A DNA stretch of 64,000 nucleotides from Octopus sinensis (lineage: Eukaryota), in assembly GCF_006345805.1 (NCBI RefSeq), contig NC_043002.1, forward strand, positions 104,222,001-104,286,000, given 5' to 3'. Below, piece by piece: positions 1 through 64,000 of this stretch. Below the pieces are notes generated by a model that did no database searches, was not told the DNA's origin, and saw only the letters and a program-made list of their open reading frames with translations. Numbering within the stretch: the first letter of the stretch is position 1; every line of letters starts with the position of its first letter. The translations under genes were made by a program, and so were the position numbers.

Positions 1-146
1 ACTGACAAGCAAATCTGTGGTATTGAGCAGAATATTTGCTGTAGCCCATCTTTTATACCAAGACAAATCAATGTACATGATAACACCTCCAATCAGTTAA
101 GATCAGAAGCCATGAGAGCCACTGCCTGGTACTGCATCAGGGCATT
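1..146 (-). mobile_element. 5' part of ~550-bp non-coding AAT-targeted element (runs off window edge)
   Basis: Reverse complement matches the starts of 1414-1966 and 2734-3267 (tgatgcagtaccagg..gtggctctc..atattctgctcaataccacag); abuts (ATT)n at 147-222. Confidence 0.85.
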
Positions 147-166
147 TATTATTATTATTATTATTA

Positions 167-222
<56 letters not shown>
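147..222. repeat. (ATT)n microsatellite
   Basis: Direct reading. Confidence 0.98.
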
Positions 223-223
<1 letters not shown>

Positions 224-883
224 GCTACAATTATTATTGTAAAACATAGTCTAATCTCCTGGAGTCTTTCTGTATATACACAGTAGCTGAATCTAACATC
301 TGAGCTTCTGTTATACTACGAAATGTATGAACGTGTTTGCGCAGTCTAGTTCCGAATGTTTCTCTTTTGGGATGAATACTTTTAAATATTTTCGGGGCAA
401 TCTTCTTATGAATACATTCGGCTGAGGACTGACAAATTATATTCTAACATTGTGTATGTAATTCTATATTACTAAATGTTTTCAGTTTTTACGACATTAG
501 CGCCTTCATTGAAGGATGTTGGTTTTCTCCTTTTCAATTTTGTAAAATATCTCTGAATGTCCCACGACACCCAGAAAATGAAATGGTTTTATAAAATCTT
601 GACAAAACACTGAAACCGAAGATTTTGATTAATGTTACAGTATTTTAGTAGGTTGGTGTACTTCAATAATATTTGGGAGAAGTTCAGCCAATGTTTACCA
701 AGTTTAATACAAAAATAATCGAAAATTTAACTAGAGATAATTATACAGTGAGGGCAAAAAAATCAATATTATTTGTCTGTTAGTGATTATTTTTAACTTG
801 TATTATTTCATCACGTAGACTTCTACAAGTACACGTTTGGACTGCAGAGAGGCTCCAGTAGATAAGACTATGTTTTTGTAATA

Positions 884-1368
884 ATAATAAGGCAAAAATC
901 CCCTGGGACTTTGACTTCCAGTCTGGCAAGGTGTTAGAGCACAAAAGGCCGGATATAGTAACCTTTAGGAGAGACAAACATGGGTGCTAAATAATTGACC
1001 TGGAAGTGCCAGGAGATCAACGAATCATCAAGAAAGAAAGAAAGGGAAAAGGTCGATGAATATGGAGACACGAGAATTGAGATAGCTAAGAGGTGGCAGC
1101 TACGAGAGTCATACGTAAAGGTCATCCCTAGTCTCATTGGAACATTGGGTTCAATACCATCCAAACAGAAATTTCATCTGAAAAACTTTGTAAATGCTCT
1201 TCAATCTAGATGTATTACAACAGTCGGTATTTAATTGTAACAGAACGCATATTGAGTAAAGTACAGTCTGACTGAGCTCCTTCTTGTGACTTGACAAACT
1301 GTACAAACACCCGGTAAACACAATATCTTCAATCAACAACCTCACGATAATCTATACTGTGCGACGTC
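884..1368 (+). mobile_element. Decayed 3' fragment of R4/Dong-like non-LTR retrotransposon (RLE endonuclease)
   Basis: Translates KAKIPWDFDFQSGKVLEHKRPDIV..IIDLEVPGD../EKVDEYGDTRIEIAKRWQL..KVIPSLIGTLG with a stop and a frameshift; flanked by TAA repeats. Confidence 0.85.
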
Positions 1369-1413
1369 TATAATAATAATAATAATAATAAAATAACAAT
1401 AATAATAATAATA

Positions 1414-1966
1414 AAACGACTTGATGCAGTACCAGGTAGTGGCTCTCGTGGCTTCTAGTCTTAACTGATTGCAAATGTTATCATGCTTTGTCTTGGTATA
1501 AAGGATGGGCTACAGCAAATACTATTCTGCTCAATACCACAGCTTTGCTTGTCAGGTGTTTGACCTTAACCAGTTGACCATGCCCCTTAGTTGCTGGCGA
1601 TATGTGCATCTCTGATCATGAGCCTCAGTAGTGCGAGAGCATCATAGCCGTGTGTTGAGAGGAATTCTTTGGGGTTTGAGTAATTTACCACGGGAAATAT
1701 TGCTGTTTTATTCACCAGCCTGAAAACAAAATTTATTTAGGGACTTCTTAAGCGGGATGGACTAATCGACCTGAAGAAAATTCTAACTGGGCTCCACCTG
1801 CAGTTTCATGCGCTGTTCAACTTGATATAAGATCACCATGTCGCGTACATATGGTTATGTCGGTGACTATTGTACACTTATCAGACGGGTGGTCATGGCG
1901 AATATATTGGACTTCATATATTGGTACCCCAGTGTCACATTCATTGCATGCACTGCGCTCTCACGC
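1414..1966 (+). mobile_element. ~550-bp non-coding AAT-targeted element, apparently full length
   Basis: Colinear with 2734-3267 and 1-146; (AAT)n on both sides; shared 3' end ..gcatgcactgc.ctctcac.c|aataat. Confidence 0.85.
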
Positions 1967-2000
1967 AATAATAATAATGACAATAATAACAAAAATAATC

Positions 2001-2050
<50 letters not shown>

Positions 2051-2052
<2 letters not shown>

Positions 2053-2714
2053 CAGAGTTGGCCAATATCTCCACTGGCTAATAAGTCGGCATTACAATAT
2101 CAAAACTGCCGACAAGTGGTATAATCACCACCCTGAGGCTGTAACTGAAGGAGAAAATGTAACCATTCTGTGGGACTTTCCAGTACATACAGACCGAACC
2201 ATCAAGGCCAATAAACCAGATATTGTTGTGAAAGACCAAAACAATAAAGTTTGCTTATTGATCGACAGGAGCATCCCCTGTGATCATAATATCTCAGCGA
2301 AAGAGTTTGACAAGCTCAGAAAATATAAAGACCTACTCATTGAAATTGAGAAAATGTGGCATCTCAAGGCGGTTACAATACCAGTGATCGTAGGAGCACT
2401 AGGAATGATCAAGAAGGGAACCGAAAATTATATGAGAATGATCCCTGGCTTACCATCCCTGCAAGAAGTGCAAAAGATTGTCTTAACTGGTACATCACAC
2501 GTATTGAGAAGAGCATTGTCGATGTGAGAACTGTTGCTCCTCATGTATTTTAATTTAACTTTAAAAAATAAAAAAAACAAATAAAAAAATTAACGAACTA
2601 CTGAGTTTGGTTTAATGGCCTACCAATATACACTATGAGTTTCTTTGCCCTAGGAGTCGGGAAGACACTCGGCAAGAAATGGAAGAAAATTTGAAAGAAG
2701 GAAAAAAAAAAAAA
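2051..2714 (+). mobile_element. R4/Dong-like retrotransposon 3' end, family A (open RLE frame + 3' UTR + A/TAA tail)
   Basis: DRVGQYLHW..KWYNHHPE..ILWDFPVHTDRTIKANKPDIVV..LLID..KYKDLLIEIEKMW..PVIVGALG..VQKIVLTGTSHVLRRALSM* (stop 2527); 3' UTR ends in poly(A) then (TAA)n. Confidence 0.92.
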
Positions 2715-2733
2715 ATAATAATAATAATAATAA

Positions 2734-3267
2734 GTGGCTCTCATAGCTTCTGATCATAACTGATTGGAAGTGTTATCATGTACATTGTTTTGTCTTGGTA
2801 TAAAAGATGGTCTACAGCAAATATTCTGCTCAATACCACAGATTTGCTTGTCAGTTGTTTGACCTTAACCAGTTGAGCATGTCCCTTAGTGGCTGACGAT
2901 ATGTGCATCTCTGATCACGAGCAGAAGTAGTGGGGGAGCATCATAGCCATGTGTTGAGAGGGATTCTTTGGGGTTTGAATAATTCACCTCTGGAAACATG
3001 GGTGGTTCTTTCAACATCCTTAAACAACCCTTATTCAGGGACCTTTTGAGCGGGATGGGCTACTCAACCTGAAGAAAATTCTAACTGGGCCCCACCTGCA
3101 AGGTCATGTGCTGTTTATCTTGATATGAGATCACCATGTCGCGCACATATGGTTGTGATGCATGTGCCTGGTGTACCTTTATCAGATGGGTAGTCATGAT
3201 GGGTATATTGGGCTTTCTTTTCTTTTACCCCAGTGTCACTTTGATGGCATGCACTGCTCTCTCACTC
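2734..3267 (+). mobile_element. ~535-bp non-coding AAT-targeted element, slightly 5'-truncated copy
   Basis: Same sequence family as 1414-1966, lacking the first ~25 nt; (AAT)n on both sides. Confidence 0.87.
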
Positions 3268-3346
<79 letters not shown>

Positions 3347-3348
3347 TT

Positions 3349-4040
3349 AATGTAAAGAAAAGAAATATCGCAAGTAACTGCAGAATATGTGGAGATGGAC
3401 AAGAAACAATAAATAATATTATCTCTGGCTGCTCTGTCCTGGCTAAGGAATATATTCACTGACACGACAGATTTGGGACCTATACACACTGGAGGCTATG
3501 CCAACATTATGAAATAACAACAGAAAAAAGATGGTATAGGCACACACCAGAAAAGGTCACAGAAAACGAGAAAGCAACCATACACTGGGATATGCTAATA
3601 CACACAGATAGAGAAATTAAGGCCAACAGACCAGATATAGTTGTCAGAGATCATGAACAAAAAAATGTATTCTAATTGATGTATCAATACCAGCAGATGA
3701 CAACATGTCTCTGAAAAAATGGAGAAACTTTCAAAATACAAAGACCTCGAAATAGAGGTAACCAGAATGTGGAATCTAAAAACAGAAACAATTCCTATCA
3801 TAATAGGTGCATTAGGCATGATAACAAAATATTCAGACAAATACATAACAAAAACACCAGGACTTACAAACACATATAGCATACAGAAAATTGCACTACT
3901 AGGCACTGCACACGTCCTACGTAGACCACTTTCCATACAGTAACCATCAGAGCATCACAACAAATCACAGCACATACCCATGGCACACAGAGCTGCGCTC
4001 GGTAGTGAAGTAAAAGCACGCTATAAAACATATACTACTG
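3349..4040 (+). mobile_element. R4/Dong-like retrotransposon 3' end, family B (CCHC knuckle + RLE + 3' UTR)
   Basis: CRICGDGQETINNIISGC..*HD..WYRHTPEKV..WDMLIHTDREIKANRPDIVV..EKLSKYKDLEIEVTRMW..PIIIGALG..IQKIALLGTAHVLRR; ends ..actactg|aataataat. Confidence 0.93.
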
Positions 4041-4077
4041 AATAATAATAATGATAATGATGCTGAGGAGGAAGATA

Positions 4078-4088
4078 ATTATTATTAT

Positions 4089-4125
<37 letters not shown>

Positions 4126-4258
4126 TGTAGTAGTAGTAGTAGTAGTAGTAGTAGTAATAGTAGTAGTAGTAGAAGAAGTAGAAGTATTAGTAGTAGTAGT
4201 AGTAGTAGTATTAGTATTATTATTATTATTAGTAGTAGTAGTAGTAGTAGTAGTAGTT
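4078..4258. repeat. Compound (AGT)n/(ATT)n microsatellite
   Basis: Direct reading; source of the poly-Ser pseudo-ORF 4051-4272. Confidence 0.97.
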
Positions 4259-4923
4259 ATGAAGATGATTGATGAATATCAACCATTATTCATGTGATAT
4301 TAACTACACTTGCCACAGCAAACAAAATGCTAACTAAAAGTCTGCAGGGTATTCTTGCCCGAGAAACGCAATGTCGACCTGCAGGAGTGGGCCTCCGTGA
4401 ATTCAGCAAGAATCTTAAGATCCTGCAAATTTGAAGTGGCTTTCGTTCACTAAACGTCAAGAAAACACGGCTACCAATTAAATTAGATTATAATGTCATC
4501 ATAATGATGATAATGATTTCTTTATTAATGACTGGCGTTTATTTGCAGTTGAAGGAGCGTGCACAAATATTTGGATGCAGTATGATATGATATCGGTTGC
4601 ATGGAGGCGTGGAAATAGGTAAAAAAAATTATCCAGAGAAAAAATTTGAAACAAAAAATTCTACTGTAGGTGGGAGTCTTCAAGGGCTGAAATCGCACAA
4701 AACCACGAACCTCCTACCCACCAGGGTAAGAACCTCTACACACAAACCCTTCCTTAGCCTCTAGGTGCATGCTTACAAGATTGTTCATTGTGACGATCCT
4801 CCCGGTTAAGCATTTTATCCAACGTACAAACGTGCCTGACGTTTCCCCAGCTTCATACTACTACAAATAATAATAACAACAACAACAATAACAACAACAA
4901 CAACAGCAACAGCAATAATAATA

Positions 4924-4958
<35 letters not shown>

Positions 4959-4959
4959 A

Positions 4960-5279
4960 TTTGACAGCAAAAAAATTGGTACGACCATAAACCCGAGGGC
5001 ATCATCGAAAATAATAATGCAAACATCTTGTGGGATTTTATGATTCAATGCGACCATGAGATAGAGAATAGGAAGCCAGCCATAGTCTTAATTGAGAAAG
5101 GAAACAAACTATGCTGGATCATAGATCTAGCTGACAACAATGTATGCGATAAGGAAGACAGAAAAGTGGAGAGATATGACAGGTTAGCTTGGGAAGTTAA
5201 GCAGTTGTGGTCGATGAAAAAGGTGATAGTAGCACCAATAATTGTCGGAAACCTGGGAGCAGTGAGCAAGAATTTCGAG
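4960..5279 (+). mobile_element. R4/Dong-like RLE fragment, family C
   Basis: KNWYDHKPEGIIENNNANILWDFMIQCDHEIENRKPAIVL..CWIID..KVERYDRLAWEVKQLW..PIIVGNLG; between (GAT/AAT)n and (AAC/AAT)n tracts. Confidence 0.88.
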
Positions 5280-5311
5280 AATAACAATAATAACAATAAT
5301 AACGACAACAA

Positions 5312-6265
5312 CAGTATTGCACAGGAACAATCAGTTGAAGAAATTACACCAAATGCAAGATTGACAATATACAGTATGTGACTAGTGCAGGTATTGAGAT
5401 TTTAGGTGATTCTGTACGGCATATTGTGAATGGATGCAGGAAACTGACCGAGAAAAAAACTAACGAAGACCGATAAAGTTCCGGGAATGACTGATTTGGA
5501 GCTGTGTGGTTAGTTTCACCAAAAACGAGATATGGATAAATCCGAGAAGAGCAGTTTATGGAGCCACGTTAAAAGCATTGGGCGATGAATGATCGATTAT
5601 GACCAGGAATCTAACACTCGACACCAGCGTGCATTGGTTTTGAATCAAAACGTGAAAAACAAACTTGTCTAATCATCGGTATTGCATACATTTAAGGCGG
5701 CAAGCTGGCAGAAACGTTAGCACGACGGGCGAAATGCTTAGCGGTGTTTCGTCTGCCGTTACGTTGTGAGTTCAAATTCCGCCGAGGTCGACTTTGCCTT
5801 TCATCCTTCCGGGGTCGATAAATTAAGTACCAGTTCCGCACTGGGGTCGATGTAATCGACTTAATACCTATGTCTGTCCTTGTTTGTCCCCTCTATGTTT
5901 AGCCCCTTGTGGGTAATAAAGAAATAGGTATTGCATACAGTGGAGATGACAGAGTACTGCAAAAAGGAGAGAAGTAGGTCAGATATGCTGTTTTGAAATC
6001 GGAAATAAGACATTGAAGAAGGTGAATGCTGTAGTTGTTGGAGCCTTGAGTTTTTTATGTACTAAAGTTACAAACTACATTGGAATAGATAAGCTTCAAC
6101 GTAAAGCTACGCTATCTACAAAAATCATTGTTGCTTAGAAATGGATAAAGTTTTCGGAGAGTTCTCGAAACCTGAAGGAGAAGTGATATCCTAGTCTACT
6201 GGTTACAGACAGCGGACATTTTGTTACAATTCCCAGTGTAGCGAAGTAACTGAGTGAAACAAGTA
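5312..6265 (+). mobile_element. Old R4/Dong-like fragment, family D, interrupted by a SINE
   Basis: Decayed IAQEQSV..DSVRHIVNGCRKL..IIGIAY/SGDDRV..VVVGALS; reading frame continues across the SINE at 5691-5926. Confidence 0.7.
5691..5926 (+). mobile_element. SINE family S1 (aaggcggc.agctggcagaa head), full length with 13-bp TSD
   Basis: B-box-like gagttcaaattcc; TSD GGTATTGCATACA at 5678-5690 and 5927-5939; about a dozen related copies in the window. Confidence 0.93.
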
Positions 6266-7231
6266 TAATAATAGTAATATGTCACACTTGTGATATATTC
6301 CTAATTGTTTGCAAATTTTTGACACAAAGTGTGAGATTTTAAACATATTTTTCGTGTTTTCATGCAACGAAAACAACTGATTTAATCTGAGGAGTTTTTC
6401 GCTGTTGTTTATTGTATGATTTAAGCTGTTTCACGATTATCAAAATTACAAAGATATTTGTACATTTTATAAACATAGGGTTAACTGTGTCTTTCGACCA
6501 ATAGTGAGTTGATTAATTCGAAATTCTATTAACATTCAAAAAAAGTCTCGTCCGAAGCAGATCGATTATGAAACTTGAAACGATAAAATAATCGAAAGCA
6601 TCCTGTGATAGGTAGCAATGGAAAGCAAACAAAACAATAATTTGTAACTGAAGTTGGAGGCAAGAATACAAGTCCCGTATTTAGTCGTGTTTAAGTTTCA
6701 CTATTTTAGATTTGATTTTAACTGAGAAAAACTAAGACGGTGCAGAGTCACACTGAGGTAAAGCATATCTATGAAAGGGTGCTTTGTACCAAGGTTTACC
6801 ACCAAAACAGCAGTGCGCGTTATACACGAGTGGGACGAACACACGAGCGCAACTGTTTGAGCTGCGGCGCTACCGGTGTGATCAAACAAGAATATATGGG
6901 GATCATAACTCCTATCTAGAAAAACTATTTTCGCCCTTTTGTTGAGGTTAATTTCTAGCATGAATGATAGTTGAAAAAATTTCGAGAAGGAGAGATTGGA
7001 TTTCATGAATGCCCTCACTTCATTATTACATTCATGACATCATATCTGGAATGAAAACGATTTTCTCTTTGCGAGATTTGAACCCATTATTTCAGAGATC
7101 TAATTAAGACAATGTAACTCATGGCCTTTGAATCACTTTCTTTCACTTCATCTAATTTAAGAGATAGACGTGCGCACGCGCATGCACAAATATGAAGTCT
7201 ATATGTGCATGCGTGTTTGTATGGACACACA

Positions 7232-7283
<52 letters not shown>

Positions 7284-8297
7284 AATGCACACACAACCAC
7301 ACACGCAAATAAGTATTCATATTTGTGTATATATATAAAGACAGGGAGAGAGTGAAGAGAGGAAAGATAAAAAGAGAGATGAATCCCAACATAAACATGC
7401 AAGTACATGTGAGCGTATGTATGTGTGTCTGAAAGTGCATGATTATATGTGTGTATGTGCGTTTTGGGTGTGTGTGTGTTTGTGATCTTCTTATTTCTTG
7501 CGGAATGTTTTATCTCTGCTGTCATTATTTTCGCTAGTTTTGCTTCGCCTAATTTTCAATTAATCACAATCTACAATTTTCCGTTATGCGATGTTGCCAA
7601 ATCTTTTAATCATTCCTTGTAATCTGCCAAACGTCGTTACTTCTAGCAAAACGACATCGATGCAGAAGGCCTCACTTCTTTTTCTTTGTCTTCATGTCTT
7701 TAGATTTCCTACAGCTCTTTCCTTTGTTATTAACACTTTACCCGTTTCTCATGCATTCGACAACTAAAATTGAACGAATTTCTACCGTTCTAATTTCCTG
7801 TCCAAACATTATTTTGCAGTTGTCTTATAATTTTGTTTCATTCTCTATCTTTTCTACACAGACATTTATTCTCTTAAATTTTCTATATTACGAAAACTGA
7901 TATTGTAATTTCAACACGGAACCTTCCCCAGTGGCCATTCTGTTGTTTCCCAGGCACTATTCATAAATAAGCAGAACCTTTCTTTCTAGTAGCAGAACGA
8001 ATTTAAATAGTTTTACAATCGTTCTAGTTTGAAGTGGTAGGAACAGATTTAGAAGTTGAAAAGATATTATGAACAAATATCTGAACTGATAAAAGTTGGC
8101 AGGCATATTAAAATCTAAAGAACATGTGTGCAATGTTTCCTATGAAATATCAACGACAAATGGGATAACAAAGTTTGAGATCCATAGAAAAAGATCCATA
8201 GAAATGTTTCGGCATAAGAAGCAACAACAACGCTTCAAATCACAGACTGATTGCAAAACCACGTGGTTGATATGCTTAAGCCCTAAGCACATCACGC

Positions 8298-8345
<48 letters not shown>

Positions 8346-8429
8346 CAATTTAATAAATAAAACATATGCATACATACATACATATATGTACATACCTACA
8401 TCTATATGTATATATATATACATGCATAT

Positions 8430-8578
8430 ATGGGTACACCACAAAAACGAGAAACGAAAACATAAAGACAAAACAAGGAAACGGCCTTTTTTCTACAACG
8501 AAAGAAGAGTACAAGACAAACAACAGAGGGAACATTACCCTTCTTCAGCTGCTTCTGTTTCAATTCATTGCGTGTTTC

Positions 8579-8580
<2 letters not shown>
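8430..8580 (-). repeat. Interspersed repeat ending in TA-rich microsatellite (related to 53440-53630)
   Basis: Reverse strand aaacagaagcagctgaagaaggg..tttcgtt..tctcgttt..tgtacccatatatgcatgtata matches the 53481-53640 region. Confidence 0.65.
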
Positions 8581-8619
<39 letters not shown>

Positions 8620-8622
8620 TAT

Positions 8623-8741
8623 AACAATGATAAATCTCAGAGCGAGTTATAAACAGTGGCGATAACACATCGTGTTGCATATTTGCCATTTGAATTATAC
8701 TGTTATACTGTTTATAACTCGCTCTGAGATTTATCATTGTT
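8623..8741. repeat. Perfect 35-bp inverted repeat with 49-nt spacer (palindromic MITE-like)
   Basis: aacaatgataaatctcagagcgagttataaacagt (8623-8657) is the exact reverse complement of 8707-8741. Confidence 0.95.
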
Positions 8742-8792
8742 TGATTTCACTTTTTCAATATCAGTGTCAAATCGACACTGGAAAAAGTATAT

Positions 8793-9046
8793 GTATTTGT
8801 GAAGGGATCTGACTTCTCATCGACGACCATGATTGTCACATGCTGATGAAAGGTAAACACCTTGAAACTCGGGTACGTGTGTATCATGTGTTGAAGACGG
8901 GGAGGATGACTCCCCTTCACAAATACTGACAGGACACAGATAGTGTGTCTATGGCCAGCTGGAGGAGATATCTTCCTGGGGCTACAAACTACAGTAGCAT
9001 CCACCCTTATGGGTTAGCCATATTCAAATGGCATATATGCATCACT
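8793..9046 (+). mobile_element. Partial foldback element carrying a hammerhead (family of 49430-49823)
   Basis: 8935-9046 (agatagtgtgtctatggccagctggaggagatatcttcctggggcta..) is homologous to the arm of 49430-49823; inner inverted repeat gtatttgtgaaggg (8793-8806)/cccttcacaaatac (8913-8926) encloses the ribozyme. Confidence 0.75.
8828..8888 (+). ncRNA. Type I hammerhead ribozyme, intact catalytic core
   Basis: CATGAT-tgt-CACATG / CTGATGA / AAGGT-aaac-ACCTT / GAAAC-tcgg-GTA / CGTGTG-t-ATCATG: bulged stem I (6+6 bp), 5-bp stem II, 2-bp stem III, GUA cleavage triplet ending at 8875. Confidence 0.88.
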
Positions 9047-9050
9047 ATAT

Positions 9051-9094
<44 letters not shown>

Positions 9095-9478
9095 ATATAT
9101 ATATAATTGAATTCACACACAGAGTGATATTAGTTCGTGGGTCCGTTGAGTTTTAGGCGTAAGAGAATAAATGCACAATTTTCTGGTGTGAAGTAAATCT
9201 GGAAGTAAGTCCTAGCTAGGCGAGACATTTCACGACAGGGAACGATGTCTCGTCGTTCTTGGGACTTACCATGACCTTCTGTAAGCTATATCATCGACTA
9301 TGACTATATGCTAAAGCGTTTAAAGAGAATGTGATGAGATGTCCCCACATACATTAGAATAGGAAATAGTAGCACCAGTAATTCATATAAAGAAGAGACA
9401 CATGGTGAATATGTATTCTTTTTCACATAAAATGCAGCGACACACACAATTTGTGTATGCGCGTTCAATTTTATTTAC

Positions 9479-9820
9479 AATGCTTGGTATCTCGTTGAGA
9501 GAGCAGATCAGTAGCGAGATCATCAGAAAGAAGTCCGGCGTGAGGGATGTGATCGCAGAGTATACACGCAGCAAGTTTAGATGGGCTGGACACATCGCCC
9601 GGCTCACCGATAATCGGTGGACCCGCGCAGTTGTCGAGTGGTAACCGCGCGACTGGAAACGACCACTCGGAAGGCCTCCACGACGGTGGAGTTACGATTT
9701 CAGGAGGACGATTGGGATCACGTGGATGAGAAAGGCGCGATCCAGAGAGGAGTGGACAGCGTGCTGTGACCAGCGGTGTCAAATGGACACCTGACGGACT
9801 GGTCGGCCAAGGTGAAGGTG
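9479..9820 (+). mobile_element. RTE-clade LINE 3' end
   Basis: MLGISLREQISSEIIRKKSGVRDVI..KFRWAGHIARLTDNRWTRAVVEW*PRDWKRPLGRPPRRW; short (aaggtg)2 tail. Confidence 0.9.
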
Positions 9821-11775
9821 CTAAATATAAATATATACACTTATAGATACATATGAATAGATAAATATTTATGTCCGCGAGAAGGTGAAGATATAGACAG
9901 ACAAGATACGAATCATCGCTCCTTTCCCAATGTGTGGTGTTGACATTCAATTTGATTCAGCTTTGAAATATCTTCCATGTTCATTCGCATACAAATTTGA
10001 TTAGATCATCGTAAACAATGTTAGTACATTGAGCAGTGTATAATGATATTATACTTCCTAAAACCTATACATGAAACGTTTAAGGGCTGGCTAAGCATAC
10101 ATGATGTATATACGTGCATATCAGCGTTCGTTCCTTCTTTTTTTAATTTGAAAATTGGTTAAATATTGCGTAAATCATTGTTTCAGCTATTTGATAAAAA
10201 TAAACGTAGAAACTTCAAGCTTTTACACCAAAATATTGCGATATCTATTCCAGTAAAGATTACTACGCTGTACTTATGTAACATTTCCTGAATTTTATCG
10301 AATATTTTCTTTACTTATTTAAAATATAGTGACCTGGTATTATTACTACGAACAGGCAACTGTTGCAGTATCAAAAATAACACTGCATGATGGTTATTTA
10401 AAGTAAAAAGCACAGACGTGGTTAAACAATGTATAATATAATCAAAAATAGATTTTTCAGCCGGATTCCTGGTGATTGCTACAATCAAATTTACACGAAA
10501 ACTTTGGTTCTGTCTTCCAAAAATATAAGTGTTAGTAGTATTTTTGTTAAAACACTTTACAAAATATTTAAACTTTTGTCTGAGAAAAAAGAAAATTTGA
10601 AGGGCCTACTTTGATACGATCTAATATATGCAAATATCCACGATATTCTGAAAGGATATATAATACAACGACATTTCTCTGCATCAGTAATGGTTTTTTA
10701 AGTTAGTATTTCCATATTTAATGGAGAAATTATTAAAAGGCTAACTAGAAATAATTTTGTGCTATGGAAAAATCAATAATTGTTGTGAAAGACTAATATT
10801 ACTTCAGCTATTGTGTGCAAAAATTCGAGATGGGTGGTGAATTCCGGATATATTTCAGTCTAATCATCCACATAGCTTAGACATTACTTGCTAACGTTGA
10901 GATGGGAGAATGACAGAATAAATATACCGGCCTTTACGCTGTTTGGTGTACAATTGTTTAGAAAATAAATTGGGTAACATCGGAACATTTAACAGGTATC
11001 TCGACATTCAATCAATTCAACAAAGATGCAAAATCCATGTAAGCGAGGGAATCGTACACAGTTATCACAAGCAGCAAAATAAAATCTAATTTAGGCAAAC
11101 ACTAAATGTTTATTATGTTAGAAAGACCAAAGAGACTGCTTCACTCCACCTTTATCAATTATATTACATTGCTTAAACAGTTTCATTTAACGTTGAAACG
11201 AAATTAAATTGCCATCAAGATGCACATAACGTAGTGAGTAATCCAGTGTTCATACAGTCATACTTGTTCCTATACGTTCGTTGTTTGTTGCCGTTGCGGA
11301 TTGTGAATTTAGGCCAATGATTTTCTGTAGAGGTTCATATCAGCCATCGTTTGCGTTTATCACCAATTAGAGCTGTTCAAAGAGAGATGCTGTTGAATGC
11401 GCTCCTATCCATCCACGTCACGTGACTACGCGAGAAACATAATCATCGTTTTATCCCTCTCTTCTTCCCTCACGTTCCCCCTCTTCTATATATGTGTGGG
11501 TGTGGGTGCGTATGTGTGTGATCGGGTGAGTGGTTGTATATGCGTGAGAAAATTCGCGTGTGTGCATTTATATACACACATATATGCATATTTATACTTC
11601 CTACACATGTGTGGATATATATATATACATATGTATATATATATATATACGTATATATATATATGTATATATAAATAATTATATATATATATATATGTGT
11701 ATATATATATATGCATATAACATGTATATAGACATAAAATATAAATGTGTGTATATGTATATATACGTTTATATG

Positions 11776-11806
<31 letters not shown>

Positions 11807-13019
11807 GCATACATATATATATATATATATATATACATATGTGTGTGGGTGTATGCTTATACTTACAAACATACACGTACATAAATAAATGTGTGCATGT
11901 ATATATGTATATGTACAAGCATATCTATGCCTGTGTGTATATATATGCGTTTATATGTATACACACATATAGCCTTATTCACAGGTTTCTATGTCAGTAT
12001 GCGCCGGTGCGCCGGTGTGGGTGTTTTACACTTGCCCCCAATCATGCGATTGTAAATATTGTAAAGCTGATTGTAGACAGGTTTGCCCCTGTGTATATCA
12101 TTATTTAGCTACGACACTTGCTTTTCTTATATTTCCTTCACTGCGAGTGTGTACGTATGCGTGTGTGTGCACACACACGTACACACACACACACACATAC
12201 GCACACTTATATAATTCCCCCCTGTCACTTCAAACAGAGATGTTCTGAGATGCTTAATACTACACTAGAACCGTTAATTTTTACACGAATTCAGATTTTA
12301 AAATACGGATATTTTTACATTTATTCCTATTTAGTACGTGTCTCTTAATCATGCAAACCCCAAATAAATATCATTTTAATCATGATCAAACCAATTTCGC
12401 GCAGATTTTGAATCTCTAATTCACTCTATCAATGCTTAGGTTGGTAAAATTTGATTTGATTCTTATTTATCTCTCTGGTACAGGTTTACAATTCCTACGC
12501 GTTCTTCCCTCTGTAAAATCATTTAATCATATACGCTCACGTGATAGTTGCTTCGTAGTTACATCAAAAACACTTACATACATAAGTTCACGAAACCAAG
12601 AGATTCTTCACAAAATTGCATAGCTTAATATGCATTAAAGCTTATTTTGCCATGCAGCATAATTTTTCGTAGTAAAACCAAAGTATTAAACCATTTTTAA
12701 TCACAAATCTAGGAAATTACACATTCCCACAGAATATACAAATAAAAACTTACCTGCACACTAGCAACATATACATTTTTATATATAAAATGTTTACGCT
12801 AAACTGAGAAACATCAATTTCCGTGCCTAGAAAGAATTTTACCAGGTTAAGTTTGTTTTCGTATTTTCACTGACGATTTGTTGGAGAGGTGGGTAACCTG
12901 TATCTCCATGTTATATCATTAATTTAACACATGTCCACCCAGTGTTCAATGTGTTGTTCCTTATTTTCATATATAGTACATAATCTTTAATTGTTTTATC
13001 CTTTAATTTACTGATTTGA

Positions 13020-13990
13020 TAATGGGTAGTGGAAATATTGGAATTAGAATGATTTGACACTACTTGTGAAAAGTAAAGCACTGAGCGCAATAGCATCAGC
13101 CAAAGAAAGTAATGAAGTGGAGGGCCTAGGAACTGTGAAGAAAATTCTGCCAGAAAACTAGTACAGACGTTTAAATGATAGTAGCACCAGCCTCGGAAAC
13201 AACCTAGACCTTGGTTGTGGAAGACGTGGCTTTCGTTGAAATGCTTAAACAACAGTCAAGCACACGCACTCGTATATTGTCCTTGGTCCTTCACAAATCA
13301 TCATCAATCGACACCTTCATGAGCTCGACATTGGGAACAGACGCTGTCATGAACTGACCGATGTCCAAGTTTAACGAAGTGTGAATATTGACAAACAACT
13401 GCTGGTGAATCGTCAAAATTCCCGTTTTGTTGTTGAATTGTAATTCGGAATGAAAACTGGATATATTTTCGCATTCCCGATGAGGAAAGTCAGTGATTTT
13501 GTTCCGTCCAGGCTTCTTAACATGTTTTCAAAAAGTGATAATTTGAACAAATTGTCATGTGTGTTTAGTGGAATTTTTCGATGTGGCCTTTCACTTTGAG
13601 CTTGTTTCAGATGTTAATGCTGTAAACGCTAACCTTTCTACTCAAGAACTGCAGCGAGTATACGATGCTTTGAAAACAGGTTAACCGGGATTAGCCAGTC
13701 GAAGATGCGCACGCCTAAGGCATGACAATGCCCCAGCGCACATTACTAATGTGACCAAACGTAAATTTCAAGAACTTACCGGACTGGATGTACCACCCCT
13801 CCCCGCCTACATTCCAGACTATGTACCATCATTTTACCACATTGTACAAGACATGGTTCGTTGTCTATACGGATGGAGTTGCTTTATATTTTTTTCAATG
13901 AGGTAAAATTCCTCATTTAAAAATGCTAGAAATGGTTAAGTTTTGGCTTATATTTTTGAATGAAGAAGGCTTCCTTATTTAATCTAATTT
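13020..13990 (+). pseudogene. Fossil mariner (DD34D-type) transposase
   Basis: Decayed SAKESNEVEGLGTV..*YRRLNDSSTSL, CV*WNF..HFELV..AVNANL..QELQRVYDAL, LRHDNAPAH, PAYIPDYVPSFYH (cf. HDNA and YSPDLAPSDYH); many stops and frameshifts. Confidence 0.85.
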
Positions 13991-14050
13991 GTGTTGTTGT
14001 TCCAATGGCACATTGATTAAATGGAAAGAATACAAATTGTGGTAGCAATT

Positions 14051-14318
14051 GCCTTGCGCATTTCTCAATATGTTCACCTAAGGGTATTCTTCTGTATTCT
14101 GGGAATGCGATCTGCTGTCGGTGCAGAGTGCATCTGCGTCTGAACGATAATCCCGTGGACCCTATGTAGTTTTGGTGGCAGCCCGAGCATCAAATAACAT
14201 AAATTCGGTTTTCTGAAGCTCAAGTAAAGTCAGATTTGATTTTGAACTTTTGTCTCTCTTTGATAAAGAATTCTGAACCTTCTCGGAGTTTTGGGTATGT
14301 TGTGCAATTTGGTCGATC
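14051..14318 (-). pseudogene. Penelope-like element GIY-YIG endonuclease fragment
   Basis: Minus strand: RPNCTTYPKL..FKIKSDFT*ASENRIYVI*CSGCHQNYIGSTGLSFRRRCTLHRQQIAFPEYRRIPLGEHIEKCA (IY..CxxC..YIG.T..R..H..H). Confidence 0.85.
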
Positions 14319-14589
14319 ATAATTATGAATCTGTGTGTGTGTGATTCTGACCGTTTTGTCCTTGGGTATATGTGAATATATACAGTATGTGCATATGTTT
14401 ATGTGCACATAACAACGTATTTCCTTTATGTTTGGTTAGAGTGAAATATTTAACGTTCTTCCTTAATAGAAGCAAATGCCGATATTTCTTCAGCATTTTA
14501 ATTACCAGGAGCGTCCTCGTGCTGGGAACGCTGTAATTTCCGTTCCTCTCTCTTTTTCAGAATGCATACGCACATGTATGATAAAAGGT

Positions 14590-15015
14590 GTTTGCTTTCC
14601 AACCGCATGTTTCCCGAATCAATCCCACTGCGTACTGCCTTCGGCAAGTGTTTCCTACTATAGCCTTGGACCAAGCCAAGCACTGGGGATCGACTTAGTA
14701 GGCGGAAGCTGAAAGACGCTCGTCATGTGTGTGTGTATGTGTGTGTATGTTTGTGTGTGTGTGTGTGTGTGTGGTGTGTGTGTGTGTGTGTGTCTGTGTG
14801 TGTCTGTGTGTGTCTGTGTGTGTGTGCTTGTCTCCTACAATTGTTTCACAACTGGTATTTCTGTGTTTTTACAGGCGCGTGATATAGTTCGGCAAATGAG
14901 AGACCGATAGCATAAGTTCCAGGCTTAAAAACAAATTAGGTTCTGGGTTTGATTCGTTCAGCTACACTCTTTCATGGTGGTGCTCCAGCATGGCCGTCGT
15001 CTAATGACTGAAACT
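14590..15015 (+). mobile_element. SINE family S2 (tRNA-like head, internal microsatellite), degenerate
   Basis: ggcaagtgtttcctactatagccttggacc..ggaagctgaaaga..(TG)n..tgctccagcatggccg..aatgactgaaac; matches 57746-58080 and 21134-21495. Confidence 0.8.
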
Positions 15016-15089
15016 AGTGAAAGATAAACCAGAATATTCTGTAATTGTTGTCGAAAAAGGTGATACTAAAGACGCAGAATGATCCGCAT

Positions 15090-15700
15090 GTACAATGCAA
15101 TTTCACGTGTTTTATATAATAAATGGCCTCCGAAGTTGTCAAGAGTACATCTCTGTTTAAATAATACAAGCTCAGGTCAAAGTGCAATCTGCAGCCAAAA
15201 TTACAAATTGTATCAAGTTGTAAAAATTGGGCATTTAACTTTCGTCTTGGTATTGTATTGACTCCAATATGAAACACAAAGACCTGTTTTACCCTGCAAA
15301 TATCGAAGATGCCACATACCATCAGATTAAAAGAAGCAACAGAGAAGCTATTTAAGCTAACCGAAAAGATTAATAATAGCTGATAGATTGAAATTACTGG
15401 AAAGCAAGCAATGTGAGAACGAATCAATAAATTCATTTAGGAATACATTCACAAGCAGCGTTTTGCAAATTGAATTTATTGAAGGAAAACCCTGAGCCAG
15501 AGATAATTAAACTGATTTTCATATCAGCATTGCACACCGTGAACATAAAAATGAAGACGTTGGAATCCCTTTGCCATAATATCGATGAAGGATATGCTAA
15601 ATTAGCATCGTTAGCAAAAACAATACGCTCTTAAATATCATTTGATAAACTTAATGCAAACATCGATTAAGAAAACATCGTTGCGAATAATAATTATACA
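15090..15700 (+). pseudogene. Possible ancient hAT (Charlie/Buster-like) transposase relic
   Basis: Fragments CFI.., SAAKITNCIKL..YCIDSNMKHKDLF, WNPF, YAKLASLAKTI occur in the order expected for hAT C-terminal motifs; highly decayed. Confidence 0.4.
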
Positions 15701-16026
15701 AAACAATAAAAAGATGTTTTACTAAGGATTATCAATCACAGCAATAAATGCATCGACAATCTTTGTTTATCAACTGCCTTATTTTAATGAAACACACAAA
15801 ACAATTTCATTAACGAATATTAAACACTTATTCGGTGTTACTACAATTTATCATGTCCGAAAATATGTTGTACTAAAATATATTGCACTTCTAATAATAA
15901 CTTATTAAGAATATGTCCATGCATATAAGAAGATTTGCATGTACATAAGGAAACCCCTTCGGTTGTTGTGTTTCATTGCATCTTTGAATGTTTCTAGTCA
16001 ATATTTATTATTTTTATTGTTGTTGT

Positions 16027-16255
16027 GAAGGCGACGTTTTGCTAGAATCGCGAACAAGATGAAAAGGAGGCTTTGCGCGTTTTGTTTCTCCTTACAATTT
16101 CATTTCAAATTCCAGCGGAACCGATTTTGCATTTCATCGTTTTGGGATCCTAGGAATATGTACCCGTCGAGCACTGGACTGGTGTCAATGTAATCGATTC
16201 TCCTTGCTACCCCAAAATTACCGGCCTTATACTTATGGTAGAAAGAATAATTATT
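16027..16255 (+). mobile_element. SINE S1-related, degenerate
   Basis: aaggcgacg..tttcaaattcc..ttttgcatttcatc..gtgtcaatgtaatcga. Confidence 0.65.
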
Positions 16256-16269
16256 ATCATGATATTGAT

Positions 16270-17120
16270 TGAAGATATTGTGTCTACCAGGGGCTTGTAC
16301 TGTCTGTGAAGCCATGACAAAGACCTCAGACAGATTGTGCTTTACGCAATATGCATACAGTTCCAAGTAATACCAATTTTTGCAATACCTCTAGATCGTA
16401 GGGCATTTCTAAAGTTTCCAGATGTTTCTTCAGCTTGGGTTGTATTGAGCCCAATGCTACGATGTCAACAGGGACAACTTATACGTTTGACTCTCGTAGC
16501 CTCCACATCATGGCGATCGCAATTCTCAAGTTTCTTTTCACTTTTCTATGTTGATCTTCTGGCACTGCCACGTCGATTATTAGGCACTCTAAAGGTTGTT
16601 ATATCCGGCCTTCGTTGCTCTAAAACCTTGTATGTTTAGACGTTAAAGTCCTAGACGATGTTTACCTTCCTTTTTTCGTCCATTACCTTTTCCGGTGTAT
16701 CTTGTTACCAAGCATCCGCCACCGCGTATCCATACTTCCGGCATAGTAGCCAGCGAAGGTTTTGGGCTTCCTTGTCGTGTCTGCGCTTGTACCCTATCTC
16801 AGCAAGACTTTCACAAGCACTAACAATGTGAGTCACGCTTTCGACCCTCTTCCCACATATTCTGCTGCGTGTCATAGCTCTTATGTGGTATATATCCCTT
16901 TTCACTGAATTGGTATTCAATGCCTGATCCTGGGCAGCGATGATTAGGCATTCAATCTTTTTCTAGGACACCCCTGCTGAGCCACCTCCATCATCCTTCC
17001 TAGTCTTTTAAGTTGTTAGTTTCACGGTGGAAGTGACCATGTAATTCCATGCGGAGTAGAGTTTCTTTTCTGTCGTTGAGTATTCGTGCTCCGAGTTCAT
17101 TAGCCCTTACTGCATATCAA
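16270..17120 (-). mobile_element. R4/Dong-like fragment, family E (CCHC + RLE)
   Basis: IECLIIAAQDQALNTNSVK..RICGKRVESVTHIVSACESLAEIGYKRRHD..LRWLLCRKYG..PEKV..EQRRPDI. Confidence 0.88.
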
Positions 17121-17137
17121 TACTTCCGAGTTAGTAG

Positions 17138-17182
17138 CCATTATTATTGTTATTATTATTATCATTATTATTATTATTATTA

Positions 17183-17243
<61 letters not shown>

Positions 17244-17280
17244 GTTGTTGTTGTTGTTGTTGTTGTCGTTGTTGGTGTTG

Positions 17281-17329
<49 letters not shown>
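17138..17329. repeat. (ATT)n/(GTT)n microsatellite
   Basis: Direct reading. Confidence 0.97.
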
Positions 17330-17333
<4 letters not shown>

Positions 17334-19047
17334 CAGTTTTATTTTTATACCATCTTTTTTCTGATGTTATTCCATAATGTTGGCATAGCTTCCAGTATAT
17401 GTAGGTCCCAACTCTGTCGTGTCTGTGAATATATTCCTTCTTAGACAGGACAGGGCAGCCAGAGATAATATGATATATTGTTTCTTGTCCATCTCCACAT
17501 ATTCTGCAGTTACTTTTTATATTTCTTTTCATTACATGTTTTTGGTAATTTCTGGTGGGGAGGCTTTGGTCTTCTGCTGCAATTAAAAATCCCTCTGTCT
17601 CTGCTTGAGTCCTGAGCTTCTCAACCATTGCTGGGATTTTTCTTTGTCTATTTCTTTTGCGTTTAGTTTAGTCCAGTATTTACCATGAAGGGGCTTTTCT
17701 TGCTATCGTTTTATCATGGTTCGTTGCTGTTCTATTTTTAGTTTGGATTTCATTTGTTTTATAGCTTTTGTTGTCTCTTCATCTTCTTCTTCTTCTTCTT
17801 CTTCATGTTTATTAGGTGGTATGATTTCTTGTTTGTATTTGTCAGCTTCCTTAAATACTGAGAACAGTTTTTTGTTTTGCTCGTGTTTTGCCGCTATCTG
17901 GATCAGTTTTCATTCCTTCTGAAGTAGATATTTTTGCAGTCCTATGGTGGTTATTTTATAGTAGTTTTCCAGCTGCATAAGGCCTCTACCACCTTCTATA
18001 CGTTGTATACATAGTCTTTCTATGTCAGATTTTGGGTGATGCATCCTAGATCCTGTCATTATTTTTCTTGTTTTCCTATCTATTTTGGTCAGTTCATTTC
18101 GTGTCCAGTTAAGGATATTGTAGCTGTAACTTATAACTGGGACAGCTAAAGTGTTGATACCTATTATCTTGTTTTTAGCATTGAGCTCTGTTTTTAGTAT
18201 TGATCTAACTCGTCTATAATATTCTTTTTTATTTTCTGTTTCATTTGTGTGTGTTGTGTCTTATCTAGTTCATGGATTCCTAAGTATTTGTAAGTTTGGC
18301 TTTGGTCTAATTCTTTTATTTCATTGGTTTTATCTAGTGTGATGTTGTTACTCTTAACTAGTTTTCCTCTTTTCATGGTTACTTTGGCGCATTTTTCTAA
18401 TCCAAATTTCATATCTATTTCTTTGGTAAATCCATGAACTGTCTTTAATAGTGTTTCCAGCTGTTTGTCATTTGCAGCGTATAGTTTTAGGTCATCCATA
18501 TATAAAAGGTGGCTGATCGTTTTGCCGTAACATTTATATCCGCATCCAGTTCTATTTAGTATATCAGATAGAGGTGACAGTGCCAAGCAGAAAAGGAGTG
18601 GATAGAGCGTGTCTCCCTGGAATATTCCTCTTCTAATTGGGATGTCTTTGGTTTTCATGAGTCCCTCTTTTGTTTGGAGGTGTAGGACTCTTTGCCATTT
18701 ACTCATAGAGTGCTCTATGAATCTTATGATTGTTGGTGTTACTTTGTTAATGGCTAGTGTTTCGAGGATCCATGTGTGGGGGATGCTATCAAACGCCTTG
18801 TTGTAGTGAATCCAGGTCATACTGAGACCTTTCTTCTTTCTGTGGCTGTCTTCAGTTATGGTTTTATTAATCATTAGTTGATCTTTACAGCCATATGAGC
18901 CTTTGCGGCATCCTTTCTGCTCTTCTGGGAACAGTTTGTTTTCGTCCAGGTGCTTGTTCAGCCTTTGCGATATCACTGCAGTAAATGCCTTGAACATAGT
19001 AGGGAGGCAGGTTATTGGTCTGTAGTCTTCTGGTTTTTCTGTTTCAT
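17330..19047 (-). mobile_element. R4/Dong-like family B, 1.7-kb RT + CCHC fragment with internal deletion of RLE
   Basis: YRPITCL, EQKGCRKGSYGCKDQL, KAFDSIPH, RGIFQGD, HLLYMDDLKLY, FGLEKC, YKYLG, CRICGDGQETIYHIISGC, RHD; frameshifts; 3' part near-identical to 3349-3540. Confidence 0.95.
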
Positions 19048-19064
19048 TATTATTATTATTATCC

Positions 19065-19102
<38 letters not shown>

Positions 19103-19105
<3 letters not shown>

Positions 19106-19330
19106 TAGTTTTATTTTTATAGCGTGCTTTCACTTCACTACCGAGCGCAGCTCTGTGTGCCATGGGTATGTGCTGTGATGCTTTGATGGTTATTGTATGG
19201 AAAGTGTTCTGCGTAGGATGTGTGCAGTGCCTAGTAGTGCAATTTTCTGTATGTTATATGTGTTTGTAAGTCCTGGTGTTTTTGTTATGTATTTGTCTGA
19301 ATATTTTTTTATCATGCCTAATGCACCTAC

Positions 19331-19331
<1 letters not shown>
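19103..19331 (-). mobile_element. R4/Dong-like family B, short 3' end
   Basis: Reverse complement of ~3803-4040 (VGALGMIKKYSDK..GTAHILRRTLSIQ* + 3' UTR); (ATT)n on both sides. Confidence 0.93.
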
Positions 19332-19380
<49 letters not shown>

Positions 19381-19810
19381 GGCTATATTAGCACGGAGTC
19401 TCTTCGATGTTTGAGTGGCGAATCTCTAGAGTCTTTCTTAGGATTCTAAAAAAAAATAGTAACAAAGGATGGTATATTATTGCGGGTCGATTATGCGATT
19501 ACCAATTGCAGTATGCTTCAATCTCTTAGGTAACAAGTTGGACATTGTACCAAGTGCACCTATTACCTGAAGAAATATCTTCATCTCACCGACTAAATAC
19601 TGATGGTTTTTGCTTCCAATTTCTTTATTAGTTTCTTTTGTATCCAGGCAATTAACAGTTGGTATTGCAAAGTCAATGATGTCACGCAATATCGCATTGT
19701 GCTCTGTAATCATCCGTGGTCTCAATGCTTCATTATTATGCCAAGTCTCTATGGAGAAATCGCATAAAATCTTGTAATATTTACTCTCTCTCACAGCGTT
19801 TCGCCGTCTT
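19381..19810 (-). mobile_element. Old R4/Dong-like RLE fragment, family F
   Basis: KILCDFSIET..ALRP..IIDFAIP..VIGALGT..LPKRLK. Confidence 0.75.
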
Positions 19811-20326
19811 CATATCACTTTCTCTGAATACACAGCCTCGGTTAACATCACTCTGTACTTGTTTTACCTTCACGATTATGTCGGCGCTTGTACTCTTATT
19901 GTTCTCAATAGCTGCATTCTCTTAAAAGATGTTTTTATACTTTCTTTCTCCTCCGCATAGTTTTTGTATCTGCTCTTTGACGATGTTTTAACAATATCTG
20001 CTTTATCATTTTCCTCCTCACGGCTTAGCTTGATTGTCTGTATTTAGCAATTTGGTTTCTCCTTCCATGTTTCCATTCATCACTCACAACCACCGTTCTT
20101 TGCTTCTGGCATGGTCAGTTTCTTGCCTGGAATGACCGTGTAATTCATTCTTTTTCCGGCTAGCTGTCCTTCATTCTGATCTTAAATTCTCTTCTTATTC
20201 CAATATATTTTAGTGTTTGTGCGTGTGTGTCTGCATGTGTGCGTGCATGCGTATGTTATACTTTAGAACGAACAGTAAAAGGTTGTCGTTTAATGTACTC
20301 GGATTTTTGAATGACTTTTTTGCTAC

Positions 20327-20356
20327 ATTATATTATTATCATTATTATCCTTATTA

Positions 20357-20429
<73 letters not shown>

Positions 20430-20439
20430 CATTATTATT
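20327..20439. repeat. (ATT)n microsatellite without recognisable insertion
   Basis: Direct reading. Confidence 0.95.
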
Positions 20440-21133
20440 TCAAGACTTTAGAATGTAGCATTATTTTTGGGAGGGACCCTAGTAGTGTTCTTCGAGAGCA
20501 GGTTCACCATTTACGGCTACCATCCATTATCTGCGGTACTGCACTTTAGTTCCTAGAAGATGATCTACGCCAGGAATTCCTCGGTGTAGGCTCATTGCAT
20601 TTTAAATAATTGATAAAGATGATGACAGCGCGTAGTGTAAGCTCAATTTAGCACGACGATTGTTTTCGGATTACATCTACACTGCCCTCTGGTCGATGGG
20701 GAACGCTATAATGAAATTGAAAGCACCCCATAGTGCAGAAGAACGCTCAGCGGGTTGCATAATACGGTACAGTGTTACAACATGTAAATTTTGCTACTAT
20801 TGTGTGGCAGTATGGTGTTTGTAAGATGAGTGCGTTCACAAATCCATTAATGAGACAGGAAGGCTGGTATATATTGAGGAAATGGTAGGTAAATCAGGCA
20901 AAAGATCGAATACAAATGATAAATGGAAACGTCTGAGTAGCTTCTGAATGAAAACCGGTCAATGGTTTGTGAAGTTTTTGATGGTTGGTTCTGTGTATTA
21001 TTTGTGGCAACGTGGTCGAGAAGCTGGTGGAGATGTGGTTCACGTTTTTTGACTTGCTATACACACTCATACATATATATAAATATATATACATAAACAA
21101 ACATGTATGTATGTATGTATATATATATGTATT

Positions 21134-21495
21134 TTCTTACTTGTTTCAGTCATTTGACTGCGGCCATGCTGGAGCACCGCCTTTAGTCGAGCAAATCGAC
21201 CCCGGGACTTATCCTTTGTAAGCCCAGTACTTATTCTATCGGTCTCTTTTGCCGAACCGCTATGTGACGGGGACGTAAACACACCAGCATCGGTTGTCAA
21301 GCAATGCTAGGGGGACAAACACAGACACACAAACACAAACACACGCATATATATACATATATACGACGGGCTTCTTTCAGTTTCCGTCTACCAAATCCAC
21401 ACACAAGGCATTGGTCGGCCCGGGGCTATAGAAGAAGACACTTGCCCAAGATGCCACGCAGTGGTACTGAACCCGGAAACATGTGGTTGGTTAGC
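21134..21495 (-). mobile_element. SINE family S2
   Basis: Near-identical to 53925-54323 and the reverse complement of 57746-58080; B-box-like gggttcagtacc. Confidence 0.92.
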
Positions 21496-21644
21496 ATATA
21501 TGTATATATATATATATATATATATACACGCATATCGATTTATACATATAACAATTCTGACCATCCCATTTATTCTTTGCATTTGATTTTTACATTCTCT
21601 ATCAACTAATCCGTGAATATATTACCAGCCGTTCTTTTCTTTTT

Positions 21645-21850
21645 AATCTAGGCACAAGGTACGAAATTTTGAAGGGGGGACACAGTAGATTAGATAGACA
21701 CCACTACGCAACTGGAGTTTGATTTATCGACCCCGGAAGGATGAAAGCAAACTTGACCTCGGTGGAAATCGAACTCAGAACGCAGAGAACGACGAAAAAG
21801 TGCAAAGTATTTCACCTCGCAGCTTTATTTACCAACCATTCTGCTTCATT
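21645..21850 (-). mobile_element. SINE S1-related
   Basis: ctaggcacaagg..tttatcgaccccggaaggatgaaag..gacctcggtggaaatcgaactcagaacg. Confidence 0.85.
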
Positions 21851-22094
21851 AATGGCTTCTTGAATTCTATAAACGCACTTGTCACACCAACGCCATCCTG
21901 CCACACACACTAGCGAAATATGTATTTTAAAACGCTGTAACATATTATGTAACCTGACGAGTGTTCTTCTGCATTGTGAGGTGCACTCGATTTCCTTATA
22001 TCGTCCACACCCAGATTTGAGCAGTGCCGAAACGATCGTCGTGCTGAATAAATTTGTAGTACACTCTGTCTTCCCTATCATTATTAATACGTAC

Positions 22095-22164
<70 letters not shown>

Positions 22165-22170
22165 CGAGAG

Positions 22171-22213
<43 letters not shown>

Positions 22214-22320
22214 GAGATAGATAATGGATATTAAAACGAATGGTTTACACCTGATACATAGATAGGTACCATTTTATATGTATCTATATATATATATATA
22301 TATATATATGCGTGTATGTG

Positions 22321-22355
<35 letters not shown>

Positions 22356-23186
22356 CTGTGTGTATGTAGATGTATATGTAGATAGATAGATACAAATGTA
22401 TATTCATATATATATAATATTTATGCAATATATATATATATATATATATTTACTTATATACATGCATACTTTCATATATATATGTATACATGTACGTGTA
22501 TATATATATATATTATCATTGTGTGTGTGTATATAAATTTTAAGCAAATGGGGTATCAGAGTACATATAGAAGTACTTGTAGGAACCAATGAGCTTAAAC
22601 TGATTGCGATGTTTACATCTATAAAATATATAAGAATATATCCACGAAGAGAAAAAGGAAAAATACATCAACAGTATTGTATAAACAAAATACTCACGTC
22701 TTAGATATCAGTAAATCAGCCGTAAACGATTCCATGTAATAAAATAACGGAAAAAAACATGCAGAAACGTAGGAGCTGTATCTGATCTCTTTTCGATATG
22801 AATGATAAGGTTTAGCTGGGCTTTTTGAAATGTTTCTATATCAGATGTCCAATTAATGTTATAGATGTATGCACGTGATTGCAAGAGAGCGTACGTCGAT
22901 GCTCTGCTGTACTGATTCACTGCAGGTTTTCTATATTGATATCGAAGCAGGAGATGAGCTGATCTGTGCGTAACTGTGTTTATTCATATCTGTGTCTTTT
23001 CAAATATAGTTATGCCTGGTTATGTATACATTTATGTCTTTACACGTACGTGTGCATATACATGTGTATAAATTGGCAAATAAATGTATTTTTGAGCAGT
23101 GTATGTATATTTCCTCATGCAGAAGTGTCTATCAAATAAATTCGTAGGAAAAAGAAATATTTCAATGCCGTACATACATTCATGCA

Positions 23187-23206
23187 TATAATAATAAATA
23201 TATATA

Positions 23207-23262
<56 letters not shown>

Positions 23263-23353
23263 ATCATATAATATACATATTATATTATATATATATATAC
23301 ATACATATATATATATATATGTGTGTGTGTGTATGCATATATATACCTATATA

Positions 23354-23447
<94 letters not shown>

Positions 23448-23450
23448 ATA
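23187..23450. repeat. (TA)n-dominated compound microsatellite
   Basis: Direct reading; representative of dozens of similar tracts (e.g. 11610-11960, 32620-32910, 46380-46710, 55396-56120). Confidence 0.97.
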
Positions 23451-23454
23451 TTTT

Positions 23455-23815
23455 ACTTTGCTTGAGTCACAGACCTGCAGGCTGATTGGACCACCACCTT
23501 GGTAGGTGAAGTGCTTATTCGAACTAATCGGTCTCAATTAATATTTTTTTAAACCCTTCTACTCATTTCTCGATCATTTTTGCCGGATCGCTATGCTACG
23601 GGAGATAACGAAGCCAACACCGATTGTTAATCTGTGGTGTAGGACAATTACAAACTCACAAATACGGGCACATACACAGACACATACAGGCGTCGGGCTT
23701 CTTTGTGTTTCCCTCTACCAAATCTATTCGAAAGGTGTTGTTCTGCCCGGGGCTATAGGTGAAGTGAAAGGTGACTTGCAGTGACCCTGGACCTTGATCA
23801 TACAACACAGCCACC
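23455..23815 (-). mobile_element. SINE S2, degenerate
   Basis: ttttgccggatcgcta..acaccgattgtt..cgggcttctt..tctaccaaatc..gcccggggctatag. Confidence 0.7.
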
Positions 23816-24654
23816 GACATTACTTTGTTCACCTCTGTAGAACATATATGATATACAAAACTAGATTCATGTACTCCCCACGAAATACTTACTATTAATG
23901 TTTAGTTCATCGATAATGCATTACAACAAGAATATACAATGCGACAGCCATTCAGTTGTGACATTATTATTATTTGTTTCATCCTAGCACAGCCTTCATT
24001 GAGGCCTCAACTGGGATAATTCTTTCAACCCCGAGAAAATAAAATACAAAATCAACCTAAGCTGGAATATCAACGCAAGATGTAAGGACGTAGGAAATGA
24101 TGCTGAGCATCTTGTCCGGTGTGCTTCCGCTTCTGCCAGCATGCTTTCTTAGATTGATAGTAATATTGACGTCCTGCACAGAATGGTTCCCTTAAAATAA
24201 TCATCTGTATAAAGCTGTCCACAATTAAACATGAAACACTTTCACACAAATTGTTTATTCTTTCTTTTTGTTTTTATTAGACCCAGGTTCCTCCAAGAAA
24301 GTAACTTGTAGCATTTCGTGGATTTCTTAATGAATCAAACCAGCCTTAAAGCATTTTCCGTATTAGAAAAAGGAGTTGTCCTGAAAATGCGGCATTCCAG
24401 AGAAACGAAGGTTGATCGTAGCCGCATAGGTTCGAACCATAAATATTGTATTCTACTCGTCTCTAATCGAAGATGAATCATATTTCAATAAAGCTTCTTT
24501 TTTTAACTTCATCTTCTAGATTGAGTTATAACAAATATAAAGCAAAACATATACACGAAAATCATTTCGAATACTGTTCTCTCTCAATCTCATCTTCTCG
24601 CTCTCTTTCACTTCTACTATCTAACACTTAACATATATAGGTTTATCATTGCCA

Positions 24655-24708
<54 letters not shown>

Positions 24709-25434
24709 ATATACACACGTGTAAATACATCCACCACTCCCACACACAACCACTCACACACACACATATAGATATGCACTTACGGCTCCTCCTACACATG
24801 CACACTCAAATACGTAAATTCTCAGACATATACACATAAAAATGAGTGTGTATAAGGTAAACACGTATATGCATATTATTTCTATGAATATATAAATATA
24901 TATATATATATATATACACGTATTTTTATAGAAATGGAAATATTTATATATATATATATATAGGTATTAGTGTGTGTGTGAGCATAAGCGTGTGTATATA
25001 TGCGCAAATATAGTAATAGATAGATCTATACATACGTATACACACATACTCAATCACACAAAAGACGGTTTGTACTTGAAGCGCATGCATGAAATGTGTG
25101 TATGTGAATGTGGGTGTTTTTATTTTATATCAAATGTAATGTGTTCATAATAAAAAAAAAAAATGCTTATATTTCTTTTATAAACTGCTCTTTACTTAAA
25201 ACACGCCGGTGGAAATGTTCTAAATTTAGTTTCGATGCGTGATCTTATTTGAAGGAATTCGACGTTGATATATTACCTCTATTACCGACTTTTGTACATT
25301 TACCATTCTTCCGTCATGAATACTTAAAATCTATGGCTCAATTCGTACTTTACTAAAGTGGGATTATATTAAAAAAAAAAGATAAAAATTGGACATACAT
25401 ATATCTATATACTTAGAGAGATATACGTATGAAC

Positions 25435-25500
<66 letters not shown>

Positions 25501-25581
25501 ACGCAACAATACGCGCACAAACACTTTCATACACATGCACACAAATGTATTATATACATGTGTGTGTGTGTGCGTGTGTAC

Positions 25582-25622
<41 letters not shown>

Positions 25623-25732
25623 TAATTTCTTTCTTTTTGTCTTTCCTTAATGAATTGCAATATATGACGTGATATCTTTTAGAATTTTGCATTGCAGAAA
25701 AACAATTTCAGTAATTTGTATATATATATATA

Positions 25733-25778
<46 letters not shown>

Positions 25779-26094
25779 TGTATGTGCATGTATGTAAGTA
25801 CGTATATTGTATGAGTACATGTATACATACATATATTTGTGTGTCAGTGCGCGTGCATGTGTTTGCAACTGCATGTATGTATGTATATATTATATATATA
25901 TATATATATCTTATATATATAATATATATATATATATATCTATATCTGTGTGTGTGTGTGTGGTGTGCATTGTGTGCGTGCGTGTGTGTGCCTATGTGTG
26001 TATGTATACTCACACACGAACATATCGATTTACGTATCGCCGTATTATTCTGTACATACTTAGAGTTCAAGCTATATCTCCTCTCTACTCTACG

Positions 26095-26718
26095 CACAAG
26101 ACTCGAAATATTAGTAGAAGGGGTCAGTCGATTATATCTACCTCAGTATGCAACAGGTACTTAATTTATCGACCCCGAAATTATAAAAATTGAAGTCGAC
26201 CTGGGCGAAATTTGAACTCAGAACGTAAAGACAGACGAAATACCTATTTCTTTACTACCCACCAGAGGCTAAACACAGAGAGGACAAACAAGGACGGACA
26301 AACGGATTAAGTTGAGTATATCGATCTCAGTGCGTAACTGGTACTTATTTAATCGACCCCGAAAGGATGAAAGGTAAACTCGACCTCGGCGCAATTTGAA
26401 CTCAGAACGTAGCGGCGGACGAAATACCTATTTTTTATTACCCTCAACGGGCTAAACACAGAGGGGACAAACAAGGACAGACAAACGGATTAAGTCGATT
26501 ACATCGACCCCAGTGTGTAACTGGTACTTAATTTATCGACGTCCCCTCTGTGTTTAGCCCCTTGTGGGTAATAAAGAAATAGGTACTTAATTTATCGACC
26601 CCAAATGGATGAAATGCAAAGTCGACCTCGGCCGAATTTGAGGTCAGAACATAACGGCAGACGAAATACGGCTACGCATTTCGCCCGGCGTGCTAACGTT
26701 TCTGTCAGCTCGCTGCCA
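26095..26718 (-). mobile_element. Chain of nested S1 SINEs (three minus-strand bodies plus a plus-strand 3' fragment)
   Basis: S1 3' end (tatttctttactaccc) restarts after gacgaaatacc at 26245 and 26429; plus-strand 3' fragment 26541-26581 flanked by 18-bp TSD ggtacttaatttatcgac. Confidence 0.9.
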
Positions 26719-26971
26719 TAAGCACAGGCTATATTGGACTGATCGATATGCTGGAATTGGCCATGTTTTCTTTTGTAGTTGCATGTTAGAGGATCAACTC
26801 GGTTGCTATCCATACGAATAACCTGAATATCGAAGTACAAGTACCTGGGTTGGCTTTTTCTGTTGCCACCGTACAATGTTCTCGTCCATGAAACTGCGTT
26901 CTCGGTGCGTTTCAGATTCGTATCTTCAAGATTTAATACAAAGATTAAATACATTAAGATATTGTTTTTAA

Positions 26972-27170
26972 ATTTTAGCACAAAACCAGCAATATTTACA
27001 GGGGATGTAAGTCGATTACCTCACCCCAGTGCTCGACTCGTACTTAATTTATCGACATCGAAAGGACGAAATGCAAAGCCTACCACGGTGGAATTCGAAC
27101 TCCGAACATGAAGAAGGACGAGATGCCGCAAAATATTTTGGCCGGTGTACTAATTCAGCAGGCCCGCCTC
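26972..27170 (-). mobile_element. SINE S1-related, degenerate
   Basis: gtaagtcgattac..ccccagtg..tacttaatttatcgac..ggaattcgaactc. Confidence 0.8.
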
Positions 27171-27492
27171 CGTGATTCCTGAAGGTATGAAATCCCATTT
27201 ATGATTATCGTGTAAATAGACATCTTAATTGTTTAGTTTATTTGGACGTTCGGTGTTTTTAATTCCTTTGTAACCCTCTCCGTAATATCTTTCTTTCCAT
27301 TTTCTTTCTTTTTTGTTTTCTTCTTCTATGCATTCAACAACCACTCTTATTGGTTCCGCTTCTAATACTGCTAAGCATTTTGTTCGGCGTGCTAACGTTT
27401 CTACCAGCTTGGCACCTTTGTATAAAAATGTCACATAATTTAGTTGCTTATGGTATAAATATATTGTCCCCCGTATATTATATGTTATGTAA

Positions 27493-27690
27493 AAGGCGGG
27501 GAGCTGGCAGAATCGTTACCATGCCAAGCGAAAATCTTAACGGCATCTCGTCCGTTTTCATGCTTTGAACTCAAATTTCTCCGAGGTCGACTTAGCATTT
27601 TATCCTTTCGAGGCCATTTGAGTATTGCGATTGATGTCATCGACTAGCGAACTTTTCCGAAGTTGCTGGCCTCGTCCAAAGAATTGAAAA
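27493..27690 (+). mobile_element. SINE S1-related
   Basis: aaggcggggagctggcagaatcgtta..ccgaggtcgactt..tttatcctttcg. Confidence 0.82.
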
Positions 27691-27709
27691 TCAACATATT
27701 ATGTATTAT

Positions 27710-27900
27710 GTGAAGGCGCGTGGCCCTGTGTTCAGGCGTGTTTCACTTACGACCGTGAAATCCTTGTTTCGAATCACAGACCAGCAGCGTATTGTGTTCT
27801 TGCGCAAAACTCATTACGTAGCTCCAGTCCACTCACCTCGCAGAAAAGAATAATCCTGTGGTAGACTTGACTTCCGGCCATAAGGAATGGTGGCCTTCAT
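27710..27900 (+). mobile_element. Degenerate tRNA-derived SINE (head like 33731-34099)
   Basis: gtgaaggcgcgtggccctgtg (A-box-like)..gtttcgaatcacagacc (B-box-like). Confidence 0.6.
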
Positions 27901-28016
27901 GCCTAACCACCAGGAAGGTTTCAATCGTAAGATAAAACGGTTTAAAACGCGCTCTGACCAGCTATGTATAACGACATCTGAACCCACTATCACGTGATAT
28001 ATGTCTTAACGTAGAA

Positions 28017-28325
28017 CAGAGGTTCTCAAACATTTTTGTGCCACCACCACCCCTCATAGCCACGCAATACCCTCAGCGACCCCACCCTTATGTTTATGTA
28101 TAAGTAAATACTTTATACTGTAAATCATTTGATATTTAATATATTATATAATTTGTATACAATGCTATAATAACATTATAATAAATTCATAGTGTCCCCC
28201 AATCCACTGCCTTCTTCCCAACGCCTCCTTTTTCTCTACCGCCTCCACCGCCCCATAAAGCACCGGCACCCACCTGGACCGTCTCAATGCCCTCGGGGGT
28301 GGGATGGCCACTTTGAGAAACTATG
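28017..28325. mobile_element. hAT (Charlie-type) MITE
   Basis: Termini cagaggttctcaaac / ctttgagaaactatg; 8-bp flanks acgtagaa / atgtaaaa (6/8 match, central TA). Confidence 0.8.
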
Positions 28326-28643
28326 ATGTAAAATATAGTCTGCGTGATCTAAATATGTGATGGTTGATTATTTCGGAACTAGTGATATAGTTGGCATTCT
28401 AACTGAGTTAGGCATTAACAATATGCCAATATGGCTTATATCACAAGTTATTTTTGCAACAGAGCCTGGAAGTATTTTGTGGTGATTTTGCAATGCTTGT
28501 ATACAATTGTGTACAGTGGCAGTCGGTTTTATTGGCCTGCATGATAAATTAGCTAATAACCACTCTTAACAGGCTATATTAATGTTACTGAATATTAATA
28601 CAACAAATATCACTCTCTCACTGTCGCTTTCTGTCTGTCTCTC

Positions 28644-28676
<33 letters not shown>

Positions 28677-28811
28677 GCATATACTTACATATATATTTAT
28701 ATGCACACACATATATGTATGCATATAGACACACAAACACATATTTTTATACATACATACACACACACACACATATACGTATATTAATTTATAAGTATAT
28801 GTTTATATCTA

Positions 28812-30798
28812 TCTCTATATATAAAACTGAAATGCGTTTTTACAGCTTGGATCGCTTTCAAGGCCACTACATCCCGTCCGATTGACTCCAAAATTTACAG
28901 GGACATGTAAAATGAGGTGACGATGCCCGTGGGATACCTTAGAAATCCCTATCTTAAGAGGTGCCGTTGCTAGGGCCAAAACCCCACTTTGACAAGTCTA
29001 CTCGCGTTCTTTAATGTATCTGTCTTCCTCAACTCACTCTTGCTATTTCCTCTCTTCCCGGCACTTTTTCACTCACTCTATTTCCTACCTTACCATCACG
29101 TCGGTGTTCTTTTATGTATCTGTCTGCATCCATAGAGAGAATTATCATCGCCACCACCAACACACAATCAGGACAACAAATATTATGAATTCTATTGTCT
29201 GCATGTCAACGCGCCGATCGAGTAAATACAAACAGAACACACCAACCAGCGTTCGTGTTCTGGTGATAAGGTAGGTTTTTCGTATCTATTACATTTTAAC
29301 ATTTATTTAGAACCCTGCAAATTTTTCGTGTTAAATTTTCATTTTTTACTACTTTATTATTTTTTCTTAAATTGATGCTTTTATTAAAATTAATTCTAAT
29401 TGTCTGGGTCAACAGTTCGTATCCTCGGAGGATATGGAAATTCCTATTACCCGTCAGACAAAGAACTCCAACAACTCACAACTATTTCAACAAAGACAAC
29501 GTTACCTGCTTACCAGTCGAATTCAGCGTCAACGCTCACGTATGAGAGAGACTCCAACACACACACACACACACATATAATACATATATATATATATAAT
29601 CTGTGCTTTATGTGGTCGCATGAGCTGAAAATATGCAGACCTATGTTAAAAGTGCTGGCAAGTTTGCATGACAACTATTTTTTTTCCTTAAATGAAAGGC
29701 GTGACCTCTAGGACAAAATTCCTCATTTTATAAAAGGTGGCCCCAGTAGACCCGAATGAAATCGGGTTATATTAACCAAAATGTGAAAAGGGGTCTAAAT
29801 GGGGCTGGAAGGGGATTAAAATTTAAAGGAGCGGGTGTTTAGGAATTCTCTGTTACATCAAGCTAAAATATTTGCGCCAGCCTTTTAATCGTCAATGTGT
29901 TGCCGTCCATGATGAAGAAGCTTTGAATGCTTGCGATGGTGAGTCTACTGTCGTGAGAAAGAATCACTTCAAAACTTGGTGTTTACGAATTTCCTTTTAC
30001 ATCAAGTTCAAGATTTTACGCCAGCCGTTAAACTGTCAATACGTTGCTGTCTGTCGTTAAGAAATGCCAGCCATGGTGACTCTACTATCCTCAGATTCTA
30101 TCCCTTCAAACTTTGGTTTCCAATATTTTATTATTTTTATTCAGCTCGCAAGTTCGTCTGTCCCTTTTAAATGTTAGTGTTTTGCTGTCTGCCTTGAAGC
30201 AGACCTTTCTGTCGCTACTGCCTGATATTTATGATTGATCTTTCTAAATATTTTATTTCTCAACTTACTCAAGATCTTTTGTTGTTTATAAATGGGAGAG
30301 AGATAGATAAAGATAGAGTGTAAGAGAAAGCGAGGGAGAGTCCGAGAGAAAAGTAAAGTAAGAGAGTGGGGAAAGTGAGAGAGAAAGGAGAGAGAAACAA
30401 AGAGGGAGAATCATAATCATCATCATCGTCGTTTAACGTCCGTTTTCCGTGCTAGGACGGGTTGGACAGTTTGACCGGGGTCTGGGAAGTCAGGAGGCTG
30501 CACCAAGCTCCAGTCTGATCAGGCAGTGTTTCTACAGGTGGATGACCTTCCTAACGCCAACCACTCTGTGAGTGTAGTAGGTGCTTTTTTCGTTACGCCG
30601 GCACAGGTGCCAGGGGGAGTGTGTGCTCGCAGCGGCAACGATCGGTTGGTGGTTTTTACGTGCCACCGGCACAGAAGCTAGTCAAGGCGGCGCTGCAATC
30701 GTCCGCGTTCGGATGGTGGTTTTTACGTGCTGAAAGGAAGCAATAGAAAGTAACAACCACACTCTTACCCGCGCGTAGAGCGGGTCACCTTCAGCTAG
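28812..30798 (+). mobile_element. Non-autonomous Helitron (~2 kb)
   Basis: 5' a|TCtctatatataaaactga like the other Helitrons; 3' hairpin acccgc-gcgtaga-gcgggt followed by CTAG|t. That both ends belong to one element is inferred. Confidence 0.7.
30411..30732 (-). mobile_element. RTE-dependent non-autonomous element/SINE
   Basis: Minus strand has the RTE 5'-UTR-type motif ggttggcgttaggaagg.catcc and an RTE-type tail ..ggaaaacggacgttaaac(gat)n; internal repeats ggtggtttttacgtgc. Confidence 0.78.
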
Positions 30799-30833
30799 TA
30801 TATATGTGTAAATATATATGTATATATTTATAT

Positions 30834-30922
<89 letters not shown>

Positions 30923-31526
30923 CATACATATATATACTACATATATATTACATGTGTGTGTGTTTATATACTGAAAAAACTGACAGAAAAGCTGCAGAGT
31001 TTGACTTTACATTAGTACGACCAATTTTACTATGAAATGGAATATTGGATAAAATTCTTTATTTTCTCTTCACGTACGCACTCACAAACACATTCCCCCC
31101 CACACACACACACACCAATTGTATACTGCAATTAAGTATTCAAGTTTATGTTCGTGTGTGTGTGTGTGTGTGTGTGTGATATGAAACTGCTGTCTAGTAA
31201 CAAATCCATGAAAGACGGGGAAATAAATTCGAGCTAAATGTTAACCTGTAATATCTGCAACGCTACACAATCTCCGAACGCCTTGCTATAGTAAAGCTTT
31301 CCTGGTAATGAACCCCTTGAAAGGGTTTACTGGCTGGATGGTCCAGTCAGCAGAGATGTTAGTCATTAGGGATAGGGTGCCACTTTTACGCAGTAGAGGA
31401 ACTATGGGAGATAAACGAAACCGGGAGAAAGGTCTAAATGCACTTCAACATAGACCGTATTCCCAACTATAATATAATGTAATATTCTATAATAATATAT
31501 AATATGATATAATAAATGATATAAAC

Positions 31527-31599
<73 letters not shown>

Positions 31600-32010
31600 T
31601 ACATATATGCATGTATACATAAGAAATACACGTATATATACATACATATATATTATAATTTATCTATGTATGTGTATATATGCATATATATATTTTTTTA
31701 CACGAATATGTGAATATGTAGATTCACACACATATATTTTCACATGCGCCTTCATAATATCTACGTGTGTGTGTGTGTGTGTATGTTCATGCATATAGTC
31801 CTGCGATAATGTCACAAAATAAGCGAATATAACGAATAAAATAACAAAAATAAACATATTTTCATAACAAACTAGAAATTGAATGCAATGAAAACATATA
31901 ACACAAAAACTAAAGAAACAAAAGAACAAATTTATAAAATATACATATCCCACTGCAATATTTTATTAAGAAAGCATAGAGAAGTCATTAATAATTTAAC
32001 GAGACTTTTT

Positions 32011-32011
32011 A

Positions 32012-32078
<67 letters not shown>

Positions 32079-32152
32079 TATTATTATTATTATTATTATC
32101 ATTATTATGATTATTATTATTATTATTATTATTATTGTTATTATTATTATTA

Positions 32153-32183
<31 letters not shown>

Positions 32184-32205
32184 ATCGATAATAATATTAT
32201 TACTA
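32011..32205. repeat. Long (ATT)n microsatellite without insertion
   Basis: Direct reading. Confidence 0.97.
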
Positions 32206-32709
32206 TTTTCATTGTCGCCATTTCATTATTAGCACATTAATTATTAGTATTTGGTATCAGGAGCTTATCGATAATATATTTCTAATTAAATTTTGTAAAT
32301 ATGTTAGAGAAAAAAAGAAAATGTAGATATAGATATCTACACGACTTTTTGCAGAATGTATTTGAATATATTTTCCTATGCCTGTATATATATGGCTGTC
32401 CTAAAAAATATGTATTCACCAAAGGAGAAACAGACGATTTCCAAACCGGTTACAATATTCTGCTAATAGAATGTAAGCAACAATAACAACAACAACAATA
32501 AATATACATATATATATATACTCTCTCACACACACATATATGTGTGTGTGAGTGTGTGTATGATTGAGTCGTCGGGTTGGGGTTTGTATGTGTTTGTATG
32601 CATATGCATAAAATATATGTGGTATATATATGTCTATATATATATACATACACATATATATATACATATACATATACATATAGCATATATATAATATAAA
32701 TATAACTTT

Positions 32710-32741
<32 letters not shown>

Positions 32742-32813
32742 GTATATATATACGTATATATAATATATATAATATATATATACATATACATATAATATAT
32801 ATATATACATACA

Positions 32814-32846
<33 letters not shown>

Positions 32847-33730
32847 GTACATTTTATACATATATATATATAATATATATAATATATAATATATATATAT
32901 TATAATATATTCGAGTATTTATTCATTCAGTAAATACATATTTCATGTTTTATATCTACTAAAGTGACAAGGTATGCAAGCCTGACTTTTGCAGCATTGA
33001 TGGATCTGTTTCATTTGGCTATTTGGAGAGACGCATATAATTACACGCACACGCCAATGCTAAAAGTATGAACACTGGTTTCATACTCTCTACGTAGACA
33101 CCATTGAAAACCATGCTGATGTGATTTCTTTCCGAAAGAAGAAAGTCGCTTCATCAACATGTTTTAATAACAGAATATACGTGAAAGGGAAACGTCGTTG
33201 TATTTGTGAGTCATATGGACACTTGATGCGCTCCGCTCTTCTTGGATTTTGTTAATAATGTGTAGCGATTTAATAAATGCTTTAACGGAGTTTGTGCTTC
33301 ATTATGTCAAAAACAGTGAATAATATATTCAGATGTTGCTGAATATTTGCTGGTCTGTAAAAAAAAAACATAAAAATAAAAGACGTGGAATGCAATTGAA
33401 CCAGTATTAAGTTTCTATAACTACTCATGCATGTATATGTATATTCATAAGTGTAAACAGGCATTTATAGAAGACTATTCATCTGGAACGTTTTATTTAT
33501 TATCACAGTTCTAAATAATGAGTTTTAGTCATAGTTTCTAAATTGCATTATATTTCTGTTATGTGTTTGATTTCTAACGTTCATGATTTGTACTCGAAAT
33601 TTGAAATGTATACTGCTCTATTTCGAGGGAAGTTATTATGCCATTAATGAGCAGACACTTTGTTTCTATATCCCTTCTTATTTGTCATCGTTTAGCCATT
33701 TAACTGGTTAACTAATCGACTGATAGAGTA

Positions 33731-34099
33731 TGGAAGCACTCCGTCGGTTACGACGACGAGGGTTCCGGTTGATCCGATCAACGGAACAGCCTGCTCATGA
33801 AATTAACGTGTAAGTGGCTGAACACTCCACAGACACGTGTACCCTTAACGTAGTTCTCGGGGATATTCAGCGTGACACAGAGAGTGACAAGGCCGGCCCT
33901 TTGAAATACAGGTACAACAGAAATAGGAAGTAAGATTGAGAGAAAGTTGTGGTGAAAGAGTACAGCAGGGATCACCACCATCCCTGCCGGAGCCTCGTGG
34001 AGCTTTAGGTGTTTTCGCTCAATAAACACTCACAACGCCCGGTCTGGGAATCGAAACCGCGAGTCCGCTGCCCTAACCACTGGGCCATTGCACCTCCAC
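33731..34099 (-). mobile_element. tRNA-derived SINE family S3, full length with 12-bp TSD
   Basis: Minus-strand A box tggcccagtgg and B box ggtttcgattccc; TSD actgatagagta at 33719-33730 and 34100-34111. Confidence 0.92.
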
Positions 34100-34859
34100 A
34101 CTGATAGAGTAATTTGATCGGCGAATCATTCACTCAGCTATATTTTTTTCAGTCTTTTCTTTGCGATGTGTCTCGTCATCGATGTCATGCCCGCTCTTCT
34201 CCAGATCTACTTCCGGTTGCAATAGGACTAGTATTACGGTGCCCTCTTAAGTTCAATATAAATCTTTATAATTTCATTTATTATGAACACTGTGTTACTT
34301 TTTCCGAGTAACTAGTTTCTTTCACAATGAACACATTCTTTTCCTGGGCCAAAATCATTATATTTAATTGATTACGTCTAATTTTTGCTGAAGATTTGAG
34401 AGGAATATTCTTCCGTTTACACTGCAACTTCTTCCCATCATTTGAAGTGGATCTCTTTTTAAAAAAATATTCTACAACATTTTTTTTCTTTTTTTTGCAC
34501 GACAACGTGCCACATTACGAGATAGTATCATGATCATGCCCATATTATAGGTTGGCTGCTTATAAAGTAGTAATTATGTTTTTCCTGAACTCCTCACAAG
34601 TTATCAATCCTCATGTCTGTATGAATACTTCTGACAAGAAAATCATGCATGATTTTCTACTGAGCATCAGTAAAGCATTCCTTTGACACTTGCGGTAGAC
34701 ATGTAAAAATTGTCAGAAGGTTTATTCCTGTTATTAATAACGAAATGGTTTCCAAAGATCTCATTTCCAATTAGTTTCCCCTTTTCTTTTTGCCTCATGT
34801 AAGCAGACTTGATCGAAGAACGGACTTTGAAGCTTTGTAGAATTTATCTCGTGAATACC

Positions 34860-35090
34860 TATTTCTTTACTACCCACCAGGGGCTAAACACAGAGGAGAC
34901 ACACAAGGACAGACAGACGGATTAAGTCGATTATATCGACCCCAGTGTGTAACTGGTACCTAATTTATCGACCCCGAAAGGATGAAAGGCAAAGTCGACC
35001 TCGGCGGAATTTGAACTCTGAACGTAGCGGCAGACGAAATACCGCTAAGAATTTCGTCCGGCCTGCTAACGATTCTGCCAGCTCGCCGCC
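34860..35090 (-). mobile_element. SINE S1, full length with 17-bp TSD
   Basis: TSD tttatctc(g/t)tgaatacc at 34843-34859 and 35091-35107. Confidence 0.93.
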
Positions 35091-35189
35091 TTTATCTCTT
35101 GAATACCATACAGCATTCACATGCTGTGTGAATATATGTAAACCATCTTTTCCCGAGTATTTTTCATGGAAGCAGTAAACGACGTTTTC

Positions 35190-35728
35190 ATACTTCGGGA
35201 GAAGGCCAGCAATTGCGGGAAAGCGGATAATTCGATTACATCAACACCAGTATTTAATTGCTATTATTTTATCAACCCCGAACAGTTAAAAGGCAAAGTC
35301 GCCGTCGGTGAATTTTGAACACGGAACGTAAAGTTGTATGAAATGTTGCTAAGCATTTTACTTGTACCAACTATTTTCCACTCTAGACACAAGGCCCGAA
35401 ATTTTGGGGGAGACGGCAAGTCGATTAGATCGACCCCAGTACGCAACTGATACTTAATTTATTGACCCCGAAAGGATGAAAAGCAAATTCGATCTCGGCA
35501 GAATTTGAACTCGTAAAGTATTTCGCCCGGTATGCTAACGTTTCTTATTTCATTATTGCCCACAAAGGGCTAAACATAGAGAGGACAAACAAGGACAGAT
35601 AAACGGATTAAGTCGATTATAACGCCCCCAGTGCGTAACTGGTACTTATTTAATCGACACTGAAAGGATGAAAGGCTAAGTCGACCTCGGCGTCAGGCGT
35701 GCTAACGTTTCTGCCAGCTCACCGCCTT
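35190..35728 (-). mobile_element. Cluster of S1-related SINEs including one nested insertion
   Basis: Three bodies; inner copy from ~35545 flanked by duplicated tgctaacgtttct. Confidence 0.85.
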
Positions 35729-36264
35729 AGTGATTAGCAATTACGTTTTGTGGGTTTGTTACCAAGTAATTTTCAGGATAGTTCGTTTCCTATCGTATCC
35801 CACTTAATCATCAGCTTCCATCTGTAATTACACGAGATGTCTGTGACAATTAAGTTTCGTAAATTCGACAGTTTTCTTTATCGTCGGTGTATGAAAAAAA
35901 ATTATAATAGAAATGAGAGAGATAGTAACTTCCTGTTCGCATTTGTAGCTGCATCATTTGATATTAGCGATGTTCTGTGAGACGTGCACCCGGAATCTCA
36001 ATGTAAGAGCCTTTGCTATTTCCAAAAATTATGGGATAAATAAATATAAACTTATGCTGCTGATCCGCCCTTGGCTGGAATAAACTGCAAAATATTGTAC
36101 TTACTCAATTTAATTAAAGGCATTTTACTTAATAAGAACCAATGAAATACTTATACAGAGAGACGCAATGAAACCTGGTCGTTTATAGGCTTTTGTCTTT
36201 TCAATGTTTTTGATCAACTCAGTGGAATTATATTGTTCAGTTTCGTTTTCATGCGATCTCATTC

Positions 36265-36409
36265 TATAAGGTTCTCCCAAAAGTTCGTAGAAAGTCTTGG
36301 AAAATAATGGTCTTTATTTTGAGGAATAATTTTTGTTGTTTTTGTTAGTACTTGGCGAGTAAAAATTCAATTTTCGCAAGTGTTTGCGAACTTTTGGGAC
36401 AACCTAATA
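36265..36409 (+). mobile_element. Internally deleted mariner (145 bp including TA flanks)
   Basis: TA-flanked TIRs taaggttctcccaaaagttcg / cgaacttttgggacaacctaa; interior retains transposase C-terminus KVLENNGLYFEE*. Confidence 0.87.
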
Positions 36410-37206
36410 TAATGTCTTAGAAAGAGAAACAGAGGGGCAAAGTCCATGACCTTTATCGCGGTCTCCAAAATTTGGGGGCAGGCGTGACGGCTTATTCCTC
36501 ATAAAGAAATAAGGCCCGAAAACTTGTAAGAGAGTGTGCTACAAGTAATGACGAAAAAGAAGGAAACGGCCAACGATTAAAAGCAAGAACAATGTGTTCG
36601 ACTCGTTCCCACATTGGTTCAGTTCCTTGATTTGTGCAATTGATTGTAAAGCCACTAATAAATGCTGTTTATTAACTGTCTAATTACTTAATCAGACCAC
36701 AGGGCAATTTTTTTTTCTGTTTTTTTTTTTTCTCGAACACATGTCAATAAAAACACGAAATAGCTTCACTCACCAGCTGGAAGCGCTCGTTAAATGCCAA
36801 GTAGATATGGGAAAAAGAAATATGAAGATTCTACTTGTATGTCTATAAATATAATTCTGTCATTAATCTATTTTATTGATAAATAAACCTAGAGTAATTA
36901 ATTTTCATTATGGTGTATTGGTTATCCAACATCTCAGTTAGACATAAATATTAACGTGTAGGTTATTAACAGACACTTGAAATTTAATTATCCTTTCATG
37001 TTGTTTATGAGAGGCGTTTGAGCTTATTTGTACTTCATCCTCAATACACATTCATTGAGATGTAAACGGATATAAAGACCCCTTGCACACGCACTTACAT
37101 AAACAAATAAAAAGATATGCACATACATATTCATACACACACACAAATACTCGTGTATAAATATCTATATATCTGTCAATCTCTCAATCTTTCATTCTAC
37201 GTGTGC

Positions 37207-37250
<44 letters not shown>

Positions 37251-37471
37251 ATATATATACGCACGCACACACCTGTATGTATTACATATATCAACACAAG
37301 AGAAAGAGGTTTGGACGAGGACAATCTATTTATGTATGCATGTATGAAAATGCACCATCTGAACATCTAATTATGTTTACACTCACACACACAAACGCAT
37401 ATATATATATATACATACATACATATATACATACATACATACATGCATACATGCATACATGCATACATACA

Positions 37472-37507
<36 letters not shown>

Positions 37508-37515
37508 TTACATAT

Positions 37516-37591
37516 AGGGAGAATTCACGAAAAATACACAAGACGAAGACAGGTGGTGAAGAAAACAAAATAGATGTGTTAGTATAACGCT
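37516..37591 (-). repeat. 3' tail of TA-embedded hammerhead-bearing repeat (family H1)
   Basis: Reverse complement of ..caccacctgtcttcgtctt..ctccc|tata seen at 41105-41148 and 59939-59985. Confidence 0.8.
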
Positions 37592-37636
37592 TAACATATA
37601 TTTACATATATACATATACACAGATACACAGCGCAC

Positions 37637-37667
<31 letters not shown>

Positions 37668-37714
37668 CATACTGAGATGTGTATGTATGTATGTGTTTGT
37701 GTGTATGTGTTTAT

Positions 37715-38430
37715 GGATGGATTGATGCAGATAATCAACATAGAAGTTTTGGAGAAGTTTCCTTCTCCACAATTCATTTCTGTAGATTCTGTTTTCTTCA
37801 ACATTTTGATATTCAACGTGATCAGCCTCAATGCTTTCCTTCATTCGTTGCACGCCCCTATTTCTTCAGCTTGCGTTTCTCACTTGCTAATTCGGAGATT
37901 TCTGCTAAAGAAATTTAAGAATGTTCCTCTTGGACGCATCGCTTGTTTGGTGACCTGCATCTTAGGAGTGATGTAGCACTTTGGCTATTCTTGTGTTTGT
38001 CATCGTTCCTTGCATTTCTCGAAATTCCGATTTCATGTTTTCTCAATGGTTTGGATTTTTCCTTGCCGTACATCCTAGTTTCTGACATCGCCATAACGAC
38101 CGCTGTTTAGGATCGATAGTACTTTTGATTCGGAAGATCTGACAATTTGTTTTTATCGCGCTTTTGTCTTTGCTTTGCAGTCAAAGTGTCATTGCCATTA
38201 ATAGTGAAGCGAGCATAGCAGCATGAAAACCCAAAAGTGTTGTTTCATGTCTCAGCTTGTAAATGAAACGTTAACGATCCCGAAAAACTGTGTGGGTTGC
38301 TCGCACTTGGCTGATGATGCGTCTTTGATTTTAATCCTATGATTGATTTTCCTGAAAACAGCAGCCACATAGATTGAAATAACTGTGGATGCAGTACACA
38401 GCCTTGATTAACGCCATTCTTTCTTTCGAA
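37715..38430 (-). mobile_element. Possible ancient RTE-like LINE relic
   Basis: Minus-strand fragments such as SLL.GNDTLTAKQRQK and ..NELWRR resemble RTE C-terminal motifs; very decayed. Confidence 0.35.
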
Positions 38431-39194
38431 ATCAAGAGCTTATGCTTGTTTCCAACTGGATCATTTCTTTCCTTAAAAGTGTTTGTAAAACGATATGATC
38501 GGGGCTTTTATCACATCATTGAAGACGTAGTCTCACGAGTTTTCAGGGTCTGGTAAGTTCAGAGACTATTCTGCAAACACTTTCACAACAGTTACTTCTT
38601 AAACAGCTATGATGGTTTAGATTAATTCTCCCGCAATGACACACATTGATGAATCGAACGTTGTAGCATGTGCAGATTCGGCAATTAGATGGAGTTAGAG
38701 GTTACATATTCACTCTGGCGTTAGAATAGATCAGCGGCCTTATCAGATGCATACGCAAACAAACATTACATATTTGCCTCTGTAGATGTATATACATGGA
38801 GAGAAATCCCTATATCCGAATCTATCTGTCTATGAATGTATAATTATCTCTCTCTCTCTCTCTATTGGCCTCTCTCCACGTACATACAGCCACACACAGA
38901 ATTATATACATATATACACATACATACACACATACATACATACATATGTGTGTGTGTGTGATAAAAGTGGTAAGATAATAAAAGAATGAAAGAGACCTCG
39001 ATATTATATAAATAGAGGAATTTATCTGTAAATATATGTGACAATTATTCGGTAGCCATGATAAAACTCCGAGTTTTATCACAGCTACCGAATAATTATC
39101 ACATATCACATTTACAGATATATATATATATATATATGCCTGTATGTGAGCATGTATGTATGTATGTATGTATGTACGTATGTATGTATGTATG

Positions 39195-39220
<26 letters not shown>

Positions 39221-39226
<6 letters not shown>

Positions 39227-39970
39227 GGAAAAATAAATGTCGCAACTGTTTTGCTTTTTTCTAGTGTTTGAAGTTTGCCCTTCTCGTATTAAAGTACAAA
39301 CCAAGACTTAATAAACAGCGTGTATACACAAATAACTGGTCAAACACAAAAATTCATTCTGTCACTTGTCATGAGTAAAATACACAGCTAACAACCTAAA
39401 TTTTAGCCATTGGACTACATACAAACAGCTCCTGTCCACTCTCTCATCAGACAGATTAAATTTGGAGTGCCTTGATTTGTCGGGCTTCATTTTTAGGTGC
39501 AAAATGTACTGTAATGTGGCATTAACACACGGACGTAGCAGGAAACGCACAAAATGTTATGAAATTAATCATTTATTCATTCTCTACAAACATTCAGAGC
39601 ATTGATTGTTTGCACTTGTTTAGTCAACTCTCTCAGTCTTAACATACGACGCCAAACATCCTCGCTTGATACCAACACACGGACGTAGCGGGAAAGATGC
39701 AAAAATTTCTTAAGACCAGTCATGTGACTATTCTCTACCAATCAAATCCTATTCAAAACATACACTAATCTGAGCCCTGAACTCCGTATAAAAACAGGTC
39801 AAACTTCAGACACTAGCTAGAAACAAGACAGCCGCCACATAAGACACGTCTTACTATTTGAACTTTTTCAAACTCAGTGTAACTTGTGAAACCGGTTAAA
39901 GCTTCGAATTTATTAATGAAAAAGAATTTTAACTATTCTCAGTGTATTTTCAGCTTCTATTTTCCCTACA
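39221..39970 (+). mobile_element. Probable solo LTR
   Basis: TG..CA ends with short inverted repeat (tgtaaaggaaaaata / tattttccctaca), duplicated 22-nt motif (39524, 39674), CCAAT (39738), TATAAAAA (39787); no clear TSD. Confidence 0.55.
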
Positions 39971-40035
39971 TTTCTAGTCGTGTGGAATAAAATTTGCCAA
40001 CTCTTCCTATTTCTCGCCCCCTCTCGCTCTCTCTT

Positions 40036-40103
<68 letters not shown>

Positions 40104-40119
40104 TTTTTATATATATATA

Positions 40120-40922
40120 CTAGCATTAAAGACCCGTCGTTGCCGGGTCATAGTGCTAGTGCATGTATATATGTGTATATATATATGTGTACATATTACA
40201 TGTACATCTATATATATAGATCTACACATAGAATACAAAATACAAAGTTATATCTTCATATCGCTAGTGATAAAAATACTCAAAATATATAATAGACTGG
40301 AATTGCTAGCCCGTCTCTTGTAATTTACCGCCTCTGATTAGATACCTTTCATAGTCGCACCAAGACACTTTCCGAAGGTGCTTTCCTCCTTGTGTTCAAA
40401 TCTTCTTTTTTCTCTACATTGTATACTTTATAGACAATAGTCTTTTCTTTATTTTAATTTTTTATTATCCATCTGGACTATTCTATTTCTGCAGGCTAAT
40501 TTTATTTTTAATTTATTCCCATTCATGTGAAACCACTTATTCAAGTTCAAATCATTGATGCAATTTTATACCAATTGCTATCTTCACTTTTGTCATGTTA
40601 CTTTAGTTTGATTTTAATTATTACTTACTACATATAATTCAATTGTTATTTTTATTTTTATTGTTAAAATGAAAGTATCTGACATAAAATAGAGAAATAT
40701 TTTTGTTTCACTTTTAACACATAATACTGAAATAGTGGAGAAGATATATTGCTATGGGCTCGCGCTGGGAAAGAAGTTGAACATTTTATTTGCCATGAAA
40801 CTACATGGACGCTAAGTAAAATTTGAGGCATGTGTAAAATTTGAATGAAATTGGTTGCGTAGTTCTCAAGTTTTAGGGAAACACACAGACAGACAGACAT
40901 TCTCAGTTTTATACACATAAAG

Positions 40923-40923
<1 letters not shown>
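40120..40923 (-). mobile_element. Non-autonomous Helitron, copy A
   Basis: Minus strand a|TCttt..aaaactgagaatg (ctgt)n ... cccggcaacgacggg hairpin, CTAG|t; inverted homologue of 50286-51136. Confidence 0.92.
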
Positions 40924-40960
<37 letters not shown>

Positions 40961-40989
40961 GATATATATATTATATATAATATATATAT

Positions 40990-41148
40990 GCCCTTTCTTC
41001 TCTCCTTGTTTTTCTGTGTACCTTTCTGTAGAAGAGCGTAGGCTGGAAACGTAAAAGACTTTTTCTATTCCTGAGCGCTACACTAATACATCTGTTTTTT
41101 TGTACACCACCTGTCTTCGTCTTTTGTTATTTTGTTAGTAAATTTCCC
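40990..41148 (+). repeat. TA-embedded repeat H1 with minimal hammerhead-like motif (41022-41057)
   Basis: cttt-CTGTAGA-a-GAGC-gtag-GCTG-GAAACGTA-aaag; ends ..ttccc|tatata. Confidence 0.72.
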
Positions 41149-42056
41149 TATATATATATATAGTGTGTGTGTGTGTGTAGGCGCGTGTGTGCACATATTT
41201 CCAGACAGACGGGTAGAAGTTTGCATGTGTAGACAGATAAATAGAGTTAAATAGTTAAAGATAGCCTCGTCACTGATTTACTGAATCTTATTACCACTGA
41301 ATTCTTGTGTGTAGGAGCGAACTGTTTAGGCAGGATGTCTACGCCTTGCCAAATGTTTGATTAACCACTTCCGAATCACTTTTGCCGCAAATTCGGTCGC
41401 ATGAATGGTTTCAAATTAAGAGTCTCCACCTTTTGTGTGGCTGACACTCAGCAAAAATATTACTGCATTGTCCTCATGCAGGATGTACAAGACTTACAAA
41501 CTTGAGAGCACGCGAGTGAGATTCTATTGTATCTGTTACATAGAAACACTCCACAATATACGGTATATTGAATTACTATTTCACTTGCTTATACAATATG
41601 TTTCTTTATGCTTATAAATATTATATGTGTGTTGAGTTGGCGTGTGGTTTCAGGAGTTGTGGCTAGTTTTCAATGCTACAAAGATATCTGCAGATTTTAC
41701 AGTTGTGTGTGTGTGTGTGTGTGTGTGTGCACGCAATCCGCTACAAATAGTCTTTCGGCTGCAAGTGTGTCCGTACACTCGTGCGGAAATACAACACCGA
41801 GATGCAAGAGAGAGACAGAGAAAAGAGAGAGTAAGTGAGTGAGTGAGACTGGGAGAGAGAAAGGAAGTTCTGTACCGAAGTATAGCTTTAGCTTCCCACC
41901 ATAATTTAATGATATTTATTCCATAAAGCCGGATCATAATACCGACGACATAGATATCGAGATATCAATCCCAGTGCTTCATCCATTACAATATGCATTT
42001 GCTGATTAACACAACTACAATCATTATACATACACCATATATATATATATATATAG

Positions 42057-42110
<54 letters not shown>

Positions 42111-42633
42111 ATATATATATATATATGTATGTATGTATGAATATTTATATATATATATATATTATATATATATGTATATATATATATATACCTATGTATA
42201 TTTATATTTATATATACATGTCTTTCTGCATATACAATTGCATACATAAATTCACACAATCACAGACACACACAAATATATATATACAAGCATACATAGA
42301 TATGCATATGCATAGACGTAATTTGCTGTGTATAAAAAAAAGAGGGCATACGTATACTTACGACCGTAATGCATCGTCATATTAGCTTTACATGTACCCT
42401 ACCGAGGGTTATTTTTTCTAGATAATTATTTGCTTTATGAAATATTAAATTTTACAGACTTTCGTAGAGTTAAAGCCGTGGCAGTTGCCATGTTGGTTAT
42501 TTATGCAAGCAATAAAATTAGACAGGACGAATAAACAGGGACGAACAAATTTGGTAGCTTTCCTAGTAATTATCCACATGTTACCATCCCTTCTGAAAGC
42601 TTGAGTGTTAGTGTAGATAAAAATCTATGTCAC

Positions 42634-42664
<31 letters not shown>

Positions 42665-43016
42665 AAATGCGCCGATACATAAGACCAGAATTGTGTAATC
42701 GTGTATATGATATTTTACGTAATAGTATGCAGAAACTTCGCAAGTAGCTGTTGTTGCCACTGCAGAGAAACAAGTGTTGCGGTCATGATTAAGGTCTTTA
42801 TGTTCCATCTTTTAGCTTTAAATACTTTCATATATACATATATAAAAATGAATATATGTATATATATATATACATATATGGTGTGTGTGTGTGTGTGTGT
42901 GTGTATATACATGTATATGTGTGTGTATGTATATATATATAATTCGTCATGTCAATCTTTCTCCGTATCTATATCTCTGTATGTATATACATTTATGCAT
43001 ATATGTGTGTGTGTAC

Positions 43017-43075
<59 letters not shown>

Positions 43076-43083
43076 AAGAGAGA

Positions 43084-43950
43084 GACGCTATATATAAATG
43101 GGCTGAAGACAACAACGTGCAATTTGATGCAGACAAATTGCAAGCTCCCCACTACGAGATAATTAGTGCTCAGAAGTCGCAACAACGATACTTTGGGCCA
43201 AATGGATCAAGAATCCTAGAATCACATTCGGTGCGTGATCTTGGGATTGATATGAGCAACGATACCGCGTTTGACATGCATGGTGCCTAGTTTGCAGGCG
43301 AATAGCCGGACGGATTCTGAGCACCTTCAGAATAAGTGGACGGGAAACTATGCTGGTCCTATGGAGGACATTTATCCACAACGGTCTGAACTACTGCTCT
43401 CTACTGTGGTCACTTTACAGTGTCGGATTAATAGCGTAATTTCAGGCCGTTTAGCGTTTCAACACAAGGGAAATTGCATCAATGGAACAGCTGGGTAATG
43501 AGAGAGTCTGAAAGAGCTACGACTCTACACCCTGGAGCGAACATGGAAAAGGTATGCAGTGATATTTATGTGGGAGATAGTTGAGGGGCTGGCACCAAAC
43601 TTTCGAATTGTGAGTAATACAGATCTTGAATTTAATGTCACTGCACTGTTTCAAATTTCCCAGCTGTCTCATCTAAGATAAGGACAATGTACTGCAATAG
43701 CTTGGGATTCAAGAGCACACAAGTATTGAACGCCTTGCCAAAACATCTGAAGGGTGTCCAGGGAGTGGTGGCAGATGTCTTCGAGAAGCATCTTCACTTC
43801 TTGATATCCAAGATCACTGATAAGTCAATATCAAGGCAGAAAACTCAAAATACGGCAGCTGTGTCGAACTCCCTCCTTCACCAAAACGACGTAATTACAC
43901 AGGCGATGCGCCATTATGACGACAGCCTTAGGGCTAAAACACATATAACA
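43084..43950 (+). mobile_element. CR1-group LINE 3' fragment
   Basis: DAIYKWAEDNNVQFDADK..VRDLGIDMS.., ILSTF..MLVLWRTFI..NYCSLLWS, YAVIFMWEIVEGLAPN, NSLGFK..LNALPKHL..SNSLLHQ. Confidence 0.88.
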
Positions 43951-43977
43951 GGATACCAGAATGACATATATATATAT

Positions 43978-44190
43978 TTATTCCAAACATGAAAACACAA
44001 AGAGAAAACTCAACCACGCGGGGACGTGGAACAAGTACAGTGTTATTGGACGCTCAGGAAAGAAGGAAAGAAGGGGGATTTAATGTTTCGAGTGTAGCTC
44101 GTCGTCAGAAACATAGGAAAAGGAAAGATCCAAAGAAGTGAAGACAGGGGGAAAAAAATCGCCAACGGTACACACGCGGTCACATTTTGA
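43978..44190 (-). repeat. TA-embedded repeat H2 with minimal hammerhead-like motif (44078-44112)
   Basis: Minus strand gttt-CTGACGA-c-GAG-ctaca-CTC-GAAAC-att-aaat; downstream ttcctgagcgt shared with H1. Confidence 0.72.
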
Positions 44191-44390
44191 ATGACCGGAA
44201 GGGAATGGGTGAAGAAAAAGTTCTTTCAAAGACAGGAGAGTGCAAGAGGAGGTATGTGTGTGTAAGTGTGGATATGTGCGTGCGCGCAGGTCTGCGTGTG
44301 TGTGTGTTTGTATGTGTGTATGTGTGGGTTCATTTGTGTGTGTGTGAGTGGTGTGTGTGTGTGTATGTATGCATGTATGCATGTATATAG

Positions 44391-44493
44391 AAGCACCCTC
44401 TATGTGACACATTGGGCAAGTGTATTCAACTGTAGCTTCAGGCCTACCAAAGCCTTGTGAGTGGATTTGGTAGAAACTGAAAGAAGCCCGTCG
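44391..44493 (+). mobile_element. SINE S2 fragment
   Basis: ttgggcaagtgt..aaagccttgtgagtggatttggtaga..ctgaaagaagcccgtcg. Confidence 0.85.
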
Positions 44494-44519
44494 TGTATAT
44501 ATATATATATATATATGAA

Positions 44520-44700
44520 TGACTGACCGTTAAATTCACAAGTTTTTATTCTCTCTGTTTATTTTCTCGTGTTTCTTTTTGTTGAAGGACGTACGCTCGA
44601 AACGTAAAAGACTTTCTCACTTTCCCGAGCGTCAAACTAATACATCTGCTTGTTGCTCATACACCTGTCTTCGTCTTTTGTTTTTCTGTAAATTTCAACT
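44520..44700 (+). repeat. TA-embedded repeat H1 variant with decayed hammerhead-like motif (44574-44611)
   Basis: tcttt-TTGTTGA-a-ggac-gtac-gctc-GAAACGTA-aaaga..acacctgtcttcgtctttt..|tatata. Confidence 0.7.
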
Positions 44701-44729
44701 ATATATATATATGTGTGTGTGTGTGGTGC

Positions 44730-44774
<45 letters not shown>

Positions 44775-44872
44775 AGTGAGTGTGTGTGTGTGGGTGTGTT
44801 GTGTGTATGTGCGGAAGCAAAAATGTCATTTGTTTTGCGAAAGGTGACAGATGGTAATATTTATTATATATA

Positions 44873-44940
<68 letters not shown>

Positions 44941-44959
44941 TATATATATATAATATATA

Positions 44960-45758
44960 TATATATATAAACGGGTTTGTCTGTCTGGTGTCTGTGTGTC
45001 TGTCATGTTGTACCCTCACCCTGCCCACGGCTTTCAACCGATTCTGATGAAGCCTGACACACCATAGCCCAATGTCATAATTCAAAACTAACGCAGCGAA
45101 AATTTTGAAAAGTTCCCCCAGTTCTGAAAAAAAATAGATAAATTCGACATGGGTCGAGAATCTAAGCTTTTTACATACTACACATTTTCTACAGACTGTC
45201 TAGGGGACGCAACTCGACCTTTTTAACTCTCGGAACACGTGGGGTAAGTATCCCAAAATGTATAAAAATGTACAAAAACGGCAAAAAAGCGGGCAGCAAT
45301 GTGAGTGACAACAACGAAAAAGTCAAAAGCAACCAAACTGAACAAACGAATGGAAAAGGTTTTTTTGGTGCACACGACAAAAGCGGTTTATAATAACCCA
45401 AGAGTTTGCAAGTGGCGTCCGAGGACCCTTAGGGTACGTCAAAAATTTAAGGTAAAACGTTTAGGTTGGTAGTTATAAAGAAAGTGTAAACAAAAATGTA
45501 TTCAAATAACTTGCGGCTGCAGCAGCTATTAGCAGAAGTGGCGCTGTTGGGAGTAAAGTCTCGAATGTAATTTCTTCATGGTAGGAATTGGTTGGGTTGA
45601 ATTATCGATAGCTGTTTGATAGTTATTTGGGAGTGAAGAAAAGACATTGCAACCTACACATGCGCCTTCGTTCCCTAGAGGGAAAGGACTAGATTGGGAT
45701 TAGTCGTTGCCTACTAGGGGCTCTTACATACCCGGGCAACGTCGGGCTATGCTGCTAG
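44960..45758 (+). mobile_element. Non-autonomous Helitron
   Basis: 5' tatataaa..(tgtc)n..accgattctgatgaa; 3' hairpin cccgggcaacgtcggg then CTAG|t; 5' end merges into (TA)n. Confidence 0.85.
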
Positions 45759-46003
45759 TATATATATATGTCGACATGCATATATTTGTATATGGATGTA
45801 TACATTTATATTCATTTAACAGGAAGACTACTGTGATCTCTGTCAATTATAATCTATGGAACTCGGAAACTATTCTTTATAGCCCAAGGTGTCGCGATAG
45901 ATATTAAGTATATATGTCTGTATGCATACTTACCAGTACGTGTGATTTTCTGTATATAAGCGCGAATATACTTTTGTATGCAGAACATTAAGTGCATAGT
46001 GGG

Positions 46004-46053
<50 letters not shown>

Positions 46054-46377
46054 AGAGAGTGAATGAGACAGAGAGATTGATGGAAGGAGTGAGAGGATTA
46101 ATGAGGGGGGTGTAAATTGGAGGCTGTGACAAATTATTTCTGTAATATGCTTTTGGCTTTTCACAAAATTTAATATTTACTTTACTCTTCTAGATCCTAA
46201 TGCGGATATAGATATTGCGATATCAACCCCTGTAATTCATATGCTGAAATACGATTATAGTGATTAATACGGACATATTCTATAGAGGAATTTTGTGTAA
46301 GCATTGCGTACATAAAATGCACATACTCGCGCATGATGTATCCTGATTCATATCAGATAAACGTATGTCACGCCTTC

Positions 46378-46494
<117 letters not shown>

Positions 46495-46561
46495 ATATTA
46501 TATATATATATTTATATATATATATATATATATACACATACAAACACACACACATACATTG

Positions 46562-46597
<36 letters not shown>

Positions 46598-46668
46598 ATA
46601 TATACATATATATGTATCTGTGTATATATATCTATGTATATATCTTTATATGTATGTATGTATATATA

Positions 46669-46707
<39 letters not shown>

Positions 46708-47889
46708 AATGTATGTATATATCATTTCCAAAATTTTCGACTATTCAATGGGATATTCAATTTGTTTTAGCTAATTATTGGCTGTATCGAATATTATCAA
46801 ATATTAAAGTTTACAGACTTTCATAGAGCTAATGCTGTAAAAGAAGAGCCATACCATTTATTTTTTTTTAATCATTGCGTCCAGAGACAGAAAGGATATT
46901 CAAAAGATCAGGTCGACCTCCCTGACATTATGTGGGTGACCATTTTATTCCATTGCAATATTCAACGATTTAATTAGCAGCATAAATTTGGATAAGGCAT
47001 GAACATTTTCTTCATACATCACTTTCTCTTTCTCTTGCCCCTCACTTTGCCCCCTCTCGCCACTCTCTCTCTCTCTCTCCTGTTTCATGGGTTTGTATGC
47101 GCATGTGTGACTATGGCTTTTAATCAGCTTGGTGGCTATTCCCAATAACATTAAATCTTTTAATCATTGTTTCCTACAACACAAATGACAAATCTCGTCT
47201 CGACCTGTTTCTAGTTGTTAGTTAGCTTTATTAATGTCGCCCAATTAAGTTTCGAAATGCATCTGACGTCCTCGCTCTTCTCTGCTGGGAATATTTTTTT
47301 CTCCCCTTCTTTCCTACTGATATACATTGCATTTTACAAATCGCACGTCCGTAAGAGCTGCTCTCTCAAAAGAATATCGCAGTAAACTGCCTCTCAACCC
47401 TGTCTATGCATTAAGTATGATACAGAGATTGCTACTTTCATTATTACTGCTTCAACTATATTTATACCGGATGCATACACTCATTCTCTCATACATACAT
47501 ACATACATACATACATACATACATACATACATACATACACATACATACATACATACATATACATACATTCATGTAGGCATACATACATTCATACATACAT
47601 AATTAGATGCATATATTCAAATAGTGGTAGACAGCGTTAATGGGAGACTATAATGGTCGAAAATCTATTATGATTTTTCATTATCGTTTTCAATCTACAG
47701 AGAAATAGCTAATTGTTTAAAATATTACTATATCTACAGCATAGTCTATATATATTGAGACTGTGCGGATCGGGGCCCCTTTGAACGGACCTTGATATCG
47801 AATAAAGTGCTAAATAATTACAGTGTACAAAATAATACCCCGGGTCTCTGAAAATTATTAGTCTTTTGTTATCTCTTACTTCTTTCATT

Positions 47890-48330
47890 CTTAAGGGAGC
47901 GGCCATGCTACAACACCATTACTAATAAATTTTAGTCGAACGAATCGATTTCCGATCCTTTTTTTTTTAATTTTGAATATCTGGAAGTTACTCTGTCGGT
48001 GCCTTTTGCCAAACCGCTAGGTTACGGGACGTAAACACACCACTAACCCTTGTCAGTGTGTGGTGGAGAACAAACAGAAACACAAAGACACACGTATAGA
48101 TACCACCAAATACACACGTAGACGTTCACACACATGCGCACACACACACACATATATGTTTGTAGGAAAGGGTTCTTTCTATTTCCGTCTACCAAATCAA
48201 CTTACAACGCTTTGGTCAGCCCGAGGCTATAGTTTCAAAAGCAAAAAAAAATTACCCAAGGTGCCACGTAGTGGAACTGAACCCAGAGCAATGTGGCTGA
48301 GAGGCAAACCTCTTACCACATAGACTCGCC
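47890..48330 (-). mobile_element. SINE S2, degenerate
   Basis: gcggccatgct..ttttgccaaaccgctag..tttccgtctaccaaatc..cccaaggtgccacgtagtggaactgaaccc. Confidence 0.85.
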
Positions 48331-49429
48331 AGCCTCTTGATTAGTATATAAACATATTGGCCTCTAATTTCTTTGGGGACAGTCAAATTGATGCCGATAC
48401 GTCTGACGGAACCCACTAAGTTCGGAAGTCAGTTAAGGCTTCTCATCATTGTTTCAACATGTGTATGTGCGTGTGTGTGTGCGTGTCTGTGCGTGTGTGT
48501 GGTTGGCGAAAAATTTGAAATTATTATAAATAGGTTTTGTCTTTTTACTCATCTGGCCTATTAACTTCACTAACTCAACTACAAATCAGATCGTTATTAT
48601 TTCTTTACTCAAGATGATGCTTAACTGCAGTTCCTCCTTCGTCGATGGTCAATGGGGTCACACGTGAGACAATCTTTATTCATAATTGTTTCAAGAAATA
48701 ATTTATCGATCATGTCCTCTCGTTTTTAAGCAATGGCATGTTTCTAGAACACATTAGAAATGGAAATATTTTCAAGGCACTCTGCTCGAAATAGGTAAAA
48801 TGTAGTTGAAGATCACCAAGATTATATAGAAACCACGCTTCTCATGAAGACTCGCGATGATATTTCATGGCAGGATCACAAGACGAAAAAGAACGTTTCT
48901 GTACACATTGCACGGATGACTAGGAGAGATGCTGAACGTTGATGAACACTGGTATCGTAGAAGATGTAATATTTTGGAAAATTCTGTAAGCTAATACAAG
49001 ACGATCACTACTCAAAAGTATTCATGTTTCTGTCGCACCCCAATGTCGCAACTTCAACGAATCATCATCAGTCTCCGAAGGATAATTCTACGAGGAACTT
49101 CGCAAATACTGCTCCGTCTGTTAATTTCTACATTGGTTGTGTAAGCCAAAGAACAAATGTGGTCCCACCGTATTGACTCCGTTATATTTAACACCAAACA
49201 AGATTTCGTAAATGTGCCATTTTCGTTTTCTTTTTGAGTAGTATGGGATTTTAGAGAGCTGTAGCTATTCCTTGGTCACAGAGCGACAGAAAATATACTA
49301 ATAAAGGGAATTATTACAATTCTCAATATTCTCTTAAGTTATTTGCTATGTTTTATTGCTTACTTTTGGCAAAAAAAAAAAACAAACTTGAAGCATAATG
49401 ATTGTACGAAGTGAATCGTTAAAGATAAA

Positions 49430-49823
49430 GGAGTAAAGATTATTTGCCAACATAACATGGCAGTCCTGGTTTAGGACGAATGTTACTGTAATTCAGCCCC
49501 GGAAGACATCGTCTCCAGATGGCTATACAACACGATCTGTGTCCTTTTACTTTTGAACAAGGGAATCTAGCACCCTCACTCAGCTCAAAAAAATATCTAT
49601 GTACAGCGATTTTCGGGTTATTTCCCTTCCTCAGCACAGGATAATTGTTCGGCTAGAGGTGGCGCTGCCAAATTCCCGTTGGGTGCTTGATTGTCTTCGA
49701 AAATATAATGATATAGATCGTGTTGTATAGCCAGTTGGAGAGGATGTCTTCTGGGGCTAAATTACAGCAACATTCGCCTTAAGCCAGGACTGCCATTTTA
49801 TGTTGGCAAATAATCTTTACTCC
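49430..49823. mobile_element. ~390-bp foldback element with long inverted arms and a central hammerhead
   Basis: ggagtaaagattatttgccaacataa.atggcagtcctgg..tggctatacaacacgatct (49430-~49540) inverted at ~49712-49823 with about 90% identity; weaker pairing continues inward. Confidence 0.92.
49594..49643 (-). ncRNA. Type I hammerhead-like motif (stem III imperfect)
   Basis: Minus strand TATCCTGTG / CTGAGGA / a-GGG-aaataa-CCC / GAAA-atcgct-GTA / CATAGATA; 15.2-16.2 is an A.G mismatch. Confidence 0.72.
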
Positions 49824-50285
49824 AAAGTAATGTTGCTGAATATCTCTCGTTGTGAGATTTACAAATAGTAGTTTTCTAATTAAATATAATGTTTAACAAT
49901 GTTCTCTATTTAAATTATAACGACATACAAGTTGGTTGAAGGATTTTTCGAGTCAGATTGTATATAGTATACAGAGAGAGTGGGAGAGAGAGAGAGAGGA
50001 AGGGAGAGAATAAAAAATGTATTACATAAAGTCGATAGACGAACATTGATATTCACATCAACACAAACACTGAGAGAGTATGCCAAAGATGATAAAAGTT
50101 ACGCTGTCGATGGACGCCAAAGACATGACACGCGCTTAAACACTAACATACACACACACATACACAAACACACACACATAACTACATTTTAAAAAGAAAG
50201 ATAAACTCGAGAAACAGTTTGTTACTCTAAAATTTACATACATATAAACATGCATGCATACATATACATATGCATGCATCATACA

Positions 50286-51136
50286 TCTTTATAAATATAA
50301 AACTGAGAATGTGTGTCTGTCTGTCTATCTGTCTGTTTCCCTAAAACTTGAGAACTACACAACCAATTTTATTCAAATTTTACACATGCCCTACGTAGGG
50401 TCCGGGGAGTGCCATCGGCAAAAAAAATTTAACTTTTTCCTAGGGCGAGCCCAAAGCAATATATCTTTTCCACTACGATTCCCTAAAACTTGAGAACTAC
50501 ACAACCAATTTCATTCAAAGTTTACATATGCCTTACTTAGGGCCCACGTAGTTTTATGGGCAAAAAAAAAATGTTCAACTTCTTGCCTAGAGCGAGCCCA
50601 TAGCAATGTCATATCTTCTCCACTATTTCAGTATTACGTGTTAAAAGTGAAACAAAAATATTTCTCTATTTTATGTCAGATGCTTTCACTTTAACAATAA
50701 AAATAATAATAACAATTGAATTATATGTAGTAAGTAATAATTAAAATCAGACTAAAGTATAATATAATCGTAACATACAAAAGTAAAAATAGCAATTGGT
50801 ATAAAATTGTATCAATGATTTGAACTTGAATAAGTGGTTTCACATGAATGGGAATAAATTAAAAATAAAATTAGCGTGCAGAAATGCAATAGTCCAGATG
50901 GATAATAAAAAATTAAATTAAATAAAGAAAAGACTGTTATATATTTTGTTATATATTCCAGTCTGTTATATATTTTGAGTATTGTTATCACTAGCGATAT
51001 CAAGATATAACTTTGTATTTTGCATTTTATGTGTAGATGTATATATATAGATGTACATGTAATATGTACACATATATATACACATATATACATGCACTAG
51101 CACTATAACCCGGCAACGACGGGTCTTTAATGCTAG
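50286..51136 (+). mobile_element. Non-autonomous Helitron, copy B
   Basis: a|TCtttataaatataaaactgag ... cccggcaacgacggg..CTAG|t; internal ~142-bp tandem duplication (50337, 50479). Confidence 0.93.
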
Positions 51137-51461
51137 TATGCAATATAATTAAATAGATACGAGCGTACATACATGCATATTTATATAAATATAAACGTAT
51201 ATTTTGCCAATACAGAATCTTAATTTCTCAATAATTTTTGGAAATATCTTAGAACATATTCTAGTTTCAATTACTGGGAAAATAACTTCTTACTATATAT
51301 ATAAACCAACCCAGCAAAACTGAAAACTAAAAATGGGAATGATTGAGTGAGAGAAAGAATGATTAAGGGAGTGTGTGAGAGTAAGATGAAGGATTGTAAA
51401 GAGGAACAAAGAAAGACAGACACACACACGTAAACACTGCGAGAGAGGGACTGCTTGTGTG

Positions 51462-51532
<71 letters not shown>

Positions 51533-53439
51533 GTGTGTGTAGATAAAGGGGAATATTATAGAGAAAACGTGCAGAGAGATAATGTAAGAGATGGATTCTG
51601 CAATATAAGACGAAAGCAAAGCAGCGAGACTTATTTCGGTGCGGACGGGGATTGATGACAATTTTGATAGACGAAGCTCCTTCAACGGTGTTTCTTGCAG
51701 CGGATGGTACACTTAGTACAAACTTAGCACTTGAGGCCAATGATTTGTACACGAACGGAAACCGTTTGGCAAAAAGATTTATCGAAATATGATTAAACAG
51801 AGAGATCAGCTGGGATATTTCTCACACTTGATAAGGTCGCGTTACAACTTCTCAAAAAGTCTGAGAGTAAGAAGAAAATACAACATAGAGCAGTCAGTTA
51901 AGTTTCAATCACAGAATTACCCTTGATAATAACACAAACGTATACGTATATAAAAATATATAAAACTCGTATATATATATATACATACTTATTTATGTAC
52001 GTGAACCCCAAAATATAATATGTAACATCTATCTGTCTATCTGTCTATCTATGTGTTCGTGTGTAAGTGCTTGCCTGTAGGTGTGTGTGTTTTGTGTCAG
52101 TGTGTGTATACAAGATTTCGAAGTTTCCTCACATGAGACAACATATTATATGCACTCACAACCAACATATAACGTTTTCAAGGAAGTATATCCTTCAGAC
52201 GAAATTTACCTACGGTTCCAAATACACTATAAGAGCAGTACACAAACACACACACACTCACTCACACGCACGAACACATATATATTTATATGTGTTCAAA
52301 TATAGTTACATTGAGATACACATGCATATATATTCAAATGTATTTATACATTCACACGTATGAATGTTTTCTGTGTGCGTGCGTGTGTGGTTGTGTGATT
52401 AGAATATGTTAAGGGTTAAGTTTCTACGTTTATTCATTTCATCTCACGGGTGTTTCATTTTCAATAACTATTTTATACAGAAATGTATACATCATCCAAT
52501 TATCAGAGATTGCATAACTAACATCAATAAAATTTAAGTTAAATAATGGACATCTGTCACCGCTATAAAAAGAAGTGATAAGAATGCGAGGAGAATGATC
52601 ATGCAGAAATATGGTAGTGGGAAATTGGATTACAAAATTAGCATAAACTTTTGTTTATTGTCATAAAACCAAACTGAAGGGATAAATTCATCGTATCGTG
52701 TGTATTTTAGGAAGTTACAATTTTTTTTAGTAGTTTCGAAAACTGGTCAGTAAACATACTTTCACGTTAAAATATGAAAATCATGGTGGACTGGATGCGA
52801 TGTTGATGTAAGCAATACTTTTCGAAATACAGAAGCGCTTTTGCGCTATAGGTTTTCATTATGCTTGCATTATGAAGTTTCCTGTATAAACGTCGGATGT
52901 CGATTGTGTGTCGGTGTGTGCTTCTGTATATTGGGAAAGGAAGATTAGCTCGAAAATTATTAGAGAAATTTATAAGAAAGATATTTATTGGGAAATATGG
53001 GATATTAAAAAAATACCAGAAACAAATATTGAAGTATTAGGAACTCATGAGTTTGGCATGAAAATAATTTGAAAGTGCCAACGCACAAAACATTCAGCCT
53101 CTGAGTTATATACATATTATCTCCCCTTCACCGTCCCCCTCCTTCTCTCTCTCACTCTTCCTCCTTAACTTTTTCGTTGCTCACACGTGTCCTACGACTT
53201 CCCATCTTTCTTTATTCCACTTCCTTCCTAAAGACATGACGAGCTTTTACCTGTCTCTTCTCAAAGCTCGTTTTTCCAGCGTTTACCACTTCATATCATC
53301 TTGGTTTAGCAGCCCTCACCGTGTGTTTTTACTGTTTTGTTCTCACTATCCTATTTTTGTTACCACTTTAACCCTCCGCAAAACATCCCAAATTTTATTT
53401 AATTTGCATTGCTGAAAAGATTGTTTTAAGGGAGGCGCG

Positions 53440-53630
53440 TCTTGTTCCTACCTTGGTAATGCAGGTAGATAAAACAGGGGAAAACTGATGAAGGGAATAT
53501 CCTTTATGTTGCCTGTCTCGTTTATCTGTTTGTTTCTTTCGTTATTCGAAAAAAGTTCGTTTTGTGTTTTTGATTTTTATGTTCTCGTTTCCATTTTGTT
53601 TACATGTTTTTGATGTCCTGTACCCATATA
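53440..53630 (+). repeat. Interspersed repeat related to 8430-8580
   Basis: aaacaggggaaaactgatgaagggaatat..tgtacccatatatgcatg. Confidence 0.6.
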
Positions 53631-53924
53631 TGCATGTATATATACATATATATAAGTAGGTATGTACATGTATGTGTATGTATAAATGCATATATTTATA
53701 TATTATATATATTATATATATACATGTAGATACATATACATGCATACATACATAATTCGTACATATAAGCGTGTGTGTGTGTATAAACATACATATTTAT
53801 ATATATAAATGTGAAATAGTGCAGTGGTGTTTGTTTTTTGTTTTTTTATTTTTCTTAGGTGGGGAAATATTAAGAACTGACCAAAGATGTAAATTAGACG
53901 AATGAAGAAATTGCTTTGACAATC

Positions 53925-54101
53925 TTTTTACTCTTTTACTTGTTTCAGTCATGTGACTGTGGCCATGCTGGAGCACCACCTTTAGTCGAGGAAATCGACC
54001 CCAGGACTTATTCTATCGGTCTCTTTTGGCAAACCGCTAAATTACTGGGACGTAAACACACCAGTATCGGTTGTCAAGTGATGTCGGGGGGACAAACACA
54101 A

Positions 54102-54159
<58 letters not shown>

Positions 54160-54323
54160 GACGGGCTTCTTTCAGTTTCCGTCTACCAAATCCACTCACA
54201 AGGCATTGGTCGGCCCGAGAGTATAGTTGAAGACACTTGCCCAAGGTGCCACGCAGTGGGATTGAACCCGGAACCATGTGGTTCGTAAGCAAGCTACTTA
54301 CCACACGGCCACTCCTACGCCTA
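53925..54323 (-). mobile_element. SINE S2, full length
   Basis: Minus-strand head aggcgtaggagtggccgtgtggtaag (A box) ..gggttcaatccc (B box), internal (TA)n(TG)n, tail gaaacaagtaaaagagtaaaa. Confidence 0.93.
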
Positions 54324-55416
54324 TGCAATCATTTTGAAATTTCATCTGTAATACTAAAACTATGTTATATTATACATGGTTGTATTTGATATTCTAAATG
54401 AACAGTAGCCGTAAGTTTATAGCATTCTAATTTCGATAAAACTTACACATGTCAGAAAAAAACTCCCTAACGCATGGAATTTCTCCTTGTTAAAGTCCTT
54501 ACATTGCCTATATATATAGCACTTAATTATTTGGAACATCAAGCACCATCTCATCACCTATTTCATACAAACACCTTATTGATTCATTCCCAATAAATCA
54601 AATGTTGACATTTGATAGCTACTCATAAAACCAACCTATATTTATTAACTCACTTAAATGTTGTAATGAAATGACAGGTGATAATCAATTCCTGCGCTTT
54701 ATCCGTTTTATTTCATACATCATAATTTTCCAGAAGCTAGTATAACAGATTTTGTTTGTGTTTTACTAAAACCAATATTATCCTCTTCTGATATTCCCAC
54801 AAAACATTCATGTTGTCCTTCGTAAATTAGCCACGTCGTTAGAGCTGTGAATACAACACCTCACAATAATCGTTACGACTCTGTATCAATCGAAGAAACA
54901 CCAGCCGGTTGGGCGACAGGCTTTGTAAAGTCTTGTTTTTTCAGTTAGGTTTCGCAAACACAGACATGCTCATTGCTTGATGAAAATGATCGAAGGATAC
55001 GACAGTATTTATCTGAAATACAAAAAGTACAACAATGCTCATCTGAATACGACAATTCATAATCTAACTAAAAGATAAAAACGCATATAAAATGAACTGT
55101 AGGTAATGAAAGAGCGATAAGGAATGCGAAATTTTGGCTCACCCTTATTCCTGCAATATGGCAACTTCTTGCATCAGTCTCATAGAGGTTTATGGTCTGA
55201 AGAAATTGTTCTGAACACTTGTCAAGTTCTTATATAATGTTGGCAACGAGTTAATGTCCACCAAATATTAATAATAACTCTTTCCAAGCAATAAATAATA
55301 ACACAAAATAACTCTTTAGAAGCAGTAGTTGAAACAAACGTATAGAAAATGAGTGACATATTCACTTTCCTTTATACGCATGAAATACTCTGAGAATATA
55401 TATATATATATATATA

Positions 55417-55469
<53 letters not shown>

Positions 55470-55473
<4 letters not shown>

Positions 55474-55547
55474 AGAGTTAACGAAAAGAGCAACAAAATA
55501 CAAAGACAGATGGTGTACAAAACAAACAGATGTATTAGTATAATACG
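55470..55547 (-). repeat. 3' tail of repeat H1
   Basis: Reverse complement of aatacatctgtttgttttgtacacca.ctgtctt..aactctcc|tata. Confidence 0.75.
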
Positions 55548-55552
55548 TACAT

Positions 55553-55586
<34 letters not shown>

Positions 55587-55699
55587 TATATATAATATAT
55601 ATATATATTATATATATATATTATATATATATATGTATATATATATATGTGTATATATATAATATATATTATATATATATATATGTATATATATGTATA

Positions 55700-55800
<101 letters not shown>

Positions 55801-55934
55801 GGGCTAAAAACCACTATGTGGACAGCCATATGCTAGATGTAGATCACATGCGATCAAACTACAAAGAAATTAATATTCAGTTTATCTCACTCATTATTTA
55901 AATATATGTATATATATATACATATATATATGTT

Positions 55935-55965
<31 letters not shown>

Positions 55966-56456
55966 GTAGAGACATGTGTGTTTATGTATGTATATAGGTA
56001 TATATATATTTATACACATATGTGTATACATATATATATATGTATATCTGTATGTAAGTATGAATGTATATATATATATATATATATATTATATATTTTT
56101 TTTTACACATATGTTATATATATAATTTTTTAAATTCTAAGAGTTGCTCCATAAATAATCATCCATGTAATGTTTCCAGTTTACTTGTAATTATTTTTGG
56201 AAGCTGCCTTCAAATTTCAGTCCAACGTGCTCGTATATTTGGACTTCCAATTATGCCAGGGCAAAGTTAGCAAAAGTTAGGTCTTTTTTCGCTAACCTTG
56301 TCATGGCAAAAACTATTGACTTCCAAGAATTACGAAAGACAAGAAAAACCCATGACACACTTAAAACGTCTTACGTATCAACACACAATCGAGTGACATG
56401 TAAGCTTAGGTCATCAACCAAAACATGAACGACCTACCTAAGCAAACTACTAGACC

Positions 56457-56689
56457 TATTTCTTTATTACCCACAAGGGGCTGAACATAGAGGAGACAAA
56501 CATGGACAGACATAGGTATTAAGTCGATTATATCGACCCCAGTGCTTAACTGGTACTTAATTTATCGACCCCGAAATTATGAAAGGCAAAGTCGACCTCG
56601 GCGGAATTTGAACTCACAACGTAACGGCAGACGAAATACCGCTAAGCATTTCGCCCGACGTGCTAACGATTCTGCTAGCTCGCCGCCTT
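56457..56689 (-). mobile_element. SINE S1, full length with 16-bp TSD
   Basis: TSD agcaaactactagacc at 56441-56456 and 56690-56705. Confidence 0.94.
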
Positions 56690-56849
56690 AGCAAACTACT
56701 AGACCGATGCTCCGCAGACATAAACCCGAAATATCAAATTTTCCCTTTCTATCAATGGACCAGAAACACTTCAACTCAATTTCTATTGATTATGAAATGC
56801 ATACTTATTGAAAACTATAAACCACAGCTAAATATTCTTTTATAACAAA

Positions 56850-57148
56850 CTAGCAGTATCGCCCGGCGTTGCTCAGGTTTGTAAAGGAAATAACTATATA
56901 AGCATTTTTAGAGAGTTACTTCCCTTAAATAATAGACAAAAAATGCTTTAGAAATGGGAAAAAATGATGGTAATTTTTTTTTTTATCGTAGACTTATCGT
57001 AGACAAGCGCTCAATACCCAGAAGGGCTCGATATGAATCACGACTATAAGATACCCGCTTTTGGTTAAACTGCAGCGCAAAATGTGGGAGTAGTTAGGAA
57101 TCTAAATCGTAGGAGACAGACACACAATTTCACTTTTATATATAAAGA
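56850..57148 (-). mobile_element. Short non-autonomous Helitron
   Basis: Minus strand a|TCtttatatataaaag ... cctgagcaacgccggg..CTAG|t. Confidence 0.88.
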
Positions 57149-57745
57149 TTAGAAAGAAGAAAAAGATACAATTTCTCCATTATAAAAAAGCAACAAGCAG
57201 ATTCAATAGACATAATTCAAAAACTTTGGTAACAGTCTTCCTCCTGGGTTCGTAAGCGCAATTCTAAATCACTATACAATAACACCATATAGCTCAAACT
57301 CTGGTTGCTGACGTCACTTCACACTAGACCAACGGGATTTTACCTCCGAACTGAAGCGAACTCTCCGGAAAGAAAAAAAAAACGAAACAAAACAAACTGA
57401 TTCCCTCAGAGAATCAAGCAACCGGAACGGTTGACGACCATTCCCTAGAGGAGGGCGGGTGTTAACCAAGCAGAACGCCGAACTTGACGAAAATAAAAAC
57501 AGGCTCATTATTAAAGACAACAAAAACTGTAAAAAAGAAAAAGATTCCTTTCTCTACTTTCAACTTTTCTTCTATCGCATTCTTGTCCTCGGATTCTATA
57601 ACTCGACATGACCCGAACATTTAAGTAATCCACATAGTTTCTTATTCTTCGCCCATCATTGTTGATATTATCTGCCCCAATCATTCAATTCTTTGATCAT
57701 TTAAAAATGTTTTCCACTAAATATATATAAATATATATAAGTATA

Positions 57746-58080
57746 TAGGCGCAGGAGTGGCTGTGTGGTAAATAGCTTGTTTACCAACCACATGGTTCCG
57801 GGTTCAGTCCCACTGCGTGGCATCTTGGGCAAGTGTATTCTGCTATAGCCCCGGGCCGACCAATGCCTTGTGAGTGGATTTGGTAGACGGAAACTGAAAG
57901 AAGCCTGTCGTATATATGTATATATGTGTGTGTGTTTGTGTTTGTCCCCCCTGGCATTGCCTGACAACCGATGCTGGTGGGTTTACGCCCCCGTAACTTA
58001 GCGGTTCGGCAAAAGAGACCGATAGAATAAGTACTGGGCTTACAAAGAATAAGTTCCGGGGTCGAAACAAGTAAAAGAGA
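57746..58080 (+). mobile_element. SINE S2
   Basis: aggcgcaggagtggctgtgtgg..gggttcagtccc..gagtggatttggtagacggaaactgaaagaagc; internal deletion near the tail. Confidence 0.93.
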
Positions 58081-58418
58081 GTATATATGTAAACGAACTA
58101 TTGCTTAGGTCGTGAGTTAAATATTAAGGAATTCAATAACGTTAAGGAAAAAAAGAAATGAAATACAAACAGTGCGTGTTCTTACTGTCACAATATTTTG
58201 GTCACCTGAGATAGAGCTATGACTATGTGTATATGTCTGTGTGTATGTGGCGTGTGTGTGTGTGTGAGTGCGTGTGTGGGTGTATGTGTGTGTGTAAGGA
58301 ATAGATAGACAAATATATATATAGATAGATAAATAAATAGATAGATAGAGAGAACAGTGTGTGAGTGTGTGTGTGTGCGAAAAAGACAGAGATAGAGTTA
58401 TAGGTAGAGAGATAGGGA

Positions 58419-58456
<38 letters not shown>

Positions 58457-58713
58457 TGATGCAAAACACCACAAATGTTATATTTTCAATGGAGATTATC
58501 TCTGAAACTTTACACACCCTCGTATACAATTACATGCGACAGCGTCTCTTTTGTGTGTCTGTGTGTGTGTGTATGTATATATATATATGTATGCATGTAT
58601 GTATGTATTATGTATGTATTAATGTATGTCTGTATTATGTATGAATGAATGTATGTATGTATATATATATAGAGAGAAGGAGAACGGGGAAAGAGGGATA
58701 TATAAATATAAAT

Positions 58714-58744
<31 letters not shown>

Positions 58745-59740
58745 CTTATACACACACACACATATGTTTCCATGTACATATACATATATATGCGTGTTGT
58801 CTTTATATAAAGGAAAACAAAATACGAAATAATTTTAGATTGAGTATTTTTATTTAATTTTCTTTCCTTTTTATTTCTTTCTTCTCTATTTCGTTTACAA
58901 ATCACACTGTCGGTGGCAATATTTTAAATTGAAAACTTCACAAAAACCGCAAGCCATCAAGGCTGTTCTCAACAGAATATTTCATTGACGCAGACGATAA
59001 GCAGACGTCTATGTGTTTTTCCTGTTCAAAGTATTACTACAACTTTAGTTAAATCGAGACGGGTCATCCATTGAAAACATTCAGATCTCTTGTGAAATTA
59101 AAATTCAGTCAGATTTTAATAATAATGCAAATGAGAATCTTCACTAGCATCTCATAAATACATTCTTGCTTTCTTTCTTTTTCGTTTTGTTCGTAGCTCC
59201 TAATATTTACCGGATTTGTGACGTCATCTTTCTTCAACAGCTGCCTTCGCTTTACAAGAATCTGACAATTTCTTTTAATGCTGTCCGACTTCATACGACA
59301 GGTTGACCTTATCACATTTCTTAGAGACATCATTTTATTTGCTGACGCGTCAGTTTTTATACTGGCACACACATACACACACACAAACTCACACTCAAGC
59401 ATATAAATAGACATATGCATCTGAATATAAGTGTGTGGATGTATATGCATGTTTGTAGCTGTGTGTGTGTGTGTGCATGTGTGTGTGCATATGCACAATG
59501 TCCAGTGGCATGTATTTGGATAAAATCAGGTATGGCTCAGAATAGAAATTTATCGTTTAATTGGACACATGGAAATTAAGCAAGGCGGTAGTGGAATACA
59601 CATAAAGCATACATACATACATACACGCGCGCGCACACACATATTAAACTGAGGAAGGTTTATGTAATAAACTGATTTGGTGTTATATATTACGGAGAAC
59701 AGAAAAGTGCGTATTGAATTATTCCATGATCAAAACTCAC

Positions 59741-59743
59741 ATA

Positions 59744-59793
<50 letters not shown>

Positions 59794-59993
59794 CACGTCA
59801 TGATAGATCGTTAGCCACTACACACTTTTTTCTCTCCTTGTTTTTTCTGTGTCCCTTTCTGTAAAAGAGCGTAGACTCGAATCGTAAAAGACTTTTTCTA
59901 TTCCTGAGCGTTATGCTTATACATCTGTTTGTTTTGTACACCACCTGTCTTCGTCTTTTAATTTTTTTTTTCCGTAAACTCTCCCTATATATA

Positions 59994-60043
<50 letters not shown>

Positions 60044-60232
60044 CACGTCATGATAGATCGTTAGCCACTACACACTTTTTTCTCTCCTTGTTTTTTCTGT
60101 GTCCCTTTCTGTAAAAGAGCGTAGACTCGAATCGTAAAAGACTTTTTCTATTCCTGAGCGTTATGCTTATACATCTGTTTGTTTTGTACACCACCTGTCT
60201 TCGTCTTTTAATTTTTTTTTTCCGTAAACTCT

Positions 60233-60240
<8 letters not shown>
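59741..60240 (+). repeat. Exact 250-bp tandem duplication containing repeat H1
   Basis: 59741-59990 equals 59991-60240 including TA tract length; each holds a mutated hammerhead-like motif (CTGTAAA..GAATCGTA). Confidence 0.93.
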
Positions 60241-60293
<53 letters not shown>

Positions 60294-60939
60294 ATAATAT
60301 ATATCTATATCTATCTATCTATCTATATATATATATATTTATATATATATATATAATATATATGTGTGTGTGTATGTATATATATGTTTGTGAGAGCTTG
60401 TTTCTGTGAGTGTATGTGTGTACGCATCCGTGTATGTGTGTGTGGGGGGGCGTCTGTATATGAGTGTGTAACAATCTCTCCAACAAATTTAGTCCAAAGA
60501 CGCTGTCGATAGGCGAATTACTGCAGTATCTGTCTGTTATGTCATTGCAGCGTTAAAAACATAAATATCGAGGAAAAAAATATTCTTTTCAGCATCGGTC
60601 AATGAGAGCGCCTGCTGCGATTCGGCCTAATTGGACCTATTCAGTGGTGCTCACATATTTCAGTATTATTCAACCTCTTCATTGAATCATAGATTAACCA
60701 TGCGTCGAAAATCTGAAGTGACTTCCTTGGTGTAAACTATTACTGTTGGTAAGTAGAGAGGCCGCATATGACTGGAAGAAACCTACGTAGACGACTCATG
60801 CATGACTGTGTGTTGCACTGTCTGCTGCTAGCATATGCGGAATAGTAAGACAGAATATTTTAATTATTGCATAACCATAACAAAAATTTTGGAGTTGTCA
60901 AATATACTGTTTATGCGTGTTCCGAGAAGATAATCTGCA

Positions 60940-60940
<1 letters not shown>

Positions 60941-61009
<69 letters not shown>

Positions 61010-61054
61010 CTATCTATCTATCTATCTATCTATTTATCTATCTATCTATCTACC

Positions 61055-61055
<1 letters not shown>
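60941..61055. repeat. (CTAT)n microsatellite
   Basis: Direct reading. Confidence 0.97.
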
Positions 61056-61098
<43 letters not shown>

Positions 61099-61134
61099 AT
61101 ATATATATATTATATATGTATGTATGTATGTATG

Positions 61135-61168
<34 letters not shown>

Positions 61169-61209
61169 ATATATATATGTGTGTGTGCGTGTGTGTGTGT
61201 ATGTATGTA

Positions 61210-61246
<37 letters not shown>

Positions 61247-61662
61247 TACTTATCAAAGGTTTGAGGTAAAAACTCAATAAGGAAATTTTGAAGTGAAATT
61301 CTTTCACTTTCGTTTTCAAAATACTCTATTTTCTACGAATAAATCATGAATTAATCCGTCTGTCAATTTCTGAGTGTAAGTTTGTCCTCAGATAAAAACT
61401 CGTCTTCTTCCGCAATTTTTTTTTTCTTTATCAATACTTAATACTGAAACACAGATGAAATGAATGTGCCACTGCTTCTGTTACACCATACACGTGATGA
61501 CTATTCGTAAACAAATATATTTTATTAGTTTTTTAACGATTCAATTAGCAACTAAATACAAATCCTACATCAACACTTTTACTGTTCCCTATTCGGATTT
61601 TTTTCAACGTGTTAAAATGGTATCGGCCCTACTATACTAGTCGTATTAATGACAATGAAGGG

Positions 61663-62343
61663 AACTTTAATATTTGTCTTGTGGAAATTGTTATCCGAAC
61701 CTCTTTCTGTTCATGCTTTCCAATTTTAAAATCGGGGTATAAAAGTTCTTGACAACTATTGCTGGGGTATTTTTTTCCCTTGAGGTATGAACTTGGCTCT
61801 AAGCACTAAAATGTTACACTAATCCTTGAGAGACATATATAACTGCGTCAAACCTTGTCTTCTGATATAGCTTCGGAGCCGAAGACTTATGAATGGGGCT
61901 GGTTGATGGAAACTGAAAGAATCCCGTATATATATACATATATGTATATGTGTGTGGGTGTATCTGTCTGTCTGTCTTTGACCTCCACCACGGCTTGATG
62001 ACCAGTGTTGGTGTGTTTCCGTCCCCGTCTCCGGCAAAAGGAAACGATGGCTAAATATTAGGCTTTAAAAATGTAAGTACTGACGTGAATTCATTCGAGT
62101 AAATTTTCTTGAAGGCGGTGCCCCAGCATGGACTCAGATTAAGGATTCAAAAAAGCGAAAGATAAACCATAAAGGATATTATTTAATGAAATATTCACGG
62201 AAGAAAATGAAGAACCCGACAGAAAGGAGATATTTTTGCAATTTTGGATTGCTAAATCTTCACTTTGTGTCAATTGTGGCAGACGGTTATTTCATAAACG
62301 AAAATATAAGCACACACGTGCACACGCTCTTGCGCATATATAT

Positions 62344-62385
<42 letters not shown>

Positions 62386-62575
62386 GTGAAATAGAAATAA
62401 TAATCTTGTTGCAGATTAATCAAAAGTTTAACCGATACCTTGGTAGCAAAAATCACACCAGAAAAAAATACCCCAGCAATAGTTGTCAAGAACTTTTATA
62501 CCCCGATTTTAAAATTGGAAAGCATGAACAGAAAGAGGTTCGGATAACAATTTCCACAAGACAAAAATTAAAGTT
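61663..62575. repeat. 115-bp inverted repeat pair (61663-61777 / 62461-62575), one mismatch
   Basis: aactttaatatttgtcttgtgg..ggggtatttttttc versus gaaaaaaatacccc..ccacaagacaaaaattaaagtt. Confidence 0.94.
61840..62165 (+). mobile_element. SINE S2, degenerate
   Basis: tatagcttcggagccga..ggaaactgaaagaatcccgt..aaggcggtgccccagcatgg. Confidence 0.75.
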
Positions 62576-62796
62576 TGGCCATGGGCTCTTAGGAGCCTAG
62601 TTCGATTTGTTTTGCTCCGCCTCTATTCTGTTTTTGTTTTTTCCAACGGATTTCCTATTTCTTCCTAAAGAGAAAGACACAATATGGTCTCATTATTCAA
62701 TCGGAATTTGGTAAATTGTGCCTTCGAAACACGTGTAGAATGAAATAAAACGTTTCTGTTCAATCTTCGTTTCAACATTTCTTCATTCTATCATAT

Positions 62797-62827
<31 letters not shown>

Positions 62828-62830
<3 letters not shown>

Positions 62831-63085
62831 TGTGTGGTAAGTAGCTTGCTTATCAACCACATGGTTCTGGGTTCGGTCCCACTATCTGGAACCTTGGGCA
62901 AGTGTATTCTACTATAGCCTCGGGCCGACCAAAGCGTTGTGAGCCCGTCGTTTTTGTGTCTGTGTTTGTTCGCACAACATCGCTTGACAACTGATGCATG
63001 TATGTTTATGTCCCCGTAGCTTAGCAGTCCACTTGTTCGACTTTAAGCGGTACTCTAGCACGGCCGCAGTCAAATGTCTGTAACA
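62828..63085 (+). mobile_element. SINE S2 with internal deletions
   Basis: gtgtggtaagtagcttgcttatcaaccacatggttctgggttcggtccc..ctatagcctcgggccgaccaaagc. Confidence 0.88.
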
Positions 63086-63311
63086 AACAATGAAATAACA
63101 TATGTGTGTGTGTTTGTGTGTGTGTAGGAAAAATTGAAAATGGAGACACACGTTCAAGATGTTATTAAATAATTTATATCTTCATATCATCAACATATGT
63201 TTCGATAGATGCATTCAAAATAAATCCGACAGGATAAATGATATAAACAGGATATAAACAGCAGTGTGCATCGAATAGATATTTTAACAGGTGTATGATG
63301 CTCGGATATTT

Positions 63312-63355
<44 letters not shown>

Positions 63356-63377
63356 AATATTACGATGTACTTATATA

Positions 63378-63583
63378 GCAAGTGACCTAATCTGAGATCG
63401 TCTGCTGGAACGAAAACAATTGCAGCGTGGAAGATGTTTATAAGCCATTTAAGAACATACAGAATTTTGTCAGTGAACAGGTCGCGGTCTCAAAGAGACG
63501 AAACTATTTTGATAAATTTTATTAAATGATGAAGTGAATCTAACGGTTTTGTGTGTTTCTTAAACACCTTCCACGCTGCAATT
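63378..63583. mobile_element. Palindromic element enclosing a hammerhead-like motif
   Basis: aattgcagcgtggaagatgttta (63418-63440) / taaacaccttccacgctgcaatt (63561-63583), 22/23 match; inner tttaagaacatacagaa / ttttgtgtgtttcttaaa; left boundary approximate. Confidence 0.82.
63463..63519 (+). ncRNA. Minimal type I hammerhead-like motif with G3-C8 core swap
   Basis: aattttgtca / GTGAACA / g-GTCGC-ggtctcaaa-GAGAC / GAAA-ctat-TT / tgataaatt. Confidence 0.6.
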
Positions 63584-64000
63584 TTTTATATATATATTTG
63601 TATATTTCTCTCTCTCTCTCTTCTCTCTATATATATATATATATATATATTATCTATATATATATATATTATATTTGCATGTGTGGGTGTGTGTGAGTGT
63701 GTGCTGTACATACGTAGACGTATAAACACATATATGCATATACATACACACCCATAAGCATATACATATATGCATAAACATATATAAACATATACATACA
63801 TTCATACACATACATATACACATGCACACATGCACACATATATAAATATAAATGCATATATATATATACAGGAATATTTACGCATAAACATATGGAAAGT
63901 GAAGCTGAGAAGGGAACGGTAGTAATTTTAAAATGCCGTTGAGGAAACAGATGTCATAGGGCGGGGGAGGAAGAGGAGGTAAAGAGGAAGAAAGAGGAGA

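What the first reader, a model, noticed from the sequence alone, without database searches (positions are those of the whole stretch)
49430..49823. Foldback elements with a hammerhead at the apex: MITE-like shape, retro-type ribozyme
Seen: ~110-145-bp inverted arms fold the element into one rod whose tip is a type I hammerhead motif on the minus strand. The partial element at 8793-9046 has a homologous arm and an apical hammerhead with different but still pairing stems (stem II AAGGU/ACCUU versus GGG/CCC; stem I CACAUG/CGUGUG versus CUGUG/CAUAG), which is covariation across diverged relatives. An unrelated palindrome at 63418-63583 has the same design. Known: MITEs are DNA elements that need no ribozyme, and hammerheads occur in Penelope pLTRs and retrozymes, usually within the repeated unit. 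Inference: a class of non-autonomous RNA-mobilised hairpin elements, possibly PLE-dependent, that repeat annotators would label as MITEs. I cannot confirm it is undescribed.
Basis: partly seen in the sequence, partly recalled or inferred. Interest (0 to 1): 0.85.

Follow-up and report, generated by a model that had tools for sequence, protein, structure and literature searches.

The report
Head-to-head hammerhead retrozyme insertion, Penelope-style
The hairpin is real, but it is two cut-short, back-to-back copies of a 350-base protein-free repeat that carries a predicted self-cutting RNA motif, likely pasted in by a Penelope-type jumping-gene enzyme, so it is a new example of a known kind of element and not a new class of hairpin transposon.

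Summary
The palindrome (128-nt arms, 88%) and a hammerhead-shaped motif on its minus strand are real, as are the motifs at 8837 and 63466. The fixed-hairpin reading is not supported. The true insertion is 49430-49879: a 350-nt non-coding unit laid down twice, head to head, each copy 5'-truncated, with a 56-nt tail on one side and a 10-nt target duplication. Of 70 loci picked on the ribozyme, 54 are inverted pairs with scattered junctions, 42 end at exactly one short site and one tail site (none at two alike), 22 run on into tandem units, and only 9 have one hammerhead at the apex. Duplications of 10-15 nt stand in 26 of 70 (control 43 of 4830). The two arms of one insertion share private variants. 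This is the described insertion shape of Penelope-like elements on a non-LTR retrozyme-type unit. Cleavage, RNA circles and the autonomous partner are not shown; this copy's ribozyme looks decayed. Side results: some junctions recur inside the ribozyme's own stem, and the third element carries a G3-C8-swapped core. This scan has reported the same layout, and the swapped core, on other DNA many times.

The parts
49430..49879 (.). Whole family A insertion (450 nt): two 5'-truncated copies of a 350-nt unit, head to head
49430..49680 (-). Long arm, unit positions 46-294; carries the hammerhead; ends at the 'short' 3' site
   Evidence: 89% to natural unit L031:1307-1656
49681..49879 (+). Inverted arm, unit positions about 150-350; no hammerhead; ends at the 'tail' 3' site
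   Evidence: 88%
49824..49879 (+).
49597..49639 (-). Type I hammerhead-shaped motif (core at 49634-49628, predicted cut between 49602 and 49601); likely decayed in this copy
49552..49680 (-). The unit's own long imperfect stem I (about 45 bp) around the ribozyme; left limit approximate
49419..49428 (+). Left target-site duplication (10 nt, one mismatch to the right copy)
49880..49889 (+). Right target-site duplication
8624..9048 (.). Whole family B insertion in a (TA)n tract: inverted tail-bearing stub 8624-8695, 10-nt filler, forward arm 8706-9048 that runs through the unit junction
8837..8881 (+). Family B type I hammerhead, canonical core, 5-bp stem II, palindromic stem III
63359..63583 (.). 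Family C insertion in a (TA)n tract: inverted tail-bearing arm to 63464, forward arm 63466-63582; outer limits approximate
63466..63516 (+). Family C minimal hammerhead-shaped motif with swapped G3-C8 core; stems II and III damaged in this copy

Best explanation
The element is one insertion of a 350-nt protein-free repeat with one hammerhead-shaped motif per unit, laid down as two 5'-truncated copies head to head, likely by the reverse transcriptase-endonuclease of a Penelope-like element (PLE) working in trans. Shown: unit, tandem read-through, two fixed 3' end sites 56 nt apart, variable inner junctions, 10-15-nt target duplications, arms of one insertion sharing private variants. Inferred: the PLE enzyme cuts both target strands with a 10-15-nt stagger; each cut end primes a cDNA on the same RNA (a multimer or a circle), one at the short site and one at the tail site; both stop early and are joined, sometimes by annealing through the two strands of the ribozyme's own stem I, which leaves one hammerhead at the tip of a DNA palindrome. 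Inferred from known retrozymes: the ribozyme cuts multimeric transcripts into units, as a dimer, and is not needed for the insertion step itself.
For: Ends: 42 of 70 ribozyme-picked loci end short+tail, 0 short+short, 0 tail+tail; 14 of 26 arm-picked loci short+tail, 1 tail+tail (3 loci are in both sets). Head-to-head inversion in 54 of 70 and 18 of 26, no fixed junction. Target duplications of 10 nt or more: 26 of 70 (24 of 42 short+tail), control 43 of 4830 mismatched flank pairs. Tandem read-through in 22 of 70; 2.5 units of period 351 in L031. Within-insertion arms share non-modal bases: family A 67 of 725 variant sites against 3178 of 61760 between insertions; family B 29 of 65 against 128 of 1925; 0 of 2000 permutations each. 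Families B (12 of 26 inverted, 13 of 26 tandem) and C (16 of 28 inverted) show the same layout. Papers: inverted 5'-truncated copy plus one-sided tail is the PLE signature; a PLE protein cuts and extends both strands, starts at two sites that bracket the tail, and does not need ribozyme cleavage in vitro. The genome holds open 775-781-aa RT + GIY-YIG frames.
Against: No autonomous partner found: none of 50 fetched GIY-YIG loci (from 150 scored of 5029 candidates; some loci overlap) shares its end with units A, B or C. The tail (56 nt in A, about 45 in B, about 60 in C) is longer than the 30-40 nt in the papers. Shared arm variants could also come from conversion between inverted arms after insertion. 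44 of 70 loci show no duplication of 10 nt or more by my rule. The commonest family A form has an A-G pair, not G-C, at the base of stem II, and a subgroup has a further stem II mismatch, so activity is uncertain. No clear pile-up of 5' ends at the predicted cut site in the pattern sets (1 of 112 and 4 of 38 ends within 118-128). Cleavage, transcripts and circles are untested.
Confidence: 0.85

Rival explanations
1. A fixed hairpin element (MITE-like or an RNA-mobilised rod) with constant arms and an apical ribozyme is the mobile unit.
For: The query found 29 similar-looking palindromes; five independent insertions share the same junction and the same tail side (L025, L037, L113, L121, L125).
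Against: That set was chosen by likeness to the palindrome. In pattern-picked sets the shape is 9 of 70 and 1 of 26; junctions scatter; the tail lies on either side of the ribozyme; duplications vary in length. The five same-junction copies share no arm-specific differences, while some share private variants between their own two arms.
Confidence: 0.04
2. Same unit and same PLE enzyme, but the inverted arm arises by snap-back self-priming of one cDNA (the self-priming idea of Arkhipova et al. 2013), not by priming from both target strands.
For: Junction overlaps of 4 nt or more in 21 of 72 junctions (three are counted twice); 5 of 54 lie on the unit's own stem (null mean 1.6, 49 of 5000 permutations); arms share private variants.
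Against: In this copy and in 36 of 55 short+tail family A copies (17 of 19 in family B) the longer arm ends at the short site while the shorter arm carries the tail; a copy folded back from a tail-less cDNA cannot gain the tail, unless the first cDNA had read through a unit junction.
Confidence: 0.2
3. The copies are only stumps of the end repeat (pLTR) of an autonomous PLE, not an independent retrozyme.
For: The layout is that of truncated PLE insertions; retrozymes derive from pLTRs. For family C no tandem unit junction was seen.
Against: In A and B the tail joins straight to the sequence upstream of the ribozyme, closing a 350/353-nt unit without coding sequence; tblastn of five PLE frames finds nothing attached to A, B or C copies except one short unlinked hit 1.2 kb away.
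Confidence: 0.1

Closest known systems
Metazoan non-LTR retrozymes (Cervera and de la Pena 2020, PMC7229834: passages and parts 2 and 4 of 6 read; Li, Clavereau and Pollet 2026, bioRxiv 10.64898/2026.07.22.740005: parts 1-3 of 5 read, supplements not seen)
   Same: Non-coding unit of about 350 nt (mussel 350-390), GC under 50%, one type I hammerhead per unit, monomers to short tandems, long TSDs, PLEs in the same genome.
   Different: In the parts read neither paper describes inverted arms or a one-sided tail on retrozyme copies; here these are the commonest form. RNA circles and cleavage were shown there, not here.
Insertions of endonuclease-bearing PLEs with inverted 5'-truncated copy and tail (Arkhipova et al. 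2013, PMC3846280, passages; Craig et al. 2021, bioRxiv 10.1101/2021.04.23.441226 and PMC8557442, passages; Frangieh et al. 2024, PMC11167929, parts 1-2 of 4)
   Same: Head-to-head inverted copy, partial tandems, tail on one end, 8-10-nt or longer TSDs, AT-rich and (TA)n targets, two 3' end sites.
   Different: No ORF in the unit; tail 45-60 nt instead of 30-40; no partner identified. Non-autonomous PLE derivatives with pLTRs are known from Chlamydomonas (MRC1).
Minimal type I hammerheads of PLEs (Cervera and de la Pena 2014, PMC4209133, parts 1-2 of 4; core variants in Perreault et al. 2011, PMC3088659, passages)
   Same: Palindromic stem III region predicted to work as a dimer; extra base before stem II in family C.
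   Different: Family A has A-G at the base of stem II; family C has G3-C8, whereas the passages read report only U3-A8 as natural and C3G/G8C as a partly active laboratory double mutant.
MITEs of DDE transposons (defining features recalled, from no call)
   Same: Short, non-coding, palindromic look, high copy number.
   Different: Asymmetric ends, variable inner junction, variable 10-15-nt TSD, tandem read-through.

Membership tests
Non-LTR retrozyme | Non-coding unit of 150-450 nt, low GC, in tandem copies | tested here: met
   350-351-nt unit (A), 353-nt (B); tandem read-through 22 of 70 and 13 of 26; no PLE coding match
Non-LTR retrozyme | A type I hammerhead motif in each unit | tested here: met
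   Both whole units of L031 and tandem units of L062 carry it; family A with a non-standard A-G pair; no Rfam match
Non-LTR retrozyme | Self-cleavage in vitro | not testable with these tools
   needs an assay
Non-LTR retrozyme | Expressed as linear and circular unit-length RNA | tested here: inconclusive
   No listed holder on record as RNA; only contigs could be laid
Non-LTR retrozyme | TSDs longer than 4 bp, no LTR/PBS/PPT | tested here: met
   10-15 nt in 26 of 70, control 43 of 4830; PBS/PPT not searched
EN+ PLE-type insertion | Inverted 5'-truncated copy head to head | tested here: met
   54 of 70, 18 of 26
EN+ PLE-type insertion | Tail on one end only | tested here: met
   42 short+tail, none alike, of 70; longer than the published 30-40 nt
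Autonomous PLE | ORF with RT and GIY-YIG | tested here: not met
   No ORF in the unit; no PLE match attached
Non-autonomous PLE derivative | End sequence shared with an autonomous family | tested here: inconclusive
   None in 50 GIY-YIG loci, a small and score-biased sample
MITE | Symmetric fixed TIRs and constant length | tested here: not met
   One-sided tail; lengths 224-679 nt in the first 30 loci
MITE | Fixed short TSD | tested here: not met
   6-15 nt, variable
PLE minimal hammerhead (family C) | Stem I, core, extra base 9.1, G10.1-C11.1, GAAA, palindromic stem III | tested here: met
   All present with 3 and 8 swapped; 348 exact copies of the 51-nt motif

The most novel reading that the evidence does not exclude
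Retrozyme copies record the PLE reaction directly: both target strands prime cDNA on one RNA, one strand at each of two fixed sites, and the two cDNAs are joined by annealing, with the ribozyme's own stem I as a recurrent joining point. MITE-like palindromes with a hammerhead at the tip would then be a predictable product of any PLE-moved RNA with a long ribozyme stem, and these short units would be ready substrates to test the unresolved second half of PLE integration. A natural, abundant G3-C8 hammerhead (family C) would come with it.
Probability: 0.35. Interest if true: 0.55.

Novelty: new member of a known kind. Interest (0 to 1): 0.3.

Why it matters
It links two things that the papers read treat apart: retrozymes, for which PLE mobilisation is proposed from co-occurrence and end homology, and the PLE insertion footprint. 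Here the footprint stands on hundreds of retrozyme-type copies, with a strict one-short, one-tail rule that a mechanism has to explain. It also warns annotators that such palindromes are not MITEs. The class and the layout are known, and this scan has already reported them many times, so the gain is a test case more than a discovery.

Tried and rejected
Rfam: no hammerhead family matched any of the three motifs. RNA: no RNA holder listed for the family B unit; contigs of four runs guessed to be RNA cover parts of it, show no joints and cannot show ends or circles: no evidence either way. An empty-site check of this insertion in other runs was not obtained, so its boundaries rest on family comparison and the TSD. 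Partner search: GIY-YIG scan and 50 loci; a family B copy 880 nt upstream of a PLE frame in L270 is a separate insertion between TA tracts; three weak local alignments (z 3.1-3.5 among 78 comparisons) were dropped, and the best one lies in flank outside the PLE. Helitron/Helentron reading (asymmetric inverted repeats plus end hairpin) considered and dropped because of TSDs and variable junctions. Permuted (SGC-type) hammerhead considered for family C and dropped once the swapped-core reading fitted every stem. Core conservation: 588 of 601 core bases match the modal base against 14158 of 15111 in the arm (8770 of 9182 without CpG-type sites), in loci not picked by the ribozyme pattern but partly picked by likeness to the whole window copy: a weak difference among related copies, not used as evidence of selection. 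The idea that the tails are remnants of a PLE N-terminus was noticed by eye and not tested. Rows dropped: L016 (same as L015), L196, L209, L218, L223, L137, L146, L155, L163, L289, L301, L093 (same insertion or locus as a neighbour); L116 and L007 are one insertion, as are L213-215 with L110-112. PMC10886601 (passages) held the terms only in its references. Paper searches for an earlier description: (five terms together: 0 papers); for a natural G3-C8: (none found; subscription papers such as Lunse et al. 2017, recalled only, are outside the library, and bioRxiv supplements were not seen).

Full report
Observation. The window lies in a 2.72-Gb animal genome; earlier scan notes call it an octopus, which I did not test. 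The inverted arms are real: 49430-49557 and 49696-49823, 128 nt, 88% complementary, and the minus strand folds as a single rod (z -24). Rfam matches none of them.

The unit. A search of the genome with the palindrome gave 109 matches from 40 scored candidates of 2765. Flank comparison showed that every one of the 30 loci carries a further stretch of up to about 56 nt beyond the palindrome, on the left or on the right of the ribozyme. A tandem locus (L031, period 351) shows the tail joining straight to the sequence upstream of the ribozyme, which closes a non-coding unit of 350-351 nt: core at 92, predicted cut after 123, 'short' end at 294, 'tail' end at 350. The unit folds into a branched structure whose only long helix is its own stem I, about 45 bp around the ribozyme. 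Exact-pattern counts are 356 for 23 nt of the ribozyme and 1136 for 24 nt of the arm. The window copy is unit 46-294 on the minus strand (49680-49430) joined to unit 150-350 on the plus strand (49681-49879), with a 10-nt duplication carrying one mismatch.

Shape of the copies. To avoid picking palindromes I took 70 loci of the 356 ribozyme-pattern matches, in genome order (five already held were skipped and close pairs merged), and 26 of the first 30 arm-pattern loci (four were the other end of the same insertion). In the 70: 54 have a head-to-head inversion, 42 end at one short and one tail site, none at two alike, 22 run through the unit junction, 9 are a simple foldback with one ribozyme at the tip. 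In the 26: 18 inverted, 14 short+tail, 1 tail+tail, 7 hold a whole core, 1 has the apical shape. Duplications of 10 nt or more flank 26 of 70 (24 of the 42), against 43 of 4830 mismatched flank pairs; lengths run 10-15. Junction positions scatter over the whole unit. The two arms of one insertion share non-modal bases more often than arms of different insertions: 67 of 725 against 3178 of 61760 in family A (69 insertions), 29 of 65 against 128 of 1925 in the young family B (21 insertions), 0 of 2000 permutations in each. Conversion between arms could add to this, but with the scattered junctions it says that the palindrome is made anew at each site.

Why the ribozyme is sometimes at the tip. 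Five of 54 junctions fall exactly on the pairing diagonal of the unit's own stem I, with 6-15 nt of overlap (null mean 1.6; 49 of 5000 permutations). One such junction (77/131) recurs in five insertions with different flanks, which share no arm-specific differences. In the ribozyme-picked set 35 of 112 inner ends fall at 63-84, just past the ribozyme, against 13 in the 50 nt beyond; selection for a whole core shapes this, but the drop suggests stalling in the stem. The window copy's own junction (46/150, no overlap) is off that diagonal.

The other two elements. 8624-9048 is a whole family B insertion in a TA tract: an inverted tail-bearing stub, a filler, and 343 nt of a 353-nt unit. Family B is young (96-98% among the best matches), has 102 exact copies of a 35-nt canonical hammerhead, and shows 12 inversions and 13 tandems in 26 loci. 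Its arm and tail are 65% identical to family A over 157 nt, so the differing but pairing stems are a real contrast between two related families, a sample of two. 63359-63583 belongs to family C, about 208 nt, 16 of 28 loci inverted, 25 of 28 starting within the first 7 nt of the reference copy with no shared sequence upstream. Its motif has a 7-bp stem I, an extra base before stem II, G10.1-C11.1, GAAA and a palindromic stem III, as listed for PLE minimal hammerheads, but the core reads GUGAACA: positions 3 and 8 are swapped. The 51-nt motif has 348 exact copies, and 18 of 24 loci picked on the whole element parse with this core.

Ribozyme state. Among 51 core-spanning family A segments not picked by the ribozyme pattern, 37 parse; 35 have CUGAUGA; stem III variants fit CpG decay of a palindrome; stem II is GGG/CCC closed by A-G, and a subgroup has a further mismatch. 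The window copy has lost the family's G12 and breaks stem III, so it is likely inactive. Nothing here shows cleavage.

Mechanism. Craig et al. (passages) describe PLE insertions with an inverted 5'-truncated copy and a tail on one end; Arkhipova et al. (passages) describe inverted pLTRs with 8-10-nt TSDs; Frangieh et al. (parts 1-2 of 4) show that a PLE protein cuts and extends both target strands, starts at two sites that bracket the tail, and does not need ribozyme cleavage. From these and the counts above I infer two-ended priming on one RNA and joining of the two cDNAs. Snap-back of a single cDNA fits less well: in this copy and in 36 of 55 short+tail family A copies (17 of 19 in B) the longer arm lacks the tail that the shorter arm has. 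The genome holds open 775-781-aa RT + GIY-YIG frames with a Cys motif before the endonuclease, as in Neptune and Nematis, but none of 50 loci examined shares ends with A, B or C. The partner is unnamed. Whether the template is a circle or a linear multimer is not shown; the sequencing runs were uninformative.

Comparison and novelty. The unit meets the sequence-level definition of metazoan non-LTR retrozymes, whose PLE link is already proposed; expression and cleavage are untested. It fails the MITE tests. I found no paper that describes inverted, tailed retrozyme copies or cephalopod retrozymes or a natural G3-C8 core (searches; one search reports U3-A8 only), within a library that lacks most subscription papers and with preprint supplements unseen. 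Earlier notes of this scan give the same reading for this genome and others, including the two-ended idea and the swapped core; they are not independent support. Verdict: real feature, new member of a known kind, interest 0.3.

Noticed in passing
window 63466-63516 (+); L284-L313: Family C: abundant minimal hammerhead-shaped motif with reciprocal G3-C8 core (348 exact copies) in a ~208-nt element with a nearly fixed 5' end whose first bases can pair with the short-end site.
   Followed up: partly
window 13935-14348 (-); 56134-56301 (-); 56687-56839 (+): Broken PLE GIY-YIG fragment (70% to the L278 frame) and weaker PLE remnants.
   Followed up: partly
L190:47-416: A further family B-related element (about 70% identical) with the same inverted-arm and tail layout and an altered hammerhead, so the A/B group has more members.
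   Followed up: no
L270/L272, about 500 nt behind the ORF; L264-L269: One PLE family carries a type I hammerhead in its 3' end; the young 781-aa family gave no hammerhead with my descriptor and shows two alternative 3' ends before TA tracts.
   Followed up: partly
window 61663-61777 and 62461-62575: 115-nt inverted repeat, 99% complementary, 683 nt apart: possibly a young TIR element or another inverted insertion.
   Followed up: no
window 1826-2527, 3124-3462, 4965-5381 (+); 17326-19809 (-): Fragments that look like non-LTR retrotransposon reading frames (RT and restriction-like endonuclease motifs, recalled), with (AAT)n tracts.
   Followed up: no
L001-L041 and L198-L219, unit positions 101 and 111: A family A subgroup with two linked changes that weaken stem II appears in several copies, suggesting it spread with a poor ribozyme.
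   Followed up: no
Family B words are held by runs of seven coded organism labels; only four runs of organism A were laid, so this is not checked.
   Followed up: no
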